NCBI GenBank assembly: GCA_040880545.1 | Contig: JBBDIE010000151.1 | Span: 10,617-74,616, forward strand | Source of the DNA: Bacteroidales bacterium | GTDB lineage: Bacteria; Bacteroidota; Bacteroidia; Bacteroidales; GCA-2748055 | Direction of reading: 5' to 3' | DNA length: 64,000 bases | Shown here: piece after piece, positions 1 to 64,000 of the stretch | Numbering within the stretch: the stretch's first letter is position 1 | Layout: every line of letters begins with the position of its first letter | Made by a program: the position numbers and the translations under genes | Notes under the pieces: model-generated | Databases searched by the model: none | Told to the model about the DNA's origin: nothing | Seen by the model: only the letters and a program-made list of their open reading frames with translations

Positions 1-1980
1 TTTGATGTCACCAAATTCTGGCCCGGGAGTCTTTCAGAGGCAGGCCAGGATACCATCGACATGCTGAATGCAGCTGATCTTGTTATCATCGGCCGAAGCC
101 CTAATAGTGGCGACTTCGGTTCGCCTGATAAGGAGGCATGGAACGATCTTACAGTACCAGTCATCCTGAATGCCCAGTATGTGGCACGAAGTAACCGTAT
201 CAACTGGTTTAACAGTACGTCCGCATTCCACGCCAATGAGGAACCACGAGTTGCCTATGGTGTGGCAGCCGATCCTTTGGATCCTATTTTCAGTAATGTA
301 TCACTGATGGATGGAGATTCTGTAGCCTGGTGCTACGCGCCCCATGACTTTATCGATCTGGATGAGGCCACCAACGGTCAGGTCCTGGTTAGCTATGCAG
401 ATACGATCCCCCTGGTAGTCCGTTTTGATGCCGGTGTGGAATTCTATGAGGGTTCGGGTGACATGCCTGCCGGTCCGAGAACTTATTTCGGATTCGGCAA
501 TGACAATACCGAAATCGTAAACTTCTTCCCTCTATCTAAAGAGGCCAAGGCCGCTTATGTGGCAGAAATTTACCGGTTACTGGGTCAGGCGATTGAAATG
601 CCGGTTTTCAGTACAGCTGATAACCGGGTCATCCTGGTTACTGACACTGACAGGGATGATCAACAGTTTGAATGGTTGTCAAGGCAGGGGTTGAAAGTAA
701 TGAAATTCTGGCCCGGAAATCTCTCCGAAGCCAGTCAGGATACCCTTGACATACTAAATATGGCCGACCTTGTGATCCTCGGCAGGAGTCCAAATAGCGG
801 AGACTTCGACTCTCCCGACAAGGAGGTATGGAATAACCTGGAAGTGCCTGTAATCCTGAACGCCCAGTATGCGGCAAGAAGCAACCGTATTAACTGGTTT
901 AACAGTACTTCAGCCTTCCATGCCAATGAAGCACCTCCTGTTGCCTACGGAGTGGTTTCCAATCCTTCTGATCCTGCTTTCGATGCAGTGACCCTGATGG
1001 ATGGAGATTCTGTAGCCTGGTGCTATCCGCCTCATGACTTCCTTGACATGGGCCCTACAACCAACGGAGAGGTACTTGTTGCTTATGCTGACACGGTTGC
1101 CCTGGTGGTTCGTTTTGATGCAGATATAGAGTTTTATGAGGGTTCTGTGGACATGCCTGCGGGCCCGAGGCTCTATTTCGGTTTTGGGAACGATAATACA
1201 GGACCTGCCTATTTCTTCCCGCTGACCAGGGAAGCCAAAAAAGTTTACCTGGCTGAGATCAGCAGATTAATTGATCTGCCGGAAGTTCCGGAAGTGGTGT
1301 TTGGAGCAGCTGACTTCAACGTGACCCTGATCTCGGATGATGATCTGGATGATCCTCAAATGAAGTTCCTGGAGAAAAATGGAATGAGGGTGACGAAATT
1401 CTGGCCTGGTAGTCTTTCGGAAGCCAGTCAGGATACCATTGATATGCTTAATGCCACAGATCTGGTGATTGTTGGAAGAAGCCCCGGTAGTGGTGATTTT
1501 GATTCACCTGACAAGGAAAGCTGGAATAGCCTTACGGTGCCGCTTATTCTTAATGGCCAATATACCGCCAGGAGCAATCGGATCAACTGGTTTAACAGCA
1601 CTTCGGCATTTCATGCCAACGATGAACCGGAGGTGGCTTACGGTGCAACAACCATGCCCGATGATATGATTTTCTCCAATGTGAATCTGATGACGGGCGA
1701 TTCCATCGACTGGTGCCTGCCGCCACATGATTTCCTTGATCTGGATTCCACCACAAACGGTGAGATCGTGGCGACCTTTGCAGATACTGTGCCGCTTGTA
1801 GTAAGGTTTGAAACAGGAGTGGAATTCTATGAAGGATCGGTGGACATGCCTAGTGGACCGAGAACATACTTTGGCTTTGGGAATGACAATGCCGGACCGG
1901 CCAATTATTTTCCGCTGACTCCCAACGGACAGCAAGTCTATTTGAATGAGATCAGCAATATACTGGATGCCGATCTGAGT
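1..1980 (+). repeat. In-frame tandem domain repeats (period 690/693 nt, about 230 aa), three copies in the window with the first cut by the window edge
   Basis: Blocks such as KFWPG(S/N)LSEA(G/S)QDT(I/L)D(M/I)LN..DLVI(I/L/V)GRSP(N/G)SGDF(G/D)SPDKE.WN.L.VP(V/L)ILN(A/G)QY.ARSNRINWFNSTSAFHAN recur three times. The DNA copies are clearly diverged, with many synonymous differences. Confidence 0.9.
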
Positions 1981-2535
1981 GTGGCAAAAACGGTGGATAC
2001 TGATTTTCTCCTTAGTGAACTTGAGTACAGCGTGACCACCGCTACACTGACACCGGATTTCAACCCCGACTCTCTAAGCTATATTCTGGAGCTGGTTGAG
2101 GATTCCAATGTGGTTACTCTGACAGCCAAACCTAACAGCGAATTTGCTACTGTGGTGGGCGATAGTACAATTGATGTCACCGGAGGAGAAGCGATAAGCA
2201 CTAATATCGTAGTAACGGCCGAGAATGGAAATGCCAGGACCTATGAAGTAACAGTGATTCCATATATTGATCCAACAGAACCCAATGCGGTCTCCGGGGT
2301 CACCCGGCAGCTGGGTCTTTATCCGAATCCTGCTATCAATCATCTGAATGTGGTCTCTGATTCAGATATCAGTCAGGTGGATATTTACAACCTCCTTGGT
2401 AAGCGCGTGATGAGCAGAAAGGGGGATAATCAAAATAAGATAGTACTGAACGTGGGTTCCATTGAACCGGGAATGTACCTTATCAGGGTTGATAACGGCA
2501 GGGAAGCAACAATCAGAAAATTTTTGAAGAAGTAG
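1..2535 (+). CDS. Secreted multi-repeat protein, 5'-truncated by the window edge: >=3 tandem ~230-aa alpha/beta modules, then a cadherin-like beta-sandwich, then a T9SS C-terminal sorting domain; function unknown
   Basis: The frame is open from base 1 and continuous with the listed ATG at 61 (FDVTKFWPGSLSEAGQDTID-M...), so the window starts inside a repeat. KFWPG anchors sit at nt 13, 703 and 1396. The tail has a cadherin-like pattern (LSELEYSV..LTPDFNPDSLSY..NARTYEVTVI). It ends in a T9SS type-A CTD (LGLYPNPAINHLNV...PGMYLIRVDNG..). Confidence 0.85.
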   Translation, partial: FDVTKFWPGSLSEAGQDTIDMLNAADLVIIGRSPNSGDFGSPDKEAWNDLTVPVILNAQYVARSNRINWFNSTSAFHANEEPRVAYGVAADPLDPIFSNVSLMDGDSVAWCYAPHDFIDLDEATNGQVLVSYADTIPLVVRFDAGVEFYEGSGDMPAGPRTYFGFGNDNTEIVNFFPLSKEAKAAYVAEIYRLLGQAIEMPVFSTADNRVILVTDTDRDDQQFEWLSRQGLKVMKFWPGNLSEASQDTLDILNMADLVILGRSPNSGDFDSPDKEVWNNLEVPVILNAQYAARSNRINWFNSTSAFHANEAPPVAYGVVSNPSDPAFDAVTLMDGDSVAWCYPPHDFLDMGPTTNGEVLVAYADTVALVVRFDADIEFYEGSVDMPAGPRLYFGFGNDNTGPAYFFPLTREAKKVYLAEISRLIDLPEVPEVVFGAADFNVTLISDDDLDDPQMKFLEKNGMRVTKFWPGSLSEASQDTIDMLNATDLVIVGRSPGSGDFDSPDKESWNSLTVPLILNGQYTARSNRINWFNSTSAFHANDEPEVAYGATTMPDDMIFSNVNLMTGDSIDWCLPPHDFLDLDSTTNGEIVATFADTVPLVVRFETGVEFYEGSVDMPSGPRTYFGFGNDNAGPANYFPLTPNGQQVYLNEISNILDADLSVAKTVDTDFLLSELEYSVTTATLTPDFNPDSLSYILELVEDSNVVTLTAKPNSEFATVVGDSTIDVTGGEAISTNIVVTAENGNARTYEVTVIPYIDPTEPNAVSGVTRQLGLYPNPAINHLNVVSDSDISQVDIYNLLGKRVMSRKGDNQNKIVLNVGSIEPGMYLIRVDNGREATIRKFLKK

Positions 2536-2556
2536 TCATAGTTTTGTAATAAAACT

Positions 2557-2590
2557 GGTTGTCTCCATATGGGAGGCAGCCGGTTTTTTT
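2557..2590 (+). terminator. Rho-independent terminator after the repeat-protein gene
   Basis: GGTTGTCTCC (2557-2566) pairs with GGAGGCAGCC (2572-2581), giving a 10-bp stem that includes two G-U pairs. The loop is ATATG and a T7 run follows at 2584-2590. Confidence 0.7.
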
Positions 2591-2646
2591 CCTTAAATTT
2601 TTATTACATTTATATACCAATAATTCACATTAAAAATCAATAGATT

Positions 2647-3723
2647 ATGAAAAATTTTTACTCACAGTTTTCCGTGATTTTACTGGCACTTTTACTTGTG
2701 GCAGCTGATGCGAATAGTCAGAAGAAAATTCTATTTGTAGGTAGAGACGCACTGGGTGATTACCAGTCGGACCAGGACATGGTTGACAGTATGATCGCCT
2801 GGGGTTATGATCCTGTATTCTGGGATAGCAACGGAGAGTATGATGTAGGAACAGGTCCCGATTTCAACCCACTGGACTATGCCAATTACGAAGGTGTGTT
2901 TTTTAATGAAACCGTTGATTCCAAAGCGGTGGCCCGGTTTGCTTCTGATGGATATCCCTTGCCCTGCATCAATCTTGAAGGCTATGCTGTCGCAACAGGA
3001 AATGACCGCTGGGCATGGATCAGCGACAATGGTGCTGAGTTATTCCAAACCCCTGATGCAGGAGGGACAGCAGATGATCAGGTATTTGTAGTGGCCGATA
3101 ACTCACACTATATTACCGAAATATTTGATGTTGGCGAAGAGATCGTCTGGTCTACAGCCGATATTGCCACCGACATCGCGGCCAATCGCCCGGTATCTAT
3201 CATGGAGGTCAACGTGACTTATGACGGGAAATTGGGAACTATGAAATCGCACGCTGCGCAGGATAATTTCTGGAATCTGGCGACCATCGATGACATGGAC
3301 GGCACCGAAAACAGAATGGTTTTCTGGGGACTCAATCACATTGGTCTGAACGGAGAGGCCCAGGATGGCAGTTATGGGACACCTGATTTCTTCACTATGA
3401 TCAAACGGGCATCTGCATGGGCCTACGATGGTGCCGAAAGTAGTACTTCGGTTGAGGCTGTTAAGTCAGATCCTTTATCGCTCAGTACATATCCCAATCC
3501 TGCCGAAGAGAAGGTTACGATTCGTTTCCATTCTGCAAGTCAGTCTGACTTCACTGCTACACTGTTCAGTATTACAGGACAGCAAATGGAAGTGATAACC
3601 AGAGCAGCTGTGTCCGGAATCAACCATCTCTCCCTGGATGTAAACAAATTTCCTGCTGGCATCTATCATTTGAAGTTGCAGATTGAAGGTAATGTGGCTG
3701 TATCTAAAATAATGATAAGATAA
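2647..3723 (+). CDS. Secreted protein with a single copy of a distantly related alpha/beta module plus a T9SS C-terminal sorting domain; function unknown
   Basis: It has a signal peptide (MKNFYSQFSVILLALLLVAADANSQ). Its module aligns by eye to the upstream repeats (KKILFVGRD.., YEGVFFNETVDS, LPCINLEGYAVA, RWAWISD). The CTD reads LSTYPNPAEEKVTIRF...AGIYHLKLQ. Confidence 0.8.
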   Translation: MKNFYSQFSVILLALLLVAADANSQKKILFVGRDALGDYQSDQDMVDSMIAWGYDPVFWDSNGEYDVGTGPDFNPLDYANYEGVFFNETVDSKAVARFASDGYPLPCINLEGYAVATGNDRWAWISDNGAELFQTPDAGGTADDQVFVVADNSHYITEIFDVGEEIVWSTADIATDIAANRPVSIMEVNVTYDGKLGTMKSHAAQDNFWNLATIDDMDGTENRMVFWGLNHIGLNGEAQDGSYGTPDFFTMIKRASAWAYDGAESSTSVEAVKSDPLSLSTYPNPAEEKVTIRFHSASQSDFTATLFSITGQQMEVITRAAVSGINHLSLDVNKFPAGIYHLKLQIEGNVAVSKIMIR

Positions 3724-3754
3724 AGTAAGCCGGGATATTACTTGTTTTTTATAT

Positions 3755-3790
3755 AAAAGCCGTCACAAATGATCTTTGTGACGGCTTTTT
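3755..3790. terminator. Bidirectional terminator hairpin between convergent genes
   Basis: AAAAGCCGTCACAAA (3755-3769) pairs perfectly with TTTGTGACGGCTTTT (3775-3789) around the loop TGATC. The arms carry A and T runs, so it can terminate both strands. Confidence 0.8.
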
Positions 3791-3804
3791 AGGTAAGAGT
3801 TATT

Positions 3805-5754
3805 CTACCTGGCAATGATTACCCTGTGGTAATCTACCTCATTTCCGGTTTCGAAACGGATGATGTATGGTCCGCTATTCAGCTCCTCAGCCTGAAAGAT
3901 AAGTGAATGAGTTCCTGAATGTTGTTCGCCATGGAATATTTGTCTGACCTGCCTTCCGGTCATATCATAAAGTGAGATGGATACCACGGCTTTTACCGAC
4001 AACGAGAACCTGAGCTTTGCTTTATTAGAGAATGGGTTGGGGAAAACTTCAAGGTTTTCTCCAAAATCTGCTGCTGACTCCATTCCTACTTTCAATTCAG
4101 CGAAGATGCTGTCGGTATAGAATGATTCCATGGTTGTGTTTACCGTTTTGAGCCGGTAGTAATATACTCCATTATCTGTAAGGCTGTTGTCAGTAAAAGT
4201 AGTGCTATCTGGTTCGGTTGTGATCAATTCATTCCAGCTGTCTTCCTTCTTTCTCTCTACTACAAACCCAGTCTCATTTTCGGAGATATCTACCCATGAC
4301 AGGGTGACTGCATAATCTATCACAGTATCTATAGAAAGCTTTATTGGTCGAACCAGGTATTCATATGCTTCAACCAATTCGTTTAAGTACGCTTCCAGGT
4401 TGGTATAGCCATCTCCATCATCGTCTCCGTTCCTGTCGGCCGGATCATTCTTATTTAATCCATTGGCGTCTTCCCAGTCATCCGGCATCCCATCCTTGTC
4501 AGTATCATCCGGAGGGGGGGTGCTTTCCAAAATGGGCCATCCTCCTACCGTTCCCTGGGAATCTATAATACCTTGTCCCACTGCGTAATTACCACCATAT
4601 TGGGCAGTTCCGGTTACCGTTTCGCAGATGATCCTGGCATCGATCGGGTCTCGTTTGGGAAGAATTGCTCCAGCACGGCTCATCACATGTTCGAAGGCCT
4701 CAGCAGCATTATGGGGAGTTAAGGCCGGTGCTTCCAATGGGTTTTCCAATTTGATCAGCTCCTTCTCGGCAAGAGTAATTCCATCCACACCCAGCCAGTT
4801 GTCGTCAGTGGTAGCAGGGTATCCTTCAGTCACATTTCCCGCGATGTAATAGGTGCCAAATCCATTCTCATTGCTGTAGGGCTCCACAATTCTGTCTCTT
4901 TTACTAACAGCGGTAGCCGGTCCATACTTGTAATAATTGGCAACTATATTGTGGTTTCCGGCTTCTCCACCGTAAGCGCTGTTACTTCCCCAGTTGTAGA
5001 TTACGTTATTGCGGTAATCCACCAGTTCAAGTGTGGGTTCTCCGGAATAGCGACTACCGTTGAAGCGGGGGTTCCTGCTGGAGTGGTGGGCCAGCAAATT
5101 GTGATGAAATGAGGCACCCTGACCTCCCCAAATCCCGCCATAACCATGATTTCCCTTGTCGTGAATGGAGCTGTAAAGACTTTCGCTTAACAGGCAATAT
5201 TGCAGGCTAAAGTTTTTATTGTCATAGAATGATCCGCATTCGTCTACGCTCCAGGACATGGAACAATGATCGATAATAATATTCTGCTGCTCCCTTCCGA
5301 ACATGGCATCATTCTGGCTCCCTGTCTGATCACCATGACGGCTACGGATAAACCTGATGATAACATTGTCTGCATCAATGATAAGAGGAAAATTTCTGAT
5401 ACAAATGCCATCACCCGGGGCTGTTTGACCGGCAATGGTAATATTACCATTGTTGATACGAAGTTCTGACTCCAGCTCGATTGTACCAGATACCCTGAAA
5501 ATAATTGTCCTGGGCCCTGAAGCCTGGATGGCAGACCGGAGACTCCCCTGTCCATAGTCGTTAAGATTTGTTACCATGATAACAGCGCCCCCCCGTCCGC
5601 CTGTTGTCATCGCACCAAAACCCTCCGCTCCTGGGAAAGCGGGGGTCTGGGCGAACAGGAATCCGGGCAGGAGCAGAAAAACCAAAATGCTGAACTGGAT
5701 TATTCTTTTGCCGTCCCTCTCTTCCTCATTGCTTTTTGCAGGGATGGTGATCAT
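3805..5754 (-). CDS. Pectate lyase (PL1-like) with a Ca-binding thrombospondin-type-3-like D-rich linker, an Fn3-like domain and a T9SS CTD
   Basis: The N-terminal catalytic region reads AFPGAEGFGAMTTGGRGG..VTNLNDYGQGSLRSAI...NITIAGQTAPGDGI...RSRHGD, typical of PL1 pectate lyases. The linker is DTDKDGMPDDWEDANGLNKNDPADRNGDDDGDGYTNLEAYL. The CTD is LEVFPNPFSNKAKLRF...GPYIIRFETG. Confidence 0.8.
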   Translation of the reverse strand: MITIPAKSNEEERDGKRIIQFSILVFLLLPGFLFAQTPAFPGAEGFGAMTTGGRGGAVIMVTNLNDYGQGSLRSAIQASGPRTIIFRVSGTIELESELRINNGNITIAGQTAPGDGICIRNFPLIIDADNVIIRFIRSRHGDQTGSQNDAMFGREQQNIIIDHCSMSWSVDECGSFYDNKNFSLQYCLLSESLYSSIHDKGNHGYGGIWGGQGASFHHNLLAHHSSRNPRFNGSRYSGEPTLELVDYRNNVIYNWGSNSAYGGEAGNHNIVANYYKYGPATAVSKRDRIVEPYSNENGFGTYYIAGNVTEGYPATTDDNWLGVDGITLAEKELIKLENPLEAPALTPHNAAEAFEHVMSRAGAILPKRDPIDARIICETVTGTAQYGGNYAVGQGIIDSQGTVGGWPILESTPPPDDTDKDGMPDDWEDANGLNKNDPADRNGDDDGDGYTNLEAYLNELVEAYEYLVRPIKLSIDTVIDYAVTLSWVDISENETGFVVERKKEDSWNELITTEPDSTTFTDNSLTDNGVYYYRLKTVNTTMESFYTDSIFAELKVGMESAADFGENLEVFPNPFSNKAKLRFSLSVKAVVSISLYDMTGRQVRQIFHGEQHSGTHSLIFQAEELNSGPYIIRFETGNEVDYHRVIIAR

Positions 5755-5777
5755 ACCTTTCTAAAAGTTAGTATTTA

Positions 5778-7628
5778 TTAATATCCCGGATTCTGATACG
5801 AAGGATCGCCGATTGCATCGATCTGGATCTGGGGTATAGGCCGGAGGTTGAATTTCTCGCTGAAATTCTGTCTGGCCAAAGGGTTTCCTGCATATTGTTT
5901 CATCCTTTGTATCTGGGTTCCTGTCCGTTTAAGGTCGAACCAGCGGATTTGTTCACCACAAAATTCCCTGGCCCGTTCGTTCAAAAAGAAATCAAGGCTA
6001 AGGTCGGCCCCGCTGTTAATCCCGTAAGAAGCAAGCATAGCTGCTCCATCACCATCGTAGGATCTTTTATTAGCAAGGGTTAACAGGTGGTTATAGGCAT
6101 CACCCCCGGCTCCTGTTTTCCACATGGCTTCAGCGGCGTTGAGGAACATTTCGGCATATCTTACTACGTAGGCATCCCGGATTCCTCTTTCAGAACCTAC
6201 ACCGTTGGCTGCAGGACGGTCCGGGTCGGAAAATTTGCTTAATTCGAAACAAAGATTCCTGTCGTTGGTCCGTTCTCCCCGGATCGTGCCATCGGGATTG
6301 AACATATGGGCATGGTCCAGCGTCCAGAAATTTCTTTCATAGTGCCAGATGTAGTTCTGAAGAACTTCATCTTCGATTAGTGTAGCATCATCCGGATAGA
6401 ATCCCTTATAGAGGAATATTGCGGTATCACCCGGGACCAATACGGGTTTTCCATACAAGGGATCAGCAGGATCGTCATGCCATGGTCCCCTCGGCCACCT
6501 CAACCCGGTCGTATCAGGATCATTGGCAAACCATGTGGTCTTAAAAGAGCCGTAGAATCGCTCGTCAACATCCTCATGGAATGCATCGATCAGGTACATC
6601 GTAGGGTTATACCTCCTGAATGGGCGGCCATTCTCTACATCACGGGTCAGGCCCGGTATGACATCGTACTGCATCCCGAACATCAGATGTCCCAGGTGTC
6701 CGCCTTCACGATCATCCCACGGTTTATCCCCCTCCCTCTGGTAATTCTGGTAGGTTTCCGGATCTATATTCATGGTAGCGAATTCCGTACGGGAGTAATT
6801 AATAGCCCATACATTTTCCGGGTTGTTGTCATTGTTTTCCAGCGACCAGAGATCGGCGTAATTGTCCCAAAGGCTGAACTGGCCGCTCGCGATCACCGCC
6901 TCGGCATCATTGGCGGCATCAGTGAGATAACTATTATCGCCTGAATAGTATCCCCAAGTCAGATTCATTCTTGACCTGAAACCCAGTGCAGCCATTTTGG
7001 TTACCCTACCGAAGTCGGTAGCTGCTGTATTGTTAGTTTCACTGAGGTTGTCCACAGCAAAGTTAAGATCCTCCAGAATCAACTTATAAAACTCCTCTAC
7101 CGGGGTTCGGTTAGCGTCCAGCACGACCCCTTTCACCGGTTCTGTACTCAGATGAACTCCTCCCCAGGTTTCGACAATTAGCCAGTTATAAAGCGCTCTG
7201 AGAAAACGAACCTCAGAGAGTCTCATTTTCGTCATGGATTCATCCAACGGTGTCCTGTCGGGATCGGAAAGGATGTCAATTGCATCGTTGCAGGTATTCA
7301 CGCCCCGGTATAATTCCACCCAAAGCACAACCAGCCTGGAGTTGGTGGGATTGAAGTCGGTAGTGAATGTATACTGGTACTGTTGCGGGTGCTGCTGACC
7401 GTAATCATATATGTCAGTGCCAGCAGTGCTGAAATCATAGCCCTCCTCTTGTCCGAACCATATTTTATTGGTGACATAGGCGGCTGCGACAAGACTCTCC
7501 ATTCCTGACGGAGAGGTATAATATTGTTCTGTACTCGCGCCTGCCAGGTATTCCTCATCAAGGAATTCCTCACATGAAAATGTTCCCAGAGCAAGTAAAA
7601 CTATTATAAATTTATTAAATGTTTTCAT
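5778..7628 (-). CDS. SusD/RagB-family outer-membrane lipoprotein
   Basis: It has a lipoprotein signal (LLALGTFSC). SusD-like C-terminal motifs are present (ERAREFCGEQIRWFDLKR). It lies immediately downstream of the SusC-like gene. Confidence 0.9.
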   Translation of the reverse strand: MKTFNKFIIVLLALGTFSCEEFLDEEYLAGASTEQYYTSPSGMESLVAAAYVTNKIWFGQEEGYDFSTAGTDIYDYGQQHPQQYQYTFTTDFNPTNSRLVVLWVELYRGVNTCNDAIDILSDPDRTPLDESMTKMRLSEVRFLRALYNWLIVETWGGVHLSTEPVKGVVLDANRTPVEEFYKLILEDLNFAVDNLSETNNTAATDFGRVTKMAALGFRSRMNLTWGYYSGDNSYLTDAANDAEAVIASGQFSLWDNYADLWSLENNDNNPENVWAINYSRTEFATMNIDPETYQNYQREGDKPWDDREGGHLGHLMFGMQYDVIPGLTRDVENGRPFRRYNPTMYLIDAFHEDVDERFYGSFKTTWFANDPDTTGLRWPRGPWHDDPADPLYGKPVLVPGDTAIFLYKGFYPDDATLIEDEVLQNYIWHYERNFWTLDHAHMFNPDGTIRGERTNDRNLCFELSKFSDPDRPAANGVGSERGIRDAYVVRYAEMFLNAAEAMWKTGAGGDAYNHLLTLANKRSYDGDGAAMLASYGINSGADLSLDFFLNERAREFCGEQIRWFDLKRTGTQIQRMKQYAGNPLARQNFSEKFNLRPIPQIQIDAIGDPSYQNPGY

Positions 7629-7658
7629 CTGTATAAATTGTTTTTGAATGTTTCACCA

Positions 7659-10600
7659 TTAAAATGTAAAGTTAGCTCCGACTGCTGCCATTTTGGGGAT
7701 GGGTTTTCCTAATGCTCCCCTGTATTCAGGATCATATCGTCCCTGACGGAAATATTCCCCGAAAGCAAAATAGTTTTTTAGGGTCACGTAAAGCCGAAGG
7801 GATTTAATATAGGCGTTCTGTGTAAAATCCGTTGGTAAAGTATAACCCAGTGTGACATCCCTGATTTTGATATAGGAACCATCTTTATAGGTCAGGACAG
7901 TTGCTTCGGACCATCCACTTCGTGTGAGGCCCGGATTCAGTCTAGGATAAGTATTGATAGGATTATTCGGTGTCCAGTAATCTCTTTCCATGGAGTTCTC
8001 GCGACGGTCGGGAGCCCATTGGAGTTCGATATTGTCCCTAACCATATGGCCTATTCTGGCGTAAATAAATACTGTCAGGTCAAACCCCTTATATCGCATG
8101 GTGGAGTTGATCCCTGCAGTCCATTTAGGCCTGGGAGATCCCAGAATTAACCGGTCCTGATCATTAATGATGGTGTCATTGTTTACATCTCTTTGTTTCA
8201 GATCTCCGGGCTGCCGTCCATAAAGAGAAGCATCTTCTTCCTCGTCAAGCTGCCAGATTCCGGTTTTGTCGAAATCATAAAACACACCCACGGGATGTCC
8301 TACAAACCAGCCATTACCAATATCCTGTTCCACCCCTCCTACCAGAAAAGTGATTTCCTCGGTATTGGCAGCAAAGGTAATATCGGTAGACCAGTTGAAA
8401 TTATTTGTTCTTATGTTAACGGTCCGCAGGGTAACTTCCACTCCTTGGTTTTTTGTTTTACCAATATTCTGAGTGATTTCGGGAACAGCAGAAGTCGGTG
8501 GTAGGGTCCGGTTTTGTAACAGGTCCTCCGTATGGGTCTTGTAGAGCTCTATTGTACCGCTGATCCGGTTTCTGAAAAGACCGAAGTCAATCCCCAGGTT
8601 TTGTGCGGTGGTAGTCTCCCAGGTAAGATCGGGATTATCCAAAAAACCGGTGCGATAACCAAGGTGGGGATTCGTCCCGAACTCATAGTAAAGTGGAGTG
8701 CGGATAATTGAACCCAGCGCAGCATAGGGGTCAACCGACTGATTACCGGTTTTACCGTAACCGAATCTAAGTTTCAGGTTGGAGATCGCATCCAGGTTGT
8801 CCATGAAGCTTTCTTCACTAAGACGCCAGGCAATAGAAGCAGAGGGGAAAAAGGCCCATTTTTCTGCCAGCTGACTGGCCCCGTCGTAACGTCCTGTAAG
8901 GGTTACCAGATACTTACCCTGGAATCCATAGTGCATCCTTCCGATAAAGGAGGCTAACTGGTTCTCGATTAACTGCAGGAAGCTTTCATCACCAGGAGGA
9001 GCAATTAGTATGTCTTGCTGACCAGAAGTGAGCGACCACCACCAGGAATTTCCAAGCAGAAGGTCGGTAGCTCCCTGGTAAGAACTTTCGGTTTTGGATG
9101 CAACCGTTTCCGTTGCCCCTGTAAGAATCAGGTGGTGATCCCCAAAATATTTATCATAGGTCAATATATTTTGAAATGTCCATTTATAGTCTGAAGTCAT
9201 GGTGATATTCGCCTCGCTAAGCCTGTCGATTCCAACATATTCGCCCTGAAAATAGCCATCTCTGTTAAAGCCCAGGTTTACATTTATTGAGGAGCGAAAG
9301 CTGAATCCTTCAAAAAGATCCAGTTGAGCGTACAAGGTGGAGAAAAGATCAGTCTGGATTATTTCGTTAAGGTAATTATCAGGGTCCTGGTCAATCAGTG
9401 GATTCTCAAAAGGCGCACGGTCATCTGGTTCAGGGACCAGGTTTCCGGTTGAGTCATACGCCGGTGTAAGGGGATTCATGTTATAGTTGATCCCATTTCC
9501 ATCAATACGGTTCGAATTGGCCAGAAAGGTGGAGTTTCCCAGGCTCAACCAGTCATTTACCTGAGAATTTAAGTTGACCTTTAAAGAGTAGCGCTTGTAA
9601 TGATCATTTGGAATAAAATTATCCTCCACCATATGGTTCATTGAAACTGCATATTTAAGAATTTTATCTCCTCCGGAAACGGAGAGGTGGTAATCCTGCT
9701 GGGTTCCGAAATCCTCCATTTGAGCATCAACCCAGTCGAAATCATTTCCTGCATCATAGCCCTCATTCTCCCTTGCTGATAACCCTGGTCCAACGTCAAT
9801 CTCATCGTCAGGGGTGTCCCAATCATAATTCGGCCTTGTAGTACGAAGGAAATCACGGGTCATCCTAAGAAAATAATCTGCATCACCCAGTGGAACGCTC
9901 CCGAGCGGGGTGGTGATACCATAGTAGGTATTGAAGGATATGACCTGCTTTCCCGCCTCTCCTTTTTTGGTGGTGATCAATATTACTCCGTTGGCACCGC
10001 GTGATCCGTAAATGGCTGTTGAAGAAGCATCCTTAAGCACCTCCATGGATGCGATATCGTTGGGATTGATATTGACATTGCTTCCATAATCAATGCCGTC
10101 TACGATATAAATTGGTTCATTTGATGCAGTCAGAGAACGGGCACCCCTCAGGAGTATATCATAACCGGAACCTGCCTCTCCGCTACTTCGGACCATGTCA
10201 AGTCCTGCCACCTTACCCTGAAGGGCTTCGATCACATTGGTTGATCTGGTGGTGGCGATATCCTCTTCCCGGATGGAAGAGACAGCTCCCGTCAGGTCAC
10301 TTCGCTTCATGGTGCCATATCCGACTACCACGACCTCGTCAAGGGTTTCGACACTTGGGTTAAGTGCTAAATTAATCTTCGTCTGGTCAGTCACTTCCCG
10401 GTAGACCTCTAAATAGCCGATGTAGGAGAAGTGGAGCGTATCTCCTGCAGAGGCCATGATTGAATAGTTGCCATCTGCATTTGTAATTGTACCCGTTGTT
10501 GTTCCGGTCACAGTGACATTGACGCCGGTAAGAGGTTCATTTGTCTCTGCATCCTTCACCATACCGGTAATCTCCCGGTCCTGGGCACTTGCCGGCCGGA

Positions 10601-10670
10601 CCAGTAGGAAACTGATAATACCTATCAGTAGTATGGGGGATACTTTCTTTAAAAGAAATGGTTTTTTCAT
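7659..10670 (-). CDS. SusC/RagA-family TonB-dependent outer-membrane transporter
   Basis: It has a signal peptide and a carboxypeptidase-regulatory-like N-domain (ITGMVKDAETNEPLTGVNVTV..TNADGNYS). The plug region reads LDEVVVVGYGTMKRSDLTGAVSSI. It is 1003 aa and ends in a terminal aromatic residue (..GANFTF). Confidence 0.92.
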   Translation of the reverse strand: MKKPFLLKKVSPILLIGIISFLLVRPASAQDREITGMVKDAETNEPLTGVNVTVTGTTTGTITNADGNYSIMASAGDTLHFSYIGYLEVYREVTDQTKINLALNPSVETLDEVVVVGYGTMKRSDLTGAVSSIREEDIATTRSTNVIEALQGKVAGLDMVRSSGEAGSGYDILLRGARSLTASNEPIYIVDGIDYGSNVNINPNDIASMEVLKDASSTAIYGSRGANGVILITTKKGEAGKQVISFNTYYGITTPLGSVPLGDADYFLRMTRDFLRTTRPNYDWDTPDDEIDVGPGLSARENEGYDAGNDFDWVDAQMEDFGTQQDYHLSVSGGDKILKYAVSMNHMVEDNFIPNDHYKRYSLKVNLNSQVNDWLSLGNSTFLANSNRIDGNGINYNMNPLTPAYDSTGNLVPEPDDRAPFENPLIDQDPDNYLNEIIQTDLFSTLYAQLDLFEGFSFRSSINVNLGFNRDGYFQGEYVGIDRLSEANITMTSDYKWTFQNILTYDKYFGDHHLILTGATETVASKTESSYQGATDLLLGNSWWWSLTSGQQDILIAPPGDESFLQLIENQLASFIGRMHYGFQGKYLVTLTGRYDGASQLAEKWAFFPSASIAWRLSEESFMDNLDAISNLKLRFGYGKTGNQSVDPYAALGSIIRTPLYYEFGTNPHLGYRTGFLDNPDLTWETTTAQNLGIDFGLFRNRISGTIELYKTHTEDLLQNRTLPPTSAVPEITQNIGKTKNQGVEVTLRTVNIRTNNFNWSTDITFAANTEEITFLVGGVEQDIGNGWFVGHPVGVFYDFDKTGIWQLDEEEDASLYGRQPGDLKQRDVNNDTIINDQDRLILGSPRPKWTAGINSTMRYKGFDLTVFIYARIGHMVRDNIELQWAPDRRENSMERDYWTPNNPINTYPRLNPGLTRSGWSEATVLTYKDGSYIKIRDVTLGYTLPTDFTQNAYIKSLRLYVTLKNYFAFGEYFRQGRYDPEYRGALGKPIPKMAAVGANFTF

Positions 10671-11140
10671 TTTATCAGTTTTAGGGTAGTTTAATTTGTA
10701 GTGATTTAATAAATATTTTTTATTGTATCAAATTAGGTTTGAATTTCAAAACGTATGTTTAAAAATTGGTATAAAGGGAGCGTAATATTATCATTGACAT
10801 GGTTAAATGTATGTAATTCCATTTGTCTCCAAGACGAATATGAGCGGTTTTTCTTTTTCCCTGAATGCAACAAAAACCAAGCTCATAAAGACGCTTATCT
10901 CCGGGATTCATGGTCAGGTCTGCTCTCAAAACGTCGGGTTGGGATACACTGGAGTTCTGTTTCACTGCATTCCATTTTATAATGATTATTCAAACGGTTC
11001 ATGGATACAAAGATGTGTTGGCCTTTTTTCTGCCTTGGAGTAATAATTGGTATAAAGTTACCGGATAATTAACACAAAATGAAAGCTATAGTTATCTGGG
11101 TGCAAATAATTCTTATCTTGGATTAAGAATTTTGCATGCT

Positions 11141-12109
11141 ATGAGAACTTTTTTTTTATTGTGGCTTTGCGTTGGAATCTTTGCTGATCTTCAGGCTCAA
11201 GCGGGAGACTATTATGATTTCGTGGTCGCCCGGGATGGGTCGGGGGACTTCCGTACCATCCAGGAAGCCTTTAATGCGGTGCCCCATCTTCGGAAGGAGC
11301 GCACACGCATCCTTATCAAAAAGGGAACCTACAAGGAAAAATTAATCCTTCCCACTACCAAAACAATGGTTAGCATTATCGGTGAGGATGTAGATAGTAC
11401 GATCGTAACATATGACGATTATGCCTCCCGGAAGAACAGGTTCGGGGAGGAGATCGGAACCTCGGGCTCATCAGGTTTCTTTGTTTTTGGAGATGACTTT
11501 AGAGCCAGGGACATTACTTTCTCAAATACCGCCGGGAATGTTGGGCAGGCGGTGGCTGTGAGGATTGATGGCGACAGGGTGGTATTTGAGAATTGTCGTT
11601 TCCTGGGCTTTCAGGATACATTGTACCCCCATGGAAAAGAGAGCCGGCAATACTATCGGAACTGTTACATTGAAGGGACTGTTGATTTCATCTTTGGCTG
11701 GTCCACAGCCCTTTTTGAGAATTGTACCATTCATTGCAAAAAAAGGGGTTATATCACTGCAGCTTCTACTCCCGAAGAGTCTTCATATGGCTTTGTATTT
11801 CTGCATTGCAAAATCACCGGAAATGCGGAAGATGACAGCTTTTATCTGGGCAGACCATGGAGGTCCCATGCAAATGTAGTTTTTATCCATTGTGAGATGG
11901 GACCGCATATAAAGAGTGAAGGTTGGCACAATTGGAACAAGCCGGAATATGAAAAAACCGCCTTTTACGCCGAATATGGCTCCCACGGTGAGGGTGCCGA
12001 TCCCGCTGCAAGGGTTCCCTGGTCCCGGCAATTAACGCCGGAAAAAGCAAAGCAGTACACTCCCGTCAATATACTGGGTGAGTGGGTAAAAGATTTAGAT
12101 TCTAATTAA
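11141..12109 (+). CDS. Pectinesterase (carbohydrate esterase family 8)
   Basis: CE8 motifs are present: GDFRTIQEAFNAVP, GQAVAVRIDGDR, FLGFQDTLY, GTVDFIFG and YLGRPW. The listed start at 11132 is TTG. The ATG at 11141 (MRTFFLLWLCVG.. signal peptide) is preferred. Confidence 0.9.
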   Translation: MRTFFLLWLCVGIFADLQAQAGDYYDFVVARDGSGDFRTIQEAFNAVPHLRKERTRILIKKGTYKEKLILPTTKTMVSIIGEDVDSTIVTYDDYASRKNRFGEEIGTSGSSGFFVFGDDFRARDITFSNTAGNVGQAVAVRIDGDRVVFENCRFLGFQDTLYPHGKESRQYYRNCYIEGTVDFIFGWSTALFENCTIHCKKRGYITAASTPEESSYGFVFLHCKITGNAEDDSFYLGRPWRSHANVVFIHCEMGPHIKSEGWHNWNKPEYEKTAFYAEYGSHGEGADPAARVPWSRQLTPEKAKQYTPVNILGEWVKDLDSN

Positions 12110-12113
12110 TCCA

Positions 12114-14789
12114 ATGATGAAACCATTACGAATCATAATCATCCAGATGTTCCTTTCCATCCTTTCGATCTGGAGTCTTTTTGCCAGGCCGGATACCTCG
12201 GTGAACGATTCGGTTCTCTATTCCCGGGAAATGCCCTATTCCATTATGCAGCGTAATCCGGAGCGATACGGGCAATGGGACTATGTGACAGGTACAGTAT
12301 TAAAGGCTTTCCAGGAATTATGGCTTGTTACCGGGGAACAGGTATATTTTGACTATGTAAGACAGACTGTTGATGCCGTAGTAGATGAGAATGGCCATAT
12401 CAGGGACTACCGGATGGCCGATTACAATATTGATGAGATCAGGGAGGGAAGCGCTCTGCTATTTCTTTATCGCTATACCGGAGATGAGAAGTACCTCCTC
12501 GCCGCCGGTCATTTAAGGCAACAGATGCGGGAACATCCCCGTACCAGTGAAGGAGGGTTCTGGCATAAGGACCGTTATCCTCATCAGATGTGGCTTGACG
12601 GGCTCTATATGGCGAGTCCGTTTTTGGCAGAATACGGGCTTATGTTTGATGAGCCTGCGCTTTTTGATGATGTAGTTAACCAAATCGTGCTGGTGGACCA
12701 GTATACCTATGATACTTTGAATGGCCTTTATTATCATGGTTGGGATGAAACCAGGTCGCAGGAATGGGCTGACTCAATTACGGGACAGTCGCCAAGTTTC
12801 TGGGGAAGGGCTATGGGCTGGTATGGAATGGCCATGGTTGATGTTCTTGATTATCTTCCTGAGGAACATCCGGGAAGAAACCAGGTAATAGATATCCTGC
12901 AGAAATTCGCTAATGGGATCATTCCTTATCAGGACAGTTCCGGGGTATGGTGGCAGGTCCTGGATCAGCCCGGGAAGGAGGGCAACTATAAGGAATCGTC
13001 TGTTTCCGCGATGTTCGTTTACGCTATTGCCAAGGCGATCAGGCTCGGGTATATTACAGAACCGGCTCTCTCATATTTTCAGAAAGCATACGAGGGGATT
13101 CTGGAAGAGTTTATTACCAAAAATGACGATGGGACATTCAATCTGACGCATACCTGTAAAAGCGCCGGACTAGGATATGGAAGGGACGGTTCCTACGAAT
13201 ATTACGTCTATACGGCCACACACAGAGAGAATGATGGGAAAGGCCTGGGGCCCTTCATTCTTGCGGCACTTGAAATGGAAAACACGTTCTTTCCACCTTC
13301 CAATCTCCGGGTAAATTCAATCGCTGCGGACAGCATCAGTCTGAGCTGGCGGGACAATAGCTCGCTGGAAACAGGATTGTTGTTGGAGCGCCACCGCAAT
13401 GGAGTGGCAGACAACTCGGTATTGTTTCCCCAGGATCAGACAGAATATACCGATCGGGATTTTCTTCCTTATACAAGCTATCGATACCATCTTAAGGCAT
13501 TCAATGCATCAGATACTACGCTTTTTGTCAGCTCACGGACGATAACCACCCTGGGTCCGGAAGGTCAGCCTGCTTTTGCTACAAATCCCTCGCCTGCGAC
13601 AGGTGAAGAAGGGGTACAAACGGATGTGGTTCTTGAGTGGCAGGCTGGTCAGGGTACTGATTCCCACGATCTCTATCTTGGAACCAGCTCTCCGCCACCT
13701 TATATAGACAATCTGACCGAAAACCGTTATCTGTTCTCCGGACTTGATTATCAAACTACTTATTACTGGAGGGTAGATGAAGTCAATTCACAGGGAATAA
13801 CCCAGGGAGAGGAATGGAGTTTTACTACATTGGCAGCGCCGCAAATGGTGGGACACTGGACGTTTAATGAGCTGACCGGAACCGTGGTTGAGGATGTAAC
13901 TCCCTTCGGGAATCATGGAATGGTGATCGGGATGGATGAAACAAACCGGCAGGAGGGAATCGATGAACAAGCGCTCTTTTTTAACGGGATCGATCAGTAT
14001 GTGAAGGTTCCGCATACCAAACTGCATAATTTTGATGATTCGGATTTTTCCCTCTCATTTTGGTTCAGGCAGGACCCGGACCTGGTCGATCCGGGCAAGG
14101 AGTACCGTTACCTGATTAAAGGATCCCACGAAAGGGATGCCGGGTCAGGTCAGACAGGAAAACGGTATGAGGTCTTCCTGAACCCGGCCTCCGCAGAGTT
14201 TCGGTTTTCCATCGATGATGATATTACCAAAAGTGTATTAAGTTTAGATATGGCTGATTTTGTGACAGGCAAATGGGTTCATGTTGTGGCTGTTCGAGAC
14301 AGACAGGAAGGCTTATTGAAACTATACAAGAACGGGATGTTTCAATCAGCCGTTGTAGATCATACGGGTAATATCTCCCAGGAGGAAGATCTCTATTTCG
14401 GTTTTTGCAAGGATTTCGGATCCCATTTTCACGGGTTCCTGGATGATGTAAGAATTTATAATTATCCGCTTAATCTCGAACAAGCGGATGCCATCTATTG
14501 GGAGTTCGAAGGACTTTCTGTAGAATCCGATCCAGGACCAACAGCAGATTTAGTGAAAGTCTACCCGCTACCGCTGAGCAATAGACTTTACCTGGAGTTT
14601 CGCGATCCCGGCGTGGAAAAGACTGACATAATTTTATACGGTATTACCGGAAGTGTGGTTTGCAGATGGAAGATTCAACCAGGTTATCAGAGAACCTTAA
14701 TGCTGGACACATCTTCAATCCTACCAGGGAATTACATTCTGCAGATTAGAACTCCGGACTGGAACTCTCAGCACCGGGTAGTGAAATAA
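12114..14789 (+). CDS. GH105/GH88-type unsaturated rhamnogalacturonyl (glucuronyl) hydrolase fused to Fn3-like domains, a LamG (concanavalin-like) domain and a T9SS CTD
   Basis: N-terminal domain motifs are WDYVTGTVLKA, YNIDEIREGSALLFLY and RTSEGGFWHKDRYPHQMWLDGLYMASPFLAEYG. The LamG-like part reads LFFNGIDQYVKVPH..FSLSFWF..KWVHVVAVRD..LDDVRIYNYPL. The CTD is VKVYPLPLSNRLYLEF..GNYILQIRT. Confidence 0.8.
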   Translation: MMKPLRIIIIQMFLSILSIWSLFARPDTSVNDSVLYSREMPYSIMQRNPERYGQWDYVTGTVLKAFQELWLVTGEQVYFDYVRQTVDAVVDENGHIRDYRMADYNIDEIREGSALLFLYRYTGDEKYLLAAGHLRQQMREHPRTSEGGFWHKDRYPHQMWLDGLYMASPFLAEYGLMFDEPALFDDVVNQIVLVDQYTYDTLNGLYYHGWDETRSQEWADSITGQSPSFWGRAMGWYGMAMVDVLDYLPEEHPGRNQVIDILQKFANGIIPYQDSSGVWWQVLDQPGKEGNYKESSVSAMFVYAIAKAIRLGYITEPALSYFQKAYEGILEEFITKNDDGTFNLTHTCKSAGLGYGRDGSYEYYVYTATHRENDGKGLGPFILAALEMENTFFPPSNLRVNSIAADSISLSWRDNSSLETGLLLERHRNGVADNSVLFPQDQTEYTDRDFLPYTSYRYHLKAFNASDTTLFVSSRTITTLGPEGQPAFATNPSPATGEEGVQTDVVLEWQAGQGTDSHDLYLGTSSPPPYIDNLTENRYLFSGLDYQTTYYWRVDEVNSQGITQGEEWSFTTLAAPQMVGHWTFNELTGTVVEDVTPFGNHGMVIGMDETNRQEGIDEQALFFNGIDQYVKVPHTKLHNFDDSDFSLSFWFRQDPDLVDPGKEYRYLIKGSHERDAGSGQTGKRYEVFLNPASAEFRFSIDDDITKSVLSLDMADFVTGKWVHVVAVRDRQEGLLKLYKNGMFQSAVVDHTGNISQEEDLYFGFCKDFGSHFHGFLDDVRIYNYPLNLEQADAIYWEFEGLSVESDPGPTADLVKVYPLPLSNRLYLEFRDPGVEKTDIILYGITGSVVCRWKIQPGYQRTLMLDTSSILPGNYILQIRTPDWNSQHRVVK

Positions 14790-14940
14790 TCAGAAAAAAA
14801 GACCAATTATTTTCCCGGATATTAACCGTCAAGCTTGATTGTTTCTTTAGAAGAACCCCTTCATCATTGAGATAATTTTATCAGCGGCATTTGCGAGCTC
14901 GTTGTGCTCAGAAAGAGACCTGCAGTATCTATTTTTTCTG

Positions 14941-14948
14941 TAAGTTTG
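14941..14948 (+). promoter_or_regulatory. Candidate Bacteroidota -7 promoter element (TAnnTTTG) for mfd
   Basis: TAAGTTTG lies 19 nt upstream of the ATG at 14967. I saw no clear -33 TTTG at canonical spacing. Confidence 0.35.
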
Positions 14949-14966
14949 CACCCACAAGAAAAGTCC

Positions 14967-17900
14967 ATGTTTCAAAATCCATATGCAGGACATCCTTTCA
15001 CCCCTGAGATCGTGCAGTCCTTGCATGACAAGGGGAGCGTTATATTACACCTGAAAGGATTATCCGGTTCATCAAAAGCTGCCTTATTCCAGGCTGTTGT
15101 TTCAGAATTAAAGGGCAATCACCTGATACTTTTCCATGACAAGGAGGAAGCTGCATATTTTTACACCGACCTGGTGAGCCTGGAAGGGAACCCGGACCGT
15201 ACACTCTTTTTTCCCTCCTCCTACAAACGATCGGTCCAGTACAAGCAGACTGATGAGGCTAATATCATAACGCGCACACAGACCCTGAAAAGGCTGAACG
15301 AACAACGCGTCTCCAGTTTTATCATCTCCTATGCCGAAGCATTGCTGGAGCGTGTACTCACACGGGCAGAACTGGGGCGGCACACACTGGAAATAAAAAC
15401 CGGGGAGAACCTCACCATGGATTTTCTTGAGGAGGTGCTTGAAACCTATCATTTCCAGCTTGTTGATTTTGTGTACGAACCGGGACAGTACGCCATCAGG
15501 GGTGGAATTGTGGATATTTTCTCTTACTCTTCAAGCCATCCGTATCGTATCGATTTTTTCGGGGATGAGATTGAATCCATCCGGGTTTTTGATGTGGAAA
15601 CACAGCGGTCAAGCGAGCAGCTAAAACGTGTATCGGTCATTCCAAACGTGCAGTGGGAGCAGGATCTTGGAGAAAAGCGGGTCTCGTTCCTTGAGTTCAT
15701 CCCTTCAAATACCATTGTCTGGCTCGATGACCTGGATCTGATCATGGATCACATGCGTGATATTTACGACCGCACAGAGATCAACAATTCAGGGGATTCA
15801 ACACTTGTCAAGGATGAATTACTTGTCCGTGCGCAATTGATCAGGGATAACCTGGAAAAGTTTACCCGGGTTGAATTCACACGTCCTGTACTGGGAAACC
15901 CTGCGGGGGATTGGCGCTTCAATACGGAACCTCAGCCCTCTTTTAATAAAGATTTTACGCTCCTTACCAGGATCCTCACGGAAAACAGCGATGCAGGACT
16001 GGAAAATTTCATTCTTTCGGAAAGCAAGGGACAACTGGAAAGACTACGCGCCATATTTGAGGAGATCAATCCCGGTCTTACCTACCAGGAAGCCTCTGTA
16101 ACGCTCCACGAGGGGTTTATAGAAAAGGATATGCAAGTGGCTATTTACACGGACCACCAGATATTTGACAGGTATCACAAATTCAGGTTGCACGACCGTT
16201 TTACAAAGAAGGAGGCGCTTTCCATCAAAGAGTTGTCGGGATTAAGTCCCGGCGATTACGTGGTACATACTGATCACGGAATAGGCCAGTTTGGTGGATT
16301 GGAAAGAATAGATGTCAACGGAAGGAAACAGGAGGCGGTACGGCTGGTTTACAAAGATAATGATGTGCTCTTTGTAAATATCCATTCGTTACACAAGATC
16401 TCCAAGTACAAGGGAAAAGAGGGTCAGGCGCCCAGGGTATACAAACTTGGAACGGGCACCTGGCAAAAACTGAAGCAGAAAACCAAAAACAAGGTCAGGG
16501 ATATTGCAGGAGAACTGATCGCATTGTACGCCAAACGCAGGGAGCAGGAAGGATTTTCATTTTCGCCAGACACTTATCTTCAGCGGGAACTGGAGGCATC
16601 ATTTATATACGAAGATACCCCTGACCAGTTAAAAGCAACCAACGATTTCAAGGGAGGTATGGAGGCCAGGTTCCCAATGGACAGGCTGATTTGCGGTGAT
16701 GTGGGTTTCGGGAAAACCGAGGTGGCCATCAGGGCAGCCTTCAAAGCAGTAAGCGACAGCAAACAAGTGGCAGTACTGGTTCCCACAACCATCCTTGCTT
16801 TCCAGCATTTCAACACCTTTAAAAAACGACTGGAAGAGTTCCCCAGTTCAGTAGACTATATCAGCCGATTCAGGACCTCTGCTGAACAGACCAAAATATT
16901 GAAACAGCTGAAAGAGGGATCCCTTGATATTATTATAGGCACCCATAAACTTGTAAGTCAGCATGTTAAATTTAAGGACCTGGGGTTGCTGATTATCGAC
17001 GAAGAACAGAAATTCGGAGTAGCAGTAAAGGAAAAACTGAAACAGATTAAATTAAACGTCGATACCCTTACACTGACGGCAACCCCCATACCCAGAACAC
17101 TGCAATTCTCACTCATGGGTGCAAGGGATCTTTCCATTATTAATACACCACCCCCCAACAGGCACCCGATCATTACCGAACTCCACCCTTTTAATGAAGA
17201 GATCATCAGGGAGGCCATTGAATATGAAGTCAGCAGGGGCGGACAGGTATTTTTTATCCATAACAGGATACAGAATATCAACGAGGTTAAACAGATGGTT
17301 GACAAACTGGTTCCCAATATCCGCTCTGTTATTGCACATGGCCAGATGGAAGGAAAGCAGTTGGAAAATGTGATGCTGGGGTTCATGACAGGCGATTATG
17401 ACGTGCTCATTGCCACCTCCATTATCGAATCGGGACTCGATATTCCCAATACCAATACAATAATTATCAACAATGCACATCACTTCGGATTGAGTGATTT
17501 GCATCAGCTCAGGGGCAGGGTGGGACGCTCCAATAAAAAGGCATTCTGTTACCTTTTTGCGCCCCATATCACCTTGCTTACACCAGAGGCCCGGCGACGC
17601 TTAAGATCCCTCGAAGAGTATTCCGGACTGGGAAGCGGATTCAATATTGCCATGCAGGATTTGGACATCCGGGGAGCGGGAAATCTCCTGGGTGCAGAGC
17701 AAAGTGGTTTCATTGCTGACATCGGATTTGAAACCTATCATAAAATCCTGAATGAGGCCATACAAGAGTTGAAAGATGGCGTTTTTGCCGATCTTTTCCG
17801 GGAGGAAAAAACAGATCCGGCACTCCCCCCAAAGAATTTTGCAAGCGATTGCCACATCGATACCGACCTCGAATTGCTGTTCCCGGAAAAATACATAGCA

Positions 17901-18299
17901 AACATCTCGGAACGCATGAACCTTTATCGCGAACTGGACAATATTAAGACCGAAGAAGAGCTGGAAAATTTCAGACAGATGCTTCACGACAGGTTCGGCC
18001 CCCTCCCACAACAAGCAGGGGAATTACTGAACGTGGTAAAACTCCGCTGGCTGGCGATGCAAACAGGTGTTGAAAAGATTATTTTGAAAAATAACGTATT
18101 GATTGCGTACTTTGTATCAAGTCCGGAATCATATTTTTACCGTTCGGATGTTTTCACCATGATCATCGGTAACATCCAGCGTAATCCAAAATTATTCAGG
18201 ATGAGGCAGGATAAGGACCGGTTAAGTTTCAGGGTGAATAACACAGGATCAGTAGAAAAAATATTTACAATATTTGAACAATTGACAGCCGGTGGATAG
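14967..18299 (+). CDS. mfd: Transcription-repair coupling factor
   Basis: The CarD/RNAP-interaction region reads GDYVVHTDHGIGQFGGL. Helicase motifs are GDVGFGKTEVA, DEEQKFG, LTLTATPIPRTL and QLRGRVGRS. It is about 1110 aa. The listed start at 14904 is GTG, and the ATG at 14967 (MFQNPYAGHPF) is preferred. Confidence 0.93.
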   Translation: MFQNPYAGHPFTPEIVQSLHDKGSVILHLKGLSGSSKAALFQAVVSELKGNHLILFHDKEEAAYFYTDLVSLEGNPDRTLFFPSSYKRSVQYKQTDEANIITRTQTLKRLNEQRVSSFIISYAEALLERVLTRAELGRHTLEIKTGENLTMDFLEEVLETYHFQLVDFVYEPGQYAIRGGIVDIFSYSSSHPYRIDFFGDEIESIRVFDVETQRSSEQLKRVSVIPNVQWEQDLGEKRVSFLEFIPSNTIVWLDDLDLIMDHMRDIYDRTEINNSGDSTLVKDELLVRAQLIRDNLEKFTRVEFTRPVLGNPAGDWRFNTEPQPSFNKDFTLLTRILTENSDAGLENFILSESKGQLERLRAIFEEINPGLTYQEASVTLHEGFIEKDMQVAIYTDHQIFDRYHKFRLHDRFTKKEALSIKELSGLSPGDYVVHTDHGIGQFGGLERIDVNGRKQEAVRLVYKDNDVLFVNIHSLHKISKYKGKEGQAPRVYKLGTGTWQKLKQKTKNKVRDIAGELIALYAKRREQEGFSFSPDTYLQRELEASFIYEDTPDQLKATNDFKGGMEARFPMDRLICGDVGFGKTEVAIRAAFKAVSDSKQVAVLVPTTILAFQHFNTFKKRLEEFPSSVDYISRFRTSAEQTKILKQLKEGSLDIIIGTHKLVSQHVKFKDLGLLIIDEEQKFGVAVKEKLKQIKLNVDTLTLTATPIPRTLQFSLMGARDLSIINTPPPNRHPIITELHPFNEEIIREAIEYEVSRGGQVFFIHNRIQNINEVKQMVDKLVPNIRSVIAHGQMEGKQLENVMLGFMTGDYDVLIATSIIESGLDIPNTNTIIINNAHHFGLSDLHQLRGRVGRSNKKAFCYLFAPHITLLTPEARRRLRSLEEYSGLGSGFNIAMQDLDIRGAGNLLGAEQSGFIADIGFETYHKILNEAIQELKDGVFADLFREEKTDPALPPKNFASDCHIDTDLELLFPEKYIANISERMNLYRELDNIKTEEELENFRQMLHDRFGPLPQQAGELLNVVKLRWLAMQTGVEKIILKNNVLIAYFVSSPESYFYRSDVFTMIIGNIQRNPKLFRMRQDKDRLSFRVNNTGSVEKIFTIFEQLTAGG

Positions 18300-18317
18300 T
18301 AAATCATTCAAAATAAT

Positions 18318-19070
18318 ATGCCAATGAACCTGGTAATAGACCTGGGAAACAGCTTCGCCAAAATAGCTGTCTGTGAAGGATCTGAGATCATCGAAAGTGC
18401 AGTCTCTGAAAAATTGTCCAACAAGGAAATTGCCTACTTTATTTCCAGTTATAAACCCCTGAATGGGGCCATCTTTTCAAGTGTGGTGAACCATTCCAGG
18501 GAACTGATCGATTACCTGGATGCCACCTTCGACAACTTCCTTGAACTGACGCACAATACCCCCCTTCCCCTGAAAAACCTGTACATAACCAAGGAAACAC
18601 TCGGTTTTGACCGGATTGCGGCCGTTACCGGTGCACATACTATTTTTCCGGAACAGAACGTTTTGGTTATAGATGCGGGAACAGCAATTACATTTGACGT
18701 GATAACAGCAACAGCCGAATATATCGGGGGGAATATATCTCCCGGTTTGAATATGCGTTTTAAAGCGCTTCATAAGTTTACCAGCAGACTACCTTACCTT
18801 TCTCCGGATGAGGAAGCTGTCAGGTTACTCGGCAAAACCACAGACGAAGCGATTATTTCCGGAGTTATCAATGGCCTGCTCTATGAGATAGATGGTTATA
18901 TATCAGGCATTTCCCGGATTCATAAAAACCTGAAGGTGGTCTTAACCGGAGGAGATGCAAATTCTTTTGATAAAAGGCTAAAAAATAGCATCTTTGTGGT
19001 CTCGCATCTGAACCTGATAGGATTAAACAGAATTTTAGACTACAATGCGCAAAACAAAAATTCGAATTAG
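18318..19070 (+). CDS. coaX: Type III pantothenate kinase
   Basis: Motifs are NLVIDLGNSFAK, FDRIAAVTGA, VIDAGTAITFDV and GGNISPG. The start could be 18318 or 18324. Confidence 0.88.
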   Translation: MPMNLVIDLGNSFAKIAVCEGSEIIESAVSEKLSNKEIAYFISSYKPLNGAIFSSVVNHSRELIDYLDATFDNFLELTHNTPLPLKNLYITKETLGFDRIAAVTGAHTIFPEQNVLVIDAGTAITFDVITATAEYIGGNISPGLNMRFKALHKFTSRLPYLSPDEEAVRLLGKTTDEAIISGVINGLLYEIDGYISGISRIHKNLKVVLTGGDANSFDKRLKNSIFVVSHLNLIGLNRILDYNAQNKNSN

Positions 19071-20355
19071 CTTATTAATAGCTTTTTTCGCAGTATTTTC
19101 TATACCTGCAATTTCACAGGTTAATACATATTCCCCATATACCAGGTTTGGACTTGGCGATATGTCGCGGGAAGGATTTGGTCAGAACCTGGCCATGGGT
19201 GGGACGGGTATCGCCATAAAAGACAGCGACAAGCTTAATTACCTGAACCCTGCAGCGTACACTGCCAGGGACAGTATGTCGGTACTGCTCGATTTTGGTA
19301 TGAATGCCTATATGAATAATTATGCCACTACGCAGCTCAAAAACCGGTGGAACAATGCAAACTTTCATCACATAGCCCTTTCGGTACCCATTGGAAAACA
19401 CTTTGCCATGGGAACAGGAGTTGTTCCCTTCAGTTCTGTGGGATATAAGATCAAGCAGGAATATGATGACCTGGGGACAGGAGACGCAATTGATTATTAT
19501 TTCCAGGGTGAAGGAGGTATTATGAAATTTTTCATGGGAATCTCAGCGGAGATGTTCAACAGGGTATCGGTTGGTGTGAACATGAATTACCTGCTGGGAG
19601 ATATCACCAGGCAGCGATCGATCACTTTTCCCAGGAACAGGGGATTTGCAGAAACACAATCCCTGGAAGAGATCATCATCAGCAATACCTACTTTGGATT
19701 TGGAATACAGTACAAGGAAGTATTTTCCGATAAATTCTTTTTCACCATCGGCGGCACTTACGATCTTGAAGCAAATCTGAATTCTGCATTCAACTCCACT
19801 GTTACAAACTATTTTCCCGGATCACCTGGAATTATCAATGACTCTCTCCCCATTTATACCGAATTCGATATAAAAAATGATAAGACGGACCAGACCATTA
19901 CGATCCCATCAAAAATAGGTGTTGGCGTTGCATTTGGCATCCCGAAAAAACTGACTGTTACGGGCGATTACTATTTGCAGGACTGGAATTCGGTCGATAA
20001 CTCCGGCTTGTATGAGGACGGATTTGATCTCGCCACGGCAAGTTCCATACACGCGGGTATTGAGTATATTCCTGATTTCGAAGCATTCAGAGGATATCAT
20101 AACCTGATGAGTTACAGGATCGGAGCATACAAAAATGAATCCTATGTAAAGATCGGGGATTACCAGCTGGAAGATTATGGCATAACATTTGGAGTAGGAT
20201 TCCCGATAGATAGAGCCAATTCATCGTTAAACGTGGCATTTACCTTTGGTTCAAGGGGTACACTTGAGAACAATTTAATAAAGGAAAATTATGGTATTTT
20301 GACATTTAGTTTAACTTTGCACGATCTTTGGTTTTATAAAAGAAAATTTGACTAA
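19045..20355 (+). CDS. Predicted outer-membrane beta-barrel protein (uncharacterised)
   Basis: It has a signal peptide (LLIAFFAVFSIPAISQ). The sequence is rich in alternating aromatic/Gly beta-strand patterns and ends in a terminal aromatic segment (..LHDLWFYKRKFD). It overlaps the coaX 3' end by 26 nt. Confidence 0.55.
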   Translation: MRKTKIRISLLIAFFAVFSIPAISQVNTYSPYTRFGLGDMSREGFGQNLAMGGTGIAIKDSDKLNYLNPAAYTARDSMSVLLDFGMNAYMNNYATTQLKNRWNNANFHHIALSVPIGKHFAMGTGVVPFSSVGYKIKQEYDDLGTGDAIDYYFQGEGGIMKFFMGISAEMFNRVSVGVNMNYLLGDITRQRSITFPRNRGFAETQSLEEIIISNTYFGFGIQYKEVFSDKFFFTIGGTYDLEANLNSAFNSTVTNYFPGSPGIINDSLPIYTEFDIKNDKTDQTITIPSKIGVGVAFGIPKKLTVTGDYYLQDWNSVDNSGLYEDGFDLATASSIHAGIEYIPDFEAFRGYHNLMSYRIGAYKNESYVKIGDYQLEDYGITFGVGFPIDRANSSLNVAFTFGSRGTLENNLIKENYGILTFSLTLHDLWFYKRKFD

Positions 20356-20377
20356 TTTATTTTTTGGAAAACTTTGA

Positions 20378-21727
20378 ATGATGAAAACTGTAACATTTAG
20401 GTCACTATTCCTGATAATTTTGGCATTTCTTATGCTGGTGCCGGTAATGTCACAGACGGGGGCCTCCGAAGGCTCAAAGTACGGTCAGGGGCAGGACAGT
20501 ATTAATTGTCTTATGAATCTCTCGTTGTATAAGGAATTTTTCAAGCATAATAATTATAAAGATGCCATTATTTCCTGGAGAATAGTATTCGACGAGTGCC
20601 CGGCTTCTAGTCAGAATATGTATGTCGATGGCGTCAGAATGTACAAAAACTTTCTTTCCGGAGAGAAGAATCCGGATGTGGCAGAAGGGCTGATTGATAC
20701 GATTATGTTGATCTACGACAGGAGAATGGAATATTTCAATGATGAATCAAACGTATTGGGAAGAAAGGCCACGGACCTGTTAAGGTACAGAAAAGACAAC
20801 CTGAAGTACGTTCAAGAAGCTTATGGCTATCTGGGAAAGAGTATCGAGCTTGCACCGGATGATGCCAGGGATGCCATTCTGATACTCTTTGTAAATTCCA
20901 GTATATCGCTGCATAAGGCAGGTGTACTTTCACAGGACCAGACTATTAATGACTATTTCATTGCAAGTGAAATAATCGACAACAATCTTGAGAGTAATCC
21001 CAGGGACACACGAATGAAGCGGGCCAAAGAGAATGTGGATGAGTTTATACTGGGAGAGGGCGTATTAACCTGCGAATCTTTGAATAATTATTACAAGCCC
21101 CGGTTTGAAGCGAATAAAAGTGATGAGACTTTCATTAATAAGATGATCGATTTTTACTACACCAGTGGATGTGACAGATCTGACCTGTATGCAGCAGCCT
21201 CCGAGCAACTGTATGCCATCAATCCGGATCATGAGTCGGCCTACAAACTAGCCCGTTTATTTGTTGGAAAAGAGGATTATACAAAAGCTATCACCTATTA
21301 TAAAGAGGCAATTTCGGGTGATGCCAATAACAAAGCTAAAGCACAATATTACTACGAGCTGGCTCAGGTAACCAGGGCAATGGGTAATACCTGTCAAAGC
21401 ATTGAGTTTGCTCGTGAGGCTGTAAAATTGAATGATAAGCTGGGTGATGCATATATCCTGCTGGGTGATGCATACATTGAAAGCAGGGATAATCTTGGTG
21501 ATGAATTTGAAAGGAGAGCTGCTTTCTGGGCAGCGGCCGATAAATATATTATGGCGAAAAATATGGACGCTACCAAAGCTTCAGATGCAAATAAAAGGAT
21601 CAACGACTATGCATCGCAATACCCCGACAGTGAAGCATGTTTCTTCCGTTCCCTGAAAGAAGGGGACTCCTATCTTGTAAAAGGTTGTATAAACGAATAC
21701 ACAACGGTACGAACGCGGAAATTATAA
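20378..21727 (+). CDS. Secreted tetratricopeptide-repeat (TPR) protein
   Basis: It has a signal peptide (LFLIILAFLMLVPVMSQ). TPR-like helices include YTKAITYYKEAISGD, AQYYYELAQV and LGDAYILLGDAYIE. Confidence 0.65.
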   Translation: MMKTVTFRSLFLIILAFLMLVPVMSQTGASEGSKYGQGQDSINCLMNLSLYKEFFKHNNYKDAIISWRIVFDECPASSQNMYVDGVRMYKNFLSGEKNPDVAEGLIDTIMLIYDRRMEYFNDESNVLGRKATDLLRYRKDNLKYVQEAYGYLGKSIELAPDDARDAILILFVNSSISLHKAGVLSQDQTINDYFIASEIIDNNLESNPRDTRMKRAKENVDEFILGEGVLTCESLNNYYKPRFEANKSDETFINKMIDFYYTSGCDRSDLYAAASEQLYAINPDHESAYKLARLFVGKEDYTKAITYYKEAISGDANNKAKAQYYYELAQVTRAMGNTCQSIEFAREAVKLNDKLGDAYILLGDAYIESRDNLGDEFERRAAFWAAADKYIMAKNMDATKASDANKRINDYASQYPDSEACFFRSLKEGDSYLVKGCINEYTTVRTRKL

Positions 21728-21813
21728 AGATACAGCAGAAAACTGCCTGTAGGGTTGATCCCATTTTTATTCTTGAAATGGTTCATTAACTTTAGAGGCA
21801 GTTTTTTTATATA

Positions 21814-22374
21814 ATGGATACAACTATCTACAGGCCGGTTATCATCTTTATCTTCACAATGCTGCTTTCAGCATGCGAAAACGATATTGAAAAAATTAAT
21901 CTGCTTAATGCCGATGCAAATTACCCGGATTTGATCGGTGAAGGTATTGAGGTCATTTACAGTGATTCAGCCAAAGTGAAGGTTCAGATGTTTGCATCTG
22001 AGTTGAAGCAATATAATAACGCGGAAAAACCTTACAGTGAGTTCCCAAAAGGAATAAAAGTCATCTTTTTCGATGACTCATTGCTCGTAGAGTCTGAAAT
22101 TCAGGCTAATTATGCAATCTATTATTACGAAGAGAAGCTGTGGCACGCGAAGGATAATGTGGTGGCTCAGAATTTTAAATCGGGGGAAAGACTCGATTCC
22201 GAGGAACTATTCTGGGATGAAGAGAAAGAGCTGATATACTCCGAAACCTATACCAGAATTGTAAATGAAAACGGCACATTTTACGGAGAAAAAGGTTTCA
22301 GATCTAACCAGGGATTATCCGACTACACACTCATTGGTTCCAGTGGTGTGGTGAATATCAATGAAGATGAATAA
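21814..22374 (+). CDS. lptC: LptC-family LPS export periplasmic protein (lipoprotein-type signal)
   Basis: It is 186 aa with an N-terminal LLSAC lipobox. The OstA/LptC-like beta-jellyroll pattern reads IEVIYSDSAKVKVQMFA..AKDNVVAQN..GERLDSEELFWDEEKELIYSE. This is the typical Bacteroidota context upstream of a GldE-like gene. Confidence 0.6.
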   Translation: MDTTIYRPVIIFIFTMLLSACENDIEKINLLNADANYPDLIGEGIEVIYSDSAKVKVQMFASELKQYNNAEKPYSEFPKGIKVIFFDDSLLVESEIQANYAIYYYEEKLWHAKDNVVAQNFKSGERLDSEELFWDEEKELIYSETYTRIVNENGTFYGEKGFRSNQGLSDYTLIGSSGVVNINEDE

Positions 22375-22549
22375 AGCAGGAAACATTCTTGAAATTATAT
22401 GGTTCGTTATCGGCGGATTATTTTTGTTTATCGGAATCGATAAAACGATCGAAAGTGGTTTTGGTGAGAGCTGGCACTATTTACTGTTCGCCATATTGTC
22501 ATTGTTAATGTATCTTCGCAGAAGAAGTATACGCATTTCAAACAAATAG
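22361..22549 (+). CDS. Small 2-TM membrane protein (62 aa), hypothetical
   Basis: It has two clear hydrophobic helices (ILEIIWFVIGGLFLFIGI and WHYLLFAILSLLMYL). It is tightly packed, overlapping lptC by 14 nt and ending 1 nt before the next start. Confidence 0.45.
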   Translation: MKMNKAGNILEIIWFVIGGLFLFIGIDKTIESGFGESWHYLLFAILSLLMYLRRRSIRISNK

Positions 22550-22550
22550 G

Positions 22551-23813
22551 ATGCACGGTATTGTCATTATAATCATCTCCCTGCTCTTTTCTGCCTTCTT
22601 TTCCGGTATGGAAATTGCTTTCCTGACCTCCAATAAACTCCGGATTGAGATCGACAAAAAACACAAGGTTTTTGCCTCCAGGATCATCTCCATCTTTACC
22701 AGGAATCCGGCCAGATATATAGCCACAATGCTTGTTGGTAACAACATCGCATTGGTAATGTACGGTATCGCATTTGCAAGGTTACTGGAGGATCCCATAA
22801 CCAATCTTTTACACACCAATTCCCAACTGCTGGTGCTTCTGGTACAAACCATTTTATCCACACTGCTCATACTATTAACCGCTGAATTTCTGCCCAAGGC
22901 ATTGTTCAGGATCAATGCAAACGGAGCACTGCGTTTTTTCTCACTCCCGGTATTTATCTTCTATATTATCCTCTATCCGGTATCCCTCATTTCCATCGGA
23001 ATTTCAAATTTTACCCTTCGTTATATCATGAAGGTGAAACAGCAGGAGATAATCGGACAAACCGTATTTGGAAAAGTTGACCTGAGTCATCTTGTCACCG
23101 AAGGTAATTCCCATAAAGATGTGGCTGAATCGGATATCAAGGATCTGAAAATTTTTAAGAATGCACTGGAACTTTCCAGCCTGAAGGTTCGCGACTGTAT
23201 GATCCCCAGAACAGAAATTATTGCCATGGACATCGACAGCCCGGTTCAGCAGTTGGTCGATACATTTATCGAAACCGGCCTAAGCAGGATCCTGATCTTC
23301 AGGGACAACATCGATAATATCATCGGGTATGTGAATTCCAAGGATATGTTCCAGAACCCGGAACACACCGGCAACTACCTGAAAACTTTACCTGTTGTAC
23401 CGGAAACACTTCCGGTTAATATGATCCTCCGGTCCTTCATCAAAGACAGAAAAGGTATCGCCGTTGTTCTGGATGAGTTCGGCGGCACATCTGGAATGAT
23501 TACTACCGAAGATGTCATCGAAGAGATCTTTGGAGAGATCCAGGATGAACACGATACAACATCACTGGTCAGTCAGAAGATCGGCGATAACATTTACCGT
23601 TTGTCAGGACGACACGAGATCAATTACCTGAACGAGATTTTTAACCTGAACATACCTGAATCAGAAGAATACGACACCCTGGCAGGCTATATTATCTATC
23701 ATTTGAATAACATTCCGGGGCTGAATGAAACCATACAGATCAACAATTTCATTATGAAGGTGATCAAAGTGAGCGCCAACAGGGTGGAACTGGTGGAACT
23801 GGTTGTCAAATAA
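22551..23813 (+). CDS. CNNM/DUF21-CBS-CorC_HlyC family membrane protein (GldE-like 'hemolysin')
   Basis: The N-terminal DUF21 TM region contains EFLPKALF. A CBS pair is present (VRDCMIPRTEIIAMD.., IGYVNSKD). The CorC_HlyC C-terminus reads GGTSGMITTEDVIEEIFGEIQDEHD. Confidence 0.85.
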   Translation: MHGIVIIIISLLFSAFFSGMEIAFLTSNKLRIEIDKKHKVFASRIISIFTRNPARYIATMLVGNNIALVMYGIAFARLLEDPITNLLHTNSQLLVLLVQTILSTLLILLTAEFLPKALFRINANGALRFFSLPVFIFYIILYPVSLISIGISNFTLRYIMKVKQQEIIGQTVFGKVDLSHLVTEGNSHKDVAESDIKDLKIFKNALELSSLKVRDCMIPRTEIIAMDIDSPVQQLVDTFIETGLSRILIFRDNIDNIIGYVNSKDMFQNPEHTGNYLKTLPVVPETLPVNMILRSFIKDRKGIAVVLDEFGGTSGMITTEDVIEEIFGEIQDEHDTTSLVSQKIGDNIYRLSGRHEINYLNEIFNLNIPESEEYDTLAGYIIYHLNNIPGLNETIQINNFIMKVIKVSANRVELVELVVK

Positions 23814-23957
23814 CTATTTCCGATCAATTCTTATTTGCCTCTATTCTATAGAAATACGTTCCCTTTTTGCTTTGACTTCTTTTTTGTTTCAACCTATTAT
23901 TACTATATTCGTACGCTAAAAAAAATTGAAAAATACTGTAACTGAAATTAATTATAA

Positions 23958-26087
23958 ATGGCAACGCTTGAAAAGATCAGAAAAAGGGCTGGGATACTGG
24001 TTATGGGTGCAATTGGACTTGCTATGCTGGGCTTCATATTGGGTGACTTCAATATCCAACCGAGTACAAAAGTAGCTGAGATCAACGGGAAATCATATGG
24101 TGTAGAGGACTACCGCTCAGAACAGCAGGTTTTAAAGAATTTTTATGAAATGAATTACGGCGATAACCTGGATGCCCAGCTGGAACAGCAGATTGAAGAT
24201 GAGACATGGCGCAGGATGATCCGTAACTCTGTTATGGAAAATTCATACCGCTATCTTGGGATCGATGTGAGTGATGATGAACTGAAGGCCATGGTGGCAG
24301 GTGATCAGGCTGGTGGAGCCGGTATTGCTGCATTCAGGGAGCCCCACCCAATTATCCGTCAGATGTTCACTAATCCCGAAACCGGGGAATTCAACAGGTA
24401 TATCATGATGAACTACTTTAACTCCCTTGATCGTGAAGAGTATGCCCAGGAGAGACAAAGATGGATCTTCATTGAAAACGAAATCATCGAAGAACGGATG
24501 AACCAGAAATACCTCAGCCTGATCAGCAAAGGAATGAGGCCTTCATCTCTGGATGTCAGGGATTACCATGCAGAGAATTCAAAACAGGTGGATTTCAGTT
24601 TTGTGGCTAAAAATTTTACCAGTGTTGATGATAGCGATATTTCGGTAACTGAAAAGGAGCTGAAATCATATTACAAAGAGAATATCCAGCAATTTAAGCG
24701 CGATGAAGTACGGTCAATCGAATATGTTGCCTTCGACGTGATCGCCAGTGAAGGGGATGACGCCAATGCAAAACTATGGACCGTACAGACAAAGGCCGAG
24801 TTTTCAAGGATAGAAGATGATAAAGTAGTTTCGTATATTAACAGCATGTCGGATCAGCCTTTTGATGCCAGGTTTTATAATATTTCTGAGATTAATCCAA
24901 TTTTGAGAGATTCACTTCTTGGCATGGATGAACATACAATTTTCGGCCCCTACTTCGAAGATGATGCCTACAAGCTGTCCAAGGTGAATGATGTTCAGAT
25001 GCGTCCTGACTCAGTACGGGCAAGACACATCCTGCTTGGATACAACGACATCGGAGACGTTCAGCGTGCTGAAGAAATTGCCGACAGTTTGTTAACTGTT
25101 ATCAATAACGGGGGCAATTTCAATACCATTGCACGGGAATATTCCTCAGATGAAGCCAACAGGAGTATAGGGGGCGACCTTGGCTGGTTCGCAGAAGGTG
25201 AAATGGAAACACCGTTCAACAATGCCTGCTTTGATAACAGAACAGGAGATATTGTAAAAGTAAATACGCGTTACGGTGTACACATCGTTAAAATTGAAGC
25301 ACAAAGCCGTCCGATTGAAAAGTACCAGGTGGCAACCATCGTACACAGTGTATACCCGAGTAATGCAACCGACCAGGAGTATTACAACAGAGCAGTAAAA
25401 TTCAGGGGGAAAGCAACCAATATCGAAAAATTTGAAGAACAGGCCAGGGAATATGGACTCGACCCACGGGTTGTACCTGATATTTCCAAGGATCAGCGAT
25501 CCATTCCGGGTCTTGGCAATCCTGTGAATATCATTGGTTGGGCATTCAACTCGGAAAAGGGCGATGTAAGCTCGATATTTGAGGTGGATGATCAGTATAT
25601 AGTTGTAGCCATAACTGAAGTTCATGAAGGTGGGTATGCCAGTTTTGAATCTGTCAGGAGGGAAGTGGAACTTGCTGTAAAAAAGCAAAAGAAAGGAGAA
25701 TATATTGTTGAATCCATGAAAGCAGATCTCCAGAATGCAAATAGTATCGAATCATTCGCATCTGCTCAGAATCTTGAATTACAAGAGGCCAGCCAGGTGC
25801 TGTTTGCAAACACCTATGTATCCGGGATCGGACTTGAACCATATATTGTTGGAGCAGCCATGAACCTTCCTCCCGAAACTTTGGCAGGACCTTATATCGG
25901 TGAAAATAGTGTCTTTGTAATCAGTGTTACAAACCGTGGTGAGCCAGGAACAGTCAGAAGCATGGAAGAGATACAGCGGACGTTGAATAATTCATTGCAG
26001 TCAAGAACAAGTTATGAAGCTTATGATGCCATGTTGGACAAGGCTGAAATTGAAGATAACCGCCTGAAAGTATTTTACGGCAGGTGA
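23958..26087 (+). CDS. ppiD: PpiD-like periplasmic chaperone / parvulin-type peptidyl-prolyl isomerase
   Basis: It has an N-terminal membrane anchor (AGILVMGAIGLAMLGFILG). The parvulin domain reads VRARHILLGY..EYSSDE..GGDLGWFAEGEM..PFNNACF..VNTRYGVHIVKI. It is 709 aa. Confidence 0.7.
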   Translation: MATLEKIRKRAGILVMGAIGLAMLGFILGDFNIQPSTKVAEINGKSYGVEDYRSEQQVLKNFYEMNYGDNLDAQLEQQIEDETWRRMIRNSVMENSYRYLGIDVSDDELKAMVAGDQAGGAGIAAFREPHPIIRQMFTNPETGEFNRYIMMNYFNSLDREEYAQERQRWIFIENEIIEERMNQKYLSLISKGMRPSSLDVRDYHAENSKQVDFSFVAKNFTSVDDSDISVTEKELKSYYKENIQQFKRDEVRSIEYVAFDVIASEGDDANAKLWTVQTKAEFSRIEDDKVVSYINSMSDQPFDARFYNISEINPILRDSLLGMDEHTIFGPYFEDDAYKLSKVNDVQMRPDSVRARHILLGYNDIGDVQRAEEIADSLLTVINNGGNFNTIAREYSSDEANRSIGGDLGWFAEGEMETPFNNACFDNRTGDIVKVNTRYGVHIVKIEAQSRPIEKYQVATIVHSVYPSNATDQEYYNRAVKFRGKATNIEKFEEQAREYGLDPRVVPDISKDQRSIPGLGNPVNIIGWAFNSEKGDVSSIFEVDDQYIVVAITEVHEGGYASFESVRREVELAVKKQKKGEYIVESMKADLQNANSIESFASAQNLELQEASQVLFANTYVSGIGLEPYIVGAAMNLPPETLAGPYIGENSVFVISVTNRGEPGTVRSMEEIQRTLNNSLQSRTSYEAYDAMLDKAEIEDNRLKVFYGR

Positions 26088-26191
26088 TCCAATCCTGACC
26101 GGAGCGTACGGTAATTAGCAGCAACCGTGAGTTCTCAGAATAAAAGATTAAAAGGAGATACCCGATACTACAGAGTAACGGGTATTTTCAA

Positions 26192-26647
26192 TTAAGATGA
26201 GGAAAGTAACTGCCGTACAATGGTACTGATCATTTTACCATCAGCCCTGCCCGACAATTCGCTGGTGGCTCTTCCCATTACGGACCCCATCTGCTGCATA
26301 GAATCGGCACCCATATCACTGACCAGTTTTCCCAGGTAGGCACGTAGCTCCGCTTCGGTCAGTTGTGCGGGCATAAACGCCTCTATTACACGATACTCCT
26401 CCATCTCCATCTGATAAAGGTCATCCCTGCCCTGCTCCTTATAGATCGCTGCAGAATCCAGCCGTTGTTTTACCATTTTCTGAATGATTTTCAGCTCCTC
26501 TTCCTCTGAAAGGATATGACTTGCCCCCTTCTCAGTTTTTGCCATCATAAACGCGGCCTTTACCGAGCGGAGCGCCTCAAGCCTTCCTTTCTCCCTGGCC
26601 AGCATCGCCTTTTTTATCTCCTGGGTTATGGTTTCAAATAGTGACAT
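26192..26647 (-). CDS. yqeY: GatB/YqeY-domain protein
   Basis: MSLFETITQEIKKAMLAREKGRLEALRSVKAAF... is the canonical YqeY N-terminus. I prefer the ATG at 26647 over the listed 26674, because it removes the overlap with ftsZ. Confidence 0.8.
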   Translation of the reverse strand: MSLFETITQEIKKAMLAREKGRLEALRSVKAAFMMAKTEKGASHILSEEEELKIIQKMVKQRLDSAAIYKEQGRDDLYQMEMEEYRVIEAFMPAQLTEAELRAYLGKLVSDMGADSMQQMGSVMGRATSELSGRADGKMISTIVRQLLSSS

Positions 26648-26657
26648 GGTTTCGGTA

Positions 26658-28088
26658 TTAGTCAACGTTATCATGAAGATACGAATTATCTTCCCTTAAT
26701 TTTGGCGAATCTTTTTCATCATCTGACAGCCTGTAACGGGATACCTCTTCATTATCAGAATGATTTCCCGGATCGAGTTTCAGGTTCCTTCTTATATAGG
26801 CCGGAATATTTTCCAACTCCTCGATCTCGTTATCCTTTGATTGTGAAGTGTAACCAGTCTCTTTCAACCTTTCATGGGTCTCCTTCAGGTTACGGACACG
26901 GTCGGCCATCTTTTTTTCCTTATTCCCACGTGCTTTGTTATCTGTTGTCTGATCATATAATATGTACTCTTCAGGATTGCCCTCCTGTTTTTTATCGTCA
27001 AAATCAAAAGTCTGCTGCATAGGATTCACCGGTTTACCGGGCCTTTTCCTGTGCTCCTTGTCATCTCTGAGGGGTACGAAATCGATATGCTTTTTGTCCA
27101 GGTAAACATCCAGAATGTTGTTCATCTTAAACCCTGTGGCAATTACCGTGACACCAATCTTATCTTCCAGACCAGAATCATGTCCCATACCCCAGATCAG
27201 CGATGTCTCTTTGGTTGAGGAGGCGATTACATAGTCTGTGATCTCTGAGATTTCATCCATGGTGATCTCTTTCTTGCCCGAAGTAATATTCAACAAGATA
27301 CTTCGCGCCCCGGTAATCTCATTATTATTCAGCAACGGAGAAGTAAGTGCAGCTTCGATGGCTTTCACGGCCCTATTCTCTCCCTCTGCCGTGGCGGAAC
27401 CCATGATCGCACCGCCACTGTCGCTCATTACAGTTTGTACATCAGCGAAATCTACATTCACATAGCCAGGAACTGTGATAATTTCGGCGATACCCTTTGC
27501 CGCTGTGGCCAGGACATCATCTGCCCTGGCAAATGCCTCGCTTAGCGTAAGGTTCCCGTATATCTCCCTTAACCGCTCATTCTTAATGACCAACAGTGAA
27601 TCCACATGGTCCTTTAACTCATTGATCCCTTTGATGGCATGGTTGATTCTTTCCGGTCCCTCAAAACCAAACGGAATAGTTACGATGCCCACCGTGAGAA
27701 TGCCCATCTCCTTGGCCACTTTGGCAATTACCGGAGCGGCCCCGGTGCCTGTACCACCTCCCATGCCCGCTGTTATAAAGGCCATGTTGGTATTGGCCTC
27801 TAAAATCTCTTTGATGGCATCCAGGCTTTCCAGTGCAGCCTGCCTGCCAATTTCTGGCTTGCTGCCTGCTCCCCGGCCCTCTGTTAGAGATTCTCCCAAT
27901 TGCAGTTTCACCGAAACAGGACTGTTAGTCAGCGCCTGGGAATCTGTATTACAAACGATAAAGTTTACATCCTTTATCCCTCGCTTAAACATGTGGTTAA
28001 CAGCATTTCCTCCTCCGCCTCCCACTCCGATCACCTTGATGATCGACGACCTTTCCGGGTCAAGGTCAAAATTCAATATATCACTCAT
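26658..28088 (-). CDS. ftsZ: Cell division GTPase FtsZ
   Basis: Tubulin signature motifs are GVGGGGGNAVNHM and GGGTGTGAAPVIA. A C-terminal FtsA-binding-type peptide (ENIPAYIRR) is present. Confidence 0.97.
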   Translation of the reverse strand: MSDILNFDLDPERSSIIKVIGVGGGGGNAVNHMFKRGIKDVNFIVCNTDSQALTNSPVSVKLQLGESLTEGRGAGSKPEIGRQAALESLDAIKEILEANTNMAFITAGMGGGTGTGAAPVIAKVAKEMGILTVGIVTIPFGFEGPERINHAIKGINELKDHVDSLLVIKNERLREIYGNLTLSEAFARADDVLATAAKGIAEIITVPGYVNVDFADVQTVMSDSGGAIMGSATAEGENRAVKAIEAALTSPLLNNNEITGARSILLNITSGKKEITMDEISEITDYVIASSTKETSLIWGMGHDSGLEDKIGVTVIATGFKMNNILDVYLDKKHIDFVPLRDDKEHRKRPGKPVNPMQQTFDFDDKKQEGNPEEYILYDQTTDNKARGNKEKKMADRVRNLKETHERLKETGYTSQSKDNEIEELENIPAYIRRNLKLDPGNHSDNEEVSRYRLSDDEKDSPKLREDNSYLHDNVD

Positions 28089-28123
28089 AACTGCTAAGTT
28101 TAATTATTTCACCGATGAAGATT

Positions 28124-29455
28124 TTACATTTTAACATCACTTTCATCAAAAATATCACTCAGGGTGTTTTTCAGCCCTTCAAGGAGTTTTCCCCCCTTGA
28201 AACGATCCTTCATTTTTTTCTTTACCGGGTCATCCATAACGGTACTTCCTTCCGCTTCCTGGTCAAGCTTATTTACCTTTAACGACTCCTTTTTCTCTTC
28301 ATATACCTCCAGCCCTTTCAGCAGGAGCCCGATGGATGTGCTGTACATAGGTTGGTTTATCTCTTCAGGCGTGTCCGCTGCCAGGCACTCATTAGGATAA
28401 CCAATCCTTACATCCATTCCGGTTTTAAATTTCACCAACTGGTTCAGGTTTTTCAGCATGGCCCCGCCTCCCGTGAGAACGATACCAGCACTCAACTTAT
28501 CCATGTAACCCGAATTTTCAATCTCGTAGATAACTGCATCGATAATCTCCTCCATCCTGGACTGGATAATATAAGCGAGGCTCTTGAAACTGATCTCCTT
28601 AGGATCACGGCCCGAAATTCCGGGTATCGTAACCACTTTATCATCGTTGGCCAGATCACCCAAAGCAGATCCAAACTGTATCTTCAACGACTCAGCCTGT
28701 CGCTGCAGAATTGAACATCCTTCCTTTATATCCGTGGTTACTACATTGCCTCCAAATGGAATTACAGCAGTGTGTCTGATCACATCATCGTAATATACCG
28801 CCACATCAGTTGTCCCACCACCAATATCAACCAGTGCCACGCCGGCCTCTTTCTCATCTTCCGTCAGCACGGCCGCACTGGATGCCAATGGCTCCAGTAT
28901 CAGCTGCTTTACGTTTAACCCCACACGCTTGATGCATTTTTCAATGTTCCGTGCCGATGAGATCTGTCCGATCACAATGTGAAAATTTGCCTCCAGCCTC
29001 TTACCAAACATTCCCACAGGATTTTTAACACCTGTTTCGTTGTCTACAATGAAATTCTGCGGTAACACATGGATTATCTCTTCCCCAACATCCACGGGGA
29101 TCTTATACATGTCATCAATCAATGCCTGGATATCTTCCCTGGTAATCTCCTCTTCGTAGGTATCCCGGTTCACATAACCGCGGTTTCGAACGGACTTAAT
29201 GTGCTGTCCTGCAATTCCTACAAAAACTTCCGGGAAACTAAGTCCCGATTGCTCCTGTGCCATGGAGATTGTACTCTGAATGGCATGAACTGTCTCTTCG
29301 ATATTCAGAACAACACCCCGTTTTACTCCCTTGGAAGCAGATCTGCTTATCCCAAGAACTTCGAGCCTGTCATGCTCGTTTAACCGGCCGATCAGACTGA
29401 CGATCTTCGTTGTGCCGATATCAATTGCTGCAACTATTCTGTTTTTTTGAGCCAT
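28124..29455 (-). CDS. ftsA: Cell division protein FtsA
   Basis: Actin-fold motifs are AAIDIGTTKIV and DIGGGTTDVAVY. It lies in the ftsQ-ftsA-ftsZ context. Confidence 0.95.
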   Translation of the reverse strand: MAQKNRIVAAIDIGTTKIVSLIGRLNEHDRLEVLGISRSASKGVKRGVVLNIEETVHAIQSTISMAQEQSGLSFPEVFVGIAGQHIKSVRNRGYVNRDTYEEEITREDIQALIDDMYKIPVDVGEEIIHVLPQNFIVDNETGVKNPVGMFGKRLEANFHIVIGQISSARNIEKCIKRVGLNVKQLILEPLASSAAVLTEDEKEAGVALVDIGGGTTDVAVYYDDVIRHTAVIPFGGNVVTTDIKEGCSILQRQAESLKIQFGSALGDLANDDKVVTIPGISGRDPKEISFKSLAYIIQSRMEEIIDAVIYEIENSGYMDKLSAGIVLTGGGAMLKNLNQLVKFKTGMDVRIGYPNECLAADTPEEINQPMYSTSIGLLLKGLEVYEEKKESLKVNKLDQEAEGSTVMDDPVKKKMKDRFKGGKLLEGLKNTLSDIFDESDVKM

Positions 29456-29460
29456 GGTAT

Positions 29461-30243
29461 TTAACGTTTAGTACAGATAATCTGGTTTGAATATTTAAGG
29501 TTAATTTTATCATAACTGTTCCAACCATAGCTTTTCAGCCCCTGGTCGTACAATAATTTCAGGTTTCTTAATTTTATTTCATAGTTTTCCATCTTGCCAA
29601 ACTCAATCTGGTGGGCCCCAACCCTGGGTATCAAGTCAAATTCTCCTTTCGCAGACCTGTAAACCTGCATGATCTGTTTGTTCCAGAATGGATGCTGCTC
29701 AACAAAACCAGCAAAGCTTAACAGATTTTTCAATTCGAAATGGTTCTCCAGGTCTACCCTTCTGACTCCGCTTTCATCCGTGGTAAACGGAATATTCACC
29801 GCTCCTGTAAGTAGCATCACCATGGGCGAATAATTATCGGATAGGGGAAGGATCACACCCGTATCGTCTATATAGTATCCCTGTTTTCCACCGGGCATCA
29901 CCCTTATGAGCGGTCTCCTTTGTACAATGTCCACAAACAGGGTCCCCTCCACATTGATGTATACCTCCGCATTATCCACATAGGGATCCTTCTCTATCAT
30001 GAATTCCAGTCCCCTGGTACCAATAAACTCCACAGGGTAACCCTGTGTATTAATGCCTGAATGCTTAATCAGCTCTCTGACCCTTTCATTGGTGATAAAC
30101 CGGACTGTGTTTGTATCTGAAATATTCACCACAATCTCCCGGCAAATCAGCTCCCCATTTCTTTTTGAAACGAATCCCATGATCACAGTGAACCAGCAGA
30201 TCAGCAGTGCCCAAACCACAATATGGATTATCTTCCTGATCAT
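29461..30243 (-). CDS. ftsQ: Cell division protein FtsQ (POTRA-containing)
   Basis: It has a single N-terminal TM helix (IVVWALLICWFTVIMGF) and is 260 aa. It sits between murC and ftsA. Confidence 0.8.
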   Translation of the reverse strand: MIRKIIHIVVWALLICWFTVIMGFVSKRNGELICREIVVNISDTNTVRFITNERVRELIKHSGINTQGYPVEFIGTRGLEFMIEKDPYVDNAEVYINVEGTLFVDIVQRRPLIRVMPGGKQGYYIDDTGVILPLSDNYSPMVMLLTGAVNIPFTTDESGVRRVDLENHFELKNLLSFAGFVEQHPFWNKQIMQVYRSAKGEFDLIPRVGAHQIEFGKMENYEIKLRNLKLLYDQGLKSYGWNSYDKINLKYSNQIICTKR

Positions 30244-31610
30244 AACTTCTCCATCCAGGATTTTAATGGTTCCACCAGCTTGTCTATATCACCTGCCCCC
30301 ATGGTCAGTAATACTTCAGGATCAAGCTCCTTAAGAACGTTCAACAGTTGATGCTGAGATATAAGCACCTTCTCATGCAATGTTACCTCATTGAATATTA
30401 CCCCCGAGGTAATTCCGGGTATGGGCTCTTCTCTGGCAGGATAGATCTCCAACAGAATTAATTCATCAAGCAACGACAGGCTCTCTGCAAATTCAACAGC
30501 AAAATCGCGGGTCCGTGAATAAAGATGGGGCTGGAATATACCTGTAATTCTTCTCTTAGGGAACATATCCCGAATCGAACCGATAAAGGCTTTTATCTCT
30601 TCCGGATGATGGGCATAATCATCAATATAAATCCTGTTTTCCCGCATCACCTGCACATCGAACCTCCGTTTTACACCTCTGAATTCCATGATCCCAGAGG
30701 CTATCTGCTCCAACAGAATCCCCGACTGATCGGCTACCGCAATTGCTGCCAGCGCATTTTCCACGTTCAGCAATCCGGGAATTCCCAGAGAAGTTTCAAA
30801 TATGTTTTTCGGTGTCTTCACAGTGAACCGGTATTTCCCCTCAACAGCCGCTTTATTTATCACGTGATAATCAGCGCCTCTATCGTCTACGGAGTAGGTA
30901 AACAGATCCAGGTGGTCAGGAATCTCCATCTCGATCCCTGCCTTAATGATCAATGTTCCTTTATCACGGATCTGCCGGACAAATGCTTCAAATCCAGCCA
31001 CCAGGTTTTCCCTGGAACCATATATATCCATATGGTCATTGTCCATCGATGTTATGACGGCAATCTCCGGGTAGAGTGCGAGGAATGACCTGTCATATTC
31101 ATCCGCCTCTGCAATTATGGTTTCCGATGAAGCATGGATCACCAGGTTACTGTTGTAGTTTTTGGATATCCCACCCAGGAATGCATTGCATCCGTACAAT
31201 GATTCTGACATTACACAGGCAAGCATGGTTGAAACGGATGTCTTTGCATGGGTTCCTGCCACTGCTATACCATGACCGGAATTAAATACTTCTCCCAGTG
31301 CGGTAGAACGCTTGATCACCCTGAATCCCCTGTTTCTGAAGTAATTCAACTCGTTACAGGATTCAGGTACGGCCGGTGTGTAAATTACAAGCGTTCGTTC
31401 CGGATCCCTGTACTCCCTGGGAATGTGGTCAGGATTATCAATAAAATGAATTTCAATCTGTTCCCGGATCAACTGGTCGGTGAGTGCCGTTGTAGTCCGG
31501 TCGTACCCTGCCACATGTTTCCCCTTGCTCTGGAAAAACCTGGCCAGGGCGCTCATACCAATGCCGCCGATACCCACAAAATAGACGCTATCCAAATTGG
31601 TCCAAATCAT
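30240..31610 (-). CDS. murC: UDP-N-acetylmuramate--L-alanine ligase
   Basis: Motifs are VYFVGIGGIGMSALA, the Mur ligase P-loop variant GTHAKTS, and DDYAHHPEEI. Confidence 0.93.
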   Translation of the reverse strand: MIWTNLDSVYFVGIGGIGMSALARFFQSKGKHVAGYDRTTTALTDQLIREQIEIHFIDNPDHIPREYRDPERTLVIYTPAVPESCNELNYFRNRGFRVIKRSTALGEVFNSGHGIAVAGTHAKTSVSTMLACVMSESLYGCNAFLGGISKNYNSNLVIHASSETIIAEADEYDRSFLALYPEIAVITSMDNDHMDIYGSRENLVAGFEAFVRQIRDKGTLIIKAGIEMEIPDHLDLFTYSVDDRGADYHVINKAAVEGKYRFTVKTPKNIFETSLGIPGLLNVENALAAIAVADQSGILLEQIASGIMEFRGVKRRFDVQVMRENRIYIDDYAHHPEEIKAFIGSIRDMFPKRRITGIFQPHLYSRTRDFAVEFAESLSLLDELILLEIYPAREEPIPGITSGVIFNEVTLHEKVLISQHQLLNVLKELDPEVLLTMGAGDIDKLVEPLKSWMEKL

Positions 31611-32722
31611 CTTTTTTCCAATAATTTAATTACCTCATCAGCAATTCTTTCAGAAGAATCTCTGATGGCCAGTTTTTTAATGTTGTCTGATAACGCCTTA
31701 GTTGCTCGATCGTCATCCATCAGTGTCAGCGCTGTATCTATCAGTTTGCTCTTTGCTTCATTATCCGTCACAAGGATCCCTGCCTTCAGATCGGTAAGGG
31801 CCCTGGCATTGCTGGTCTGGTGGTCCTCAGCAACGTTCGGCGACGGGACAAGTATAACCGGTTTACCAACCAGGCATAATTCGGAGATTGTTCCTGCCCC
31901 GGCACGGGAAATAATCAGGTCTGCCACCTGGAAAGCACGGTTCATTTCAGTGATAAAAGGCAACAGGACAATATTGGGGCTCCTTTTCACATCCAGTACA
32001 TTTCTTGCCGCCTTATAATAAAAACCACCCGATTGCCAAAGCAGTTGCACCCCGGAACCGGCAATTTTATCTATGCTTTCTATCACGCTCTCATTCAGTG
32101 TCCGGGCACCCAAACTTCCGCCAATAAGCAGCAACACTTTTTTATCCGGTCGCAGTCCGAAATGGTTGTAGCTTTTTTCCTTTTCCGTCTCTGGTAGAAT
32201 CAGGTCCTGTCTGACAGGATTTCCTGTTATCACAATCCGTTCTGCAGGGAAATATTTTTCCATTCCCTGGTATGCAACACAGATGGTCGAGGCAGACCGG
32301 GCCAGTATCCGGTTGGTAACCCCTGCATAAGAATTCTGTTCCTGAATAAGTACCGGAATCTTTTTTCTTATGGCAGCTTTAATGATCGGCCCACTGGCAT
32401 ACCCACCAACGCCTATGGCCACATCGGGCTTAAATTTCCTTATCAGTTTCCCGGATATCTGCATGCTTCTCAATAATTTAAAGAAAAATGTGATATTTTT
32501 CCAGGTGACTCTTCTCTGAAATCCTGCAACCGGCAGTCCCACAATCTCATAACCCGCTGCAGGAACCTTTTCCATCTCAAGCTTCCCGCGAGCCCCAACA
32601 AACAGGAATTGTGCATCACCCGCTAACTTTTCAAGCGCCCTGGCAATGGAAATGGCCGGATAAACGTGCCCGCCTGTTCCTCCTCCACCAATAATGATCC
32701 TATATTTCTTCGCTTCCTTCAT
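31607..32722 (-). CDS. murG: UDP-N-acetylglucosamine--N-acetylmuramyl-(pentapeptide) pyrophosphoryl-undecaprenol GlcNAc transferase
   Basis: IIGGGGTGGHVYPAISIA is present. The C-terminal region reads SRAGAGTISEL...PSPNVAEDHQ. Confidence 0.93.
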   Translation of the reverse strand: MKEAKKYRIIIGGGGTGGHVYPAISIARALEKLAGDAQFLFVGARGKLEMEKVPAAGYEIVGLPVAGFQRRVTWKNITFFFKLLRSMQISGKLIRKFKPDVAIGVGGYASGPIIKAAIRKKIPVLIQEQNSYAGVTNRILARSASTICVAYQGMEKYFPAERIVITGNPVRQDLILPETEKEKSYNHFGLRPDKKVLLLIGGSLGARTLNESVIESIDKIAGSGVQLLWQSGGFYYKAARNVLDVKRSPNIVLLPFITEMNRAFQVADLIISRAGAGTISELCLVGKPVILVPSPNVAEDHQTSNARALTDLKAGILVTDNEAKSKLIDTALTLMDDDRATKALSDNIKKLAIRDSSERIADEVIKLLEKR

Positions 32723-33887
32723 TAATAATTTCTTCTTCTGAATTTTCAGCAGCCTCCTGCTCTTCCAGTTCCTTGGTAACCCCCCAACTCACACTTAATA
32801 TCATTCCGAATGCCATACTTGTAAAAAACATGGATGATCCTCCCATACTAACCAGGGGAAGTGTTTGCCCGGTTACCGGCAACAATCCAACCGTCACACC
32901 CATGTTTACAAATGCCTGAAACACCAGTCCCATTGAAAGTCCGAACGCCAGGAAGGCACCAAAGGTGCTTTTGGTTCGCCGTACGATCAGTCCTGTCCTG
33001 AATAATACCCACAAATAGAGAAATACAAGCAGCAATCCTCCAATGATGGATCCATACTCTTCAATGATGATGGCGAAAATGAAATCTGAATAAGGATGCG
33101 GTAATAAAATACGCTGCGTACTTGTACCCGGGCCATTGGGCAGCAGTCCTCCCCTGACTATGGCTACCTTGGCCTGATCGGCCTGAAAGTTATCGCCCTC
33201 GCCACTGACGTAACGCTCGATCCTGTTTTTCCAGGTAACCATTCTTCCTTCCCGGCTCATGGCTGTGGAAAGCAACAGGAAAAGCGCCAATCCGGCTACC
33301 CCCATGCCTGCAAACAGCAGTAAATATTTAAATGGCACCCTGCCAATGAACATCAGTATAAACGACACTGTAAATATGATGGCCGCCGTGGACAGGTTCG
33401 TGGGTAAAATAAGTACACACACCAATGCGATGGCTGCCGATAATTTCATGAACACGCCCTTAAAATCATCCAGGTTATTCTGATTATTTGCCAAAATTCT
33501 TGCCAGATACATGATTAATGCAAATTTTGCAAATTCCGAAGGCTGGAAAGCATTGCTGGTACCGGGAATTGCGAGCCAGCGATTAGCGTCATTGATCTCC
33601 TGTCCCCTGATCAGGGTTACTACCAGCAGAACGATGGCCGCTGCCATAAATGCCAGTGATAATTTATTGAATACATGGTACGGGATCAATTGAAAGAAAA
33701 TGATTACCCCAAGCCCCAAAACTATATACTTGAACTGCCTGAACAAGTAATACAGGGTATCGCCCGAAACCTTTTTGTAGGCCAGCGAACCGGTAGAGCT
33801 GTAAACAGACAGCAGCGATACCACACTCAGTATGATAATTACTGTCCAGATAACCCTGTCACCCCTTATGTATTTCAATACATTCAT
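32700..33887 (-). CDS. ftsW: SEDS-family peptidoglycan polymerase FtsW
   Basis: It is a polytopic membrane protein with the motifs QPSEFAKF and GLLPVTGQTLPLVSMGGSS, in dcw context. Confidence 0.9.
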   Translation of the reverse strand: MNVLKYIRGDRVIWTVIIILSVVSLLSVYSSTGSLAYKKVSGDTLYYLFRQFKYIVLGLGVIIFFQLIPYHVFNKLSLAFMAAAIVLLVVTLIRGQEINDANRWLAIPGTSNAFQPSEFAKFALIMYLARILANNQNNLDDFKGVFMKLSAAIALVCVLILPTNLSTAAIIFTVSFILMFIGRVPFKYLLLFAGMGVAGLALFLLLSTAMSREGRMVTWKNRIERYVSGEGDNFQADQAKVAIVRGGLLPNGPGTSTQRILLPHPYSDFIFAIIIEEYGSIIGGLLLVFLYLWVLFRTGLIVRRTKSTFGAFLAFGLSMGLVFQAFVNMGVTVGLLPVTGQTLPLVSMGGSSMFFTSMAFGMILSVSWGVTKELEEQEAAENSEEEIINEGSEEI

Positions 33888-33890
33888 CGT

Positions 33891-35237
33891 CTATAATTCC
33901 CTTACTGCCTCCTTGAATTTCCTCCCGCGGTCTTCGTAACTTTCAAACAGGTCGAAGCTTGCACATGCCGGGGAGAGTAACACTGTATCATCTTTTGATG
34001 CCAGGTAATAGGCCGATTTGACAGCTTCTGTCATACTGCCTGTCTCCACAATGGTTTCAACTTTATCACTGAAGGCATCCAAAAGCCGCTGATTTTCCTT
34101 ACCAAGGCAAACGATTGCCTTAACCTTGTTGCTTACAAGCTCATACAATTCCGAATAATTGTTTCCCTTATCCACCCCACCGGCAATCCAGACAATATTT
34201 CCCTTCACACTCTCCAGTGCATACCAGCTTGAATTCACATTGGTGGCTTTCGAGTCGTTGATAAAATTAATACCATGAACCTTATTCAACTGCTCGAGCC
34301 GGTGTTCTATTCCCTGGAAATCCATCAGCGCTTCACGGATCACATCATTCCTGATCTTCAGAACATTGCCGGCTATACCTGCTGCCATGCTGTTGTATGT
34401 ATTATGTTTACCCTTCAGTGCCAGTTCATGAACCGACATGGTGAAGTCCACATCATCAAATTCGATATGCATTTTTGCATGGCCGTCGACCCATGCCACA
34501 TCCTCCTCTTTCTTTTCATAAGCATAAGGCAACTGAACGGCCCTGGATACGATCCTCTCCAACTCCTTAATGGTAATTTCATCATCAGAGCAGAATACAA
34601 AATAGTCTTCCTCTGTGAGGTTCTGGGTGATCCTGAATTTTGAATCCACATAATGCTGCATATTGTAATCATATCGGTCCATATGATCAGCGGTGATATT
34701 CAAAAGGATCGCTATATCAGCCTTAAAATCGAACATTCCGTCCAACTGAAAACTGCTAAGCTCCAGCACGTAATAGTCGTAAGCTTCCTGGGCTACCTGC
34801 AATGCAAAACTGCGCCCCATGTTGCCCGCAATACCAATATTCAACCCGGCCTTACGTAACATATGATGGATCAGTGAAGTGGTGGTGGTCTTCCCGTTAC
34901 TTCCCGTTACACAAATCTTCTTTGCATTGGTATACCGTCCTGCAAATTCAATTTCTGAAATCACATGTAACCCCTTTTTCCTGATTGATTTCATGATCGG
35001 GGCACTTTCCGGGATTCCCGGGCTTTTGATAATCTCATCTGCATTCAGGATCTGACGCTCTGTATGTCCATTACCTTCATAAAGGATCTGATATTCATTG
35101 AGCATCTCCTTGTATTTGGGATTGATCTTGCCCGAATCAGAAACTAAAACATCAAATCCCTGTTGCTTTGCAAGGATCGCTGAACCGGTACCACTCTCTC
35201 CGGCGCCAAGGATTACTATGCGTTTTCTCTTCTCCAT
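33891..35237 (-). CDS. murD: UDP-N-acetylmuramoylalanine--D-glutamate ligase
   Basis: Motifs are IVILGAGESGTGSA, VTGSNGKTTT and NDSKATN. Confidence 0.93.
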   Translation of the reverse strand: MEKRKRIVILGAGESGTGSAILAKQQGFDVLVSDSGKINPKYKEMLNEYQILYEGNGHTERQILNADEIIKSPGIPESAPIMKSIRKKGLHVISEIEFAGRYTNAKKICVTGSNGKTTTTSLIHHMLRKAGLNIGIAGNMGRSFALQVAQEAYDYYVLELSSFQLDGMFDFKADIAILLNITADHMDRYDYNMQHYVDSKFRITQNLTEEDYFVFCSDDEITIKELERIVSRAVQLPYAYEKKEEDVAWVDGHAKMHIEFDDVDFTMSVHELALKGKHNTYNSMAAGIAGNVLKIRNDVIREALMDFQGIEHRLEQLNKVHGINFINDSKATNVNSSWYALESVKGNIVWIAGGVDKGNNYSELYELVSNKVKAIVCLGKENQRLLDAFSDKVETIVETGSMTEAVKSAYYLASKDDTVLLSPACASFDLFESYEDRGRKFKEAVREL

Positions 35238-35245
35238 ATCTTAAA

Positions 35246-36496
35246 TTATCTGATTTTTAACGTAACAATGGTGATTACTGCCAGCAACAGTCCGATAATC
35301 CAGAAGCGGGTAACGATTTTTGCTTCAGGATATCCCAGTTTCTGGTAATGGTGATGTGCAGGTGCCATGAGAAAAATGCGCCTTCCCGTACCAAATTTCC
35401 TTTTTGTGTGTTTGAACCAACTTACCTGCAATATCACAGATACACTTTCGTACAGGTAGATACCGCAAAGAATGGGGATCAATAACTCCTTTCTGATGAC
35501 AATGGCAAAAACGGCAATAATTCCCCCCAGCGCCAGACTGCCTGTGTCTCCCATAAATATCTGGGCCGGAAATGAATTGTACCATAGAAAACCTATGGTG
35601 GCCCCGATGAACGCTGCAGCAAAAATCACAAGTTCACCCGCATTGGGGATGTACATGATATTCAGGTAATCGGCAAAAATGGCATTACCCGATACATAGG
35701 CCAGTATACCCAGTGTAGTACCGATAATTGCTGCGGAACCTGTGGCCAATCCATCCAGTCCATCGGATATGTTTGCCCCGTTGGAGACAGCTGTAACGAT
35801 AAATATTACCACAAGCACAAAAATCAACCAGACAAGTTTGTTGGCATGCTTGCCCGAAAACCAGACAAGCCAGGTATAATTAAATTCATTATTTTTAACA
35901 AAAGGAATGGTGGTCAATGGTGTTTTATGATCACGGACATAAAACTGGTCACCATTATCATTCGTCACAACCGGCAGATGGATATGTTCAACGCTGTTCT
36001 CCCCTGTTACCAAAACCCGCTCCCGGATGATCGCATCATCACTCAGAAGGAATGTGATACCAACCATAAGCCCCAGGGCAACCTGTCCAAATATCTTGAA
36101 CTTCCCCCGAAGTCCCTCCTTGTTTTTGCGAAATACCTTGATATAATCGTCTATAAAGCCAATAAAACCGAGCCATAGTGTGGTAATAAGCATCAGGATT
36201 ACATATACGTTGTCCAGCCTTCCAAACAGCAGTACCGGAATGATAATGGAGGCGATGATGATAATGCCCCCCATGGTTGGAGTGCCCTCCTTCTGGTTCT
36301 GACCTTCAAGCCCCAATTCCCTAACAGTTTCACCAATCTGTTTTCTGCGCATAAAATTTATTATGCGCTTGCCGATGAACAGCGAAATCATCAGCGAAGT
36401 GATCACGGTCATGGCTGCCCTGAATGAGATATACTGAAACATACCTGCACCGGGCAGGTCAAAATGGTTCAGGTATTCAAACAGATGGTATAACAT
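35246..36496 (-). CDS. mraY: Phospho-N-acetylmuramoyl-pentapeptide transferase
   Basis: Motifs are [27 protein letters not shown] and [11 protein letters not shown]. Confidence 0.95.
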
Positions 36497-36502
36497 AGGA
36501 TT

Positions 36503-37951
36503 TTACTTTAAATATTTTTTAACTATTTCCTTATCATCAAACAGGAACCGCTCCTTACCGATTACCTGGTATTTTTCATGTCCTTTCCCAGCAACCAGAA
36601 TAACTGTATTGGGTCCGGCAAGCAGGCAGGCAGTTTTAATGGCCTCACCCCTGTCTGCGATTTTCAGAACATCTTTCATCCGTTCCTCTTTTATTCCCTT
36701 CGCCATCTCCTCCATGATCATGGTAGGATTTTCGGTCCTGGGATTGTCGGATGTAAGAATCACTTTGTTGCTTAAGTTGGCTGCCACGGCTCCCATTTTC
36801 GGCCTTTTACTTCTGTCCCTGTCGCCACCGGCGCCAACCACGGTAATGATTTCGCGCTTTTCACTGTTCACCTCATGGATCGTCTCCAGTACATTCAGTA
36901 GTGCATCATCCGTATGCGCATAGTCGATTATAGCTATGGCCCCCTTGTCACCCCGCAAAATTTCAAACCGGCCTTCAACCGGCCCCGCTTTGCTTATTGC
37001 TTCCAGCACCTGTATTTCATCGTGCCCGAGCAGTAGGGATACGCCATAAACTGCCAGAAAATTTGATGCATTGAATTTCCCTGTTAGCCTCACCCAAACC
37101 TCTTTCTCATTGATCTGAAGCCGCATGCCTTCAAAATGGGGTTCCTGGATGTTTCCATGGTAGTCTGCGATCCTTCCAAGACTATAGCGATATTTGACCG
37201 CTTTACAATTCTGTATCATCACCTCACCATTTCTGTCATCTGCATTGGTCAGTGCAAATGCTTCAGCTCCCAGACTGTCGAAAAATGATTTTTTAGCCTC
37301 CAGATACTCCCTGAAATCGTTGTGATAGTCCAGATGATCATGGGTAAGGTTCGTAAATACCCCTCCCCTGAAATGAAGTCCGTCGATACGATGTTGACTC
37401 ACCGCATGGGAGGATACCTCCATAAAACAATATTCACATCCATTATCGGCCATCTCCCGGAGCCACCTGTTAATCTGCAGGGCATCGGGTGTGGTATGCG
37501 TGGCAGGGTATTTCCTGTTATGGATGATAACTTCAATGGTGGTTAAAATACCAGCCTTGTAACCAAGACTGGTATTGACCTTATATAATAAGGTGGCTAT
37601 GGTCGTTTTTCCATTGGTACCTGTTATTCCCACAAGGTTGATCTCCCTGGATGGGTGTTTGTACCATGCAGAGGCGATCAATGCTATCGCTCTCCGCGAA
37701 TTATCTGTAACAATATACGTTGTGTTGCTTCCCTGCTCAGCTGGTTGCACTTCACAAACTATGGCCACTGCCCCGGCTGCCAATGCTTCCCGGATATATG
37801 CATGACCGTCTGTTTCGATGCCCCTAATAGCAACAAAGAGACCCCCTGCTTTTACTTCCCTTGAATCGAAGGTTACTGCACTGATCTCTATCCCTGTGTC
37901 GCCTGTGACACCGGTTACGGTAACATCCTGTATAAGTTTTGCCAGCTTCAT
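36503..37951 (-). CDS. murE: UDP-N-acetylmuramoyl-L-alanyl-D-glutamate--2,6-diaminopimelate ligase
   Basis: Motifs are GITGTNGKTT, DYAHTDDAL, GAGGDRDRSKRP and TSDNPRTE. Confidence 0.93.
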   Translation of the reverse strand: MKLAKLIQDVTVTGVTGDTGIEISAVTFDSREVKAGGLFVAIRGIETDGHAYIREALAAGAVAIVCEVQPAEQGSNTTYIVTDNSRRAIALIASAWYKHPSREINLVGITGTNGKTTIATLLYKVNTSLGYKAGILTTIEVIIHNRKYPATHTTPDALQINRWLREMADNGCEYCFMEVSSHAVSQHRIDGLHFRGGVFTNLTHDHLDYHNDFREYLEAKKSFFDSLGAEAFALTNADDRNGEVMIQNCKAVKYRYSLGRIADYHGNIQEPHFEGMRLQINEKEVWVRLTGKFNASNFLAVYGVSLLLGHDEIQVLEAISKAGPVEGRFEILRGDKGAIAIIDYAHTDDALLNVLETIHEVNSEKREIITVVGAGGDRDRSKRPKMGAVAANLSNKVILTSDNPRTENPTMIMEEMAKGIKEERMKDVLKIADRGEAIKTACLLAGPNTVILVAGKGHEKYQVIGKERFLFDDKEIVKKYLK

Positions 37952-40062
37952 CCTTCCGTAATACTCATTTCAAGTTTAACCTGTTCCCCTTTTTTCAGCA
38001 CCGTACCCGGCAGCGGAATCTGGTTTCTCACGGTACCCCTGCCTTTGATCTCAACATGAAGTCCCATATTTTCAAGCAGGTATACGGCATCTTTGGCTCC
38101 CATATCCTTTACATCAGGCAGATAAAGTGTACTTATATCACTCCTGCGTAATTTCACACCATCCCCGGTACTCATGGTTTTTACCCATTCCGATTCATGC
38201 TCTCCCGCTTCAAATGCTATCCCGAGATATTCCAGCGCCGATTCAAGTTCGGGCCTGAACCCACTTTTCGAATAAGGTGCCCCGATGTTCGTTGCCATTT
38301 GTGCCGGGCCAGCATGCTGCATATTCAAGTCCTGTATGTAGATCCTGTCAGTGATCTCCCTGAAAATGGGTCCGGCCACCACATTACCGTAATAGACAGT
38401 TTTAGAAGGGGAACTTACCACAACAATACATGAATACATGGGATTGTCTGAGGGGAAATAACCGGCAAAGGATGCCTGGTAATTATCCTTGGTATATCCT
38501 CTTTTTGCATCAGCAATCTGGGATGTCCCGGTCTTTCCGGCGATGGGGTAATATGAATTACGCAGGTTTTTTGCCGAGCCGCGCTCCACCACCCCTTCCA
38601 GCATCGGTTTGATCTTTCTGAGGGTCTCATCAGAGCATATTTTATGGTTGAGAATCGACTTTTCGAAAGTATGTACAACCTTTCCGTGGTAACGGATCTC
38701 CTCAACGAACCGGGGTTTTACCATCTGTCCGTTATTTGCCACAGCATTATAGAAGGTTAAAATCTGGAGCGGTGTGAGCCTCACCTCGTATCCGATAGAT
38801 ATCATGGGAAGTGAAATCTTCGACCACAAGGGATTGTCGGTATATTTGATTTCCGGGGTCCCTTCACCTTTGATTTCAATATCAAGTTTCCTGTTCAGGC
38901 CAATGCGGTAGAGCCTGTCAATGAAATCCGAAGGCTTCTCTCTGTAATTTTCATTGACCAGTTTCGAGATACCCACATTTGAAGAGTGTTCAAAAGCTTC
39001 CTGAAATGTAATTTTTCCAAGCCCTTCATCTCCGCTGTCTTCCAGCCGGTGACCGTTATAAACCACCACGCCGTTACCTACATCAACAATATCATCAGGT
39101 TCTACCAATCCATCTTCCAGCAAGGAAATTGCCGAGGCTAATTTAAACGTTGAGCCCGGTTCTGAGCTCTCTCCAATGGCATAATTGTAATTTTCCGTAT
39201 ACGTGCCGTTTTCATTCCTGCCCAGGTTTGCTATGGCCCTGATTTTCCCCGACTTAACCTCCATGACAATAACAGTACCGTGGTCAGCATCATGCTTCCT
39301 GAGCTGCGTGAAGAGTGCATTTTCTGCCACATCCTGCAAGTTAATATCGATGGTGGTAACAATGTCATAACCGTCCCTGGGGTCAATTTCGTTTTTGTCG
39401 CTCACCGGCATCCAGTTACCACTGGATATTTTCTGCATCAACCTGTAACCCTGCACTCCCGACAACTCCTCATCATACGCACCCTCAATACCCACCACGC
39501 TCCCCAGGTCTCCCTGCATGGTATATCCGACAGTTCGGGCAGCCAGCAGCCCATGGGGCCTGATGCGTCGGTTCTGCTGAACAAATATGGTCCCTCCCTG
39601 GTATCGGCCATACCTGAAGATGGGAAACTGCTTTAACTGCTGAAGCTGGTCATAGGTAACGTTTCTTTTTACCAGGTAATACCTGTTACCCTTCTCCCTT
39701 TCCCTCACCAGGTTCTGCTTGTATACAGACCAGTGCTGGTCACGGAATAATCCGGCCAACCTGATGGACAGGGAATCGATGTTTTCATCGAATATATTCC
39801 TGGTAAATGCTTCACTGCGCATATCCATTCTGACCTCAAAATAGGGGACTGAAACAGCCAGGAGCCGCCCCTCCGAAGAGTAAATGTTGCCCCGGTTGGG
39901 CTCAATTGTTTTGTAGGAAATACTGTTCAGTTCCGACTCCTCCCACCGGTCCTTCTCCACCAGCTGCAGGTAAAACATCTTACCCAGAATCACCAGGGCA
40001 AAAGCTACCATGGCGAGGTAAACCACGCTAACACGAATCAGTATGTTCCTCTTTAACGACAT
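37948..40062 (-). CDS. ftsI: Division transpeptidase (class B PBP, FtsI/PBP3-type) with a C-terminal PASTA-like domain
   Basis: It has an N-terminal TM helix. Transpeptidase motifs STFK, SSN and KTGTS are present. The C-terminal PASTA-like segment reads LPDVKDMGAKDAVYLLENMGLHVEIKGRGTVRNQIPLPGT. Confidence 0.9.
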   Translation of the reverse strand: MSLKRNILIRVSVVYLAMVAFALVILGKMFYLQLVEKDRWEESELNSISYKTIEPNRGNIYSSEGRLLAVSVPYFEVRMDMRSEAFTRNIFDENIDSLSIRLAGLFRDQHWSVYKQNLVREREKGNRYYLVKRNVTYDQLQQLKQFPIFRYGRYQGGTIFVQQNRRIRPHGLLAARTVGYTMQGDLGSVVGIEGAYDEELSGVQGYRLMQKISSGNWMPVSDKNEIDPRDGYDIVTTIDINLQDVAENALFTQLRKHDADHGTVIVMEVKSGKIRAIANLGRNENGTYTENYNYAIGESSEPGSTFKLASAISLLEDGLVEPDDIVDVGNGVVVYNGHRLEDSGDEGLGKITFQEAFEHSSNVGISKLVNENYREKPSDFIDRLYRIGLNRKLDIEIKGEGTPEIKYTDNPLWSKISLPMISIGYEVRLTPLQILTFYNAVANNGQMVKPRFVEEIRYHGKVVHTFEKSILNHKICSDETLRKIKPMLEGVVERGSAKNLRNSYYPIAGKTGTSQIADAKRGYTKDNYQASFAGYFPSDNPMYSCIVVVSSPSKTVYYGNVVAGPIFREITDRIYIQDLNMQHAGPAQMATNIGAPYSKSGFRPELESALEYLGIAFEAGEHESEWVKTMSTGDGVKLRRSDISTLYLPDVKDMGAKDAVYLLENMGLHVEIKGRGTVRNQIPLPGTVLKKGEQVKLEMSITEG

Positions 40063-40439
40063 TACTTTTCCTGCTTGAGCACTAATTTTTTAAGTGGTTC
40101 CTTATTTTCAATAAGTCCGATCTCCTCTTCAATCACAAGCTGTTCAACCCTGCTTTGCCTGCTTACCATCATCAGATCCGATGAGGTGGAAATTGCCCGG
40201 GATCTGAGCTCCTTTACTTCGTCCTGCAGTTCATTGGTACGGATCACAAGCGTTTCTGCATGGTTCCGGTTGGCAATGATGAAGAGCGATATGATTGCCA
40301 GCATGGCAAGAAAAGGCGCCTGCCTGATTACCGATCGCTGGGTCAGTACATTCCCGTCGATCAGGCTGCGGAATGAAAAATGTTGCGTTTTTTCCTCCCG
40401 TACCTCTTCGAATTCAATATTTCTTTTCTCCATATTCAT
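40062..40439 (-). CDS. ftsL: FtsL-like division protein (single-pass, coiled-coil)
   Basis: It is 125 aa with one TM helix (FLAMLAIISLFIIA) followed by a helical segment. It lies between rsmH and ftsI. Confidence 0.7.
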   Translation of the reverse strand: MNMEKRNIEFEEVREEKTQHFSFRSLIDGNVLTQRSVIRQAPFLAMLAIISLFIIANRNHAETLVIRTNELQDEVKELRSRAISTSSDLMMVSRQSRVEQLVIEEEIGLIENKEPLKKLVLKQEK

Positions 40440-41339
40440 TCAAAGTTTCTCTGCGATCCTTAATTTAGCGCTCCTTGCCCTGCTGTTCTCCGAAATTTCC
40501 TTCTCGCCCGGAACAATCACCTTTCGATTGACAACCATCCAGCTTGTCTCCGGATTCCCGTAAAAGTCTTTCTTTACCTCACCCTCCAGGTTTCCGGACC
40601 GCATATAGTTTTTCACCAACCGGTCTTCCAGGGAATGGTAAGTAATTACTACCAACCTACCACCGTTACCCATATAATCTGATGTCTGTACCAGCATCTC
40701 CCTCAACGCATCGATCTCTTCATTAACTTCAATTCTGATGGCCTGAAACACCCTGGCCATAAATTTCGACCTGGTCTGCTGTGGTACCAGGTCCTCCAAA
40801 ATCGTTTCCAGCTCAGTGGTTGTTGTTACAGGTTTTATGACCCGTGCCTCAATAATCGCCCTTACCACACGCCCTGTGTTTTTCAACTCACCGTATCTCC
40901 TGAAAATCCTGAAGAGATCATCTTCCGGATAATCATTGAGTACTTCAACTGCTGTTTTGCGGGAATTTGGGTCCATCCTCATATCCAGCCGGCTCTCGGA
41001 CCTGAATGAAAAGCCCCGCTCAGGCTGGTCGATCTGGTAGGATGAAATGCCGAGGTCAGCAAGTATTCCATCAACCTGCGGAACTTCATAATACCGAAGA
41101 AAATTCCGCATATACCTGAAATTGGCTTTTATAAAGACCAGACGTTTGTCTTTACTGATGTTCTGTGCTGCATCAGGATCCTGGTCGAATGCAAACAGCC
41201 TTCCTTTCTTTCCTAACTTTTCAAGAACAAGGCGGGAGTGTCCCCCTCCGCCAAAAGTGAGATCCACGTAGGTCCCTTTTGACTTGATATTTAAACCTTC
41301 AATACTCTCATTCAATAACACAGGCCTGTGATAAGCCAT
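40440..41339 (-). CDS. rsmH: 16S rRNA (cytosine1402-N4)-methyltransferase
   Basis: Motifs are MAYHRPVLLNES, VDLTFGGGGHS and ADLGISSYQ. I prefer the ATG at 41339, which lies 1 nt after the mraZ stop, over the listed 41399. Confidence 0.93.
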   Translation of the reverse strand: MAYHRPVLLNESIEGLNIKSKGTYVDLTFGGGGHSRLVLEKLGKKGRLFAFDQDPDAAQNISKDKRLVFIKANFRYMRNFLRYYEVPQVDGILADLGISSYQIDQPERGFSFRSESRLDMRMDPNSRKTAVEVLNDYPEDDLFRIFRRYGELKNTGRVVRAIIEARVIKPVTTTTELETILEDLVPQQTRSKFMARVFQAIRIEVNEEIDALREMLVQTSDYMGNGGRLVVITYHSLEDRLVKNYMRSGNLEGEVKKDFYGNPETSWMVVNRKVIVPGEKEISENSRARSAKLRIAEKL

Positions 41340-41340
41340 A

Positions 41341-41805
41341 TTATTCAGTTTCACTGGATGATCCACCAAGTATTTTCTCTGCCATGGAAGCAAAATCATC
41401 GTCTGCTGTACTTACTCCCGGATATGCATCGCCCGACCAGAGCTCAATCCTTCCGGATTGTCCTGCCAGTACAACTTCATCAGTAATTCCGGCATGATCC
41501 AGTAACCTTTTAGGAATCAGCATCCTGTTACTGGCATCCAAAATTAGTTCAGCCGTACCTGCATAAAACATGCGCAAAAATTTTGCATGCTCCTTGTTGT
41601 AAGGATTGGTCCGCTCCCGGATCATGGCATTCTGCCGTTCCCACTCTTCCATGGGATACAGGATCAGACACTTTTCAAAGACATCACGCTTTAACACAAA
41701 TCCGTCACCGGACGCATCTCTCATCTGCCGATTAAAGGCAGCAGGAAAGGAGAGCCTTCCTTTGGGATCAAGTTTTACCGTATAGTCTCCAATAAAAGTT
41801 ATCAT
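41341..41805 (-). CDS. mraZ: Division/cell wall cluster transcriptional regulator MraZ
   Basis: It contains a duplicated SpoVT/AbrB-like MraZ motif (DPKGRLSFPAAF and DASNRMLIPKRL). It is 154 aa and is the first gene of the dcw cluster. Confidence 0.93.
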   Translation of the reverse strand: MITFIGDYTVKLDPKGRLSFPAAFNRQMRDASGDGFVLKRDVFEKCLILYPMEEWERQNAMIRERTNPYNKEHAKFLRMFYAGTAELILDASNRMLIPKRLLDHAGITDEVVLAGQSGRIELWSGDAYPGVSTADDDFASMAEKILGGSSSETE

Positions 41806-41844
41806 ACCGCTATATCCATTAAAAGGTAAAATTAAAGAATTTTT

Positions 41845-41879
41845 CCCATTTCATACCATTTTGCCCCACTTTTTCCCAC
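41845..41879 (-). promoter_or_regulatory. MraZ-operator-like array: four TGGG/TGGT boxes with exact 10-bp phasing upstream of mraZ
   Basis: The minus strand reads AAAGTGGGAAAAAGTGGGGCAAAATGGTATGAAATGGGAAAA. On the plus strand the boxes are CCCA at 41875, CCCA at 41865, ACCA at 41855 and CCCA at 41845. The array lies 40-75 nt upstream of the mraZ ATG (41805). Confidence 0.6.
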
Positions 41880-41965
41880 TTTGTTAATAACTTTTGGTTC
41901 ATTGAGTTGAATCATAGCAAACATAAGCGATGGATGATTATAGTCCATTTCCGGGATTTTTTTAA

Positions 41966-41973
41966 TATTTTTG
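41966..41973 (+). promoter_or_regulatory. Candidate -7 promoter element (TAnnTTTG) for the acyltransferase gene
   Basis: TATTTTTG lies 26 nt upstream of the ATG at 41999, in the divergent mraZ/acyltransferase spacer. Confidence 0.35.
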
Positions 41974-41998
41974 CAACCCGGAACCATGCCGCAGACAC

Positions 41999-42862
41999 AT
42001 GACAGACGATAACACCAACAAAGCATACAAACCCATTGATATCAAACAGCTGTTTCGCGAAAAGAACCCGCGGATGGCCCGGTTGATTCCCGGGTTCATA
42101 TACCGTTACCTACACAAGGCGCTGGTGCTCGATGAGATCAATGAGATTTTAAGATTACACGGGCATAAAAAGAATTTTGAATTTGCTGATGCAGTTGTTG
42201 GCCTGTTCAATGTAACGGTTGAACTGGCTGGGGAAGAGAACCTTCCCAGTGGGGGACCGTTCATATTTGTTGCCAATCACCCGCTTGGCGGATTTGACGG
42301 CATCTTACTGATACAGCAGATTGGAGAGCGGTACGATCGGAAGTACCGCGTACTTGTTAATGATATTCTGTTGAATATTAAGAACATGGATGGTATCTTT
42401 GTACCCATAAACAAACATGGGACCCAGGCCATGGAAAATGTAAGGCTCATAGAAGAGATTTTTAAGTCTGATCAACATGTGATGACCTTCCCCTCAGGAT
42501 TGGTTTCAAGGAGAATAAAGGGGGTAATTAAAGATACAGAATGGATGAAAAGCTTTGTTTCCAAGGCGGTAACCCATAAGCGGGATGTTGTTCCCATACA
42601 TATTACGGGTCGATGTTCCAATTTCTTTTACAATGTAGCCCGTCTCAGGACATTCCTGGGAATTAAGGCTAACCTGGAGATGTTCTATCTCCCCAGGGAG
42701 ACATTCAGACATAAAAATTCACACTATAAGATAACCATTGGTAAACCAATTAGTTACAAGAATTTTGACAAACGACACAAACCTGCTGAATGGACAGCAC
42801 AAGTGAAAGAACATTGCTATACACTGGCAGATGACCCAAACAGCACATTTGTTGCTAAATAA
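41999..42862 (+). CDS. PlsC-family lysophospholipid/lyso-lipoamino-acid O-acyltransferase (GlsA/OlsA-like)
   Basis: The acyltransferase block reads FVANHPLGGFDGILL and the second block reads VMTFPSGLVSRR. It is adjacent to an OlsB-like N-acyltransferase gene. Confidence 0.7.
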   Translation: MTDDNTNKAYKPIDIKQLFREKNPRMARLIPGFIYRYLHKALVLDEINEILRLHGHKKNFEFADAVVGLFNVTVELAGEENLPSGGPFIFVANHPLGGFDGILLIQQIGERYDRKYRVLVNDILLNIKNMDGIFVPINKHGTQAMENVRLIEEIFKSDQHVMTFPSGLVSRRIKGVIKDTEWMKSFVSKAVTHKRDVVPIHITGRCSNFFYNVARLRTFLGIKANLEMFYLPRETFRHKNSHYKITIGKPISYKNFDKRHKPAEWTAQVKEHCYTLADDPNSTFVAK

Positions 42863-43023
42863 AGTCTGTCAATAAAGTAGAGTGGCTGGATTATAAAGTT
42901 CGGGATCAAGGCTTGCGAAGTCGGGAAATACGCAGTTTACTTGCGTAAATGAACAATTTTCCGACAAGCATAACGCAGATATCGGACATTATGGACAGAC
43001 ACTAAATAATCAAAACCGAGCTC

Positions 43024-44046
43024 ATGAACATGCAACGTATTATTCCGGCACTTGAAAAAGATCTTTTGCTCTCAGAACTTACCGAGGATAAATTTATCAG
43101 AAAGACCAACAAGGGAGGAAATCTGCTCTACATCGTGAACCATGAAGACTCACCAAATCTGCTGCGTGAAATCGGCCGGCTCAGAGAAGTGGCATTTCGT
43201 TCCGCAGGTGGAGGTACCGGCAAAGATTGTGATCTGGACGCTTATGATTCAGGAGAAAACAGCTATCAGCAGTTGATTGTCTGGGACCCGGATCAACAGG
43301 AGATTCTTGGTGGTTACAGGTTCCTGATTTGTAATGAGCAAATCTGTTGTGAAAATGGTGAGGTAAAACTGGCTACGGCCAAACTATTCAATTTTTCCGA
43401 AGATTTTAAGAAGGATTATCTGCCACACATGATTGAACTGGGACGGTCATTTGTCCAGCCCATGTATCAATCCACCAATCTTCGCAGGAAAGGGTTGTAC
43501 GCTTTGGACAATCTTTGGGACGGACTGGGAACACTGGTGATGGATTATCCTGAAATAAAATACTTCTTTGGCAAAGTAACCATGTACCTGCACTACCACC
43601 AAGAGGCCCGGGATATGATCCTGTTTTTCCTGAACAAACATTTTCCGGATACAGACAAACTCGTGGTTCCAAAAGAGCCCTTACGCGTATTGATGAAACA
43701 GGAACAGCTAAATAAAATTTTCTCGGGTTCTGATTACATGGAAGACTATAAAATTCTTTCCAAACAGGTTCGTGCGGTGGGAGAAACAATTCCTCCCCTG
43801 ATCAATGCTTACATGAGTCTTTCACCCTCCATGAGATCATTCGGAACAGTTATGAACCATAGTTTTGGGGAGGTTGAGGAGACAGGCATCATGATTACGG
43901 TGAATGATCTGTATAAAAGCAAGGTGGAAAGGCACCTGTCCAATTACGTCCCAAAGCACCTGAGAAGGATCCAGAACCTGAATATAAGGAATACCAAGTT
44001 AAATGACTTGTTTAACAGGTTCAGGTTCAATAGGCACGAGAGTTGA
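43024..44046 (+). CDS. OlsB/GlsB-like amino-acid N-acyltransferase (GNAT-related, 'hemolysin-like')
   Basis: Motifs are LREIGRLREVAFRSAGGGTGKDCDLDAYD and IELGRSFVQP, typical of the lipoamino-acid N-acyltransferase family. It is 340 aa. Confidence 0.7.
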   Translation: MNMQRIIPALEKDLLLSELTEDKFIRKTNKGGNLLYIVNHEDSPNLLREIGRLREVAFRSAGGGTGKDCDLDAYDSGENSYQQLIVWDPDQQEILGGYRFLICNEQICCENGEVKLATAKLFNFSEDFKKDYLPHMIELGRSFVQPMYQSTNLRRKGLYALDNLWDGLGTLVMDYPEIKYFFGKVTMYLHYHQEARDMILFFLNKHFPDTDKLVVPKEPLRVLMKQEQLNKIFSGSDYMEDYKILSKQVRAVGETIPPLINAYMSLSPSMRSFGTVMNHSFGEVEETGIMITVNDLYKSKVERHLSNYVPKHLRRIQNLNIRNTKLNDLFNRFRFNRHES

Positions 44047-45928
44047 TCCCTTCAATGTAATTAATAAATGAGGTATTCACCACCTTATTCCCTCCCGGAG
44101 TGGGGTAATCACCTGTGAAATACCAGTCCCCCAGGTCATTGGGAATTGCTTCGTGCAGGTTTTCAATGCTCTGGTAAACAATTTTTACTTCCGCATGTAC
44201 ATCCGGTGTCTTTAAAAGTTCAGAAATTTTATTTGAAATTTCTTCCGAAGTGAATGGTTTATAAATGTCCTTTACATAATTCACGATGTTCTCTTTGGGC
44301 TCGTGCTTTTGCGCAACCGACTTTTTATAAACTTCGTTGATCACATGCTCCTTTCCATGTTGCTTTAACAAAGCGATGGCTGCCTGGAAAGCGATAAAAT
44401 CACCCAATTTAGCCATATCGATTCCATAACAATCGGGGTACCGTATCTGGGGGGAAGAGGATACAACCACGATTCGTTTGGGCCCCAGCCTGTCCAGTAT
44501 CTTCAGGATACTCTCCCTTAGTGTGGTTCCCCGTACAATAGAGTCGTCAATTATTACGAGGTTATCTTCGCCCCTTTTCAGACTTCCATAGGTAATGTCG
44601 TACACATGATTTACCAGGTCTTTTCTCCCTTTGTCCTGGGAGATAAAGGTACGTAGTTTGATGTCCTTGATGGCTACTTTTTCCACCCGTGGTCTCCAGG
44701 ATATGATCTCTGCAAGTTCATCATCATCCATGGTTCCGTTACTCTCCTTGATCCTCCTGATCTTATCTTTGATCATGTGGTCCTCCACTCCGGCTACCAT
44801 CCCGTAGAAGGCCGATTCCGCTGTATTGGGTATAAAGGAGAATACGGTATGATTGGTGTCACCGTCAATACTCTCCATAATTGCGGGAACCAGTAACCTG
44901 CCCAGTTTTTTTCGTTCCCTGTAAATGCTTCTGTCGCTACCCCTTGAAAAATAGATTCGTTCGAAGGAGCATGATTTTTTTTCAAATGGTTCCCTCACAG
45001 TTTCTTGCAGGATGGTTCCATTTTTCTTAATAACGATTGCATTCCCTGGGGAAATTTCATGGATCTGATCCGCCTTCAGGTTCATCACAGTCTGGATTAC
45101 CGGCCGTTCCGATGCGACGATCGCAATCTCTTCATCATGGTAATAATAAGCGGGGCGTATTCCCCACGGGTCGCGCATAACAAAAGCATCTCCATGTCCA
45201 AACATGCCTGCGATGGCATAGCCGCCGTCCCAGCTTTTTGACGCATCCGAAAGTATCTTTCCAATGTTGATCTGTTCTGTAATCATTTCGGTGATATCCC
45301 TGTTGGAATAACCTTTCAACTTAAAGCCATCGAACAACTTCTGGTTCTCCTTGTCAAGAAAATGACCCACTTTCTCAAGGATGGTCACGGTATCCGTAAA
45401 ATCTTTGGGTGATTGCCCTAACTCTATCAGGGTGTTAAACAACTCATCCACATTGGTGAGATTGAAGTTCCCTGCCAACACCAGATTTCTGGATTTCCAG
45501 TTATTCTGCCTCATAACCGGGTGGAGGTTATCTGCAGAATTGCTGCCATAGGTCCCGTATCGCAAGTGTCCAAGATATAATTCACCCACAAATGGCAGGT
45601 TCATTTTTGCCCAATGGGCATCATCGATAGTGCCTGGATGCTTTCTTTCGGCTTTTTTGAAATTACCATAGATATCTTTGAAGATATCATTGATCGCATC
45701 GCTTTTTGAAGAGCGCAGCCTGTTGAAATATTTCTGGCCCGTCGGAACATCGAATTTCAGGCTGACCAGCCCTGCTCCATCCTGTCCCCTGTTTCGCTGT
45801 TTCTCCATCAGGAGATATAACTTCTGTAGGCCATATTTCCATGACCCGTACTTCAGCTGATAATATTCCAGGGGTTTTAATAAACGGATCAGCGCTATCC
45901 CGCATTTATGCTTAATTTCCTCACTCAT
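44027..45928 (-). CDS. purF: Class-II glutamine amidotransferase / amidophosphoribosyltransferase (long Bacteroidota PurF-like form)
   Basis: The N-terminal nucleophile region reads HKCGIALIRL..NRGQDGAG. The PRPP-binding loop is LVIIDDSIVRGTT. It is 633 aa. Confidence 0.75.
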   Translation of the reverse strand: MSEEIKHKCGIALIRLLKPLEYYQLKYGSWKYGLQKLYLLMEKQRNRGQDGAGLVSLKFDVPTGQKYFNRLRSSKSDAINDIFKDIYGNFKKAERKHPGTIDDAHWAKMNLPFVGELYLGHLRYGTYGSNSADNLHPVMRQNNWKSRNLVLAGNFNLTNVDELFNTLIELGQSPKDFTDTVTILEKVGHFLDKENQKLFDGFKLKGYSNRDITEMITEQINIGKILSDASKSWDGGYAIAGMFGHGDAFVMRDPWGIRPAYYYHDEEIAIVASERPVIQTVMNLKADQIHEISPGNAIVIKKNGTILQETVREPFEKKSCSFERIYFSRGSDRSIYRERKKLGRLLVPAIMESIDGDTNHTVFSFIPNTAESAFYGMVAGVEDHMIKDKIRRIKESNGTMDDDELAEIISWRPRVEKVAIKDIKLRTFISQDKGRKDLVNHVYDITYGSLKRGEDNLVIIDDSIVRGTTLRESILKILDRLGPKRIVVVSSSPQIRYPDCYGIDMAKLGDFIAFQAAIALLKQHGKEHVINEVYKKSVAQKHEPKENIVNYVKDIYKPFTSEEISNKISELLKTPDVHAEVKIVYQSIENLHEAIPNDLGDWYFTGDYPTPGGNKVVNTSFINYIEGINSRAY

Positions 45929-45956
45929 ATACTTCAGTTGCCATGAGGAACGGTCC

Positions 45957-46409
45957 TCATAAAACTATTTTATATTCCACAATAAAAGCATCGGGAAAAT
46001 TTCTTCGGATGGTATCGAGTATTTTCATGGCATCGCGCCTTGTTCTGAAATTGCCCACATACACTTTGTAATAAGATCCCTCGTACTTTGGATATGTAGG
46101 AATATCCGGGTAAATGGAAAGAAATTTCGCACGAACCTGCATCTGGTGATCCTTGGCACCCTGTCCATTGTCAGAAAATATTCTGATGCGGTAACCTTCC
46201 ACTCCCCTGTTCTTGCTGTTTTGAACAAGATGTTTATTATAATTTTCAATGATCAGTGAATCAAAACTAAGGATCACGTTCCCGGTCATCTCCTTCTGCT
46301 GCAGCCTTGTTAGCGGATCAGTGGAACCTGTACCCTGCCTGTTACTTTGCCCGAACATGACAAGGCTGGCTGATAATATGACAATAGCTATTGTGAAAGA
46401 TGTCTTCAT
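45957..46409 (-). CDS. SPOR-domain (peptidoglycan-binding) protein
   Basis: It has a signal peptide (MKTSFTIAIVILSASLVMFGQ). The C-terminal SPOR pattern reads GYRIRIFSDNG..A...RAKF....P..PTY..YEGSYYKVYVGNFRTRRDA. The listed start at 46436 is possible, but the ATG at 46409 gives a canonical signal peptide. Confidence 0.7.
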   Translation of the reverse strand: MKTSFTIAIVILSASLVMFGQSNRQGTGSTDPLTRLQQKEMTGNVILSFDSLIIENYNKHLVQNSKNRGVEGYRIRIFSDNGQGAKDHQMQVRAKFLSIYPDIPTYPKYEGSYYKVYVGNFRTRRDAMKILDTIRRNFPDAFIVEYKIVL

Positions 46410-46486
46410 AATAAATTGTGCTTCAAAATTAATCAAAAATGTATGCTATTTAAATTTCAGTTGAAAATAATAATTACTTTCGTTGC

Positions 46487-47170
46487 ATGCCTTATACGAC
46501 AGGTACAATAAGAAAAATGGAAATGGCGGCCGGATTGATGATGATCCTGTCTGTACTATCCATTCTTGTTGCATTCTTATTGAAATTTGAATATACGGTT
46601 CCGAATGCCACATTCGATGAAGATGTGGCATTCCTTATAGATAACGTTATGGGGCAGAGAACCAGTGCGATTGCCTGGATTATCACAGGAACAGTCAACC
46701 TTTTTTTCCTGCCCTTCTACCTCATTCTTTTTCAGCGATTTCAAAAGGGCATGCATTTTTTAAGCAGTTTCTTTATTCTTGCCATGGCATTTATATTTTT
46801 CATCCTGGGCATCAATGAATGGCACCTGGCAAGTTTAACGGAACTTGACGGTGATACCGATATTATATTAAACGGATCTGTAACTACTGGTATTCTTATC
46901 TCCATCAGAAATATACTAATACTTATAAAACTTGGATTAACCGCATTTGGTGCATTTACAACTGTATTTACCATATCAAGGTTCAGTGAGGTGAAATTCC
47001 CGGTGATCGGAAGCACGCTCGCTTTTCTTGCCGGACCTGTAATTATTACCTTTACCTGGTTAAATCCGGCACATATATTGATGACATCATCACTGGCTGC
47101 TGCATGTACCGGACTGCTCATTATTGGTGCACACCTGGTTATCAAAGGTCTTGTGTTGAAAAACGTGTAA
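46487..47170 (+). CDS. Polytopic membrane protein, uncharacterised
   Basis: It has about 6 hydrophobic helices (e.g. AAGLMMILSVLSILVAFLL, AIAWIITGTVNLFFLPFYLILF, FLSSFFILAMAFIFFILGI). It ends 26 nt before the kinase ATG. Confidence 0.6.
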   Translation: MPYTTGTIRKMEMAAGLMMILSVLSILVAFLLKFEYTVPNATFDEDVAFLIDNVMGQRTSAIAWIITGTVNLFFLPFYLILFQRFQKGMHFLSSFFILAMAFIFFILGINEWHLASLTELDGDTDIILNGSVTTGILISIRNILILIKLGLTAFGAFTTVFTISRFSEVKFPVIGSTLAFLAGPVIITFTWLNPAHILMTSSLAAACTGLLIIGAHLVIKGLVLKNV

Positions 47171-47196
47171 GTGTATTGATTAAAAATTTTGTGCCG

Positions 47197-48327
47197 ATGG
47201 GGAATAGTACGCATAGAGATCTGCTAAAAGGAATCATATCTGATCCTGTTGCCAGGAAGTTTATCATTGATCTGATCAATTCCCTGCCAAATATCGTGGT
47301 GGTTCTGGATGATCAACGACGATTGATTTACTCGAACCGGGCGATGATTGATAAATTGTCTCTGGATAATTATGAGTCAGCCTTTCATCTGAAACCGGGC
47401 GAACTCTTTCAATGTGTAAATGCCAGGAGTGCCCCGGGCAGGTGTGGTAGTTCTGAAGCATGTGAATTATGCGGAGCATTACGCACCATTGAGGATTCAA
47501 GAATGAAAAAGAGCTCATTTACAAGCGATTACAGAATTCTGGGCTCCAACAATGGATTAACCAGATCCTACAATTTCAGGTTAACCTCCACCCCTTTTCA
47601 ATACAACGACAATTCTTTCTTTCTGGTTTCCCTGGAGGATGTCAGCGCGCTTAAAAGAAAAGAAGAACTTGAACGAATCTTCTTTCATGATGTCATGAAT
47701 TCTATTGGAAGCCTTCATGGAATTATTAATTTGCTGAAAAACCAGGGAGACATTCATCCGAATCACCTGGATATTCTGGAATCCACGTACAACAATCTCT
47801 ATGATACAATACGCGAACAAAAACAGCTTTCTCAGGCAGAGCAGGGCGAGTTAACCGTAAACAGGGAAGAACTTCATGTACACGACCTGATCATTGAAAC
47901 AACCATGCCATTTAAGGCGATCCGCAAATACAAGATGGCCATAGAAATAGCCAAAGATACAGTTGATCAAATGTTTTTTTCGGATGGTGTTTTACTATCC
48001 CGGGTTCTTACAAACATGATTAAAAATGCTGTTGAAGCTTCGGGGGAGAATGACACCATAACAATTGGCGCAAGTTTAATGGATCAGCATCTGAGATTCT
48101 GGGTCAGGAACCCGGCGGTCATACCACATGACACCGGTCTTCAGATTTTCGAAAGGTCCTTTACAACCAAAGGACCCGGCCGCGGGATGGGTACTTTCAG
48201 TATGAAACTCCTGGGAGAACATTACCTGGGTGGAAAAGTGGATTTCAATTCAAGTGAAAATGAGGGAACCACCTTCTGGATCGATCTTCCTCTTTCTTCA
48301 GTATTACCTGAGAATAACAGTAAGTAA
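47197..48327 (+). CDS. Soluble sensor histidine kinase with an N-terminal PAS-like domain carrying a C-x9-C-x5-C-x2-C motif; no cognate response regulator nearby
   Basis: The H-box is FFHDVMNSIGSL, the N-box is NMIKNAVEAS and the G-box is TTKGPGRGMGTFSMKLL. No TM segment is present. I prefer the ATG at 47197 over the listed 47104, which overlaps the upstream gene. Confidence 0.8.
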   Translation: MGNSTHRDLLKGIISDPVARKFIIDLINSLPNIVVVLDDQRRLIYSNRAMIDKLSLDNYESAFHLKPGELFQCVNARSAPGRCGSSEACELCGALRTIEDSRMKKSSFTSDYRILGSNNGLTRSYNFRLTSTPFQYNDNSFFLVSLEDVSALKRKEELERIFFHDVMNSIGSLHGIINLLKNQGDIHPNHLDILESTYNNLYDTIREQKQLSQAEQGELTVNREELHVHDLIIETTMPFKAIRKYKMAIEIAKDTVDQMFFSDGVLLSRVLTNMIKNAVEASGENDTITIGASLMDQHLRFWVRNPAVIPHDTGLQIFERSFTTKGPGRGMGTFSMKLLGEHYLGGKVDFNSSENEGTTFWIDLPLSSVLPENNSK

Positions 48328-48749
48328 TGGCTGTCCCTAATGTCCATTTGCTGCGTTACGCTCTCTGTGATACCTCACCCCCTAGCCCTCTCCTCGTGTT
48401 AATGTCATTTGACATTGCAAGGGATTTCAACGATATTTTGGGGTTTTGTACCTTTGATTCGGTATTCAGAATAAAAATGTATTCATCGTTTGAGCCCTTT
48501 TTTTAACCAGTAGAGTTAAGGGAGTTTAAAATAATCCTTTATCCATTCACTCAAGAGCTTGCTCTAACTCCCTCCTTTTAGCACGTCTGAAAATCAAACT
48601 CTAATCCCGACAAATGTCGGGACTCTGCTCTAAACTCTGTGCCAGCTTGCTGGTCTGATTCCTCTGTGGTTAAAAAAAAGGCTCTTACGATGACCCCGAA
48701 CATTATGATCCAGCCACTTCACACTATTGACAGACTAAGTAGTGGATGT

Positions 48750-49487
48750 TTACATTGCTTCCATAACCTCTTCTGTTACCTCGAGGTTATGAAAGACATT
48801 CTGTACATCATCATCATCTTCAAACTCGTCAATAGTTCGCAGTATCTGTAACGCGTCCTCCACTGGAATTTCCTTGGTTTCGCCTGGAATACGCTGCAAT
48901 TCCGCACTTTCAGTATCAAGACCCATATCCTCCAGCTTCTTTTGCACATTATGAAAATCTTCCAGGGGTGTGGTAATCATAAAAGTGTCGTCGTTCAGAT
49001 CAATCTCCTCCACCCCTGCATCAATGATCTCCAATTCAAATTCTTCAGGATCAAGATCTCCTTTAGGGAGCGTTATTACCCCCTTTCTGTCGAACATGAA
49101 AGAGAGCGATCCATTGGTACCCAGAGAACCGCCTCGTTTTGAAAAAATTGCACGGATGTTGCTCACGGTCCGGTTGTTATTATCTGTCAGACACTCAATA
49201 AAAACTGCAATACCGTGGGGTAGATAACCCTCAAATGTAACCTCCTGAAAGCTTGCCGAATCTTTGTTAGCCTTGTTGATGGCCCGCTGGATATTATCCT
49301 TCGGCATGTTCATCCCTTTGGCTGTTTGAACAGCGGACCGTAACCGCGGATTGGTTTCCGGGTCACTGCCACCCTGTTCCGCAGCAATTGTGATCTCTTT
49401 TATCAGTTTGGTGAATATTTTTCCTCTCCTGGCATCAATTGCCCCCTTCTTTCGCTTGATGGTCGACCATTTACTGTGTCCTGACAT
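48750..49487 (-). CDS. yebC: YebC/PmpR-family DNA-binding regulatory protein
   Basis: The sequence begins MSGHSKWSTIKRKKGAIDARRGKIFTKLIKEITIAA..GGSDPETNPRLR. It is 245 aa. Confidence 0.93.
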   Translation of the reverse strand: MSGHSKWSTIKRKKGAIDARRGKIFTKLIKEITIAAEQGGSDPETNPRLRSAVQTAKGMNMPKDNIQRAINKANKDSASFQEVTFEGYLPHGIAVFIECLTDNNNRTVSNIRAIFSKRGGSLGTNGSLSFMFDRKGVITLPKGDLDPEEFELEIIDAGVEEIDLNDDTFMITTPLEDFHNVQKKLEDMGLDTESAELQRIPGETKEIPVEDALQILRTIDEFEDDDDVQNVFHNLEVTEEVMEAM

Positions 49488-49540
49488 AACCTGTTATTTA
49501 GTTTATGCAAAAATAATAAATCAGGCCGGTATTTGAAATA

Positions 49541-50074
49541 TTAACGCTTAACAACCTGCACCCCTCCGAATACCACGCTTACTTTAATGTTGAGCGAGGG
49601 TGAGTCGGATCTGTAAGATTCAGATGTATAGAGAGATGACCCGAATACCGCGGTATTTCCATCGGGCAGTTCGGCCCCTGCAAATACGGCATCCGCCTCA
49701 ATTCGTACAGGCATATCTTCCCTGATCCTGATCACCGACCCTCCAAATATCGTGTTAATCGTAACATTAAAATCGCCATGGTCCAAATTTACATCAGTAA
49801 AATCATAAACCCCTTTACCAAAAATCACACTGTATTCCTTTCCGCTTTCCGGATGATCATAAATCCGCTCATTGAACATGGTCTCATCAGGTCCGATCCT
49901 CCCTTCGGGGATTAACACGCGGCCAAACAAAATCTTGATGCCAATGGCAACAAAAAATAGTCCCACGAGAATCTTTACCACCGGAAAATCAACATTAAAT
50001 ACTACTTTTATGATGAGTGCAATGCCCAACATCAGCAATAAAGCACCCCAGAATAAACCAGCTCCCATTTTCAT
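49541..50074 (-). CDS. Small membrane protein with a LiaF/DUF2154-like C-terminal beta-rich domain
   Basis: It has two N-terminal TM helices (GAGLFWGALLLMLGIALII and ILVGLFFVAIGIKILF). The C-terminal pattern is IFGGSVIRI....AVFAGAEL..VSVVFGGVQVV. The start is ambiguous (50113 listed; 50074 MKMGAGL preferred). Confidence 0.5.
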   Translation of the reverse strand: MKMGAGLFWGALLLMLGIALIIKVVFNVDFPVVKILVGLFFVAIGIKILFGRVLIPEGRIGPDETMFNERIYDHPESGKEYSVIFGKGVYDFTDVNLDHGDFNVTINTIFGGSVIRIREDMPVRIEADAVFAGAELPDGNTAVFGSSLYTSESYRSDSPSLNIKVSVVFGGVQVVKR

Positions 50075-50379
50075 TGTTTTTAGATTATTATTATATGTTT
50101 TGAATTGAATCATACTGCAATAGTATGATTCCTTGATGAGGTGTAACAGAAGAAATCGGTAAGTTGTGGGTAAAAGTCGGTAAATGCGGAATCACTACAC
50201 CCCATCACAGGGTAATCTGTATAAATAAAAAATGCCGTTTATCATACTATTTTTCTGTTTATCAAACCAAATGAGCCATTTGTCAAACTAATGGACCCTT
50301 TTAATTCACTGTTGCGTACATGTTTATGAGTTTAAGGTCTTTATGTCTTATATTCGCATGTACTTAAAAATTATCAGTT

Positions 50380-53300
50380 ATGAACTTTAATTACACTACC
50401 AAAATTGCATCCCGTAGAATAAAAGGAAACAGAATTATCAGTTCCGTACTTATGCAGATTCTGATTCTTGTGTTATTTACCGGTTCCATTTTCGCCCAAA
50501 ATACCAAAAAAGGGGTGGAAAAAGACATCAACATTATTCTTGAATGTGTTAGTTACATCGGAAATGGCAACTATTTGGCTAAATTCGGATATGACAATCC
50601 CAATAACTTTGAGGTCATTGTAGCTGATACCAGTAGTCTGGTTGTCTACAACGAAGGTGAATTCATTGAAAAGGGAGTGAATTTCTTTGAACCAGGTCGC
50701 CATGAAAATGTATTTTCAAAACAGTTTACAGGCAAACAGAAAATAAGGTGGCACATGATCCTCCCCAACGGGAAGGAAGTAGAGGTTACGGCCAATGCCA
50801 ATTCAAACCTCTGTTCAGGTTCCGGTGGAAATGGTGACATTCTCCCCTATTATCAGCCACCTGAAAACGGAAAGGATTATTCGCTCATTGGGCCGGAACT
50901 TACATCTTTGGCCGAAGTATATGAATATTCAGGGTTTGCTGAATCAAATCATATTTACCAGACCGACGGCACCAATGTGTTGATTGAATTTGTTGCACTT
51001 GAAGGACAGTATGATGCTGTACTGCAATTGTTGACAAATGATTATGGCTTCCAGCTTTCACATGGTGATCCGGATAACCTGAAAATCACAGGGTTAATAC
51101 CTATCGAAAACCTGATACTGCTCAACGACCTGGTGGAATACGGGTCATTTGCACGTCCGTTATATCCTCCTGTTTCAAATAACAGCGGGCTGGCCCTCAA
51201 CAATGGTGATTATTCCATGCGGACCAACCTCGTAAGGGAAGGCTTTAGTCTTTCTGGAGCTGGCGTAAAGGTAGGTGTGATATCCGACAGTTATAATACT
51301 CAGGGCGGAGCGGCCGCCGATGTAGTAAACGGCGACCTTCCCGGGGAAGGTAACATTGATGGGAACACCATACCCGTTGAAGTATTAAAGGATTACAGCC
51401 TTCCGTTTGGAACGCTGATGGATGAGGGAAGGGGAATGCTGCAAATAGTACATGATATTGCCCCAGGCGCATCTCTTGCTTTCAGAACAGGGTATCTCAG
51501 CCCGGGTGACTTTGCCGACGGAATTCAACAACTTGCTGACGCCGGCTCCGACATCATCGTAGATGACCTGAGCTATATTACTGAACCATTCTTTAAGGAT
51601 GGTGTTGTTGCACAAGCTGTTGATGCAGTTGTGGACCAGGGTGTCGCCTATTTTTCAGCAGCCGGTAACTTCGGTAAAAAATCTTATGCATCTTATTTTA
51701 CTGCAGCGAAAGGAAAGCTTCCCAAGAATGTAACGGGTGACATTCACAACTTTGGAAATGGTGACCTGTACCAGAATATCAGCCTGAAAAAGGGAGACTA
51801 TATTGTGGTGCTTCAGTGGGAAGAAGCCGGGTCCGTCCAAAATGACCTGGACATCTTTCTCTCCGATGAAAACGGCAGTACGCTGTTTGGATTCAACCGG
51901 AATAACATCGGTGGTGAGGCAGTTGAAATATTACCCTTTACAGTAACCAGCGATTCTGCCAATACCAACTTCCTGATAGCCAGGGCCAGTGGTTCTGATA
52001 ATGTCAGGTTTAAATATATTGTATACAGGGGGCAGATCAGCATCAATGAATATGAAACCGGCACCTCCACGATTGTTGGACAGGCTAACGCAGCAGGCGC
52101 CATCACTGTGGGAGCAGTAAAATACGACAACACACCCGCTTTTGGCGTTGAAGTGCCTACCATTGCTTCATTTTCTTCCATTGGAGGAACACCGGTTAAC
52201 GGAGTGGTCAGGCCAAAACCTGAAATCACAGCGCCGAACGGTGTGAATACTACTGTTAAACTGAGCCCGTTTGATCTGGACGGAGACGGAAACTTCGAGT
52301 TTTACGGTACTTCAGCAGCAGCACCACATGCAGCTGCAATGGCCGCGCTGATCATTGAAGGTTACGGGAAATATGAAAATACACATCCGACACCACTACA
52401 GATCAAGCAATTGATGTGCTCCACCGCCATTGATATGGATGAACCCGGATTTGACCACATCTCAGGTCATGGTTTCATCCAGGCCGACAAAGCACTGGCA
52501 ACTTTTGCAAATCCGGCTCCATCACTATCGGATCTGACCATTCCCGCTGACATTGTTCCCGGTGAAAATGCATTTACCGTTACGGCAACGGGAAGTTCCC
52601 TGAGCAGTACCACGGTACTTCTCATGAGAGGCGAAGAGATCCCAACTACCTTTGTCAGCGATTCAGAGTTAACCGCGGTGGTTCCAACCTTTATCGGGAA
52701 TCCAACAATTCAGGCATATACCCCTCCAATTTCCAGTTCTGCCTTCGACGGTGGTACCTCCGATCCACTCTATTTCTTTGGAGAGGCCAAAAGGAGACTT
52801 ACCATTGTTGCCAATGATACGGTTAAAAAATTCGGTGAAAAACTTCCGGACTTTACCTTTAACGTTTTGATTGACAGCATGCCTGCATCTCCCGATGATT
52901 TTTCAGATCAGGAGTATGAAAGGATTACCTCAGTGGCATTCCTGAGCGGGGCCAGTCAGACAAGCAATGTGGGGCAATATATCATCAGGCCTCTGTTCGA
53001 TCCGTCGATTGGTTCATCCTCCGATGAGTCAGAACCTTACTATGAGGCCGATATAGCGCTTAGTGAACGTTTTAATATGGAATTTGGAGACGGTACACTG
53101 ACCATCGAAAGGTTATCTCTGAAAATATCGCCTGCCGAATTACAGAAAAGTTACGGATCCACCATCAGCGCCGAAGATATAACATACAACTATCAAATCC
53201 TTGATGACTCCCTGGCTATGTCAGAAGCTGAAATGAGTGCGCTTCTTCAGGAAATAAACAGCAGTCATACAGAAGGACTTGCCAATGGAGTGGCCATTGT

Positions 53301-54885
53301 GAACGGTGTTGCCATCGTAAATGGTGTTGCCATGGTAAACGGTGTACCCTTGTTGAACGGTGTACCCATCCTAAACGGTGTTGCTATTGTGAATAGTGCG
53401 GGCGAAATTCAATTCATCGACCTGGAAGATGTGAACATGCTGACCAGCCTGAACGCTCTTCAAAATGGTGTGCCCCTCTTAAATGGAGTGCCTATATTAA
53501 ATGGTGTACCCCTGGTTAATGGCGTTGAAGGAAATATTTCCGGCGAATCACTGTCGATCGCTGTAAACAATATGGACGAAGACGGTACTGTATACGATGA
53601 GAATGGGAACGTTATAGAAAACGGAGTGCCCATACTGAATGGCGTGGCCATCGTAAACGGAGTCGCTATTGTTAATGGTGTGCCCCTGGTTAATGGTGTG
53701 CCTCTGGTAAATGGTGTACCCATTCTGAACGGTGTACCATTACTTAACGGCGTACCTCTGTTGAATGGAGTACCCCTTGTTAACAGTAACAATATCAACG
53801 AAGACAGCAATGCTGAAACTGTGATGGTATATGACAGCCTGGATTTCGTTTACGAGGAGGGCCAGGATCTACCAGAATTCCAATCGATTGCAATGATAAC
53901 AGGAACAACCACAGGAACACACTGGATCGTCCCGGGTACATTTATCTCTTCCAACTATAATATCTCTTATTCACCAGCACAACTGCTCATCGAAAAAGCA
54001 CCGTTGTACGTTGACATCGATGATCAGGTAATCCTTGAAGGAGATGCGGTTCCCGAAAACTTCAGTTATACTGTTTCAGGCTTTGCAGCATCCGAATCAT
54101 TTGACATGGACACTGTCCTGACTTTCACAGTGGATCCTGAATATACAGGGATGCCGGGTTTATACAGTATTACTGCAACAGGTGAACTTGCAAATTATTA
54201 CCTTGAAGTGAACCCTGGAACACTGTATGTAAATCCGAACAGCAACAGTACCAAATCCATCAAGACGTTCCTGGTTTGTATTGAAGAGGTAAACGATCCC
54301 GAAACCGGATTCCGGTACCTGGCTCACTTTGAATATGAGAACAAAAATGCTGATGCCATCTTTATTCCTGTAGGAGAGAATAACCTGCTGATCGGAAATG
54401 ACGGTGCCTTTGTGGCCATCGACCAGCCTGAGTTGTTTGCCCCCGGTATCGGCTCATTCGATGTTTTGTTTGACGGAACAAAGCTTATCTGGGAGGTTAC
54501 CAGCATGGAAAAATCGATGAAATCATCTGTAGCATCCAATGCCAGTGCAGAATCTGCCCGCTGTTCTTCCAGTAAAAAGTCGTTGGGCAATGGATCGGGA
54601 AGTAACAGTGCAGGTACAGAGAATAATACCGATATCAGTGAACTGGTACATGGATTACTTTATCCGAACCCTGCCAGGGACCGAGTGACCCTGCAACTGA
54701 ATGTTCAACCACTGGACGATGAAATATTGATTATCGACATGCGTGGACAGGTGCTCGATATTGTAAGCAATAATTCAGGTACAGGCGTCATTGAATTCGA
54801 TGTATCCGGACTGAAACCTGGGTTGTACTTAATTAAGGTTGACTTTGAAGATTCATTTGAAATTTTCCAGCTGATGAAGCAATAA
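50380..54885 (+). CDS. Giant T9SS-secreted subtilisin-family (S8) peptidase with MBG-like domains, hexapeptide-repeat arrays and duplicated Cys-bracketed terminal modules
   Basis: It has a signal peptide (VLMQILILVLFTGSIFAQ). S8 motifs are VGVISDS (Asp), MLQIVHDIAPGA (His region), SAAGNFG (Asn) and GTSAAAPHAAAMAALI (Ser). MBG-like segments include LTIVANDTVKKFGEKLPDFTF.. and LIEKAPLYVDIDD..GLYSITATGELANYYLEVNPGTLYVNP. The T9SS CTD is LLYPNPARDRVTLQL..PGLYLIKVDF. Confidence 0.85.
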   Translation: MNFNYTTKIASRRIKGNRIISSVLMQILILVLFTGSIFAQNTKKGVEKDINIILECVSYIGNGNYLAKFGYDNPNNFEVIVADTSSLVVYNEGEFIEKGVNFFEPGRHENVFSKQFTGKQKIRWHMILPNGKEVEVTANANSNLCSGSGGNGDILPYYQPPENGKDYSLIGPELTSLAEVYEYSGFAESNHIYQTDGTNVLIEFVALEGQYDAVLQLLTNDYGFQLSHGDPDNLKITGLIPIENLILLNDLVEYGSFARPLYPPVSNNSGLALNNGDYSMRTNLVREGFSLSGAGVKVGVISDSYNTQGGAAADVVNGDLPGEGNIDGNTIPVEVLKDYSLPFGTLMDEGRGMLQIVHDIAPGASLAFRTGYLSPGDFADGIQQLADAGSDIIVDDLSYITEPFFKDGVVAQAVDAVVDQGVAYFSAAGNFGKKSYASYFTAAKGKLPKNVTGDIHNFGNGDLYQNISLKKGDYIVVLQWEEAGSVQNDLDIFLSDENGSTLFGFNRNNIGGEAVEILPFTVTSDSANTNFLIARASGSDNVRFKYIVYRGQISINEYETGTSTIVGQANAAGAITVGAVKYDNTPAFGVEVPTIASFSSIGGTPVNGVVRPKPEITAPNGVNTTVKLSPFDLDGDGNFEFYGTSAAAPHAAAMAALIIEGYGKYENTHPTPLQIKQLMCSTAIDMDEPGFDHISGHGFIQADKALATFANPAPSLSDLTIPADIVPGENAFTVTATGSSLSSTTVLLMRGEEIPTTFVSDSELTAVVPTFIGNPTIQAYTPPISSSAFDGGTSDPLYFFGEAKRRLTIVANDTVKKFGEKLPDFTFNVLIDSMPASPDDFSDQEYERITSVAFLSGASQTSNVGQYIIRPLFDPSIGSSSDESEPYYEADIALSERFNMEFGDGTLTIERLSLKISPAELQKSYGSTISAEDITYNYQILDDSLAMSEAEMSALLQEINSSHTEGLANGVAIVNGVAIVNGVAMVNGVPLLNGVPILNGVAIVNSAGEIQFIDLEDVNMLTSLNALQNGVPLLNGVPILNGVPLVNGVEGNISGESLSIAVNNMDEDGTVYDENGNVIENGVPILNGVAIVNGVAIVNGVPLVNGVPLVNGVPILNGVPLLNGVPLLNGVPLVNSNNINEDSNAETVMVYDSLDFVYEEGQDLPEFQSIAMITGTTTGTHWIVPGTFISSNYNISYSPAQLLIEKAPLYVDIDDQVILEGDAVPENFSYTVSGFAASESFDMDTVLTFTVDPEYTGMPGLYSITATGELANYYLEVNPGTLYVNPNSNSTKSIKTFLVCIEEVNDPETGFRYLAHFEYENKNADAIFIPVGENNLLIGNDGAFVAIDQPELFAPGIGSFDVLFDGTKLIWEVTSMEKSMKSSVASNASAESARCSSSKKSLGNGSGSNSAGTENNTDISELVHGLLYPNPARDRVTLQLNVQPLDDEILIIDMRGQVLDIVSNNSGTGVIEFDVSGLKPGLYLIKVDFEDSFEIFQLMKQ
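53284..53781 (+). repeat. Coding 18-nt (hexapeptide) repeat arrays, N-G-V-[PA]-[ILM]-[VL], 18 units in three blocks
   Basis: Block 1 spans 53284-53391 (6 units). Block 2 spans 53464-53517 (3 units plus a partial). Block 3 spans 53620-53781 (9 units). All units are in the CDS frame, and codons differ between units. Confidence 0.95.
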
Positions 54886-54906
54886 AGTCAACACAGACCA
54901 GAATTT

Positions 54907-54936
54907 AAAGAGGGGATTTAACAATTCCCTCTTTTT
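54907..54936 (+). terminator. Rho-independent terminator after the S8 peptidase gene
   Basis: AAAGAGGGGATT (54907-54918) pairs with AATTCCCTCTTT (54923-54934), a 12-bp stem with one G-U pair. The loop is TAAC and further T residues follow. Confidence 0.75.
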
Positions 54937-54963
54937 ATTTGTTAAGAGGGAAGTTAAAATATT

Positions 54964-57048
54964 ATGAGTAAAAAGGCATTCTTCATTATTTTTTCGCTTT
55001 TACTGCTCTGCACCTCTGTAATTGGTCAGGATACTAAAATCAGCGAACTGAAATCATCTGTCGAAATCATGGCGGATGACACAATCAAAGTGAATACGCT
55101 GCTGGAACTTAGTAAATCATTGTATGAGACCTCACAACAGGAAGCAATAGCATACAGTCTGCAGGCCAGGGAACTTGCGAGGCGCCTGGAATTTAAATAT
55201 GGAGAGGCAACCGCCTTGAAATACCAGGGACTGGCAAATTTTTACCTGGGTGAATATGTTGAATCATACAGGGCATGGGAAGAGGCGCTGAACATATTTG
55301 AAAATATCGGTGACAAAGAGGGAGAAGCAAACATACTCAGCAACATCGGGGTTATCTATAACAACCAGGGTGACGACTCCAGGGCGCTTGAACTATACCT
55401 GAAAGCATTGGACCTGGCTAATGAGACCAATGATACGCTTCGTGAAATCAGCGTATTAAACAACATTGGACTGATCTATTCCAAAAAACCATCCACAGAA
55501 CAACTGGCCCTGGAAAATTACCAAACTGCCCTTGAACTTAGTGAACTGTTTAATTTTCCACGGGGTATCGGCTCCACCTCCCTGAACATTGGTGAGATCT
55601 TCTTTAACAACGGCGATTACTCCTCGGCACTGGAATATTTCGAACGATCCATGTCGGCATTTAAACAGACCAATTCGTTGGATATCACAAGCACGTACAT
55701 TTACATTGGTAAAATTTATGCGGCCAGGGAAGATTATGACATGGCCGTCCAGTACCAGGAAGAATCCCTGGAAATAGCGACCAATGCTGGTGCAAAAAGA
55801 GAGGTATTGCTCTCTGTCCTTGCCCTTGCCCAGACTTACTATGCCAAAGGAGATATGAACAACGCCATTGAGCTCAATATCAGGGCCAGGAAACTTGCGG
55901 ATGAACTGGGTGCCAGGTATGAGAAAATGAGTGCACTACGTGCGCTTGCGGTTGCCTACGAATCGGGAAACGACTTCAGAAATGCCTTCCTGGCACAGGT
56001 ACAGGCGTGGAATTTAAAGGATACCATATTCTCCGAAGCAAGTCAGGAACAGATCAATAAGCTCAGGGTACAGAATGAAATTGATAATTATCAGCAGGAA
56101 AACGAATTGCTCAAACGTGATATTGAACTCAGGGAAGTAAGAAATAAGCAGCAGCAGATCGTCATCCTGGTTTTTATCATTGGTTTCATCGTAACCATGG
56201 TATTTATTATCCTTCTGTTCAGAACCAACAAATTAAGACGAAGAGCCAACCATATCCTGGAAAAACAAAACATCCTGATTACAGGGCAGAAGAAGGAAAT
56301 TACTGACAGTATCCGTTATGCCAGCCGAATTCAGAATGCGGTATTAACACCGGTTGAGGACCTGTCGCAATTTCTGCCGGAGCACTTTATCCTTTACAGG
56401 CCACGAGATATTGTCAGCGGCGATTTTTACTGGATTACAAAGATCAATAACAGGATCATGTGTGTGATTGCAGATTGCACGGGACATGGAGTGCCAGGAG
56501 CATTTATGAGCATGCTGGGGGTCACCTTCCTTAACGAAATAATCAGCCGGAACCCGGATATCCAGGCAAATGATATGCTGAACGAATTAAGGAGCCATGT
56601 AATCACATCCCTTCATCAAACTGCCGGACAGGGTGGAACACAGGATGGGATGGACCTGGCGACAATTATTATCGACCAGCCCAATTCTGAATTACAGTAT
56701 GCCGGAGCCAACAATCCGTTGATCCTTATCAGAAATAATGAACTGAAAGAATACAAGCCCGACAAAATGCCCATCGGAATTCACGAAAATGCGAATAAGC
56801 CATTTACAAATCACAAAATCAAATATAGTGCAGGAGATGTTTTGTATACCTTTTCCGATGGTTTCCCCGATCAGTTTGGGGGACCATCCGGTAAAAAATT
56901 CATGATCAGGAATTTCAAGGAGCAGCTTTCAAGAATTCATAAAAAACCAATGGGTCAGCAACTAATCATGCTGGAAAAGGTATTGGATGACTGGATGGAA
57001 GGGGTAAGCCAGATCGATGATATTCTTGTCATGGGAATACGACTGTAA
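54964..57048 (+). CDS. Membrane-anchored TPR-sensor / PP2C (SpoIIE/RsbU-type) serine phosphatase
   Basis: After a signal peptide come multiple TPR units (EAIAYSLQARELARRL, EANILSNIGVIYNNQGD, ALELYLKAL..). One TM helix follows (IVILVFIIGFIVTMVFIILLF). The PP2C/SpoIIE motifs are RYASRIQNAVL, VSGDFYW, IADCTGHGVPGAFMS, DGMDLA and FSDGFPDQFGG. Confidence 0.85.
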   Translation: MSKKAFFIIFSLLLLCTSVIGQDTKISELKSSVEIMADDTIKVNTLLELSKSLYETSQQEAIAYSLQARELARRLEFKYGEATALKYQGLANFYLGEYVESYRAWEEALNIFENIGDKEGEANILSNIGVIYNNQGDDSRALELYLKALDLANETNDTLREISVLNNIGLIYSKKPSTEQLALENYQTALELSELFNFPRGIGSTSLNIGEIFFNNGDYSSALEYFERSMSAFKQTNSLDITSTYIYIGKIYAAREDYDMAVQYQEESLEIATNAGAKREVLLSVLALAQTYYAKGDMNNAIELNIRARKLADELGARYEKMSALRALAVAYESGNDFRNAFLAQVQAWNLKDTIFSEASQEQINKLRVQNEIDNYQQENELLKRDIELREVRNKQQQIVILVFIIGFIVTMVFIILLFRTNKLRRRANHILEKQNILITGQKKEITDSIRYASRIQNAVLTPVEDLSQFLPEHFILYRPRDIVSGDFYWITKINNRIMCVIADCTGHGVPGAFMSMLGVTFLNEIISRNPDIQANDMLNELRSHVITSLHQTAGQGGTQDGMDLATIIIDQPNSELQYAGANNPLILIRNNELKEYKPDKMPIGIHENANKPFTNHKIKYSAGDVLYTFSDGFPDQFGGPSGKKFMIRNFKEQLSRIHKKPMGQQLIMLEKVLDDWMEGVSQIDDILVMGIRL

Positions 57049-57102
57049 CACAATCCTTTTCGCAATAACAACCAACAATCCTCCCTATTCAAATCTTTTC
57101 CC

Positions 57103-57110
57103 TAATTTTG
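57103..57110 (+). promoter_or_regulatory. Candidate -7 promoter element (TAnnTTTG) upstream of miaB
   Basis: TAATTTTG lies 147 nt upstream of the miaB ATG. That would imply a rather long leader, which contains a 9-bp inverted repeat. Confidence 0.3.
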
Positions 57111-57256
57111 CGCTGGATAATTACGTGACTGGTTTCATGTGGAAACAGCCGCTGCCAGGCTTCCTTTGATATCATAAACCGGAAATAATATACAGTACAT
57201 AATAAGCCTGGCAACAAATCGCCCCGACATAGCCCATAATAAACAGCTATTTTTTT

Positions 57257-58594
57257 ATGTCTAAAAAGAAACTATATATTGAAACCTACGGTTGCCAAAT
57301 GAATGTAGTAGACTCCGAAGTTGTGGTGGCCATTCTCCAGAAGCAGGATTACGACCTGACCGAAGATATGGCGGAGGCCGACCTGGTACTTGTGAACACA
57401 TGCTCCATTCGTGACAATGCTGAACAAAAGGTATTTCAGCGTATCAAAGAATTCGGAAGACAAAAAAAGAAAAACGAAAATCTGGTGGTTGGAGTCATTG
57501 GTTGTATGGCCGAACGGCTGAAGGAGAAACTACTGGAAGAGGACAGGTGGGTGGATCTGGTGGTTGGGCCCGATGCATACCGCGAACTTCCGGGATTACT
57601 TGAAGAGGTGGAAAGTGGTCAGAAGGGCATCAATACCCTGCTTTCCCTGGAGGAAACCTATGCCGATCTGAGTCCGGTGAGGCTGGATCAAAACCATGTT
57701 TCTGCGTTCGTGGCAATCATGCGCGGATGCGACAATTTTTGTTCCTATTGCGTAGTACCATTCACACGGGGAAGAGAACGAAGCCGGGATCCTTATACTA
57801 TTGAAAATGAGGTTCGTGAACTGTTTGAAAAAGGATACCGTGAGGTAACACTGCTGGGACAAAATGTTAATTCATACAAATGGAAAACGGAAGAATCTGA
57901 AGTAACTGTCACTTTTGAAGCATTGCTGGAACGTATCGCGAATATTACACCTGAACTTCGCGTACGGTTTGCCACATCCCATCCAAAGGATATATCTGAC
58001 GGGCTCCTTCAAACCATGGCAAAATTTCCAAACCTGTGCAGAAGCATTCATCTTCCGGTACAGTCGGGCAGTACAGCGGTTCTGAAGAGAATGAAACGGG
58101 GATACACGCGGGAGGACTACATGAACCGGGTTGAAGCAATCAGAAAATACCTTCCTGAAGCAACCATCTCCACTGATATAATCGCAGGATTCTGCGGCGA
58201 AACAGAAGAGGAACACAAAGAAACACTCAGTCTGATGAAATGGACAGGATTCGACTTTGCTTATATGTTTAAATACAGTGAAAGACCAGATACCCTGGCA
58301 GCGAAAAAATATAAAGATGATGTGCCCGGGGATGTGAAGTCAAAAAGGCTGAATGAGATCATCTCGCTGCAAGGTGCACTTTCCCTGGATAGTAAAAAGA
58401 GAGATATTGGTAAGACCTTTGAAGTCCTGGTGGAAGGGACCTCCAAAAAATCGCAGAAGGATCTTTTCGGAAGGACCAGTCAGAATAAAGTGGTGGTGTT
58501 TCCCGGGAATGGTTATGGCCCGGGCGATTATCTGGAGGTAAAGGTTAACAGGTGTACATCTGCAACCCTGGTAGGGGAGGCGATTCGTAAATGA
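57257..58594 (+). CDS. miaB: tRNA-2-methylthio-N6-dimethylallyladenosine synthase (radical SAM methylthiotransferase)
   Basis: The UPF0004 N-terminus reads KKLYIETYGCQMNVVDSE..VNTCSIR. The radical-SAM motif is CDNFCSYC. A TRAM-like C-terminus is present. Confidence 0.93.
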   Translation: MSKKKLYIETYGCQMNVVDSEVVVAILQKQDYDLTEDMAEADLVLVNTCSIRDNAEQKVFQRIKEFGRQKKKNENLVVGVIGCMAERLKEKLLEEDRWVDLVVGPDAYRELPGLLEEVESGQKGINTLLSLEETYADLSPVRLDQNHVSAFVAIMRGCDNFCSYCVVPFTRGRERSRDPYTIENEVRELFEKGYREVTLLGQNVNSYKWKTEESEVTVTFEALLERIANITPELRVRFATSHPKDISDGLLQTMAKFPNLCRSIHLPVQSGSTAVLKRMKRGYTREDYMNRVEAIRKYLPEATISTDIIAGFCGETEEEHKETLSLMKWTGFDFAYMFKYSERPDTLAAKKYKDDVPGDVKSKRLNEIISLQGALSLDSKKRDIGKTFEVLVEGTSKKSQKDLFGRTSQNKVVVFPGNGYGPGDYLEVKVNRCTSATLVGEAIRK

Positions 58595-58617
58595 CAATTA
58601 ACATGAACTATTAAACC

Positions 58618-58974
58618 ATGAGTGATCAGATCAATGACTTCCGGACGTACCGGGAAAAAATGAACAAGAGGCTGCTATCGGCCAACAACAAAGTGATCAA
58701 ACGAATCTTCAACCTGGACACCAATACTTACACGGACGGGGCATTATCTGCTAAAGTGAAGGAGATGCTGGGACTGGCCACATCCATGGTGCTCCGTTGC
58801 GACGATTGTATTAAATATCACCTGGAAAAGTGTATGGAACAAGGCGTGAACAAAGCAGAGATCATGGAAATATTTGCAGTGGCAAACCTGGTTGGCGGAA
58901 CCATAGTCATTCCACATACCAGAAGAGCTTTGGAGTACTGGGAAGCGCTTGAAAACGAGACCCTGAAGCGCTGA
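58618..58974 (+). CDS. Carboxymuconolactone decarboxylase (AhpD-like) family protein
   Basis: It is 118 aa with an AhpD-type CxxC motif (LRCDDCIKYHL). Confidence 0.75.
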   Translation: MSDQINDFRTYREKMNKRLLSANNKVIKRIFNLDTNTYTDGALSAKVKEMLGLATSMVLRCDDCIKYHLEKCMEQGVNKAEIMEIFAVANLVGGTIVIPHTRRALEYWEALENETLKR

Positions 58975-58976
58975 AT

Positions 58977-59384
58977 CTATTCATCCAGTTCCATCACAAT
59001 TTTTTCCTTCACATCCAGCACGGGGATAATATTGAGCGACCCTTGCAAACCCATAAGCTCAATCAGCTCAGAAACCTCCCCGGTAATATTACAAATCTGA
59101 AACGTACATCCCCTGGCCCTGGATAGTTCAGTAACCCTCTCAAGCACATTGAATCCGGCTGTATCAATAAAACGAATCCCCTGCAAATTAAAGATCACGT
59201 GTCTACCGGGTTGACTTACCAGGTTATTAAGTTGTTGACTGATCAATTCTGAAAACAACGTATTCAGTTTGTTAACCTGGAAAAGTGAGACAAGGTATTT
59301 TTCTTCCTCCTTCGCAACTTTTAACATAATTTTTACCTGTTTTAATTTACCCTGGGTACGAAAATAGCGATAGTTTGGCTTCAA
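58977..59384 (-). CDS. STAS-domain protein (anti-sigma-factor antagonist type)
   Basis: The sequence reads VIFNLQGIRFIDTAGFNVLERV..ARGCTFQICNITGEVSELIELMGL, with a phosphorylatable Thr in the DTAG position. The true start may be the ATG at 59327 (MLKVAKEE..). Confidence 0.7.
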   Translation of the reverse strand: MKPNYRYFRTQGKLKQVKIMLKVAKEEEKYLVSLFQVNKLNTLFSELISQQLNNLVSQPGRHVIFNLQGIRFIDTAGFNVLERVTELSRARGCTFQICNITGEVSELIELMGLQGSLNIIPVLDVKEKIVMELDE

Positions 59385-59544
59385 TAAATTTCATTCTCCC
59401 ATAATTATCCACATATTTGGATAGTTGTTCACAATCTCCGTGTAGCACTGATTTTCATTGGTATGGGGTGGATTAATTTTTATTTCCCGGCCAGAAAATA
59501 AAAGTGCAGTGCAACCTGATCATTTGATGGAAACCTGTTACGGA

Positions 59545-61308
59545 TCACTTCTTACTTTCAGGCTTTTTCAGCGTAAGATGCAATTCATCCAGTTGATCCT
59601 GTGAAATGGTACTGGGTGTATCGATCATCACATCCCTGCCTGCATTGTTTTTCGGAAATGCAATGGTATCACGAATAGAATCAAGTTCTGCAAACAGCGC
59701 CACCCAGCGGTCAAATCCAAATGCGATCCCACCATGGGGAGGAGCCCCATAACGAAATGCACCCATGAGAAAACCAAACTGTTTGGCAGCCTCTTCCCTT
59801 GTAAATCCAAGGTTATCGAACATCTGCTGTTGCAACCCTTCGTTATGGATCCTGATGGAACCCCCACCAATCTCCACTCCATTGATAACCAGGTCGTATG
59901 CGATGGCCCGCACCTTGCCGGGATCACTCTTGAACAGTTCCAGGTCCTCTTCATAGGGACTGGTAAACGGGTGGTGCATGGCATGGTAACGTGCTGTCTC
60001 CTCATCCCATTCCAGGAGCGGAAAATCCACCACCCACAATGGTTTAAACGTTTTCTGCTCCATCAGTTTCAGCCTCCGGCCCATCTCCAGCCGTAATTCA
60101 CTCAACGCCTTTCGTGTAATCTCCGTATCACCGGCAAGCACGAGCAACAGATCGCCCGGCCTGGCACCCATGGCATCGGCCCATTTCTGCAGCTCTTCGA
60201 AAGAATAGAATTTATCGACCGACGATTTGAATGATCCGGCTTCATTGTATTTCACATAGACCAGACCTTTAGCGCCCATCTGTGGTTTTTTAACAAAATC
60301 TGTCAATTCATCCAACTGTTTCCTGGAATATTCGGCACAACCTTCTACGCATATTCCACTTACATATGCTGCACTGTCAAACACATTGAATCCTTTTCCG
60401 GTCGCTATCTCCTTAAGGTCCACCAGTTCCATTCCAAACCGTGTGTCGGGCTTGTCGTTACCGAATCGTCTCAATGCTTCAGTGTATGCCATTTTCGGAT
60501 ATTTCTCCTTGATCTCCACCCCCTTGATCGATTTGAACAGGTGGTTGGCCAACCCCTCGAAAGCATCCAGCACATCATCGCGATCCACAAAAGACATTTC
60601 ACAGTCTATCTGTGTAAATTCCGGCTGCCTGTCGGCCCGTAAATCTTCATCCCTGAAACATTTTACAATCTGGAAATACCGGTCGAAACCCGCCACCATC
60701 AAAAGTTGTTTAAAGGTCTGGGGTGATTGAGGAAGTGCATAAAATTGTCCTGCATTCATCCTGGAAGGAACCACAAAGTCACGTGCCCCTTCCGGTGTTG
60801 ATTTGATCAGTACCGGGGTTTCCACTTCCAGAAAATTTTCATTACTCAGGTAATTCCTGATCTCAATGGCCATGCGATGCCTCAGTTCAAGATTTTTCCG
60901 GACCTCCACCCTGCGCAGGTCCAGGTACCGGTACTTCATCCGGAGCTCATCACCGCCATCGGTCTCTTTTTCAATGGTAAAGGGAGGTACCTCGGATGAA
61001 TTGAGTATGCTGAAACTTTCCACAAGTATCTCAATTTCACCTGTGGCTATTTTTGAATTTTTATTGCTTCTTACTGCTACCACACCTTCTGTACTGATGA
61101 CATATTCCCGGCCAAGTTTTCTTGCGGAGCGACATAGTTCTGCATTGGTCTCCATGTTGAATACCAGTTGTGTAATGCCATAACGATCACGGAGATCCAC
61201 GAAGGTCATTCCACCCAGATCACGCGATTTTTGAACCCAACCGCTTAACTTTACCTTTGCATCAACGTGTGTTATATTCAGTTCCCCACAGGTGTGTGTT
61301 CTGTACAT
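59545..61308 (-). CDS. aspS: Aspartate--tRNA ligase
   Basis: The N-terminus is [10 protein letters not shown]. Class II motifs are [26 protein letters not shown] and [12 protein letters not shown]. It is 587 aa. Confidence 0.96.
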
Positions 61309-61380
61309 TTTTTAATGAATTAATTTTGTCAATCAGTTAAATTACTATTTTGCGAAAATATAAAGAATTATTGAGGTACT

Positions 61381-61833
61381 ATGACATATCCCATCTTCAC
61401 TGACGAATATTTTATGAACGAGGCTCTTAAAGAGGCACAAAAAGCCTTTGAGGCCGATGAAGTGCCGGTTGGTGCCATCGTTGTTTCCAACCAGCGAATC
61501 ATTGCCAGGGGATATAATATGACCGAACAGTTAAAAGATGTCACGGCGCATGCTGAAATGATAGCACTTACCAGTGCTGCCAACTTCCTGGGGTCGAAAT
61601 ACCTTACAGATTGCACCTTGTTTGTTACACTGGAACCATGCCTCATGTGTGCCTCTGCGCTGAAATGGGCGCAACTTGGCCGTCTTGTATTTGGAGCATC
61701 CGATGACAAAGCGGGGTACCATCTCATCGAACAGCCGGTCCTGCATCCGAAAACTGAGATCAAATTTGGAATCCTTGAAAACGAGTGTGGCTCAATTATG
61801 AAACAATTCTTCAGGGTTAAACGCGATAAGTAA
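61381..61833 (+). CDS. tadA: tRNA-specific adenosine deaminase
   Basis: CDA zinc motifs are HAEMIAL and PCLMCASAL. It is 150 aa. Confidence 0.92.
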   Translation: MTYPIFTDEYFMNEALKEAQKAFEADEVPVGAIVVSNQRIIARGYNMTEQLKDVTAHAEMIALTSAANFLGSKYLTDCTLFVTLEPCLMCASALKWAQLGRLVFGASDDKAGYHLIEQPVLHPKTEIKFGILENECGSIMKQFFRVKRDK

Positions 61834-61834
61834 T

Positions 61835-62377
61835 ATGGGAACATCAGACAGCATTATTATCCGGAATTTCACTTCCCCCTTCGGGGAGATGATCCTTGGA
61901 TCATTTGGCGAAATGCTCTGCCTGTGCGATTGGAAATACAGGAAAATGAGGAAAGAGGTCGATACCAGGGTCTTGCTACACCTGGATTCTGAATTTCTGG
62001 CAGGCGATTCCCCGGTCATTAACAATACAATTGACCAGTTATCCGAATATTTTGAAGGCAGAAGGGAATCGTTTGATATTCCCTTGTTGCTCGCGGGAAG
62101 CGAATTCCAAAAACAGGTCTGGGAGAAGATCAGGGAGATACCTTATGGAGAAACGCGAAGCTATGCTGAACTTACCCGGACTCTGGGAAATGAAGGCGCC
62201 ATACGTGCCGTTGCCTCAGCCAATGGTGCCAATGCAACAGCAATCATTATTCCCTGTCACCGTGTCATTGGAAGCAATGGTGAATTAACCGGGTATGCCG
62301 GCGGACTGGAGGCCAAAAAAAGATTGCTGAAACTGGAAGCAAAGGGGAAGGGTGTTGAACAACTGGAGTTGTTTTAG
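61835..62377 (+). CDS. ogt: Methylated-DNA--protein-cysteine methyltransferase
   Basis: The active site is IPCHRVIG. Upstream of it is VWEKIREIPYGETRSYAELT. Confidence 0.9.
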   Translation: MGTSDSIIIRNFTSPFGEMILGSFGEMLCLCDWKYRKMRKEVDTRVLLHLDSEFLAGDSPVINNTIDQLSEYFEGRRESFDIPLLLAGSEFQKQVWEKIREIPYGETRSYAELTRTLGNEGAIRAVASANGANATAIIIPCHRVIGSNGELTGYAGGLEAKKRLLKLEAKGKGVEQLELF

Positions 62378-62409
62378 TGAGGGTGTACCCTGGGCAATAT
62401 TTCATAATC

Positions 62410-63663
62410 TTATGAGCCTTCGGGTAGCTCCTCCACCACGAAACCATTGTTTTTCAAATCATTCCAGAAACCGGGATAGGACTTTGTGACAACCATCGGA
62501 TCACGAATAATAATACTTCCATTTACAAGTGCTACGGGGACAAATGCCATGGCCATCCGGTGATCGTGGTAGGTATCGATTACAGGTTCTCGTTCAGGAG
62601 TGCATCTCTTTTTGTTCCATGAGAGAAATGTCCCCCGCTCGTCCGATTCCAGTATATAACCCAGCTTCTTCATTTCTGTTTGAAGGGCCAATATCCTGTC
62701 TGTCTCCTTAATTTTAAGTGTTTGGGTTCCTGTAAACCTGAATGGAACAGCGGCCATACACAAAGCCACTGCCATAGTTTGTACAATGTCGGGAGAATCT
62801 GCAAAATTGAATTTAAACTGTCCCGGATGAATATTGGCCAGCTTGGAAATGGTAAGGGTCTGCCCGTTGAATTCACTGATCAGACCAAGTCCGTGAAATA
62901 TATTTACCAGCACACTATCCCCCTGCAGGCTGATATTATTCAGATAGGACAGCTGCAGGCGGCCATGATCTTCCAGTAGTCCCATGGCATACCAGTAGGA
63001 TGCCGCACTCCAGTCGGATTCCACCCTGATTTTTGTGATGGTGTATTCTCCTGGTGCAACTGTGATGGTATTTCCCTGCCAGTTGGTGGTTGCCCCGCAT
63101 TCCGACATCAGTCCCAGGGTCATTTTTATATAAGATGCTGAAACGATCTCCCCTACCAGTTTTAGTACAAGACCATTCTTCATAACCGGGGCAATCATCA
63201 GAAGGGCGCTGATGAACTGACTGCTTATGTCTCCGCTTATCCTGATCTCCCCTCCCTGCAAAGTCCTTCCTTTGATTTTTAAGGGTGGATATCCTTCCTT
63301 ATCCCCGTAAATGATATTGGCGCCCAACCACCTGAGCGCATCAACAAGCGGACCGATTGGGCGTTCTTTCATCCTGTCTGAGCCGGTGATGGTTACTTGC
63401 TCATTACGACCACTGTAATAAGCCGTCAGAAACCGCATGGACGTTCCGGCGTGCCCCACATCCCTGGTTTTGTTTCCGGATTGTAATGCATCAATCATTA
63501 CCCTGGTATCATCGCTGTCCGATAGGTTCTCTATCTCTCCCACATTTCCTGCCAGGGCATCTATGATCAACAACCTGTTGGAGATACTTTTGGAAGCAGG
63601 AAGATTCACATGGGCATTTAATACAGTGTCTGGCCTGGTAACCTTAATTTTCATTGGAAACAA
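62410..63663 (-). CDS. aroA: 3-phosphoshikimate 1-carboxyvinyltransferase (EPSP synthase)
   Basis: Motifs are LPASKSISNRLLI, GHAGTSMRFL and DHRMAMAF. The start could be 63663 or 63654 (MKIKVTRPD). Confidence 0.9.
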   Translation of the reverse strand: MFPMKIKVTRPDTVLNAHVNLPASKSISNRLLIIDALAGNVGEIENLSDSDDTRVMIDALQSGNKTRDVGHAGTSMRFLTAYYSGRNEQVTITGSDRMKERPIGPLVDALRWLGANIIYGDKEGYPPLKIKGRTLQGGEIRISGDISSQFISALLMIAPVMKNGLVLKLVGEIVSASYIKMTLGLMSECGATTNWQGNTITVAPGEYTITKIRVESDWSAASYWYAMGLLEDHGRLQLSYLNNISLQGDSVLVNIFHGLGLISEFNGQTLTISKLANIHPGQFKFNFADSPDIVQTMAVALCMAAVPFRFTGTQTLKIKETDRILALQTEMKKLGYILESDERGTFLSWNKKRCTPEREPVIDTYHDHRMAMAFVPVALVNGSIIIRDPMVVTKSYPGFWNDLKNNGFVVEELPEGS

Positions 63664-63900
63664 CTATGTTTAACTTTTGTGCAAATAATATTGATCACCT
63701 AATAAAATGGCAATTCCCATATCGGTGCCAGTAAGATACCATCCCGCCTGAGACCCGAAATTATCATATTACCGGCCATTCATGACCACCTGATTTCAAA
63801 CCATAAAAGTAGCAAAAAAGGTCAAATTAATGTTTTAAAACTTATTTAGCGTCTGATAAGAAGGTGCTAAATTGCATCCCAAATTAAACGAGCATCCGGA

Positions 63901-64000
63901 ATGTTAGATTTCTCCGATACAAAAACAGCCTTTGCCATAAAGTCAGACAGGGACATCCGGCGGGCATATTTCATGTATAAAATAATATCCTATCCCTGGC
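63901..64000 (+). CDS. 5' end of a CDS running off the window; the N-terminus is reminiscent of Bacteroidota proline-dehydrogenase-family proteins (weak)
   Basis: The ATG at 63901 opens 33 stop-free codons to the window end (MLDFSDTKTAFAIKSDRDIRRAYFMYKIISYPW). The product guess rests only on my recollection of similar N-termini. Confidence 0.3.
   Translation, partial: MLDFSDTKTAFAIKSDRDIRRAYFMYKIISYPW

Follow-up and report, generated by a model that had tools for sequence, protein, structure and literature searches.

Interrupted hexapeptide arrays in an MBG domain of a Bacteroidota S8 peptidase family

A 64,000-nucleotide stretch of DNA from a Bacteroidales bacterium (the window) encodes an S8 peptidase in which a six-residue unit, N-G-V-[PA]-[ILM]-[VL], recurs in three separate arrays. 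A preliminary description read these arrays as turns of a left-handed beta-helix. This raises the question of whether so regular a repeat is confined to one protein, and of what structure it forms.

The peptidase and its interrupted domain

The ORF list and its translation place at 50380..54885 (+) an S8 peptidase of 1501 aa that carries a T9SS sorting domain; the protein has more than 1000 homologues at 37-44% identity. A regular-expression scan for NGV[PA][ILM][VL] runs found 18 perfect units in blocks of 6, 3 and 9, exactly where they had been described, and array 1 reads letter for letter as previously quoted. The features of the protein are listed below.

50380..54885, + strand: coding sequence of the S8 peptidase / MBG / T9SS cargo protein, stop codon included (ORF list; Pfam Peptidase_S8, MBG_2, Por_Secre_tail)
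50380..50496, + strand: probable signal peptide, aa 1-39, ending ...LFTGSIFA before Q (by eye from the sequence)
50509..50829, + strand: N-terminal domain without Pfam family, about aa 44-150, paralogous to aa 1289-1400
51964..52473, + strand: C-terminal part of the S8 catalytic domain as matched by Pfam Peptidase_S8, aa 529-698
52798..52989, + strand: first MBG_2-like domain, aa 807-870 (MBG_2 E 3.4e-5, 24.8 bits)
53131..53265, + strand: N-terminal half of the split second MBG_2 domain, aa 918-962 (MBG_2 match of the spliced construct; AlphaFold2 pLDDT 75-86)
53224..53277, + strand: conserved helix opening the insert, aa 949-966, MSEAEMSALLQEINSSHT (AlphaFold2 and homologue alignment)
53284..53391, + strand: array 1, six units NGVAIV NGVAIV NGVAMV NGVPLL NGVPIL NGVAIV, aa 969-1004 (regular expression)
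53392..53463, + strand: linker 1, NSAGEIQFIDLEDVNMLTSLNALQ (alignments and sequences of relatives)
53464..53517, + strand: array 2, three units NGVPLL NGVPIL NGVPLV, aa 1029-1046 (regular expression)
53518..53619, + strand: linker 2, opening with a degenerate NGVEGN (conserved in the relatives L001, L002 and L027)
53620..53781, + strand: array 3, nine units, aa 1081-1134 (regular expression)
53860..53985, + strand: C-terminal half of the split second MBG_2 domain, aa 1161-1202 (spliced-construct match; pLDDT 68-86)
54007..54225, + strand: third MBG_2 domain, aa 1210-1282 (best MBG_2 stretch; pLDDT 80-97)
54244..54579, + strand: C-proximal domain, aa 1289-1400, paralogue of the N-terminal domain (BLASTP; conserved in family members)
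54658..54882, + strand: T9SS type A C-terminal sorting domain, aa 1427-1501 (PF18962, TIGR04183)

Peptidase_S8 scored 60.5 bits against a cut-off of 21.8. As read from the translation, the catalytic Ser motif GTSAAAPH lies within the matched part, and those for Asp (VISDSY), His (IVHDIAP) and Asn (AAGNFG) precede it, at about aa 300-430. The sorting domain was recognised by both PF18962 (Por_Secre_tail; 42.6 bits, cut-off 27) and TIGR04183 (37.5, cut-off 23). The N-terminal domain had no Pfam match; compared segment against segment by BLASTP, it is 28% identical to aa 1289-1400 (E 2e-5). The neighbouring genes are housekeeping genes, without bearing on the function of the arrays.

The arrays had been thought to be inserted inside an MBG-like domain, and this was borne out. 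With the insert removed, the joined flanks matched MBG_2 positions 5-71 of 72 (E 2.5e-4) at 22 bits, slightly short of the 25-bit cut-off. The motifs of the homologues align inside the same split domain, and AlphaFold2 modelled both flanks confidently, including the insert-opening helix (residues 50-67 of the modelled segment, pLDDT 75-86), a region conserved in the homologue alignment. The third MBG_2 domain reached 38 bits if scanned alone. Peptidase_S8 and MBG_2, two of the Pfam families put forward earlier, match the protein, but Hexapep does not match the arrays.

The 197-aa insert is dominated by a few residues (V 36, N 32, G 25, L 23, I 15, P 12), a composition unlike that of a disordered linker. 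Pro occupies position 4 in 12 of the 18 units, and in array 3 Pro and Ala follow the order P-A-A-P-P-P-P-P-P, which is common to orthologues. Linker 1 keeps a D-L-E-[DN]-x-x-[FML] motif family-wide. Array 2 is followed by the degenerate fourth unit NGVEGN, which ends at nt 53535, and linker 2 carries the conserved ...ES.L..A.N....DGTVYDENGNVIE.

Conservation of the repeat across the family

The arrays in the window are a local, unusually regular form of a family repeat, N-G-x-[A/S/P]-[L/I]-[V/I], which is the mark of a large uncharacterised family of Bacteroidota S8/MBG/T9SS proteins. At least five [AP]hhN motifs were present in 103 of the 120 homologues listed. The alignments of 81 of the 120 extend through query aa 900-1285, the segment of the host domain, where most of the 81 have 7-17 hydrophobic-hydrophobic-Asn motifs. 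Metagenomes searched with a DNA pattern that encodes N-G-x-[PAST]-h-h four times gave 120 loci, 69 of them members of the same family. The repeat occurs in at least 46 distinct lineages, each with a homogenised unit peculiar to it (NGRAIV, NGLSLV or NGYALV, for example), and is always found in one loop of an MBG domain. The arrays are real, conserved across the family at the MBG insertion site, and their units retain positional orthology. Searches of Pfam, NCBIfam and a library of papers found no dedicated account of the hexapeptide repeat, in agreement with the earlier remark that an NGVP-type hexapeptide solenoid was not known from an extracellular protease. Separately, arrays of 4-6 NGHAII or NGTAII units were seen in an unrelated Trypsin_2-like protease family (671-690 aa).

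All 18 units differ in DNA, with a mean pairwise identity of 70%, and units encoding the same peptide differ by 2.7-5.2 per 18 nt. The mixed codon use that had been reported proved correct throughout: Asn is encoded by AAT (10) and AAC (8), Gly by GGT (11), GGA (5) and GGC (2), Val by GTG, GTA, GTT and GTC, and Pro by CCC, CCT and CCA. Tandem Repeats Finder detected 18-nt periods with matches of only 75-87%. In most lineages, too, nearly every copy of the same peptide has a DNA sequence of its own, with 3-4.8 differences per 18 nt. Since identical peptides almost always come from different DNA, the periodicity is kept by selection and is not the product of recent slippage, a claim of the preliminary description that is strengthened by the recurrence of the pattern in about 46 related lineages. 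Eighteen perfect units cannot have arisen by chance, and the arrays are under purifying selection.

Across 1065 family units, collected with Asn at a spacing of 6 as the sole imposed condition, G was found at position 2 in 84%, A/S/P/T at position 4 in 85%, L/I/V at position 5 in 87% and V/I at position 6 in 82%. The entropy of position 3 was 1.38 bits within a protein vs 3.12 bits pooled over the family. Positions 5-6 are II in L001, LV in L002 and L027, and mixed in the window protein, although the order PAAPPPPP of the last block is kept among orthologues. From the sequences, these patterns at positions 3 and 5-6 look like the co-variation of stacked units.

Possible structures of the arrays

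The canonical left-handed beta-helix has three hexapeptides per 18-residue turn, so that blocks of 6, 3 and 9 units would give 2, 1 and 3 turns; in a variant, the arrays might join into a single prism from whose corners the linkers loop out. The strict period of six suits this, as does the V (i), G (i+2), A (i+4) skeleton of YdcK-type LbH repeats, and the total is 18 units both in the window protein and in L002, a 60%-identical orthologue. However, L002 has blocks of 7/3/8, three relatives have 8 units in the orthologous last block where the window protein has 9, and block sizes among relatives range from 2 to 19. Only 42% of blocks are multiples of three (about 33% expected), as are the units per protein in 37% of lineages. 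The arrays do not follow a rule of three. In close homologues RGxALV and NGxPxx units alternate, giving a 12-residue, two-unit super-period, with turn residue identity of 0.78 at lag 2 and 35-37% at lag 1 or 3 (0.37 at lag 3); blocks made up of NG units only showed no lag-3 signal.

A profile of the arrays matched 371 proteins among 1.84 billion, and the 122 smaller matches included B_solenoid_ydck (50), Bactofilin (27), Hexapep (19) and LbH_EIF2B (17), so that the known hexapeptide beta-solenoids are its nearest neighbours outside the family. An hhalign comparison placed the arrays in register with YdcK-type repeats at a probability of 95.6%, although such scores between periodic low-complexity profiles are uncalibrated and show a shared skeleton, not homology. 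Yet the Hexapep, B_solenoid_ydck, Bactofilin and LbH_EIF2B models all missed the arrays at E<=10 while matching control proteins. The hexapeptide motif suggested earlier holds as far as this Gly2, small4, Val6 skeleton goes; the classical [LIV]-[GAED]-x2-[STAV]-x fails in all registers for Pro-type units and at i+1 (Asn) for Ala-type units, and a conserved aliphatic residue at the outward-pointing i+5 is atypical.

AlphaFold2, which in our judgement should model left-handed beta-helices well, built none. With 19 sequences in the alignment, pLDDT was 21-47 over aa 970-1149; the insert with all three arrays (aa 960-1165), folded without alignment, had a mean of 34.8 and stayed below 50 throughout. 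Low confidence of this kind had been named beforehand as evidence against the beta-helix, which we now hold to be very doubtful. The confident parts of the models were beta strands of Ig-like domains, and the low-confidence single-sequence model showed EEEE-- at period 6. Foldseek found no match for the insert-alone model, and no solved structure resembled the arrays by profile search.

The low pLDDT in both predictions would also be expected if the arrays were unstructured, serving as a flexible spacer or as short linear motifs (docking, pseudo-substrate or processing sites) tied to protease function. Free variation of copy number between lineages and the NGHAII/NGTAII arrays of the Trypsin_2-like family are in keeping with this. 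On the other hand, five of six unit positions are constrained, orthologues keep unit order, and disordered linkers are not typically so dominated by V, L and I. Asn-Gly pairs in a flexible chain deamidate within days, as 18-35 exposed pairs then would, and this favours a rigid turn. Nor do subtilases typically prefer to cleave with Asn or Val at P1. We find this explanation quite improbable.

Failure of both monomer predictions could equally reflect arrays that are loosely folded or unfolded in the monomer and become ordered only between chains or on a partner surface, as a trimeric beta-helix, a cross-beta structure or a polymer that would cluster the proteases on the cell surface. An x-[AP]-L-V strand would be largely apolar on both faces, in-register stacking favours homogeneous units within a protein, and the nearest outside neighbours are polymer-forming bactofilins (27/122) and LbH families, whose enzymes are typically trimers. 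Set against these points, nothing observed points to oligomerisation, the insert starts and ends in one loop of a monomeric Ig-like domain, lineages with Arg throughout position 3 (NGRAIV, NGRALV) would stack charges, and unfolded hydrophobic arrays beside an active protease should be unstable. Such assembly is, in our opinion, unlikely.

Our preferred reading, offered tentatively as possible rather than probable, is a stacked beta module that would act as a length-variable arm or binding face. In each unit four residues would form a beta strand, which an Asn-Gly tight turn would close, and the units would stack into a regular beta structure with a core of small and aliphatic residues. The stack might be a narrow solenoid with the YdcK/LbH-type G/small/V skeleton, which keeps some solenoid-like arrangement plausible, or a stack of hairpins in which a structural repeat comprises two units. 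As a lineage-specific stripe, position 3 would face outward, with Val here and Arg, Tyr, Leu, Gly or Gln elsewhere. The blocks and their conserved linkers occupy a single loop of an MBG domain (an Ig-like stalk) placed between the catalytic domain and the surface-anchoring C-terminal domain, and the putative module may be a rigid arm or face of adjustable length, keeping the protease up against a neighbouring surface or a polymeric substrate. Several points speak against a stacked beta module: AlphaFold2 gave the arrays no confident fold, neither beta-solenoid Pfam models nor solved structures matched them, any regular sheet would lose a backbone hydrogen bond where Pro occupies position 4, and the conserved aliphatic position 5 would be exposed in the YdcK/LbH register.

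Comparison with known repeat and stalk systems

The arrays share with YdcK-type and other hexapeptide solenoids (PF18836, PF00132, LbH_EIF2B, Bactofilin) a strict six-residue period with Gly2, small4 and Val6. They differ in having an invariant Asn before Gly, where the solenoids have Asn/Asp after it; a conserved Leu/Ile at position 5, which is variable in the solenoids; frequent Pro at position 4; no three-unit periodicity or predicted helix; and short, interrupted blocks set in the loop of an Ig-like domain.

It had been allowed that the motif might belong to an already annotated family. LED_rpt (PF20854, 'LED repeat') is the sole curated model besides Pam3_gp18 to score on the arrays themselves, at 39.8-46.9 bits, but this is under its 59-bit cut-off; a relative with NGIPLV units reached 66 bits. 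The arrays match profile positions 3-70 of 176 at most, arrays of other units (NGRAIV, NGYALV) gave no match, and we found no account of the nature or role of LED_rpt.

The YadA head, a tight two-strand beta-roll of 14-residue NSVAIG repeats, offers a lead in its Asn-small-Val-Ala-Ile-type motif, and a 12-residue super-period would suit two strands per coil. The super-period is, however, 12 and not 14, the window protein is no trimeric autotransporter, and no YadA-type Pfam or PDB match was obtained.

MBG_2 (PF18676), as in the MBG stalks of bacterial adhesins and T9SS cargo, accounts for the host domain and for the domain on either side of it, and Foldseek related the confident parts of the model to Ig-like or MucBP-like adhesin and S-layer domains (InlK, Sap, GhpA). 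Whereas the canonical MBG_2 profile has 72 positions, the host domain here accommodates a repeat insert of about 200 residues in a single loop.

Domain organisation of the window protease

The hexapeptide arrays lie in a protein taken from the ORF list, and a scan of its translation for runs of NGV[PA][ILM][VL] confirmed in every detail the blocks of 6, 3 and 9 units given in the preliminary description:

50380..54885 (+), coding sequence of the protease, 1501 aa
53284-53391 (+), array 1, 6 units, aa 969-1004
53464-53517 (+), array 2, 3 units followed by a degenerate NGVEGN, aa 1029-1046
53620-53781 (+), array 3, 9 units, aa 1081-1134

The protein is a predicted member of peptidase family S8 (subtilases), as Peptidase_S8 scored 60.5 bits at aa 529-698 against a Pfam cut-off of 21.8, and the translation contains VISDSY, IVHDIAP, AAGNFG and GTSAAAPH, among which the Asp, His and Ser motifs were assigned by inspection. 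Its C-terminal sorting domain scored above the cut-off in both models (PF18962, 42.6 bits vs 27; TIGR04183, 37.5 bits vs 23), making it a predicted T9SS type A cargo protein. MBG_2 (PF18676) matched three stretches of the protease, with 54.3 bits for the whole protein in Pfam, and a choice-of-anchor-Z repeat was found with NCBIfam at aa 712-770. When aa 963-1160 were spliced out, the joined flanks covered positions 5-71 of the 72 in the MBG_2 profile (E 2.5e-4; 22.0 bits, under the cut-off of 25). Since the spliced flanks match nearly the whole profile, the arrays probably interrupt the second MBG domain within one of its loops, which supports the original suggestion of an insertion in an MBG-like domain. 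Both halves of the split domain were confident in AlphaFold2.

The N-terminal domain (aa ~44-150; 50509-50829, + strand) and a domain at aa 1289-1400 (54244-54579, + strand), which sits just ahead of the sorting signal, were observed to be paralogues with 28% identity (E 2e-5). Members of the protease family conserve the two domains, and no Pfam family was found for either.

Partner genes were sought in the operon context of the protease and none was found, the surrounding genes being housekeeping ones: YebC, a LiaF-like protein, a TPR-SpoIIE phosphatase, a MiaB-like enzyme, AspRS, Ogt and AroA. The product of the gene directly downstream (54964-57048, + strand) is rich in TPRs, has a SpoIIE-type phosphatase domain and shows no evident link to the protease. 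On the opposite strand of the arrays, a 116-aa antisense ORF (53460-53810, - strand) mirrors them with a six-residue period of its own (GTPF/GTPL...); it is almost certainly not a gene. The exact window protease is absent from a collection of 15 billion sequences.

Conservation of the arrays in a protease family

All 18 units of the window differ in DNA, with a mean pairwise nucleotide identity of 70%, and units with the same peptide still differ at 2.7-5.2 of 18 positions. Tandem Repeats Finder detected 18-nt periods in the arrays with just 75-87% matching, and every codon family named in the preliminary description occurs in the units. The same was observed in most lineages, where, among the matches listed, units with one and the same peptide nearly all differ in DNA, at 3-4.8 positions per 18 nt. 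The proposal that selection keeps the peptide periodicity was therefore right, and is stronger than could be known from the window. The repeat is a conserved, strongly selected feature of the protease family and, as judged from the sequences, its units are uniform within a protein and differ between lineages without DNA homogenisation.

The window protease has matches at 37-44% identity in more than 1000 S8/MBG/T9SS proteins of Bacteroidota, and family members occur in lineages of Chitinophaga and Solitalea. Five or more [AP]-h-h-N motifs were present in 103 of 120 homologues among the matches listed, and 81 of these could be aligned through the host-domain segment, where most have 7-17 hydrophobic-hydrophobic-Asn motifs that align inside the split MBG domain. 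The repeat forms include RGxALV-NGxPxx, ARPLVN, GKALVN and perfect NGxxLV arrays, the latter with 6, 11 and 10 units in the homologue P0063.

At the DNA level, a strict pattern of four NGV[PA]hh units was found at just three loci in 185,579 species genomes; these include L002, a 60%-identical orthologue from a Chitinophaga MAG with blocks of 7/3/8, and L001, a relative with NGVPII units from a Bacteroidales MAG. A looser pattern of four N-G-x-[PAST]-h-h units was found at at least 120 metagenome loci and, among the matches listed, 69 of 120 encode homologues of the protease family, from 46 distinct lineages. Each lineage has its own unit: NGRAIV, NGLSLV, NGISLV, NGGALV, NGYALV/NGYPLV, NGIPLV/NGIALV, NGRTLI, NGRALV, NGQTLV, NGFAMV or NGHALV. 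With Asn at a spacing of six as the sole imposed condition, 1065 units among the matches listed gave the consensus N-G(84%)-x-[A 27, S 25, P 24, T 9]-[L 67, I 13]-[V 70, I 12], in which the entropy of position 3 is 1.38 bits within a protein vs 3.12 bits pooled. The last block, which follows the conserved linker DGTV.D.NGNV, has the Pro/Ala order PAAPPPPP in both L002 and L027 (a relative with NGIPLV units), PAPTPPPP in L001 and PAAPPPPPP in the window. This shared order argues that the units are orthologous position by position, with lineage-wide states at positions 3, 5 and 6.

The arrays are thus a hallmark of a large uncharacterised protease family and a new variant among hexapeptide repeats. 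The family has more than 1000 detectable members in Bacteroidota of soil, water and sludge, and its repeat is without a dedicated annotation, a solved relative or a confident prediction. Literature searches on MBG/T9SS hexapeptides and on the unit peptide strings returned nothing relevant. The array region alone, used as a protein query, gave 8000 candidates with none at E<=1e-3, which is probably due to composition correction.

Several relatives, including L010, L027 and L080, distribute 30-35 units over as many as nine blocks, interleaved with segments of about 20 residues of alternating polarity (e.g. NGIEVKVEGGITYINNEPIENG), which look like longer beta hairpins in place of about three units.

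Hexapeptide arrays were also seen outside the family. Twelve loci among the matches listed (L004, L006, L011, L012, L035, L047, L048, L051, L059, L066, L083 and L096) belong to a second, unrelated protease family, with 4-6 units of NGHAII, NGHTII or NGTAII near the C-terminus and complete ORFs of 623-696 aa; Trypsin_2 matched both loci scanned, L004 and L051, above cut-off for L051 only. The occurrence of arrays in two protease families may be a coincidence or a pointer to a protease-linked role. At the edge of the stretch fetched from an Anaerolineae MAG (L003, 7826-7896, - strand), a 67-aa open frame reads DGVPSP, NGVPFP x4, NGVPFL x4; it has no similarity to the protease family and may be an unrelated 18-bp tandem repeat. 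L056 and L081 carry NGVTVV/NGETVV arrays in a protein that is rich in Lys/Glu and, in its C-terminal part, in Cys/His; this protein had no Pfam match and is unrelated to the protease family.

Unit numbers, structure prediction and candidate folds

The preliminary description had proposed a left-handed beta-helix with three hexapeptides per turn, in which unit numbers would stay in threes among homologues. Among the matches listed, blocks range from 2 to 19 units across lineages, and multiples of three account for 42% of 172 blocks and 37% of lineage totals; a rule of three was not borne out. L001, L002 and L027 each have 8 units in the orthologous last block, vs 9 in the window. The closest homologues alternate two unit types, so that the turn residue is the same in 78% of cases at lag 2 and again at lag 4, and in only 35-37% at lags 1 and 3 (lag-3 identity 0.37). 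NG-only blocks showed lag-1 enrichment and a lag-3 z of -2.0, and three-unit periodicity was absent from heterogeneous blocks.

In 15 three-block lineages among the matches listed, the length of the last block was observed to lie close to that of the first two combined (r=0.79; a difference of at most 1 unit in 11 of 15), as it does in the window (9 vs 6+3). We considered two limbs of equal length and set the idea aside, since the relation is lost when two-block lineages are added (rho 0.16 over all lineages with three blocks or fewer, which are non-independent); it is no more than a hint.

AlphaFold2 was run on aa 900-1285 with a 19-sequence alignment, giving a pLDDT of 68-97 for the MBG parts and 21-47 for aa 970-1149. 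The insert alone (aa 960-1165) had a mean pLDDT of 34.8, below 50 throughout, and its low-confidence model reads EEEE-- by DSSP with a period of six. Foldseek matched the confident parts of the first model to Ig-like adhesin domains only and found no match for the insert-alone model; a beta-helix was found in neither, though a failed prediction does not equal proof of absence. Searches of solved structures (PDB) with the arrays, by sequence and by profile, gave no match.

The low pLDDT would sit well with a disordered array of motifs, an explanation that we consider rather improbable. Five of the six positions are constrained, the insert is rich in aliphatic residues (V 36, N 32, G 25, L 23 and I 15 of 197), and unit order is retained while other positions take lineage-wide states. 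Asn-Gly is a classical pair in tight turns and Asn ladders that deamidates quickly in a flexible chain, so an invariant Asn beside Gly is a further pointer. Together, these features of the sequence favour a folded module of stacked beta structure over a linker. Were the arrays disordered, they would form an unusually hydrophobic, Asn-Gly-rich linker, and an explanation would still be needed. A beta structure that depends on assembly is another alternative, which we consider unlikely.

A stacked module could be a left-handed-beta-helix-like solenoid, a 12-residue roll or a hairpin stack. The stalk domain that houses the arrays lies between the catalytic domain and the anchor to the surface; this position, together with the free variation of length and of position 3, suggests that the arrays may serve as a rigid arm, or as a binding face, whose length can be adjusted. 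A bolder reading, which we consider unlikely, is that the arrays fold as an undescribed beta architecture other than the left-handed beta-helix, with four-residue strands and Asn-Gly turns in a roll of 12 residues per coil or a hairpin stack, beyond current predictors. An outward stripe of position-3 residues, reset as a whole in each lineage, would tune adhesion of the protease, so that T9SS proteases would in effect carry a naturally programmable arm for adhesion. The trypsin-like protease family may have evolved a comparable device on its own. If the arrays are a stacked beta module, they would represent a new sequence class of hexapeptide solenoids housed in an Ig-like domain, a clean natural system for repeat homogeneity without DNA homogenisation, and one for how surface proteases are positioned on their substrates.

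Comparison with known repeats and solenoids

Two existing Pfam models touch the arrays. LED_rpt (PF20854) scored 39.8 bits on the whole window protease and 46.9 bits on the arrays alone, below its 59-bit gathering cut-off, and aligned just positions 7-69 of 176 (3-70 at most across the family). It reached 66 bits on L027 and did not match NGRAIV or NGYALV arrays; a literature search on LED_rpt/PF20854 found no description. Pam3_gp18 (PF22479, a phage baseplate plug) scored 29.8-41.5 bits against a cut-off of 24.2, with only positions 44-81 of 101 aligned, repeatedly, by the repeat units. The solved Pam3 gp18 plug is an Ig-like monomer with a two-layer beta-sheet plus a helix (PMC9942802). The match of the arrays did not extend over the whole of this Ig-like domain of about 100 residues, a PHROGs search returned only the same virion-protein family, and the strict four-unit DNA pattern had 0 matches in viral contigs. 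Given the partial, repeated match and the lack of PDB or viral matches, we regard the similarity as compositional and rejected Pam3 gp18 as a structural template.

The hexapeptide rule of the left-handed beta-helix is [LIV]-[GAED]-x2-[STAV]-x, and a loose fit to it had been suggested. On reading the window units, the rule fails in the register V-N-G-V-[AP]-[IL], where Asn occupies i+1 and 12 of 18 units have Pro at i+4, and in the register [IL]-[VL]-N-G-V-[AP], where i+1 is Val or Leu. Hexapep (PF00132), B_solenoid_ydck, LbH_EIF2B and Bactofilin gave zero matches to the array region alone, even at E<=10, while the same Pfam library does detect hexapeptide solenoid models in control proteins from the array-profile search. 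Block sizes, the 8 vs 9 units of the orthologous last block, the two-unit alternation, the Pfam results and the lack of a helix in AlphaFold2 models therefore argue against the three-per-turn helix, and we consider a canonical left-handed beta-helix very unlikely. The preliminary description had itself named such outcomes as refuting the helix.

What stood of the solenoid idea is a likeness in unit skeleton. The array profile A3, searched against 1.84 billion representatives, found 371 proteins at E<=1e-3 with family members on top; 122 smaller hits include 50 with B_solenoid_ydck, 27 with Bactofilin, 19 with Hexapep and 17 with LbH_EIF2B, and the solenoid-type hits carry [YSF]-G-[ND]-A-x-V units. 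Profiles of the two kinds of array (A2 and A5) aligned in register with 95.6% probability in hhalign; because scores between periodic low-complexity profiles are uncalibrated, we read this as a shared skeleton and not as homology. The common skeleton of Gly, small and aliphatic residues is a resemblance to known hexapeptide solenoids, not membership among them. Gly2, Val6 and a small residue at position 4 are common to YdcK-type repeats and the protease-family arrays. The two differ at position 1, an invariant Asn in the protease family vs Tyr/Ser/Phe in the YdcK type; at position 3, which is variable in the former vs Asn/Asp in the latter; and at position 5, a conserved Leu/Ile in the protease family and a variable residue in the YdcK type.
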